Below, piece after piece: positions 1-18,084 of a stretch of 18,084 bases of DNA; positions within the stretch are counted from its first letter, which is position 1; every line of letters begins with the position of its first letter. The stretch is from Candidatus Heimdallarchaeota archaeon. GTDB lineage: Archaea > Asgardarchaeota > Wukongarchaeia > Wukongarchaeales > JBHIFL01. The stretch is from positions 1 through 18,084 of the forward strand of contig JBHIFL010000081.1 of assembly GCA_046761065.1 (NCBI GenBank), read 5' to 3'. The notes beneath the pieces were generated by a model. The model made no database searches. It was not told the origin of the DNA and was given only the letters and a program-made list of their open reading frames with translations. Both the position numbers and the translations under genes were made by a program.

Positions 1-152
1 AGGGTCAAGGAGTGGGCTACCCCTCTGCCCTCCACAAGAAACTTTATACTCCCAAAAAATAACTTCAAAACTATTTTCTTTAAAACTGTATCAAGTATTA
101 AAATATTAGTAATATTTTTTTTCGAAATTCTGTGTGTTATAGGAAATTGTAG

Positions 153-280
153 GGAAAAAGAATTGGACGTGTTAATAGGAAAACAATTGGGAAGGGACAA
201 CCAAGCTTAGTTAAAAACATTTAATGGAGGAATTTGAAAAAATCGTTAGAGATCGAAAAGAAGGAATTCCAATTGATTAG
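153..280 (+). pseudogene. ilvE: Degraded 3' fragment of a branched-chain amino acid aminotransferase (class IV PLP enzyme)
   Basis: Manual translation: 153-221 gives GKRIGRVNRKTIGKGQPSLVK and the shifted frame 215-280 gives KHLMEEFEKIVRDRKEGIPID*. Joined by a 1-nt indel in the A-run at 213-217, this resembles the IlvE C-terminus (VxxxxIGxGxPGxxTxxLxxxFxxxV). No N-terminal part is present upstream. Confidence 0.6.
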
Positions 281-335
281 TTGGCGTAATCCAAAAATAA
301 TCTGCAATATGTTTTTTGAATAGATTTGTCCTTAC

Positions 336-1100
336 CTAACGCAAAAGTCCATTAACATCAATTTCTCTGAGGGTTCGCAATTCCTCCTCTAAAGGTGGTT
401 GGGTTTCTGGAACATGATCTGGAACAACAAGGTTAAATCCTGTTTTTTCTTGGATTTCCTCAATCGTTTTACCAGGATGGACAGATTTCAAGCGCATTCT
501 CAACGTTTGTGGATCGAAATCAAGGGTGGCAATGTCGGTTACAACCAAGCTTGGCCCCCCTCCAGGAAAATTGGCTTTCTCCCACTCTTCTCGTCCGCGG
601 AGAAAGCCAATTCCTGAGCGAAAGTCAAGGGTTTCCACAAAGAGACGAGGCGAATGGGACGTTGTATAAATATAAAATCGCTTTGCCCGGGGGAGGAAGA
701 CAAGACCAATGGTACCGGGTCCTCTAAACTTGGGACGCTTCCAATCCCCAACACCTACGAGGTTGAGGTTACCATACGGATCACATTGGATGCCCCCAGC
801 AAAAAAGAAATCAATACGTCGGTTTTCTATGGCAGAAACATCTTCCAACCGTAAGTACGCATCAGCTCTGTGACTGGCTCGATAACTTGAACTACTTGCT
901 ATGAGCGAACCCCGAGGATTAACACAACCACTTCCGCCTGAGATCCAATTCATATTCGGGGCATGCATCTTTTGAGCCAACTGGCAGGCGGCCATGGGAA
1001 TCGCTGCTGACGCCCCGAGGATGCCCAACTCTCCGTCTTGGATGTCTCGCGCAAAAACAACTGCGATTAGTTCCTGAATTGAATAATCTTCTTTAGCCAT
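336..1100 (-). CDS. Family I CoA-transferase-like beta subunit (GctB/IpdB-like); canonical catalytic Glu apparently absent
   Basis: 254 aa. N-terminus DYSIQELIAVVFARDIQDGE, then HAPN, FFFAGGIQCDPYGNLN, HSPRLFVETLDF, GGGPSLVVTDIA, LKSVHPG..QEKTGF and ETQPP..EELRTLREID, all typical of GctB/CatJ/IpdB. SD GGGGTGA upstream; 4 nt gap from the alpha subunit. Confidence 0.9.
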   Translation of the reverse strand: MAKEDYSIQELIAVVFARDIQDGELGILGASAAIPMAACQLAQKMHAPNMNWISGGSGCVNPRGSLIASSSSYRASHRADAYLRLEDVSAIENRRIDFFFAGGIQCDPYGNLNLVGVGDWKRPKFRGPGTIGLVFLPRAKRFYIYTTSHSPRLFVETLDFRSGIGFLRGREEWEKANFPGGGPSLVVTDIATLDFDPQTLRMRLKSVHPGKTIEEIQEKTGFNLVVPDHVPETQPPLEEELRTLREIDVNGLLR

Positions 1101-1104
1101 CTCA

Positions 1105-1998
1105 TCACCCCTTATACTTGAGAGTATTGAGGTGGTTTAAGCCTCCCACTTCGGTAAGATACTCATAGTGATCTTTAGGGTTGTAGACGTACTTTTCAAG
1201 ATAGGTTGTAAAGGTTTCTGCTTTCCTTGCAGCTAAGGCGTACTTCTTAAAATGCTCAACATCATAATCATAAAGAAATGAAGAGGAGCATGGATGGGCG
1301 GCATAAGGGAGCTTCACAACATGACTCACTAAAAACCCAGGAATCACCATCTGCATGGCATCAGTTTCGTCCTTCTCTTCAATTAACTCGTCACACGTTA
1401 AGATCACTCGCTTGCTTGCCAGTGCCATCACATCATCGACACAGATCGGACCTAGAGGCTGTCCATTCCCATTTGCATCAGCATGTTGGACGTGAAGTAT
1501 GGCAACATCCGGTTTCAGTGGAGGGACTGTGAATACATCAGGCCCCCCATATGGATCTTTTATACGCCGATATCCTTGAGGATTGGCTTTTGGGAGGTCG
1601 GTGTATTCATAACCATATGGTAACGGGATAAATGCGAGATTATTAGCTCCTGCTCGGAGTCCAAAACTTGTGTAGAGTTCACAACATTCCACAATTTCGA
1701 CCTGCCCGTTTTCCACTGCTCGACGATAATTGGGAGCGAGACCAAAAATTTCTAGACTAACGAAAGGGCAGGTAATAGAACGTACAATGCCTGGAACTCC
1801 GCATAACATATCAATTTGTATGCCTAGGGAGATTGAGCCAATCACTGCAAGATCACGTTTTTTTTGGCGGATCAACTCACGAATGGCAACACATGAAGAG
1901 TTGTGCATATGAATACCACCAATCGCGATCGTTGAGCCATTTGGAATGCTATGCACTGCTTCTTCGATAGAACTGAGTTTCGATGACCTTGAAGGCAT
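1105..1998 (-). CDS. Family I CoA-transferase-like alpha subunit (GctA/IpdA-like)
   Basis: 297 aa. Motifs KLSSIEEAV..IPNGSTIAIGG, GLAPNYRRAVENG, LRAGA..LAFIP, PLKPDVAILHVQHADANGN, ASKRVILTCDELI and PYAAHP. SD AAGGAGG upstream. Confidence 0.9.
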   Translation of the reverse strand: MPSRSSKLSSIEEAVHSIPNGSTIAIGGIHMHNSSCVAIRELIRQKKRDLAVIGSISLGIQIDMLCGVPGIVRSITCPFVSLEIFGLAPNYRRAVENGQVEIVECCELYTSFGLRAGANNLAFIPLPYGYEYTDLPKANPQGYRRIKDPYGGPDVFTVPPLKPDVAILHVQHADANGNGQPLGPICVDDVMALASKRVILTCDELIEEKDETDAMQMVIPGFLVSHVVKLPYAAHPCSSSFLYDYDVEHFKKYALAARKAETFTTYLEKYVYNPKDHYEYLTEVGGLNHLNTLKYKG

Positions 1999-2001
1999 CT
2001 A

Positions 2002-2409
2002 TTAGCCTCCTTTAAGGGGTTCAATTACATAGACAGGAGTCTCTCCAACATAATCGAAGGTGATTTTACAGCGCATGCCCAGCGAAATTTCGTCTCTGGT
2101 ACAATTCCGCATTCTGGCAAAAATAAGAGGTCCTTCTCCATCCAGCCGAATACAACCTACAAAATACGGAGGTTTAAATTCCTTTAGCGCAACACCTATC
2201 TCTGTATATGTCTCTAAAACCCCTTCTTTTTTCAATTCAATCCATTCTAAATCGGTATCATAGCACTTCGGACACATATGTCGCGGGGGCCAAAGGGTTT
2301 CATTACATCTCAGGCATCTTGTTGTTGTCAGTTTATGGTTTTTCAAATTCTCCCAAAACTGGTGAATCTTTGTTTTTTCCGTCCAAAGATAGAAAGGGAA
2401 TTTTTCCAT
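2002..2409 (-). CDS. DUF35-family Zn-ribbon/OB-fold protein (acyl-CoA-binding thiolase partner)
   Basis: 135 aa. FWENL..HKL, CLRC..LWPPR.MCPKC zinc ribbon, EGVLETYT, PPYFVGCIRL and ISLGMRC; lies directly downstream of the thiolase. Confidence 0.92.
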   Translation of the reverse strand: MEKFPFYLWTEKTKIHQFWENLKNHKLTTTRCLRCNETLWPPRHMCPKCYDTDLEWIELKKEGVLETYTEIGVALKEFKPPYFVGCIRLDGEGPLIFARMRNCTRDEISLGMRCKITFDYVGETPVYVIEPLKGG

Positions 2410-2429
2410 AATCGACCCACTCCAAATAT

Positions 2430-3593
2430 CTAAACAGAATAGATGTGCACCACATGGTGTGTTGCAAAGCCCGAGAGGTTTTGGGTCAACCCAACCTCCG
2501 CTCCTTCCACCTGTCGCTTGTCGGCTTCCCCACGAAGTTGCTTGACAACATCTACTGCTTGAGTAACTCCCGTGGCGCCGATCGGATGGCCTTTCGATAT
2601 TAGGCCACCGCTGGTGTTGAGTGGAATTGTTCCCCCCAAGTCGGTCTGACCTTCTTCAATCATCTTTCCCCCTTCTCCTTTTTTACAGAATCCGAGTTCT
2701 TCCGTCTCAATGATTTCAGAAATAGAAAAACAATCATGGACTTCAGCCACATCAATATCGTGTGGAGTTTTACTTGCCATTTTATAAGCAGTTTCCGCGG
2801 CTTTCCGAAGTGCATCCCACTCTATCAAATTATGCATATTTGAGGAGATCATAGCTGGTTCAAGAGATTGACCCGAGCCTAAAATCCATACGGGTGTGTC
2901 AGAATACTTTTTTGCAAGATCAGCACGCGTAAGGATAACAGCTGCTGCACCATCACTAATCCCTGAACAGTCTAATAATCCAAGTGGATACGCAATCATT
3001 CGAGCATTTAAGACATCTTCAAGGGTGACTGGGTTTCGATAATGCGCATATTCATTAAGTGATCCAAATTTCTTGCTCTTAACGCCCACCAACGCCATTT
3101 GTTCTCGGGTCGTGCCGTATTTTTTCATGTGGAGTTGCGCCATTAAAGCGAACCCAGCCGGAGCGGTCATGCCTTGACTTGATTCCCATGTTACATCCGG
3201 TACAATACATAAATTGCGAAATGCAATCCCAGGCATTTCATTCATCTTTTCTGCACCGACACAAAGAACAGTGTCAACCATTCCTGCCTTGATGGCAATC
3301 ATAGCATGTCGAATCGCCGTGCCTCCACTGCTACAGGCCATTTCAATCCGTGAAACGAGCTTCGGATAAAGTCCAAGGTACTCTGTGGCCAAATTTGCGA
3401 CATGCGCCTGATCAACAAGCGGCTCCGGTTGGGCAGAGGCTACATATAGTCCTTCAATGTCGTGCGGTGCAAGTTCCCCAGAATCCAAGAAAGCATTTCT
3501 CACCGCATCACCCAACAATTCTCGATAGGAGACATCCTCCCTTTTACCGAATTTAGTCAAGCCTATGGCAACGATGGCAACGTCTGAAGGCAT
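2430..3593 (-). CDS. Acetyl-CoA C-acyltransferase (archaeal/SCP2-type thiolase)
   Basis: 387 aa. VAIVAIGLTKFG, active-site MACSSG, VGAEKM, DCSGISDGAAA, AEVHDCF, NTSGGLISKGHPIGATG and QNLSG (no second Cys, as in SCP2-type thiolases). SD AGGTGA. Confidence 0.95.
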   Translation of the reverse strand: MPSDVAIVAIGLTKFGKREDVSYRELLGDAVRNAFLDSGELAPHDIEGLYVASAQPEPLVDQAHVANLATEYLGLYPKLVSRIEMACSSGGTAIRHAMIAIKAGMVDTVLCVGAEKMNEMPGIAFRNLCIVPDVTWESSQGMTAPAGFALMAQLHMKKYGTTREQMALVGVKSKKFGSLNEYAHYRNPVTLEDVLNARMIAYPLGLLDCSGISDGAAAVILTRADLAKKYSDTPVWILGSGQSLEPAMISSNMHNLIEWDALRKAAETAYKMASKTPHDIDVAEVHDCFSISEIIETEELGFCKKGEGGKMIEEGQTDLGGTIPLNTSGGLISKGHPIGATGVTQAVDVVKQLRGEADKRQVEGAEVGLTQNLSGFATHHVVHIYSV

Positions 3594-3620
3594 TTCATCA
3601 CCTAAACCAACTGATGAAAT
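3592..3620. promoter_or_regulatory. 9-bp perfect inverted repeat overlapping the thiolase SD and start codon
   Basis: ATTTCATCA (3592-3600) / TGATGAAAT (3612-3620) with an 11-nt spacer. Confidence 0.45.
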
Positions 3621-3667
3621 ATCACAAGGCCTTTAATCTGTTTTGTTTGATCATCTGTTAAAAACAC

Positions 3668-3733
3668 CTAGAAAGCTCTTTCAAATCTTCCTTGGTTTTA
3701 GTTATTGATAAAAGCTTTCTAGAGTTGATCAAC
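3668..3733. promoter_or_regulatory. Inverted repeat and palindrome upstream of the thiolase operon (candidate operator)
   Basis: CTAGAAAGCT (3668-3677) / AGCTTTCTAG (3713-3722), followed by the palindrome GTTGATCAAC (3724-3733). Confidence 0.4.
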
Positions 3734-4025
3734 AAGATCACTATGGATTTTTCTTCTAGGATTGATAATAAATTTATATAGATTCCTAGATAAAAGAGTA
3801 ATCAAGTATCCACAACGTAAACGGATCGATATTCTTCTTTTCTTCTATTAAAAGGGTAATCTGAAGATCCTCAAGATACAGGATTTGCACATCTTTTATT
3901 TTCTTTAAAAGGTCTTTTTTCTTAAAAAACTCGCTTACTGCAATTTATAACAGCTCATTTGGTCCCCAAAGGACTTTGGCGAGAGTTTCTGTATAAATAT
4001 TTGAAAAAATAAGAAAGAAAGATGA

Positions 4026-4502
4026 TCAGGCTTCTTGAATGCTTTTTAAACAGGTACGTAACATTTTTGTCAAAACATCAAGCTTTTCGGAACGCTTTTT
4101 CTTTTCAACTTTTAGAGAGTTTACAAAGTTGTTTTTATTTGGGTTTTCTCCAACGATTATGGGTACTGAATCAAGTGCAGTCAGCGTCTCCTCGAGTTTT
4201 AGCACCTCACGCTGTATCTCAAGTAAGTTACCCAACTGTTCTAAGTGTTTCAGCACTAGTCGTGAAACCTTTGTTGGTACATACTTCGTGTTGCGTCCCC
4301 CGCCTTTTTTGGCCAACAGACCCGTCTCCAACAACGCTTCAAGGTGTTTTTGGAGACCAGCACGAGAAATCTCCAGATCTGTCGCAATGTTAACAGGCTT
4401 TTTTTTCTTCAATAATTTTAAGAACATCTCGATCCGGTTTTTAGAACCGAATGCTTTGCACAACTTTGTTACATTCACAATTTGTCCATCTAGTTCTGAC
4501 AT
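4026..4502 (-). CDS. ArsR-like winged helix-turn-helix transcriptional regulator with a helical/coiled-coil C-terminus
   Basis: 158 aa. KAFGSKNRIEMFLKL..IATDLEISRAGLQKHLEALLETGLL..GRNTKY matches the ArsR/HTH_20 pattern. SD AGGTGA. Confidence 0.85.
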   Translation of the reverse strand: MSELDGQIVNVTKLCKAFGSKNRIEMFLKLLKKKKPVNIATDLEISRAGLQKHLEALLETGLLAKKGGGRNTKYVPTKVSRLVLKHLEQLGNLLEIQREVLKLEETLTALDSVPIIVGENPNKNNFVNSLKVEKKKRSEKLDVLTKMLRTCLKSIQEA

Positions 4503-4952
4503 TCTATCATCTCACCTTTTCTCAGACTAACTGGTTTTTAAAAATCAAATAGGATATATCACTTAGATCAATTCTTTAGTTTTTATCGAATTCTTGAAAT
4601 ATTTACATATTTTTTTACTTTTTTATTATTCCATAAGTATAATATTTTTTTTATTTATGTTCTAAACGAAATTTGCAAATTATTAAATCAAATTTTGATT
4701 TTGAAGTGAATATTAATTTTTGTTTTAGATCAATTGTTAGATTTAACAAATTTTATTTTTTTATTAAAAATTTGTATAATTAACAATTTTTACAATAAGT
4801 CAAAATTGATTTTAATGAAGGAAGAACAAATAAGAAACTAGGAGGGATTTCAGCCGGTAAATAACAAAAGAACCCCTAGGTGCTTTGACAATGGAAATAA
4901 CATGTATTTTTCATCTAACGGTCTTTACTGTGTATTACTATTGTATTGACAT

Positions 4953-4972
4953 ATAGTTTACCATAGTTTACC
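4953..4972. repeat. 10-bp tandem duplication
   Basis: ATAGTTTACC x2 just downstream of the acetoacetate-CoA ligase stop. Confidence 0.6.
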
Positions 4973-4982
4973 CTTCAGATCC

Positions 4983-6959
4983 TTATATCCCTTGACGGAG
5001 GTCTGAAAGTATTTTTTCGAAGTAATCCAGCGATTCTGGATTAATTAATGCATCTCTATTGGTGATAGGCTTGCCATGAATTAAGTTAGTGACAGCAATT
5101 TCTACCTTTTTCATACTAAATGTGTAAGGAATATCCGGTGTTTCGAGAATTAATGCGGGTACATGTCTAGGAGATGCCTGTTCGCGTAGAATTCTTCTTA
5201 TCTTATTTTTTAATTCCTCTGTTAAATTATATTTCGGTACAAGTTTGACGAAGAGAATTATCCGTTGATCTCCCTTCCAATTCTGTCCAATTGCCAACGA
5301 ATCTGCAATTTCAGGTAAGGATTCTACGACTTCATAGATTTCGGCTGTACCGATACGTACGCCAGAAGGCTTTAAAACGGCATCGGAACGACCATAGAAT
5401 GTAATTCCACCTGTATCGCTATGAATGACGATGTAGTCACCATGCCGCCAGACATTTTTTCCTATAGGCTGATAGAAATTAAAATACGCCTCTTTATACT
5501 TCTCATTATTTGGATCATTCCAGAAGTACAAAGGCATCGAAGGAGATGGAGCTTCGCAAACGAGTTCGGCTTTTTGATCAACTATGGGATTCCCTTGTTC
5601 ATCATACGCCTTCACCTTCATTCCTAAGGCTAAAGCTTGTAATTCGCCGGCATAAACAGGAAGGAAGGGGCTTCCAATAGCAAAACAACCGTTGATGTCA
5701 GTTCCTCCAGAAATTGAGTTGAAATGTAAATCCGCTTTAATATTTTTATAAACCCATTCAAACCCTTCTGCCGAAAGGGGCGAGGCCGTTTGCGAAATTT
5801 GACGTAACGAGGATAAATCGTACGTCTTGCCCGGTGTAGCACCTATACTGCTTAGATAATAGATATAACTTGCACTGCAGCCAAAGATTGTAATTTTTTT
5901 ATCTTGAACTAATCGGAACATGGTTCCCCAATCAGGGTACAGGGGATTGCCATCGTAGAGCACAATTGTAGTTCCTACCGCTAAAGAACTTATTAGCCAA
6001 TTCCACATCATCCAGCTCGGCGCGGTTATATATGTAATTCTGTCATCTCGTTTTAAATCGGTATGGAGGATCAGTTCCTTTAAGTGGTTTAGAAGGACAC
6101 CTCCGGCACCTTGGACCATGCACTTGGGCTTCCCAGTTGTTCCGCTTGAAAACATAATATAGGCAGGATGATCGAATGGCAATTGTTCAAATTGAAGTGA
6201 TGGCTGCTTTTCTGCTGACAAAAATTCCTCATAATGAATAGCATTAGGAATATTGCTGATATTTGCTTTTTCTGATGCATATGACACTACAATTACTTTT
6301 TCCAACGAGGATATGCCTTTCACAACTTGTTTGGTATTTGGTAATGTGTGAAACGTCTTGTCTTTATAGAAGTAGCCATCCGCTGTAAAAAGAACTTTCG
6401 GTTCAATTTGACCAAAACGATCTAGTACAGCTGATGGTCCAAGCTCAGCACCACAAGAAGCCCAAGTGGCACCAATGCTAGTAGCCGCAAGCATCGCAAT
6501 AACCGTCTCTATGAGATTGGGCATGTACGCGACTACTCGATCTCCAGGATCTACCCCATTCTCACGCAGTGATTTGGAAAGCCAAGCCACTTGATTGTAT
6601 AACTCTGTATAGGTCATCTTTGTGGCCTTTTTTGTTTCTCCTTGAAAAATAAACGCGATGTAGTCATCTCTATATCTTAAGAGATTCTCAGCGAAATTCA
6701 ATCTAGCGCCAGGAAACCATTTTGCGCCAGGAAACCGGTTTAAGTCGTCTACTACCTTATCATAATTATGGGAAGCTTTGATACCAACAAAGTACCATAA
6801 AGCCGCCCAAAAATCCGGTATTTTTTCAATTGACCACTGATATAGTTGTGAATAAGAGTTAATTTGCAGATCATATTTTTTATTGACGAAATTGATAAAG
6901 CGATTCATATTGGTTTGTTTTATTAATTCTTGAGAAGGCTTCCAGAGCAATTTGCCCAT
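4983..6959 (-). CDS. aacS: Acetoacetate--CoA ligase (acetoacetyl-CoA synthetase)
   Basis: 658 aa. LLWKPS, WFPGARLNFAENLL, FSSGTTGKPKC P-loop, WMMWNWL, SISGGTDI, SMPLYFWNDP, VWRHGD, GRSDAVLKPSGVRIGTAEIY, SPRHVP and KKVE are diagnostic of the AACS subfamily of ANL enzymes. Confidence 0.95.
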   Translation of the reverse strand: MGKLLWKPSQELIKQTNMNRFINFVNKKYDLQINSYSQLYQWSIEKIPDFWAALWYFVGIKASHNYDKVVDDLNRFPGAKWFPGARLNFAENLLRYRDDYIAFIFQGETKKATKMTYTELYNQVAWLSKSLRENGVDPGDRVVAYMPNLIETVIAMLAATSIGATWASCGAELGPSAVLDRFGQIEPKVLFTADGYFYKDKTFHTLPNTKQVVKGISSLEKVIVVSYASEKANISNIPNAIHYEEFLSAEKQPSLQFEQLPFDHPAYIMFSSGTTGKPKCMVQGAGGVLLNHLKELILHTDLKRDDRITYITAPSWMMWNWLISSLAVGTTIVLYDGNPLYPDWGTMFRLVQDKKITIFGCSASYIYYLSSIGATPGKTYDLSSLRQISQTASPLSAEGFEWVYKNIKADLHFNSISGGTDINGCFAIGSPFLPVYAGELQALALGMKVKAYDEQGNPIVDQKAELVCEAPSPSMPLYFWNDPNNEKYKEAYFNFYQPIGKNVWRHGDYIVIHSDTGGITFYGRSDAVLKPSGVRIGTAEIYEVVESLPEIADSLAIGQNWKGDQRIILFVKLVPKYNLTEELKNKIRRILREQASPRHVPALILETPDIPYTFSMKKVEIAVTNLIHGKPITNRDALINPESLDYFEKILSDLRQGI

Positions 6960-7020
6960 TGATTTGCCCCCATTAAGGTTTTGATAACATCATATTTATT
7001 TTAAGATCTGATACATCCCC

Positions 7021-7200
7021 CTACACAGACGCATATCCATTGAGTTTCTGTAAATACGAACTAATATGTAAAGTTCTGATAATATGCAAATTGGCGTTAC
7101 CTATTTTTACATAGTAATACGTTGGATTAAAATTCAGCATCCAACTGTTATATTCAGTTTCACTCTCAGTAAAAAATTTAGTTAGTAAGCACCTTTTCAT
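7021..7200 (-). CDS. Possible small hypothetical protein (59 aa); doubtful
   Basis: ATG at 7200 preceded by AAGGAG about 14 nt upstream, co-oriented with aacS; no recognisable motif. Confidence 0.2.
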   Translation of the reverse strand: MKRCLLTKFFTESETEYNSWMLNFNPTYYYVKIGNANLHIIRTLHISSYLQKLNGYASV

Positions 7201-7386
7201 TGTATGATTTTTCTCTCCTTTTATAAGCCTATCATGTTTTATCAAAAACACCTTTTCTTATGATATATTCAAAAATCTTACTGATAATTATCCTTAGTGC
7301 ATTTTTAAAAGCTTTCCTACCGTTTTCTCACATTATAAAGAAGATGTAGGAAAAAGATCCGAATAAATTCTCTAAATAACCAAATT

Positions 7387-7399
7387 AGAAACTTTTTTA
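7387..7399 (+). promoter_or_regulatory. Putative BRE/TATA promoter of the 7462 gene
   Basis: AGAAAC-TTTTTTA, i.e. a purine-rich BRE followed by a T-rich TATA element, about 63 nt upstream of the start. Confidence 0.45.
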
Positions 7400-7461
7400 T
7401 TGGATGAGAAGCCATCTCTCTTTTGTAGCCGCATAATTGCCATTAGATAGGGGGTACCCCA

Positions 7462-7767
7462 TTGCTTTGTTTTGAGTTTCGTAATCGTGAATTTGTCGAA
7501 GTAAGTGGAACACCTTCAAGCGACATCTATCTGTTAGTAAACCGTGAAAGCGAATCTCTTGAATTACACTTTAGTACAGGAGCAAATCTTATTGAATGTC
7601 GTACTGCTGAACGCCAAGCACGTTCTATCGCAGCCTCGGGAGTTCAACTTGTCACTGGAGAAAGAATTGGTAGAGGGTTCAATCTCACAGTTAATTCAGA
7701 TGGAACTGGTCTTCCTGAACGCTTGAAAAAACCCGTTCCAGAGGCCTATTTCCAGAAAATGTATTGA
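7462..7767 (+). CDS. Small protein with a putative single gelsolin-like domain
   Basis: 101 aa, TTG start with SD GGGGGT. The pattern LCFEF-FVEV-SSDIYLLVN-LELHFSTGANLIECRTAERQARSIA-GRGFNLTV-DGTGLPERL parallels the gelsolin repeat (SxDxFILD..IYVWxGxxSsxxERxxAxxxAxxI..GxxxVxV.xGxEP). It has its own promoter and a T-tract terminator. Confidence 0.7.
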   Translation: MLCFEFRNREFVEVSGTPSSDIYLLVNRESESLELHFSTGANLIECRTAERQARSIAASGVQLVTGERIGRGFNLTVNSDGTGLPERLKKPVPEAYFQKMY

Positions 7768-7815
7768 CATATCGAACCCCTAAGTGCTATTGTCTTTGGG
7801 CGGTCATTCACTCAC

Positions 7816-7827
7816 TTTTTTTTCTTT
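7816..7827 (+). terminator. Putative archaeal oligo-T terminator
   Basis: TTTTTTTTCTTT about 50 nt after the 7462-7767 stop, between convergent genes. Confidence 0.45.
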
Positions 7828-7864
7828 GTCCTGCCTAGATCTATAAGGAGTTTTCTTCTTTGAG

Positions 7865-8902
7865 TTACTCTAAGTGTGAATAAAATTCTAATGGCCTAAG
7901 TTCTTTTAATTTAGTGGTTTTCTGAGTAATATATTTCCTGATATCAACACAAAGGTGGCATTTGGAAATATATCCTTTGCTGCGCTCTTCATATTCAAAT
8001 TCTTTGATGCCAATGTGGTAAAGGGCTTCTATGTCGGTTGTTAAAGCGTTGAGGATTGGATAGTCCTCTAAATTGATCTGGTTGATTGAATTGAGGTTCG
8101 TTGCGTTACCGAGAGAGATACCTGCACAGTAGCCGGGGATGTAATTCCCGTAGTTGTCGATATGGATATGCCATGGTCTTTTCAGTTCGTCTATGCAGGA
8201 TTCGCCGAATAATGTTTTTGGGGGATACTTTCGATATAAATGCCCTAGTTTGTAAGGCACCCGAGCCATTGGGAAAATAGAAGGGTAGCTAAGGCCATAT
8301 TGGAGTCCAAGAGGGTTTTTCTTTTTCATTAAGGAGAGATAATCCCTGAAGGAGAGCGTTTGTTTGATATTAAGGATTCTGAGTTGAGTAAAAAAGAGAT
8401 TGTTATAAACCATCACATTTTCGCCAAAAATTTCTTTTCCTATTTTGATGGCTCGTTCGATTCTTTCAAAAGGGATTTGCTCCACTGTGAAGGGGTTGGC
8501 ACTGAGAAGAATCCCTTTTAACCCCTTAGCTTTTAATTGCTTAAATCGATCTTTTACTTGGTCATCCCTCGTACACCAATAGCAGTTTGTTTCAGTAAAA
8601 GTTGAGGGGATTTGAAGTGATTGGGCAATTTCTGTGAGATTAAGAAGCAAATTGAAGTTTAGAAAGGGTTCTCCACCAGTGAAATGAACTCCATAATTCA
8701 CCCCCACTTTTTCTCCCCCCCAAGGACTTCCTTCGATGCTTCTAGCTAGTTGGGTTAAAATTTGTTCTGCATCTGACTCAGCGAGCCAGTCAGCATTCCA
8801 ATGGGGGGAACAGGCATACATACAGTGCTTACATTCATTAGTGCATTTGTAAGAGAGGAGTATCCCCGCTGAGAATGGTTTTGGTACGGTTAACATTTTC
8901 AT
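7865..8902 (-). CDS. Radical SAM protein of unknown function
   Basis: 345 aa. CTNECKHC (CxxxCxxC), FTGGEPF, ETNCYWC; extra C-terminal Cys residues (ESC, PGYCAG, KCHLC) suggest an auxiliary cluster. SD AAGGAGG. Confidence 0.9.
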   Translation of the reverse strand: MKMLTVPKPFSAGILLSYKCTNECKHCMYACSPHWNADWLAESDAEQILTQLARSIEGSPWGGEKVGVNYGVHFTGGEPFLNFNLLLNLTEIAQSLQIPSTFTETNCYWCTRDDQVKDRFKQLKAKGLKGILLSANPFTVEQIPFERIERAIKIGKEIFGENVMVYNNLFFTQLRILNIKQTLSFRDYLSLMKKKNPLGLQYGLSYPSIFPMARVPYKLGHLYRKYPPKTLFGESCIDELKRPWHIHIDNYGNYIPGYCAGISLGNATNLNSINQINLEDYPILNALTTDIEALYHIGIKEFEYEERSKGYISKCHLCVDIRKYITQKTTKLKELRPLEFYSHLE

Positions 8903-8938
8903 TTAGAAGTCCCCTCCTTAACCTCCCCTTTCCAACTC

Positions 8939-9805
8939 TTACAAATACTCTTCTCTTCTTCGTAGGATCTGGTTCTCCAGTGCTTTGGCAAAATTTTGGT
9001 CATTAAAAGCTTTCAATCGCTTGATCGTTGTATCGTATCTATCGATCTGTTCCTCTTCCAAGGTTGTGGAATAGTTTGCAGCAGGGTCAATCTCCTCTAA
9101 CCTGTTAATTAGGGTCCTCCGCTCATCATCTGGCATCACCTTTGGATCCGTCATCGCAGCTGCTCTAACATAAATTCCTTCATCAAGAAGAGATTTTAGG
9201 GCTTTGAAGGGGAGTTCATAGTATTTCCCGATGGCGCCAGTTCTTTGAGTAAAGCCTTCGGAGGTTGCGGCCTTAAATGAGATGCGAACATAGAGTTTAT
9301 CTTTAAATTCAGCTAACTGTTCTACAAAATTTTTGTCATAGCCAAGAAGGACCCCATTCGTTTCCAAAATAAATAGAGGATACTTTGAGTTTGCTACATA
9401 ACGCAGGACTGCTAGAAGATGGTACTTTCCTAAAGTTGGCTCGCATCCAGAGAGACGTAATTTGTCTACTTGGAGGTGTCGAAAACGTTCCCAACCGGGA
9501 GCGGTTATTCCCTCCTTTGCGGCTTTAAACAGCCTGTTGGCTAGCCTCTTGGGAGAGTAAAACTCGCCAAACCTCTCTGGAAAATCCCTTGACCAATTCG
9601 CCCAACAGTAGAAGCAACGCAAACAACACCCGGCTGCATAACCCGTTGCAATCCCTCGGTATACTGGGGCGGAGTAAACTCCAACATATTTTCTCTCTAA
9701 TCCCTCAGACCCTTCTCTAGTTACTATCCGCTCCGTCTCCCTCGTCAACTCGATTGGGTCGAAAGGTTGAAACCCAGGAGTCAAGAAACGTTGATATTCC
9801 GTCAT
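8939..9805 (-). CDS. Radical SAM protein (archaeal COG5014-like Fe-S oxidoreductase)
   Basis: 288 aa. YRGIATGYAAGCCLRCFYCW, FYSP, LRLSGCEPTLG, FILETNG.LLG and VRISFKA..EGF.QRTGA. SD GAGGT. Confidence 0.9.
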   Translation of the reverse strand: MTEYQRFLTPGFQPFDPIELTRETERIVTREGSEGLERKYVGVYSAPVYRGIATGYAAGCCLRCFYCWANWSRDFPERFGEFYSPKRLANRLFKAAKEGITAPGWERFRHLQVDKLRLSGCEPTLGKYHLLAVLRYVANSKYPLFILETNGVLLGYDKNFVEQLAEFKDKLYVRISFKAATSEGFTQRTGAIGKYYELPFKALKSLLDEGIYVRAAAMTDPKVMPDDERRTLINRLEEIDPAANYSTTLEEEQIDRYDTTIKRLKAFNDQNFAKALENQILRRREEYL

Positions 9806-10051
9806 TTAAACCTCATCAATTTTATAAGATCTCTGGATTATCTTAATTTTATGCTATAACTATATAAGCAGATTGAAACGTTTTGAGATTTGAATGAAGG
9901 TTAATCGGGCAAGGCGAACTAACTCGTGTTTGAATGGGAAAAGATGATGTGTTGATTTTTATGTATAATTGAGACTTTTGATAAAAGTTAAAGGGGCATC
10001 TTATTCTCTCATCAAAGCGTTCGATTTTCTTGTGACTATTGGAGGAATGTT

Positions 10052-10795
10052 ATGAATCTTAAACAGGAACTTAAAGAACTGGCAACTCATCTTGGGGCTG
10101 ATCTGTTTGGAATAGCTCCTGCAACTTGCCTTGCAAATGCCCCAAAAGGCCACAAGGCGGAAGATATTTTGCCAGGTGCACGATCCATCATTGTACTTGC
10201 CATGAAGATGCTTGACACGCAAGTAGATATTTTACCAGTTACAGGTCAAGAAACTGCATTTTTTGGAGAATCATCAAGACAAGCCATGTATGCTGCTCAT
10301 GGAGGGCTGGTTTCAAGGCATCTAGATGATTTTGGCTTTCAGTTGGCCAGATTTCTCGAAAAAGAAGGTTATCAAACTTATCACCAGATGGCCTCCGCTG
10401 GGGGAGTTGATGCCCGATATCTGATGGGACTGATTTCCTTGAAGCATGCCGCAGTCGGTGGGGGGCTGGGGGTTATTGGGCATAGCAGCCTACTCATCAC
10501 CCCGCAATTTGGTCCAAGGATACGACTGACGGCGATAATCACAGACGCCGAACTCGAACCAGACAAACCCCTTGTACTAAACTTTTGTAAAGACTGTCCC
10601 CAGCCTTGCATCACTGAATGCCCAGCAGATGCATTAACCGTGCCACAAGACCATGAAATCTTGTATGAACTCAATAAATTTGCTTGCAATCAGTATCTTA
10701 ACACACGACCAGCGTGTGCAGTTTGCTTGAAAGTCTGTCCTTCAGGTAACCCAAAAAATGAGGTAACGATACGAACTAAGAGCTCAAATGAATAA
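10052..10795 (+). CDS. Epoxyqueuosine reductase (QueG)/reductive-dehalogenase-like 2x[4Fe-4S] protein
   Basis: 247 aa. LGADLFGIA, DILPGARSIIV, SLKHAAV..GLG.IGHSSLLITPQFGPRIRLTAIITDAEL, CKDCPQPCITECPADAL and C-x8-CAVCLKVCP. SD GGAGG. Confidence 0.88.
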   Translation: MNLKQELKELATHLGADLFGIAPATCLANAPKGHKAEDILPGARSIIVLAMKMLDTQVDILPVTGQETAFFGESSRQAMYAAHGGLVSRHLDDFGFQLARFLEKEGYQTYHQMASAGGVDARYLMGLISLKHAAVGGGLGVIGHSSLLITPQFGPRIRLTAIITDAELEPDKPLVLNFCKDCPQPCITECPADALTVPQDHEILYELNKFACNQYLNTRPACAVCLKVCPSGNPKNEVTIRTKSSNE

Positions 10796-11069
10796 TCATG
10801 TCCTAAACAAGAGTAGTTCGTAAGTAGATTGTCTAAAACACCCAACACGTTAATTTCTAAACCAACTAGCCAGTGGGCTGAAAGGGCAGACTGGTTGATG
10901 CTCTAGCGTGCTCGTTGAAATCTAAGTGAAGGGAATCTTATTGCCAATCGGTAGGTTCATTGCCTGAAGCCCTGATCGTCTGATTAATCTACCCAAGGTG
11001 ATAATAGCTATGCTTTAATATATAGATCAGCTGGTTCGAGAAAGTTTCCCCAATCTATTAGTGAATTTC

Positions 11070-11443
11070 TTACGGCACCAAGAATTTTGTATCATTCCAT
11101 TCTTCAAAAATAGCTTCCGCCTTCTTTCTTACTTTTTTGGGTATTTGGTGACTTGTTCTTTGGAGGGCAACTCTGACTCAGTAGCTTTCCACCAGGATAC
11201 ACCAAACCTCATTTCCTAAGGGAATTTTTCCTCTGTTTTCTCAATGTAGAAATCCACTGTCTCGACAGTATGATTGCCAAACGAGATGAAGCGGGCAAAA
11301 ACCGAAAGTCTATCCTCTGTAGATCTTCGGACATCTTTGTAATGCCTTCACTTAGTAGTTTCCACCACGCTCAACTGGACTAAGCGCCTAACATTCTTAC
11401 TATTCCTAGCATAATGATCCCTCACAGGAATTAGTGGATACTT
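11070..11443 (-). pseudogene. Possible decayed CDS of unknown family
   Basis: One frame reads about 104 codons interrupted only by TGA (11350-11348) and TAG (11218-11216). A 1-nt shift in an A6 run continues it as VRKKAEAIFEEWNDTKFLVP*. Confidence 0.3.
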
Positions 11444-11487
11444 TTAGATTCGATTAGATAATAATTGCAATTATATCGGTAGCAGAC

Positions 11488-11832
11488 CTAAATAATTGGA
11501 ATATTAATCGTAAGGAAAAGGAGATCCTTCACTCCAGTGTTTTTGTAGCCATGTAACTCACCTGCTGGAACCTCTACTACCAAATCTGGGTTGATTTTAT
11601 AGGATACATCGCCTAGCCAACCTTTTCCTTGCCCTTCGATGAAGTAGAAAACATGGTGGTAAGGATCCTTATGGATAGTAAATTCACCACCTGGTACTAC
11701 CCTTGTAAGCATAATTTTGACATTTGTTAATTCTCCAGGGATTAGCGACTTTCCAAAAATTCCTTTTGTAAGATCTTTGCGGAGGGCTGTCCACTCAAGA
11801 TCTTTCAGTTTATAGGTGCGTTTTTGAAGCAC
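11488..11832 (-). CDS. Cupin-2 domain protein
   Basis: 114 aa, GTG start with SD GAGGT. Cupin motifs PGGEFTIHKDPYHHVFYFIEGQG and VPAGELHGYKNTG. Confidence 0.9.
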   Translation of the reverse strand: MLQKRTYKLKDLEWTALRKDLTKGIFGKSLIPGELTNVKIMLTRVVPGGEFTIHKDPYHHVFYFIEGQGKGWLGDVSYKINPDLVVEVPAGELHGYKNTGVKDLLFLTINIPII

Positions 11833-12126
11833 AGATTTTACCTCTCTAAATTCTTCTCTTGCAGTATGATTGAAAGGTTGTGTTTGTGGTATTTTAAGAA
11901 AAGAATTACTAAGGGCAGTAAAATTATGGGTAATAGTTTTCTTTGATAATTGGTTTAAACCTGTTAGAAATTTTGGAAAAGCCTTATTTAAGTTTTAAAC
12001 CCTAGAAAAGTAATCTCCTTGGAGTTGATCTCATAATATTTCACCTTAAATTGATTAGTTATTATATAATTGATATATTAATCGATGATTTAGCTGGAAA
12101 TGCAGAAAAAAGACAAAATCATGCTG

Positions 12127-12954
12127 TTAAGTGATTTCTAGGGTTTTTAACTTATGCCTTAACGCAGGTTTAATGAAAGTGAGTCGAATTTTAGTTTGCA
12201 AATATTTTTGCCAGTGAAATTTCCTTAAAATAAGTAGATATGAGTTTAGAATACTCATTGCGTCCATTATTTTTCTAGGTTTAATCTCTAAATTGATTAC
12301 TCCGTCAAATCGGATTTGTTTTAGAAAGTTGAAGACTTGATCTAATGGAACGACTCCAGCTCCCAAGGGCAAATGAGCGTCTGTTTCTTTGGAGTTGGTG
12401 TCATTTAGATGAACATATTGGAGATCTGAATACAGATTCTCTGGGAGGTTTAGAAATTCCTTATTGGCTAGAAAGGAATGTACCAGATCAAAGCAAAATC
12501 CTAATCGATCCCTCAATAGATTCTTTAAGTCTTTATAGATTTCTTTAAACTCGTTGAAATTTTGTGTTTTTATATTTTCAAGAAGCACAGGGATTTCAAA
12601 CTGGTTCAACCGCTCGTAATAAAGCGACCAGCTAGGATTTGGATCTTCTGGGGGGTGCACAATCAACCATTCAATCCGAAGTTGGTTTTGATATTGATTG
12701 ATACGACTTACAAGTCGATTAAATTTCGTATTTACTCCTTTTGAAGATAGATCCCAATCACTATCATCGAAATACGGTAAATGAACAGCTGTAGTTTTTA
12801 TTCCAATTAAATCGATGAATTTTATTAGATTTCCAAAAAAGATAGAGCTAAAGAACTCAATATGATTAAATCTCAGGATATTCGCAAGTTCCAACCAAAT
12901 ATGGGGTGGAACTCCCAAGAATTCCCGAAGACTTGTTCCAATGCGAATCATCAT
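12127..12954 (-). CDS. Sugar phosphate isomerase/epimerase / AP-endonuclease-2 family TIM-barrel protein
   Basis: Metal-binding motifs VHLP, VHP, LLENI, CFDLVHS, VHLND, DAHLPLGAG and NLEI. I prefer the ATG at 12954 (MMIRIGTS) over the TTG at 12993 because the first beta strand normally begins there. Confidence 0.85.
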   Translation of the reverse strand: MMIRIGTSLREFLGVPPHIWLELANILRFNHIEFFSSIFFGNLIKFIDLIGIKTTAVHLPYFDDSDWDLSSKGVNTKFNRLVSRINQYQNQLRIEWLIVHPPEDPNPSWSLYYERLNQFEIPVLLENIKTQNFNEFKEIYKDLKNLLRDRLGFCFDLVHSFLANKEFLNLPENLYSDLQYVHLNDTNSKETDAHLPLGAGVVPLDQVFNFLKQIRFDGVINLEIKPRKIMDAMSILNSYLLILRKFHWQKYLQTKIRLTFIKPALRHKLKTLEIT

Positions 12955-12975
12955 ATGATGTTTATACGAGATTTG

Positions 12976-12983
12976 TTTATTAA
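12976..12983. promoter_or_regulatory. Candidate shared TATA element for two divergent leaderless genes
   Basis: TTTATTAA is centred 25.5 nt from both ATG 12954 (-) and ATG 13005 (+). Confidence 0.4.
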
Positions 12984-13004
12984 TCATTATCAATTCTTTT
13001 GCTG

Positions 13005-13613
13005 ATGATAGTGATGATTGAGTGGATTAACTTCTTCATATTGATTGGAGCAGCTCTCTTCTTTCTGTATTTCTATGTTAAAAGTGTAGAACCTGCGGCT
13101 TTGGAAAAAGAAATTGGTGACATTGCCTATACAAAGTGTTCGCAATATAGGGTGATTGCTGCAAGTTTTGAGATTGTAGCCTTCATCAATTATATCGTTT
13201 ACTTCTTTTACCCTCTCCCAATTTCACTTCCTCGAACTTTTCCCTGGGACTGGTGGCTTTCAGCCATTATTGCTATTGTTATTGCTATTCCTGGGGGCTT
13301 TTTGTGGTTTCGTGGGATGAAAGATGCAGGCGAAGAAACAATGATTGTGAAGAAGGAACATACCCTCTATAGAGGTATTTACGAAAAGATTCGTCATCCA
13401 CAAGCAATAGGTGAGGCCACATATTGGTGGGTCATCGCATTCTTGTTACACACTCCATTTCTTGCTCTATTCTCTTTCATTTGGATCCCAATTTTCTACG
13501 TGATGTGCTGGGCAGAGGAGCGAGATCTTGTTATTCGTTATGGGGAGGCCTATATAGAGTACAAGAAGAATACCGGCTTTTTTATTCCTAAGCGGAAACA
13601 AAAAAGAGTATAG
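13005..13613 (+). CDS. Isoprenylcysteine carboxyl methyltransferase / PEMT-family membrane methyltransferase
   Basis: About five TM helices; LYRGIYEKIRHPQAIG and EERDLVIRYGEAYIEYKKNTGFFIP. Start uncertain (12999 TTG, 13005 ATG or 13014 ATG). Confidence 0.88.
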   Translation: MIVMIEWINFFILIGAALFFLYFYVKSVEPAALEKEIGDIAYTKCSQYRVIAASFEIVAFINYIVYFFYPLPISLPRTFPWDWWLSAIIAIVIAIPGGFLWFRGMKDAGEETMIVKKEHTLYRGIYEKIRHPQAIGEATYWWVIAFLLHTPFLALFSFIWIPIFYVMCWAEERDLVIRYGEAYIEYKKNTGFFIPKRKQKRV

Positions 13614-13706
13614 GTTGATGAATAGTAAGTTCATACCACCCACGATACTATTAATACTACTATCTTGCAAAGTTCTAAACTCTAAATAGGGAGGGGAAAA
13701 TAATTA

Positions 13707-13931
13707 TTGAATTACCTTATGAAGCATGGCTATATTGAGGAGAAGCTTAGTACTAGCGGTGAAATTACCCTTTTCTAGGAAAAAATACAGAATAATCCCA
13801 TTTATCTCTTTGTTGAATCCATAGGCTCCCCACAAGATGATTTTGTTACAGTAAGAAAATCTGCCATTAAATAGATAAAAAAGCAATTCGAGGAACATCA
13901 TTCCAAGAAGCAAGTTAGTAGTGCTTATTAG
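13707..13931 (+). pseudogene. Possible decayed small gene, weakly PD-(D/E)xK/YraN-like
   Basis: GGAGG followed by TTG 13707; reads LNYLMKHGYIEEKLSTSGEITLF*EKIQNNPIYLFVESIG with in-frame TAGs at 13776 and 13872. Confidence 0.2.
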
Positions 13932-13958
13932 CAACTAAACAATATAGGTCTAATTAAA

Positions 13959-15794
13959 ATGAAAACAAGCACACCGGACTCGATCAATACATATTACTAT
14001 AAAGAATTCTCACTTGAAGTAGATCCTTTTGAAAAAGCCAGACAGAAAGGACCGATTTCGTGGATTATAGCTCATATCTTTCATCGTTCAAATAAACTAA
14101 TCGTCCTTTTTACTTTTTTCACAACAATTGCTACAGCGACGATTTCTTCAGAAATAATGATCCTCTTAGGAAAGGCTATTGATGAATTTACAGCTGGATT
14201 TGCGACAAATCTCCGACACTATACGATATTACTGCTCATTTTAGCGGTTGGCTCTCCGGTATTGAGTGTAATCAATACTCTGATACGAGAAGTGCTGGCA
14301 CAACGGATGGAACGTGACACACGTCATGAGTTTTTCGTAAACCTCATTGGGAAGTCGCAATCGTTTCACGAACATCAACGCATAGGAGATATCATGGCTA
14401 GAACAACCAATGATGTTCGAATGTTGAATTTTTTAATTTCGCCTGCGCTTTCTCTTATTTTTGAGTCCGTCACGGGTCTTGTTGTTCCAATTCTCTTCAT
14501 CTATATACTTTATCCCTCATCGCTTTTAATCACACCCCTTTTGTTTATCCTCGGATTTGTGATTGCCTTAGGGAACTATAACCGACAACTCAATCCTGTT
14601 ACTACACAATTACGAGCTGAATTTGGACAAATGAATGCTTCACTTAATGAAACCCTTTCTGGGATTGAGGTAGTAAAGGGCAGCGCCCAAGAAGTAGCAG
14701 AAATGAACAAATTTTACTCCCACACTAAAGCCTATCGAGATGCTTTTGTAAAGCAAGGAGAGATTCAAGCAAAGTATATACCTTTACTCCTTATCGCGGT
14801 GACTGTGACAGTCGGGTTGGCTCATGGAATCTACTGGAACCTTCAGGGCCTACTAGAAATTGGCCAAGTGATTGCGTATGTTGGGTTGTTAGCAAATTTG
14901 CGATTTCCTACCTTTATCTCGATATGGACATTTGCTGTCGTTCGATTGGCGATCTCTGGCTCGGAACGCTTACTCGAAGTCATGAACAAAGAAACCGAAA
15001 TTGATGAAAATGTGACAGGAGTCACAAAACAAATCGATGGTGCAATAAAATTTGAGAATGTCACATTTACTTACCCGGGAGCTTCCAAACCCGTATTACG
15101 AAATATCTCGTTTGAGGTGAAGCCCGGTCAGACAGTTGCACTTGTAGGAACAGCGGGAAGCGGAAAAACGACTCTCACAAAACTGCTTTCGCGCCTTTAT
15201 GATGTGAATAAAGGTCAGGTCTTAATTGATGGAATTGATGTCCGCGAGTACTCCCTTCAATCACTTCGTCCCCAAATTTCATATATCGAACAAGATGTGT
15301 TCTTGTTCTCAACCACAGTTTTTGAAAACATTTCATTTGGACGATCTAGCTCACAAGAAGAGGCCATCGCTGTAGCTAAAGAGGCCCAAGCTCATGAATT
15401 CATCTCGGCGTTGCCAAAGGGATACGAATCGGAAGTAGGGGAGCGTGGTGTTCAATTAAGTGGAGGAGAGCGGCAACGCATTGCAATTGCCAGAGCTTTC
15501 TTAACTACACCCCGGATTCTCATCCTAGATGACTCTACCTCTGCTATTGACACGGAAACGGAGAATAAAATCCAACAGGCAATTCGTCAAATTCTTCAAG
15601 ACCGTACAACAATCTTAATAACCCACCGGCTTTCCCAAATTCGTTGGGCTGATCTCATTTTAGTATTAAAACGCGGCGAAATTGTAGCTCAAGGGACACA
15701 TGAAGAATTATTGAGAACCTCAGAGGAGTATCAGAAAATCTTCGTTAAAAGGTTTGATGTTGATGTAGCACAACTTCTTGCAGGGGTGGACTAA
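13959..15794 (+). CDS. ABC exporter half-transporter (TMD-NBD), subunit with degenerate Walker B
   Basis: 611 aa, 6-TM N-terminal domain; Walker A GTAGSGKTT, signature LSGGERQR, Walker B ILILDDS (Asp in place of the catalytic Glu), H-loop ITHR. Confidence 0.95.
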   Translation: MKTSTPDSINTYYYKEFSLEVDPFEKARQKGPISWIIAHIFHRSNKLIVLFTFFTTIATATISSEIMILLGKAIDEFTAGFATNLRHYTILLLILAVGSPVLSVINTLIREVLAQRMERDTRHEFFVNLIGKSQSFHEHQRIGDIMARTTNDVRMLNFLISPALSLIFESVTGLVVPILFIYILYPSSLLITPLLFILGFVIALGNYNRQLNPVTTQLRAEFGQMNASLNETLSGIEVVKGSAQEVAEMNKFYSHTKAYRDAFVKQGEIQAKYIPLLLIAVTVTVGLAHGIYWNLQGLLEIGQVIAYVGLLANLRFPTFISIWTFAVVRLAISGSERLLEVMNKETEIDENVTGVTKQIDGAIKFENVTFTYPGASKPVLRNISFEVKPGQTVALVGTAGSGKTTLTKLLSRLYDVNKGQVLIDGIDVREYSLQSLRPQISYIEQDVFLFSTTVFENISFGRSSSQEEAIAVAKEAQAHEFISALPKGYESEVGERGVQLSGGERQRIAIARAFLTTPRILILDDSTSAIDTETENKIQQAIRQILQDRTTILITHRLSQIRWADLILVLKRGEIVAQGTHEELLRTSEEYQKIFVKRFDVDVAQLLAGVD

Positions 15795-17600
15795 CTGGGA
15801 TTTCATCTCGGGTTAGGTGCAGAGGAATATGACAGGATCTACAAAGACCGCACTTTAGTGAGTCGGGTTTTCGCGTATTTTAGTCCATATAAAAAATCGA
15901 TGGGGATTGTTGTGGCTTTCCTAACCCTTACCTCCTTCTCCAATGCTTTTGTACCTATCTTACTCGCCCAAGCAATATCGCTCTTAGAAACAACACGGGA
16001 CCTCTTATCAATATTTGTTCTAATAATAATCTCCCTAATCTTAAACGTTCTGTCTTGGATATTCAACTTTTTCCGCCAGCTTCACTCTAGCCGCGTAATA
16101 GGTGATGTTGTTCTAGATTTACGGAAGGATGTCGACCATGCGGTCTTAAACAATGATCTTTCGTTTTTTGATAAGTATCCCACTGGAAAGATTGTCAGTC
16201 GTGTCAATACAGACTCACGCGATTTCGGCAGAGCGGCTTCCTTGTTTATGCAGACTACTTCGTCTTTCTTTGTTGTATTTATCATACTCGTCGCAATGAT
16301 TCGTATCAATTTGAGGCTAACAATTGTCTTTCTGTTAATGGCCCCGCTTATTTTTGCGGTAGCGTTATCTTTTCGAAAAGTTGCGCGGCGGCGGACGTTG
16401 TTAGGACAACGAGCGTTAGCAGTGGTTAATGCGTTTGTCCAAGAAAGCATTGCAGGAATCCAAATTGCAAAAACCTTTCGTCAAGAGAATAAACTTTATG
16501 AAAAATTCAACAACGTAAATACACAATCATATCAGGTCAATCTAAGTCGAGCTATAATTACAACTACCATTTTCCCTACTTTATCCATTATTCAAGGCCT
16601 AACATTAGCTTTATTGATGTATTACGGTGGATTAGCCACCTTGCAAGGCCAAATAAACGCGGGGGATCTATATCTTTTTCTACAAAGTTTACAGATCTTA
16701 TTCTTTCCATTATTATCAATCGCATCATTTTGGCCATCCTTTCAAGCAGGATTATCCGCCGCTGAACGGATTTTTGCATTGATTGACACCCCTCCTGTAG
16801 TTCGTCAAAGAAACAGTCTGAAAGTTAAAATTAAAGGTGAAATCGTCTTTGATAATCTCCAGTTTTCCTACAGAGCAGAGCAAAAAGTATTTGATCGGTT
16901 TTCGCTTCGCATAAGAGCTGGAGAGTCCGTGGCAATTGTGGGGCACACTGGCGCAGGGAAGTCCAGTTTAGCTAAACTGCTCGCAAGGTTCTATGAATTT
17001 CAGGGCGGCGATATTCTTATCGATGGAACAAGCATTCGGGATTTTGATCTAACATTTTATCGATTATGCATTGGTCTTATTCCCCAGACCCCGTTTCTTT
17101 GGGCTGATACCCTAGAAAACAACATAAAATATGGCCGACCTTCAGCGACGCGGGAGGAAGTTCTTTGGGCGTTGGAGCAGGCGGGAGGAGCGGATTGGGT
17201 AGAGGATCTTCCAAAGGGGCTAGAGACGAATGTCCGAGAGAGGGGCAGCCTACTGTCAATGGGACAACGGCAATTAGTGGCGTTCGCGCGCGTTCTGCTT
17301 GAGAACCCCTGTATCCTCATTTTGGATGAAGCAACCGCATCCGTTGATCCGTTCACCGAAACACGAATACAAGACGCCCTCCAGCGAACAATGACAAACC
17401 GAACCTCGATCATCATTGCTCATCGCCTTTGGACCGTCCGCCATGTTGATCGAATCATTGTCTTAGACCATGGCAGAATTATTGAAGAAGGGGCTCACGA
17501 GGTACTAATGGCACGTAATGGGCACTATGCGAAGCTCTACAATAAGTATTTCCTCCACCAATCTTTAGAGTACATCGAAAAGGTAAAACAACTGGTTTAA
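15795..17600 (+). CDS. ABC exporter half-transporter (TMD-NBD), subunit with consensus Walker B and degenerate signature; probable CTG start
   Basis: Walker A GHTGAGKSS, signature LSMGQRQL, ILILDEATASVD, IAHR. The frame is open upstream of the GTG at 15858 back to CTG 15795, giving (M)GFHLGLGAEEYDRIYKDRTLV, with SD GGGGTGG at 15783-15789. Confidence 0.93.
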   Translation: MGFHLGLGAEEYDRIYKDRTLVSRVFAYFSPYKKSMGIVVAFLTLTSFSNAFVPILLAQAISLLETTRDLLSIFVLIIISLILNVLSWIFNFFRQLHSSRVIGDVVLDLRKDVDHAVLNNDLSFFDKYPTGKIVSRVNTDSRDFGRAASLFMQTTSSFFVVFIILVAMIRINLRLTIVFLLMAPLIFAVALSFRKVARRRTLLGQRALAVVNAFVQESIAGIQIAKTFRQENKLYEKFNNVNTQSYQVNLSRAIITTTIFPTLSIIQGLTLALLMYYGGLATLQGQINAGDLYLFLQSLQILFFPLLSIASFWPSFQAGLSAAERIFALIDTPPVVRQRNSLKVKIKGEIVFDNLQFSYRAEQKVFDRFSLRIRAGESVAIVGHTGAGKSSLAKLLARFYEFQGGDILIDGTSIRDFDLTFYRLCIGLIPQTPFLWADTLENNIKYGRPSATREEVLWALEQAGGADWVEDLPKGLETNVRERGSLLSMGQRQLVAFARVLLENPCILILDEATASVDPFTETRIQDALQRTMTNRTSIIIAHRLWTVRHVDRIIVLDHGRIIEEGAHEVLMARNGHYAKLYNKYFLHQSLEYIEKVKQLV

Positions 17601-17712
17601 AACAAAGGAATCGCCTTATTTAAAATTCGATGACTCTAAATGTTTGTATCATACAAGATAAAGCGTAATACAACAATGAATTGAAGCTAATATATGGGTG
17701 AGTGTTTAAGTC

Positions 17713-18084
17713 ATGGAACAAGAAGAAGGAATGATTTCCACTGAAGAATGTGCTCAACAAGTACGAACAATGGGTTATATGTTTGGATTGCTTTATTATC
17801 ATTTTGCCAAAACACTTGTCGAGGAGTTGGGAGAAACGGAGGGAAAAAGGCTTATCTTAAAAGCGGTCCGCAGTTATGGATACGAACGAGGCTTGAAAAT
17901 TAAAGAAGAGGTTCAAAAACGCGGTCTTGAGTTGACAGTGGAGAACTTCAAAAAATTTAGCGATCTACCGCCATTGGGTTGGGATGTTGATGCAGGAAAA
18001 TTGGTTTACTGCTCGTATGCTCAACCATGGCTTGAAAAAGGCGCAAATGAACTCGGGAATCTCTATTGTGAAGTTGATATTGCC
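17713..18084 (+). CDS. L-2-amino-thiazoline-4-carboxylate hydrolase (ATC_hydrolase)-family protein, partial (runs off the window end)
   Basis: Absent from the ORF track. SD GGGTGA then ATG 17713; 124 open codons: MEQEEG...LLYYHFAKTLVEELGETEGKRLILKAVRSYGYERG...CSYAQPWLEKGANELGNLYCEVDIA, with the family pattern G.EG..L...AV..YG..RG / C....W / G.LYC..D.A. Confidence 0.85.
   Translation, partial: MEQEEGMISTEECAQQVRTMGYMFGLLYYHFAKTLVEELGETEGKRLILKAVRSYGYERGLKIKEEVQKRGLELTVENFKKFSDLPPLGWDVDAGKLVYCSYAQPWLEKGANELGNLYCEVDIA

Follow-up and report, generated by a model that had tools for sequence, protein, structure and literature searches.

Database entries name genes of this kind 'glutaconate CoA-transferase subunit A/B' or 'CoA-transferase', and the locus described here raises the question of whether its two subunits transfer CoA at all. 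The window is an 18,084-nt stretch of DNA from a Candidatus Heimdallarchaeota archaeon. An earlier note on this DNA had described an alpha/beta gene pair in which the beta subunit appeared to lack the catalytic glutamate and the alpha subunit resembled IpdA, and had suggested an IpdAB-type hydrolase that cleaves C–C bonds. The coordinates and motifs quoted there proved exact, with PF01144 matched by both open reading frames (Table 1). Homologues with 88% identity carry the name Candidatus Hodarchaeota, in agreement with the archaeal origin that had been assumed.

Organisation of the operon and its surroundings

The pair is encoded by the last two of four minus-strand genes, which follow each other 5′ to 3′ as thiolase, DUF35 protein, alpha subunit and beta subunit. 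The intergenic gaps of 20, 3 and 4 nt, with the 3 nt lying between the end of the DUF35 gene and the alpha gene, mark a tight operon. The thiolase retains its nucleophilic Cys within EMACSSGG. DUF35 proteins are the customary partners of SCP-x-type thiolases, and the one encoded here shows a weak NCBIfam match to BbsA. TATA-like runs are found in the AT-rich region ahead of the operon, with GGTGAT immediately in front of the thiolase ATG, and this region is presumed to contain the operon promoter.

In archaea, thiolase and DUF35 protein normally channel acetoacetyl-CoA into HMG-CoA synthase. The operon resembles the genes for this system in that members of the same thiolase and DUF35 families adjoin and are co-transcribed, but its third partner is the alpha/beta pair and not HMG-CoA synthase. 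No HMG-CoA synthase gene accompanies the thiolase and DUF35 genes of the operon. Searches of the window's own genome revealed six thiolases of this type, and the one adjoining the sole HMG_CoA_synt match (C1:96331, next to thiolase C1:97356) is not the operon thiolase. SDR, crotonase, IpdC-like reductase and reductase cluster genes are likewise absent from the operon.

About 3 kb upstream, a gene of the acetoacetate-CoA ligase family is oriented in the same direction as the operon, and its position is kept in a relative with 82% identity (locus L046). Among 79 other loci, an AACS-like gene was found in a single one, which carries a canonical pair. The linkage is restricted to close Hodarchaeota relatives and the ligase was rejected as a general partner of the pair.

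Table 1. Features of the window around the alpha/beta pair
Feature	Position	Strand	Evidence
Beta subunit, 254 aa, predicted family I CoA-transferase fold	336..1100	-	Pfam CoA_trans PF01144, PDB alignments, AF2/Foldseek
Beta residues 46-58, HAPNMNWISGGSG	927-965	-	motif translation
Beta G55/G56, at the GctB Glu54 position	933-938	-	phmmer and profile alignments
Alpha subunit, 297 aa	1105..1998	-	Pfam CoA_trans PF01144, phmmer, clade conservation, AF2/Foldseek
Alpha residues 103-114, VECCELYTSFGL	1657-1692	-	
Alpha Glu107 codon	1678-1680	-	
Alpha Arg40 codon	1879-1881	-	
DUF35 protein, 135 aa, Zn ribbon (CxxC...CxxC) and OB fold	2002..2409	-	Pfam zf-ChsH2, OB_ChsH2_C
Archaeal/SCP-x-type thiolase, 387 aa, first gene of the operon	2430..3593	-	NCBIfam PRK06064, 444.8 bits, above cut-off
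AT-rich intergenic region upstream of the operon, 432 bp	3594..4025	-	direct sequence reading
Small winged-helix regulator, 158 aa, DUF7342/TrmB-like	4026..4502	-	weak Pfam matches
Acetoacetate-CoA ligase family gene, 658 aa	4983..6959	-	TIGR01217, 829.8 bits, above cut-off

Catalytic residues of the two subunits

In GctB, Glu54 is the residue that makes the acyl-enzyme anhydride and the CoA thioester. The beta subunit aligns well with GctB (1POI_B; E-value of 1.4e-24 with phmmer and 4e-43 with profiles), and at the position of Glu54, the E of IIVESG, both kinds of alignment place either Gly55/Gly56 or a gap, in line with the missing Glu that the earlier note had read from the motif. The same alignments place Cys56 of AibB at this position. 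The AF2 model of beta (pLDDT 82) matches 1POI_B, AibB and IpdB with Foldseek TMq values of 0.86, 0.81 and 0.75, respectively. Both subunits thus have the CoA-transferase fold by PF01144 and by AF2/Foldseek, and beta has no counterpart of Glu54. The loss is widespread, with the catalytic Glu missing in 119 of 126 beta homologues, and no clade-specific acidic residue of beta was found in the family alignment. Glu92 in the IENR motif, which the earlier note had named as a residue that might occupy the canonical position instead, aligns with a Glu that GctB possesses in addition to its true nucleophile. It was rejected as a relocated nucleophile because it is also poorly conserved (E in 73 and Q in 25 of the 119 Glu-less family members).

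The AF2 model of the alpha subunit (pLDDT 91) gave TMq values of 0.89 for GctA, 0.86 for IpdA (rmsd 2.1) and 0.78 for AibA. Its FVSLE..GLAP motif lies at residues 79-89. To locate Glu105 of IpdA, we took the one position at which 6CO6_A (MDEGM) and 6COJ_A (MDAGM) disagree, the latter entry being titled 'IpdAB E105A' in the Foldseek output. Alpha Glu107 aligns with this position with high posterior probability, which bears out the likeness to IpdA; GctA carries Gln and AibA Gly there. Arg40 of alpha is also common to IpdA, its position being occupied by Phe in GctA and by Met in AibA. Only two polar residues, Glu107 and Arg40, reach at least 90% conservation in the clade and also distinguish it from canonical alpha subunits. 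Arg40 is invariant across a 25-sequence alignment and occurs in 46 of 51 Glu107-bearing alphas versus 2 of 37 canonical ones.

The residues of the two subunits were compared in 70 alpha/beta pairs. Where beta carries the Glu, alpha position 107 is Asn or His (12 of 12), and where beta lacks it, 47 of 58 pairs have Glu at position 107, 9 have Ser, Ala, Gly or Pro there and 2 have Cys; since the beta-Glu state changes only once on the alpha tree, which amounts to one independent pair, these counts describe a deep coherent clade and have no independent statistical weight. Statistical covariation of beta Glu loss with alpha Glu107 was therefore rejected as independent evidence. Glu107 is nevertheless not a chance feature: in the alpha clade to which the window's subunit belongs, 32 of the 33 members retain it, as do most Glu-less pairs. 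The closest pair elsewhere in Hodarchaeales has its alpha Glu one residue earlier.

The Glu-less clade spans many phyla, including Asgard archaea, Thermoplasmata, Dormibacterota, Actinomycetes and Bacillota. Among 61 genomes of the Asgard phylum, 36 (the window's own included) match beta at E <= 1e-10, with canonical Glu-bearing pairs among these matches. Some members retrieved by the beta pattern have IpdA as their best PDB match, and the pairs with alpha Cys107 form a separate class that looks more AibAB-like. At locus L041 (8362-9942), alpha and beta are naturally fused into a single chain. Cultured carriers of such pairs include Heliophilum fasciatum DSM 11170 and Acididesulfobacillus acetoxydans. 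The name CoA-transferase is very probably wrong for the pair of the window and also for most of its relatives, which lack the Glu too.

Comparison with characterised pairs of the same fold

IpdAB of Rhodococcus jostii RHA1 and Mycobacterium tuberculosis (PDB 6CO6, 6CO9, 6COJ, 6CON) is the enzyme of steroid catabolism that hydrolyses ring C of COCHEA-CoA. Glu105 of IpdA reportedly serves as the base in catalysis, and IpdAB is said to exchange a proton beside the hydration site. The window's pair shares with IpdAB the two-gene alpha/beta architecture of the family I CoA-transferase fold, a Gly in beta in place of Glu and the equivalents of alpha Glu105 and Arg40. It also shares the association with a thiolase, and the loci of its relatives share the ligase, SDR, crotonase and acyl-CoA dehydrogenase families. 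On the other hand, the alpha subunits are only 23-24% identical in the structural alignment, and the window's alpha reads ECCEL where IpdA has EMDEG, so that Asp106 is missing. IpdB carries Gly57 (RHA1) at the position of the catalytic Glu and IpdAB shows no CoA transfer (PMC5380842). For the Sterolibacterium cluster, a figure legend of PMC6678751 likewise gives the order IpdA-like, IpdB-like, BbsA-like (DUF35) subunit, SCP-x-type thiolase and IpdC-like gene.

The HIP/KstR2-type set (ipdC flavin reductase, ipdF SDR, echA20 crotonase, fadA6 thiolase, fadD3 ligase and fadE genes) is not found in the window's operon, where only the thiolase and the DUF35 gene accompany the pair. Near the pairs of relatives, genes for SDR, crotonase, acyl-CoA dehydrogenase and ligase do occur, but in the company of benzoyl-CoA-reductase-like genes instead of the HIP context. 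Steroid catabolism is unlikely in an anaerobic Asgard archaeon whose genome comes from a hydrothermal vent metagenome.

GctAB of Acidaminococcus fermentans (1POI) is the best match in sequence, profile and fold, with identities of 30% for alpha and 28% for beta and with equal subunit sizes that include the C-terminal helical extension of alpha. It outscores IpdAB and AibAB for both subunits with single sequences as well as with profiles (212 versus 172 bits for GctAB and IpdAB with the alpha profile). The window's beta differs from it by the lack of Glu54, and the window's alpha by Glu for Gln and Arg for Phe. With GctAB as its nearer relative, the pair does not qualify as an orthologue of IpdAB, and on these similarity scores a catalytic design in common with IpdAB could be convergent or merely apparent. 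The sequence features predicted in the earlier note have stood, and the thiolase/DUF35 context as well as the neighbourhoods of relatives fit the hydrolase proposed there; an IpdAB-type activity may apply.

AibA/AibB of Myxococcus xanthus (5MZW) is a second precedent for a Gct-family pair that lacks the beta Glu and acts on a CoA ester other than by CoA transfer, as a proven 3-methylglutaconyl-CoA decarboxylase. A corresponding reaction of the window's pair would convert a glutaconyl-type (vinylogous beta-carboxy) acyl-CoA to CO2 and an enoyl-CoA for beta-oxidation. AibAB and IpdAB score about equally against the window's clade, and decarboxylation of glutaconyl-CoA is needed in benzoyl-CoA-type pathways. 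We nonetheless consider this reaction doubtful. AibB has Cys56 where the window has Gly, AibA has Gly and Met in place of Glu107 and Arg40, and the separate alpha-Cys107 class resembles AibAB more closely. AibA is also shorter (265 aa), and the HMG-CoA synthase and AibC context is absent at the window locus: neither a beta Cys nor an association with HMG-CoA synthase, LiuC or AibC was found, alpha does carry the Glu, and HMG-CoA synthase is encoded on another contig. Additionally, the thiolase of the operon cannot directly use an enoyl-CoA product.

Gene neighbourhoods of relatives and candidate reactions

Around the pairs of relatives, genes of the beta-oxidation type recur. An SDR gene lies within 2.5 kb of the pair in 44 of 79 loci, and crotonase, acyl-CoA dehydrogenase and CoA ligase genes are present in 34, 29 and 22 of them, respectively. 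A recurring gene order is BcrC-BcrB-BcrA-BcrD-crotonase-pair-SDR, with a BadH-like SDR and a gene of the benzoate-CoA-ligase family. Neither this cluster of reductase, crotonase, pair and SDR genes nor Gct-like enzymes of Asgard archaea without the Glu had a prior description in the literature searched, which is not proof of absence. Thiolase and DUF35 genes adjoin such pairs in 9 of the 79 loci, in several phyla. These pair-adjoining thiolases fall into different clades of the thiolase tree; co-inheritance of thiolase and pair was therefore rejected, and the thiolase must have been recruited repeatedly, at least three separate times.

In the clusters linked to benzoyl-CoA-reductase-like genes, the crotonase is present as a single copy of the BadI/MenB/Oah type (a C–C hydrolase), and a plain hydratase is not obvious. 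The pair might accordingly supply that activity as a hydratase or isomerase only, adding water to an enoyl-CoA or shifting its double bond, while the BadI/Oah-like crotonase opens the ring. The role of IpdA Glu105 as a base and the proton exchange mentioned above would suit such a reaction. It is unlikely for the window's operon, which has a thiolase in need of a 3-oxoacyl-CoA and neither crotonase nor SDR, and a bare hydration product would require a dehydrogenase first.

A CoA transfer within one molecule would require no enzymic nucleophile of the GctB kind: the free carboxylate of a dicarboxylyl-CoA would attack its own thioester, and CoA would shift to the other end. ThnP, a family I enzyme of the Cat1 subgroup without the conserved Glu, does so during the anaerobic breakdown of naphthalene (PMC11659651). 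Acyl-CoAs of dicarboxylic acids are ligands of Gct-type folds, and ring opening and thiolysis each give dicarboxylyl-CoAs in which CoA may have to be re-positioned. ThnP is, however, a single chain of another subgroup, and the strictly kept alpha Glu/Arg pair common to IpdA would be left unexplained, so that we regard this reaction as quite unlikely.

Intermolecular CoA transfer, for example to acetoacetate or another 3-oxoacid with Glu107 or another residue as the nucleophile, would fit the classic ato arrangement of transferase and thiolase, the ligase gene upstream and the canonical Asgard pairs that also adjoin such a ligase and thiolases (L035), but is very unlikely given that the essential beta Glu is missing throughout the clade, that IpdAB with the same residue pattern does not transfer CoA (PMC5380842), that the ligases of the clusters already supply activation and make a transferase unnecessary for it, and that the acetoacetate-CoA ligase linkage is confined to close relatives.

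A beta subunit without the essential Glu and an alpha subunit with the Glu of IpdAB together indicate that the pair most likely cuts or hydrates a CoA-bound acid ahead of the thiolase and does not transfer CoA. We tentatively favour, as a plausible reading, an IpdAB-type hydratase or C–C-cleaving enzyme that supplies the thiolase with a 3-oxoacyl-CoA. The chemistry, order of steps and substrate that we infer are as follows. The family I CoA-transferase fold would have been repurposed, with CoA no longer transferred. An acyl-CoA would be bound, with alpha Glu107 as the general base, probably with the help of Arg40, and water would be added to an alpha,beta-unsaturated beta-oxo (or beta-hydroxy) acyl-CoA. 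A retro-aldol or retro-Claisen-type step might then break the C–C bond and give a linear 3-oxoacyl-CoA for the thiolase/DUF35 of the same operon to split with CoA.

If the IpdAB-like reading is true, the relocation of the catalytic Glu to the alpha subunit, and with it the change from a transferase to a C–C-cleaving hydratase, is not exclusive to steroid degraders; it would be the defining trait of a large enzyme clade that is mostly anaerobic. The Glu-less clade is conserved as a component of benzoyl-CoA-reductase-like clusters, and annotation of the lower pathway of these clusters currently relies on analogy to Thauera or Rhodopseudomonas. Metabolic reconstructions of Asgard archaea would change, and an unstudied step in the anaerobic breakdown of alicyclic and aromatic acids would be indicated. 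In the window's own genome, no benzoyl-CoA-reductase-like cluster physically linked to the pair was found; its HGD-D (benzoyl-CoA-reductase-like) genes lie on contigs C13, C23, C35 and C201 and show 24-30% identity to the genes of the linked clusters.

It would be a long shot to regard thiolase, DUF35 protein and the Glu-less pair as third partner in Hodarchaeota as a channelling complex, in which thiolysis or condensation is coupled to a C–C hydro-lyase of the CoA-transferase fold. Together with the upstream acetoacetate-CoA ligase, such a complex would form an undescribed route for acetoacetyl-CoA or 3-oxoacids in those archaea that are closest to eukaryotes, and the clade at large would provide a ring-opening enzyme, so far unrecognised, for a benzoyl-CoA pathway variant that is widespread. 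The small winged-helix regulator encoded between operon and ligase gene is found at the same position in the relative with 82% identity (L046).

Active-site residues and distribution of the pair

The motifs quoted in the earlier note match the translated sequence exactly, and its proposal that the beta subunit lacks the catalytic glutamate of glutaconate CoA-transferase (GctAB) was borne out: GctB Glu54 (IIVESG) lies opposite Gly or a gap in NWISGGSG. The family-profile alignment agrees, and AibB Cys56 of the 3-methylglutaconyl-CoA decarboxylase AibAB falls in the same column. Glu105 of IpdA, from the COCHEA-CoA ring hydrolase IpdAB, was located by comparing chains 6CO6_A and 6COJ_A, which differ solely in MDEGM versus MDAGM; the Foldseek title of 6COJ reads 'IpdAB E105A COCHEA-CoA complex'. 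As proposed, an alpha-subunit Glu occupies this position. Glu107 (VECCELY) aligns there in a high-confidence block, whereas GctA carries Gln and AibA Gly. Arg40 of alpha is opposite Arg in IpdA, but Phe in GctA and Met in AibA. The high-confidence AlphaFold models (pLDDT 91 for alpha, 82 for beta) match GctA/IpdA/AibA and GctB/AibB/IpdB with TMq 0.75-0.89 (Foldseek), and Glu107 begins the helix after strand 101-103 of the alpha model.

The Glu of the beta IENR motif had been named as a stand-in nucleophile that would speak against this assignment. This residue, Glu92, is Glu in 73/119 and Gln in 25/119 homologues whose beta lacks the Glu54 equivalent (Glu-less), and it aligns with an additional GctB Glu, separate from the true nucleophile. 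It is therefore not a relocated catalytic residue. No clade-specific acidic residue was found in beta among these 119 homologues.

Compared with solved structures, both subunits match three Gct-branch enzymes, best GctAB (1POI), followed by AibAB (5MZW) and IpdAB (6CO6/6CON). The window-clade alpha profile scores 212 bits for Gct, 172 for Ipd and 166 for Aib, and the beta profile 151, 105 and 116 bits, respectively. Since both profiles score Gct above Ipd, the pair is not an IpdAB orthologue; judged by sequence, it forms its own branch within the Gct group, with the residue pattern of IpdAB. For Binatia and delta-proteobacterial loci with the same beta pattern and a divergent thiolase-DUF35, IpdA is the best PDB match (alpha, run with locus L096), which hints that the Glu swap may be common to IpdAB and the window clade by descent. 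At L083, L085, L090, L096 and L108 (about 6250-8800 in each), some 700 bp, probably an extra ORF, separate alpha and beta, and the crotonase-thiolase-DUF35 set is divergent.

The 70 alpha/beta pairs we compared stem from Asgard relatives, from metagenomic contigs and from the GTDB species genomes. Where beta keeps the canonical Glu, alpha 107 is Asn or His (12/12); with Glu-less betas (n=58), it is Glu in 47, Ser in 5, Ala and Cys in 2 each, and Gly and Pro in 1 each. The beta-Glu state changes once on the alpha tree, and with one independent contrast the pairing is not counted as statistical covariation. The pattern shows a deep, coherent Glu-less clade in which the alpha Glu is mostly retained. 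In the alpha tree of 141 sequences, the window falls within a 97%-supported clade of 33, with Glu107 in 32. Among the polar residues of alpha, only Glu107 and Arg40 combine conservation of at least 90% in this clade with discrimination against canonical alphas; in a 25-sequence alpha alignment, Arg40 is invariant and Glu107 almost so. The one member of the 33 that departs from Glu107, L047 (another Hodarchaeales pair), has VECEAAF, in which the Glu is shifted forward by one residue to position 106. This pair (L047:3025-4707; alpha 47% identical, beta of the GGSG type, no precomputed Pfam match for beta) stands without thiolase or DUF35 and adjoins a xylose-isomerase-like TIM barrel and a radical SAM gene. 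A third Gct-like class carries Cys107 (EH[AS]CYT) in 49/141 alphas; the sole pair of this class that was read (L048:8001-9606) has a Glu-less, AibB-like beta and an adjacent Ldh_2-family gene. A Solirubrobacteraceae MAG (L098) holds three tandem alpha-beta pairs, with Glu107 in each alpha and differing Glu-less beta loops.

Operon and gene neighbourhoods

The pair lies in a tight four-gene minus-strand array spanning window 336-3593. A relative with 82% identity keeps the ligase - regulator(s) - thiolase - DUF35 - alpha - beta arrangement.

Genes of the window operon and its upstream region, and alpha-beta fusions in related Asgard loci
Feature	Position	Strand	Remarks
CoA-transferase-fold beta subunit	336-1100	minus	Pfam/NCBIfam; 4 nt after alpha
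CoA-transferase-fold alpha subunit	1105-1998	minus	Pfam/NCBIfam; 3 nt after DUF35
DUF35 zinc-ribbon/OB protein	2002-2409	minus	Pfam/NCBIfam; 20 nt after thiolase
SCP-x/archaeal-type thiolase	2430-3593	minus	Pfam/NCBIfam
Small winged-helix regulator	4026-4502	minus	upstream of operon
Acetoacetate-CoA-ligase-family gene	4983-6959	minus	upstream; TIGR01217, 830 bits
Alpha-beta fusion	L041:8362-9942
Alpha-beta fusion	L021:6137-7717
Alpha-beta fusion	L022:3616-5196

In distant relatives the constant neighbour is an SDR, found within 2.5 kb of the pair at 44/79 loci. Crotonase occurs at 34, acyl-CoA dehydrogenase at 29, CoA ligase at 22, a complete four-subunit benzoyl-CoA-reductase-like set at 11, and thiolase with DUF35 at 9 of the 79 loci. 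The cluster BcrC-BcrB-BcrA-BcrD-crotonase-alpha-beta-SDR recurs in Actinomycetes, Dormibacterota, Acidimicrobiia, a bin labelled Micrarchaeaceae and Asgard archaea, with a variant in Heliophilum. The Asgard version, from two genomes of another family, has a single Glu-less 526-aa protein in which alpha is joined to beta and the alpha Glu is retained (ADH - BcrC - BcrB - BcrA - BcrD - crotonase - fusion - SDR); this natural single chain would suit modelling or expression. By NCBIfam, the reductase subunits match best to those of the Thauera-type benzoyl-CoA reductase, the SDR to BadH, an adjacent Zn-ADH to dearomat_had and the crotonase to MenB/BadI/Oah, all below curated cut-offs; the benzoate-CoA ligase family match in recurrent clusters is above its cut-off.

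SDR, crotonase and reductase genes are absent from the Hodarchaeal operon of the window. Loci of Thermoplasmata and Methanomassiliicoccales, with betas 45-52% identical, have DUF35-thiolase-SDR divergent from alpha-beta, plus a Had-like ADH, a layout that bridges the reductase-type clusters and the trimmed operon of the window. Thiolases adjoining such pairs belong to several different clades of the thiolase tree, so the association arose repeatedly. The same partners are found in Sterolibacterium, where, as the cluster is given in a figure legend of PMC6678751, IpdA-like and IpdB-like genes are followed by a BbsA-like (DUF35) subunit, an SCP-x-type thiolase and then an IpdC-like gene.

In another Asgard genome (L035:3593-7777), a canonical pair with IIFEAGG in beta and Asn107 in alpha divergently adjoins an acetoacetate-CoA ligase 69% identical to that of the window, with several thiolase/DUF35 genes close by; this ligase thus associates with true transferases too. 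Two bacterial loci (L004 and L045, about 700-20500) combine an HGD-D pair, a lone 280-aa CoA_trans protein, acyl-CoA dehydrogenase, 3HCDH, SDR, the pair, a PaaK-like ligase, a metallo-beta-lactamase, a thiolase and up to four UbiD paralogues, with no crotonase within the stretch in view. This cluster looks like an aromatic di-acid pathway.

Predicted activity and alternatives

The IpdAB signature, the thiolase/DUF35 operon and the SDR/reductase clusters of relatives lead us to favour, tentatively, an IpdAB-type hydratase/C-C hydro-lyase, close to the hydrolase suggested in the earlier note. The pair shares the IpdAB active-site signature and is probably co-transcribed with thiolase and DUF35. 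In relatives, the SDR would generate the beta-oxo group ahead of the pair, and the clusters would yield a 6-oxocyclohexene-carbonyl-CoA-type intermediate. The broader claim, that the pair is a repurposed fold at work in beta-oxidation-like catabolism rather than a CoA-transferase, is in our view highly probable.

A decarboxylase of the AibAB kind is unlikely; Glu107 faces Gly in AibA. It is improbable that the pair is a plain hydratase/isomerase, with ring opening in the related clusters carried out by a BadI/Oah-like crotonase. About as unlikely is an intramolecular CoA shift, with a precedent in ThnP, a family I enzyme likewise without the Glu (PMC11659651). Least likely is a functional transferase after all, in an ato-like acetoacetate module; the upstream ligase speaks for it, the missing beta nucleophile against it.

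IpdAB, AibAB and ThnP are known examples of a CoA-transferase fold that lacks the Glu and carries out new chemistry. New are the clade's constant position in neighbourhoods of the benzoyl-CoA-reductase-like and thiolase/DUF35 types, of which no earlier description was found in the literature searched, the conserved IpdA-like Glu/Arg signature against a Gct-like overall sequence, and the Glu-less clade as such, with its Asgard members and its natural fusion.

Host genome and flanking genes

The genome bin, 4.4 Mb in size with 91% completeness and 8% contamination, holds the window's pair as its only CoA_trans pair. Its HMG-CoA synthase adjoins a different thiolase on another contig (C1), and the window operon is therefore not a mevalonate module. 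The bin's own benzoyl-CoA-reductase-like genes lie on other contigs and are distant kin of those in the pair-linked clusters. According to a 41.5-kb public contig (L001), window 1-335 is continued past base 1 by contig C83 of the same genome, which carries genes for a 260-aa unknown, an HD protein, a Big-domain protein, a 386-aa ECH_2-type crotonase, amidohydrolase_2, a ferredoxin and an aldehyde:ferredoxin oxidoreductase. Two neighbouring radical SAM genes (345 and 288 aa; window 7865-9805, minus strand) have no evident tie to the finding. Homologues at 88% identity carry the name Candidatus Hodarchaeota, and the window DNA is found in hydrothermal vent metagenomes.

Follow-up and report, generated by a model that had tools for sequence, protein, structure and literature searches.

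The 101-residue protein encoded at window:7462-7767(+) is, in predicted models, a stand-alone domain with the gelsolin/ADF-H fold, and it belongs to a separate family that is ProGel-like by structure prediction yet falls outside both PF00626 and ProGel by sequence tests (the window being the whole analysed stretch of 18,084 nucleotides). We conclude that this family branched off the Asgard gelsolin domain and diverged strongly, losing the WxG motif and acquiring, behind the long helix, a longer loop punctuated by glycines. Asgard actin is thought to be regulated mainly by profilins and gelsolins, and the explanation that we favor overall, with a confidence somewhat above even, is that of an Asgard gelsolin-fold domain from a diverged family with an actin-docking mechanism.

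The gene and its host

The gene is genuine, conserved and under selective constraint. It runs from a TTG start through 101 codons to a TGA stop, and the peptides cited in a first-pass annotation (SSDIYLLVN, GANLIECRTAERQARSIA, HFS, SGVQLVTGER, LTV and DG..LPE) can each be found in the ORF translation. Among 5.8 billion proteins, searched by word index, five homologues were found with 61-86% identity and 100% coverage; the alignment with these full-length sequences holds 46 invariant columns, and dN/dS is 0.19 against the 86% orthologue (locus L009) and 0.09 against the 63% orthologue (L011). The TTG aligns with an ATG start in L011, and the called N-terminus in L009 is six residues longer and begins within the ribosome-binding site, so that TTG is likely the start there too. 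A TTG start, small size, a surrounding GC content of only 35% and the lack of any family-library match would also fit a chance ORF or a mis-called gene within AT-rich intergenic DNA. We give this reading practically no weight: full-length homologues are conserved across many genomes, the fold predictions are confident, the upstream signals are conserved and dN/dS stays between 0.09 and 0.19, and on these sequence comparisons the conservation data already refute it. A search with Rfam gave no match anywhere in the window. A small basic nucleic-acid-binding protein was also considered and rejected, the net charge by residue count being about -1.

The BRE/TATA, SD and oligo-T elements pointed out in the first-pass annotation are all present in the sequence (Table 1) and would plausibly act as the corresponding signals. 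In the window, L009 and L011, the string AGAAA-nn-TTTTTATT is invariant and lies at an equal distance from the start, and GGGGT (7451-7455) keeps a fixed spacing to it. Archaeal promoter architecture suggests that 7387-7401 serves as the promoter. The T8 run is located between the gene and a convergent radical-SAM gene.

Table 1. Features of the gene and of the protein that it encodes, in window coordinates
Feature	Position	Strand	Remarks
Promoter-like element	7387..7401	+	BRE-like purine-rich AGAAAC, then TATA-like TTTTTTATT; ~60-65 nt 5' of the start codon
SD-like GGGGGT	7450..7455	+	6 nt 5' of TTG; GGGGT invariant in three orthologous loci
CDS, predicted single-domain gelsolin-fold protein (P0002)	7462..7767	+	101 aa + stop; from ORF, orthologues, dN/dS, AF2
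Predicted gelsolin-fold core, residues 1-82	7462..7707	+	Strands 2-7, 10-14, 22-27, 32-37; long helix 43-59; strand 74-79
Predicted long helix, residues 43-59	7588..7638	+	LIECRTAERQARSIAAS; most conserved segment of the family; putative counterpart of the gelsolin G1/ProGel actin-contacting helix
Family-specific loop after the helix	7639..7680	+	G60-x5-G66-x-R68-x-G70-x-G72; longer than in canonical gelsolins
C-terminal part	7708..7764	+	Predicted short helix 86-89 (P85-E-R-L88) and low-confidence tail; pLDDT 40-57
T8 run, candidate archaeal terminator	7816..7823	+	49 nt 3' of the stop; read from the sequence

The host is confirmed as an Asgard archaeon related to the Heimdall/Hod lineages, in keeping with the Asgard source suspected from the sequence. 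Its assembly (4.42 Mb in 234 contigs, 91% complete, 8% contamination) encodes two full-length actins, which score 454 and 445 bits to PF00022 and share 93% identity with one another and 69-84% with the actins of other genomes of the phylum; one of the host's actins lies at L001:352-1491:-. It also encodes a canonical two-domain gelsolin (2DGel) followed by a Ras-family GTPase gene, and further 1DGel forms, including a one-domain gelsolin with an acidic tail. Besides the two true actins, the 2DGel and the Ras-family GTPases of the assembly, the taxon names of the homologues bear this out: in the 90%-identity cluster to which the 86% homologue belongs, the names given are Candidatus Hodarchaeota or Heimdallarchaeota archaeon.

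A predicted gelsolin fold

With an alignment of 6 sequences, AF2 reached a pLDDT of 78.6 (block means of 84-90 over residues 1-80), and with 56 sequences a pLDDT of 78.9, with all five models at 71 or higher. The topology was the same in both cases: four strands lead into a 17-residue helix (43-59), after which come a hairpin, another strand (74-79), a short helix (86-89) and a flexible tail; both AF2 models build the post-helix loop as a small hairpin (residues 61-62 and 68-69). This secondary-structure pattern (bbbb-long helix-b-short helix), including the longer post-helix loop, is the one that had been read from the sequence, and the short C-terminal tail noted at the same time is predicted to be disordered, with pLDDT <60 from residue 81 on; the tail ends in a conserved aromatic residue (Y96 and Y101). 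The predicted models contain the 5-6-stranded mixed sheet between a long and a short helix that marks a PF00626-type fold.

Structure searches led to the gelsolin superfamily by several routes. In Foldseek against the PDB, the best match was 7c2f, the ProGel/actin complex of Thorarchaeota (E 7e-4), and each of the 50 matches listed is a gelsolin-superfamily entry. A VIA-align scan of 48,161 chains, independent of Foldseek, also ranked 7c2f ProGel best, whichever of the two models was used (Z 9.2, rmsd 2.1 Å over 72 residues; Z 9.8, 2.6 Å over 73). Gelsolin G1-G4, adseverin, villin, fragmin and the Loki/Heimdall/Thor 2DGels followed at Z 6-8.3, ADF-H and Sec23 at Z 4.5-6.1, and unrelated folds from Z ≤4.7 down; in a second VIA-align search, gelsolin/ADF-H/Sec23 domains accounted for 33 of the 34 best matches. 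The single-sequence model of the ESM Atlas (pTM 0.64) also lands on gelsolin domains, and a language-model feature search of the Atlas arrived at the same Asgard clusters, PF00626 being carried by 18 of 30 feature matches. The gelsolin-like fold claimed at the outset is thus reached by two AF2 models and the ESM Atlas model, with the Asgard ProGel 7c2f in first place; these fold searches, which could have revealed a fold that is not gelsolin-like, gave no such result.

Relationship to known gelsolin domains

Direct sequence tests place the protein outside the recognized gelsolins. It has no match in Pfam (E≤1), NCBIfam or PHROG and does not reach the PF00626 gathering score (21 bits); when the assembly was scanned throughout in six frames with PF00626 at E≤1, C80, C162, C48 and C64 were listed and C81 was not. 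No gelsolin was found in the PDB by phmmer with the protein, 7c2f_B at E≤10 included, or by the family profile A3 at E≤10, which produced chance matches to Switch-activating protein 1 at E ~0.1. In hhalign, A3 obtained a probability of 0.2% against 31 canonical Asgard gelsolin domains, and A4 one of 2.2% against one 92-aa ProGel-type protein, in the very register that the first-pass annotation had proposed. A weak, register-consistent alignment pairs SDIYLLVN..HFS..ECRTAERQARSIA with EVFVLDD..IWIG..QRFNAARLSEKLD. The expectation that the gene would represent a divergent subfamily called hypothetical is borne out, with Pfam, NCBIfam and PHROG blank, PF00626 blind at E≤1 and the named homologues carried as "hypothetical protein".

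The link to gelsolins is provided by a bridging group of "1DGelX-like" Asgard proteins of 240-330 aa, found with one query in 125 of 151 genomes, whose N-terminal domain combines the gelsolin xWLWxG with an RRTALRQAES helix, a G.GY turn and an IGRD strand. In hhalign, the family profile A8 (55 sequences) aligns with A7 (15 1DGelX-like domains, strictly disjoint from A8) at a probability of 98.4% (E 5e-15) over 60 columns, residues 20-80. Run against PDB sequences, A7 in turn matches villin (1.1e-7), ProGel 7c2f_B (9.1e-6), gelsolin (4.8e-5), Loki 2DGel (8.7e-5) and Heimdall 2DGel (1.1e-3), and at E≤1 the gelsolin superfamily makes up 30 of its 32 matches. Because the A8-A7 and A7-PDB links hold with disjoint sets, homology to bona fide gelsolin domains can be concluded, established at the profile level and transitively only, via the 1DGelX-like domains. 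ORFs that PF00626 and the family profile both match weakly are found in the window's own genome (C48; 16.9-18.9 bits to PF00626) and in G023 (C1:79.4k and 1552.4k).

In these alignments the long helix coincides with the RRTALRQAES helix of the 1DGelX-like domains and, via A7, with the ProGel helix. The xWxG (DWG-type) motif that precedes it is missing: the protein has LHFS where A7 has WLWxG and canonical Asgard gelsolins have IWVWxG. F36 occupies the W position of the xWLWxG of its 1DGelX-like relatives, and the replacement of WxG remarked on in the first-pass annotation thus stands.

Among characterized proteins, ProGel (7c2f; PMC7444086) is nearest in structure: it, too, is an Asgard protein of ~90-100 residues with one gelsolin/cofilin-fold domain, the same strand-helix order and none of the extra cofilin helices, and the single domain (residues 1-82) plus short tail of the 101-aa protein is the architecture of the ProGel class. 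The two nevertheless share only 12% identity in the structural alignment and no direct sequence or profile match. ProGel keeps a DWG-type motif (..IYLWRG..) in place of LHFS, the xWxG/DWG motif being common to ProGel and 2DGel in the account of PMC7444086, whereas our family has an invariant helix-loop signature (RTAERQARS..G.....G.R.G.G) and a conserved C-terminal tail that ProGel does not share. Actin binding is experimental for ProGel and inferred for the 101-aa protein.

The 1DGelX-like proteins (e.g., L105:497-1330) are the closest sequence relatives outside the family and have in common with it the RRTA.RQA.S helix, the G.GY/F turn and the IGR(D/G) strand. They differ in carrying ~150-200 aa of extension after the N-terminal gelsolin domain, in keeping xWLWxG and in a profile that matches ProGel, gelsolin and villin directly, as the family profile does not. 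Their equation with the 1DGelX of Akil et al. 2020 is one of likeness only, the text of PMC7444086 giving no accession for them. The gelsolin/villin G1-G6 and Asgard 2DGel domains of PF00626 share the fold, with its long helix packed on a mixed sheet; the 101-aa protein differs from them in having no HMM match or WxG, a longer post-helix loop and a single stand-alone domain. ADF/cofilin proteins resemble it in superfamily fold and single-domain architecture, but they span 120-165 aa with added helices, align at lower Z (4.5-6.1) and lack a sequence match, the 101-aa protein having a ProGel-like core.

Type-2 Ca2+ ligands of the PF00626 kind, an Asp ahead of the central strand and a Glu where the long helix begins, do not appear to be conserved across the family. 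D21, E45 and E50 are kept in six close orthologues, in which, to judge by the sequences, they could mimic a type-2 Ca2+ site, although the register is ambiguous by one residue. In the wider family, the D21 position is mostly G/S/T and E45 is variable, so the D...E of the Ca site suggested in the first-pass annotation is not conserved family-wide. ProGel itself is described as being without calcium sites (PMC7444086).

The family and its distribution

The family can be recognized by the signature [RK]RTAERQARSIAKSGF...G.R.G.GF.L...P[DE]RL; among 55 sequences R51, A53, G60 and G70 are invariant, and R47, A49, P85 and L88 are kept in at least 90%. The 101-aa protein matches A8, which includes it, over its full length (E 6.9e-34), and independent phmmer matches extend the family down to 29% identity. 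HMMER, run in full over 1.84 billion cluster representatives, found 31 matches, two of which are repeat artefacts; P0012 and P0031 were accordingly rejected as members, being repeat-driven false positives. Pfam found nothing beyond coiled-coil noise on 31 relatives.

Three forms occur: (i) stand-alone proteins of 90-125 aa; (ii) longer proteins (150-560 aa; e.g., L015:694-1791) that carry a long coiled coil N-terminally and the domain at their extreme C-terminus, ending in RLLRDQHKY; and (iii) in one genus, a fusion represented by the 415-aa L107:339-1586, in which a proline-rich linker separates a bona fide 2DGel (PF00626, 68.9 bits in two stretches) from the family domain at the C-terminal end (E 3.9e-23). 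Open frames of 387-411 aa with the family domain are present in six further genomes of this genus. A Heimdall 2DGel of 409 aa mentioned by Akil et al. 2022 (PMC9433394) has a C-terminal extension of 193 aa that went unexplained; its length agrees with that of the 2DGel-family-domain fusion, and it may be the same protein.

The strict count (profile E≤1e-18, genomes ≥85% complete) finds the family in 46 of 121 sampled Asgard genomes and in 22 of 47 genera, and a second copy is often present. Within the phylum, some families have it almost universally (25/27, 7/7 and 6/7 genomes), and others yielded no match at this threshold (0/26 and 0/14). Matches at 1e-11 to 1e-17 exist in lineages without the strict family and may represent members that have diverged further. 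A looser tally (262 of 301 genomes at E≤1e-5) was dropped as overstated and replaced by the strict one, since the profile cross-detects 1DGelX-like domains. The named homologues all come from Asgard lineages, as a phyletic check called for in the first-pass annotation revealed; the distant ones belong to Thor-, Odin-, Njord-, Hod- and Ranarchaeia, with Thorarchaeota orthologues of the OLS29575.1 or KXH72362.1 type among them, and every one is annotated "hypothetical protein". One genome, G040, encodes a family gene and, separately, a 92-aa PF00626-type single-domain gelsolin (7c2f_B, E 3.8e-4), which argues that the family and the ProGel type are distinct paralogous types.

Possible function and alternatives

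A gelsolin fold by itself does not give function. We put actin binding by the 101-aa protein, and its mode, at only a little better than an even chance. The long helix contacts actin in gelsolin G1 and ProGel, and the closest structural relatives of the protein are actin-bound domains. We posit that the conserved long helix would dock on the actin cleft between subdomains 1 and 3, like that of ProGel and gelsolin G1, presenting an exposed face formed by R47, T48, R51, Q52 and S55. The single-domain form could then act as a weak side-binder, a sequesterer or a bundler. Coiled-coil fusion is an architecture known from dimeric actin cross-linkers, and the relatives with an N-terminal coiled coil might be such cross-linkers; in those where the domain follows a 2DGel, it would supply a third module for binding actin. 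The binding site on actin is a shared one according to PMC7444086. The case for an actin role is circumstantial and consists of the structural relatives, the conserved helix, the 2DGel and coiled-coil fusions, and the 2DGel and GTPase neighbors. It is weakened by the loss of WxG, by a helix face that is Arg-rich rather than hydrophobic and by the metabolic nature of the neighbors conserved around close orthologues.

The same features could be accounted for by a gelsolin-fold domain that no longer binds actin and was re-used as an adaptor, with a partner such as a small GTPase, a coat or membrane component or another filament, a reading that we consider unlikely, if worth keeping in view. Such re-use would fit the loss of the gelsolin hallmark motif and of direct profile similarity, the basic character of the conserved helix face and the presence of Sec23/24 gelsolin-like domains among the structural matches; the Sec23/24 domain is not known to bind actin. 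It would also fit the genomic setting in L037 and L109, two unrelated lineages in which a Ras-family GTPase gene lies within 30 nt directly 3' of the family gene, an arrangement that parallels the canonical 2DGel locus of the window's genome. This small-GTPase adjacency, seen in two or three loci, may be due to chance, as Asgard genomes hold many small GTPases. The best structural matches, however, are the actin-bound Asgard ProGel and G1-type domains (Z 9.2-9.8) as against Sec23/24 (Z 4-6), and its fusions to coiled coils and to an actin-type 2DGel are like those of known actin cross-linkers, "its" here meaning the family domain. In G023 and G012, which are closed or near-closed genomes, the family gene lies 1.2 kb from a 2DGel gene. 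The nearest sequence relatives, moreover, resemble the 1DGelX class, for which PMC7444086 reports severing of actin in vitro.

The neighborhood of the close orthologues could point in another direction, to an accessory or regulatory protein of the adjoining acetoacetate/acyl-CoA utilisation cluster, divergent from the acetoacetyl-CoA-synthetase-like gene. The divergent layout, with a gap of ~480-500 bp to the ACAS_N + AMP-binding gene, is kept in the window, L009 and L011, as are a wHTH regulator, a thiolase-like gene, a DUF35-type OB protein and a CoA transferase. These loci are closely related (61-86% identity), and shared descent may be enough to explain the synteny; family members of other lineages have quite different neighbors, and neither the fold nor the family fusions contain a pointer to CoA metabolism, all of which makes a metabolic role very improbable in our estimate. 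Actin docking is the reading that we prefer. A bolder version of it, which we regard as doubtful, would make the RTAERQARS proteins a third, ancient class of Asgard gelsolin-fold actin regulators missed by sequence censuses, comprising filament-binding single domains, cross-linking coiled-coil fusions and three-gelsolin-fold fusions, the last marking a stage, within prokaryotes, on the way to eukaryotic gelsolins of three and six domains.

Implications

Asgard ProGel (one domain), 1DGelX (a domain plus extension) and 2DGel are known and partly characterized (PMC7444086, PMC9433394), and a 2026 study arrives through InterPro at as many as nine "gelsolin homology" proteins in a genome and reports five of these from Lokiactin pull-downs (PMC13716822). 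The gelsolin counts that these three sources give are based on sequence or InterPro matches. The literature searched contained no description of the RTAERQARS family, which may already be flagged by structure-based InterPro signatures (Gene3D 3.40.20.10, SUPERFAMILY). Here, then, is a family that is invisible to the Pfam gelsolin model and annotated as hypothetical, yet widespread and fused to 2DGel and coiled coils. It enlarges the list of candidate Asgard actin regulators and overturns nothing. If its members do not bind actin, they would offer an example of gelsolin-fold re-use that predates eukaryotes. If they do, the Asgard repertoire of actin regulators would exceed the present count, the unexplained C-terminal extension of some Heimdall-type 2DGels would gain an identity and archaea would possess a three-gelsolin-fold protein.

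Gene neighborhood and conserved intergenic block

The query gene lies beside a conserved minus-strand cluster for acetoacetate/acyl-CoA use (window 336-6959), whose synteny is kept at both orthologous loci of close relatives, L009 and L011. The radical-SAM/4Fe-4S gene pair is missing at these two loci, which carry ABC-2 transporter genes instead. Within the 500-bp intergenic region, a second conserved block containing TTTATA, TCCTTTTATAAGC.TATCA, is common to all three loci; it may serve as the divergent synthetase gene's promoter or as a site for a regulator. A 76-aa ORF overlapping this block had no match in a Pfam search, and no gene is called at its position in L009 or L011.

Coordinates of features in the window and at related loci
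Feature	Coordinates	Strand
CoA-transferase subunit	window 336-1100	-
CoA-transferase subunit	window 1105-1998	-
DUF35-type zinc-ribbon/OB protein	window 2002-2409	-
Thiolase-like protein	window 2430-3593	-
wHTH regulator	window 4026-4502	-
ACAS_N + AMP-binding synthetase	window 4983-6959	-
76-aa ORF	window 7021-7251	-
Conserved intergenic block	window 7210-7235	
Radical-SAM/4Fe-4S gene, convergent with query gene	window 7865-8902	-
Radical-SAM/4Fe-4S gene, adjacent to the preceding, convergent with query gene	window 8939-9805	-
Actin	L001:352-1491	-
Actin	L002:1477-2616	+
Extended gelsolin-fold protein, own genome (C61)	L013:1435-2187	
Extended gelsolin-fold protein, own genome (C48)	L014:1429-2223	
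Extended gelsolin-fold protein, own genome (C33)	G000:C33:1008-1256	
Coiled-coil query-family member	L015:694-1791	
Coiled-coil query-family member	L016:100-1785	
Coiled-coil query-family members	P0016, P0018-P0020, P0022, P0023, P0034, P0035	
Ras-family GTPase by query-family gene	L037:1812-2390	
Ras-family GTPase by query-family gene	L109:646-999	
Ras-family GTPase by query-family gene	L022:2158-2685	
Ras-family GTPase after canonical 2DGel gene	L004:1878-2489	
2DGel-query-family fusion (G258:C1)	L107:339-1586	

Gelsolin-fold and actin genes of the genome

The window's genome encodes at least three more gelsolin-fold proteins, all with C-terminal extensions, and at least six gelsolin-fold genes when the 2DGel, the C162 protein and the query are included. 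The C61 protein carries the query-family RRTVERQARSIAK helix and lacks the WxG. IWLWLG is present in the C48 protein, to which both PF00626 and the query-family profile give weak matches. The assembly also holds two actin genes, 93% identical, and a third actin-like fragment (L003, on C20) broken by four stop codons. Given an assembly contamination of 8%, the intact pair could represent either paralogues or copies from two strains.

In two lineages, a Ras-family small GTPase gene lies immediately 3' of a query-family gene on the same strand, with gaps of 28-30 nt; in a third case the GTPase gene is nearby, and in the window's genome one follows the canonical 2DGel gene. These arrangements may reflect a gelsolin-GTPase gene pairing, or the adjacency may be due to chance, small GTPases being numerous in these genomes. 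In an ESM Atlas feature search, the rank 3 match to the query (score 0.93) was a viral (Uroviricota) cluster comprising 109 hypothetical proteins of 88 aa, which may be a gelsolin-fold protein of Asgard archaeal viruses or a chance neighbor in language-model features.

Domain architectures of the query family

Many query-family members carry 100-460 residues of coiled coil N-terminal to the gelsolin-fold domain, whereas in the published 1DGelX order (PMC7444086) the gelsolin domain comes first and the coiled coil second. This arrangement suggests that the coiled-coil members are dimeric cross-linkers. In a 415-aa protein, L107:339-1586, a canonical 2DGel (PF00626, 68.9 bits) is followed by a proline-rich linker and a C-terminal query-family domain, thus placing three gelsolin-fold domains in a single archaeal protein; comparable open frames of 387-411 aa occur in six sampled genomes (G061, G101, G106, G118, G135 and G138). 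A Heimdall 2DGel of 409 aa has a C-terminal extension that was left without explanation (PMC9433394), and the query-family domain of such fusions may be that extension.
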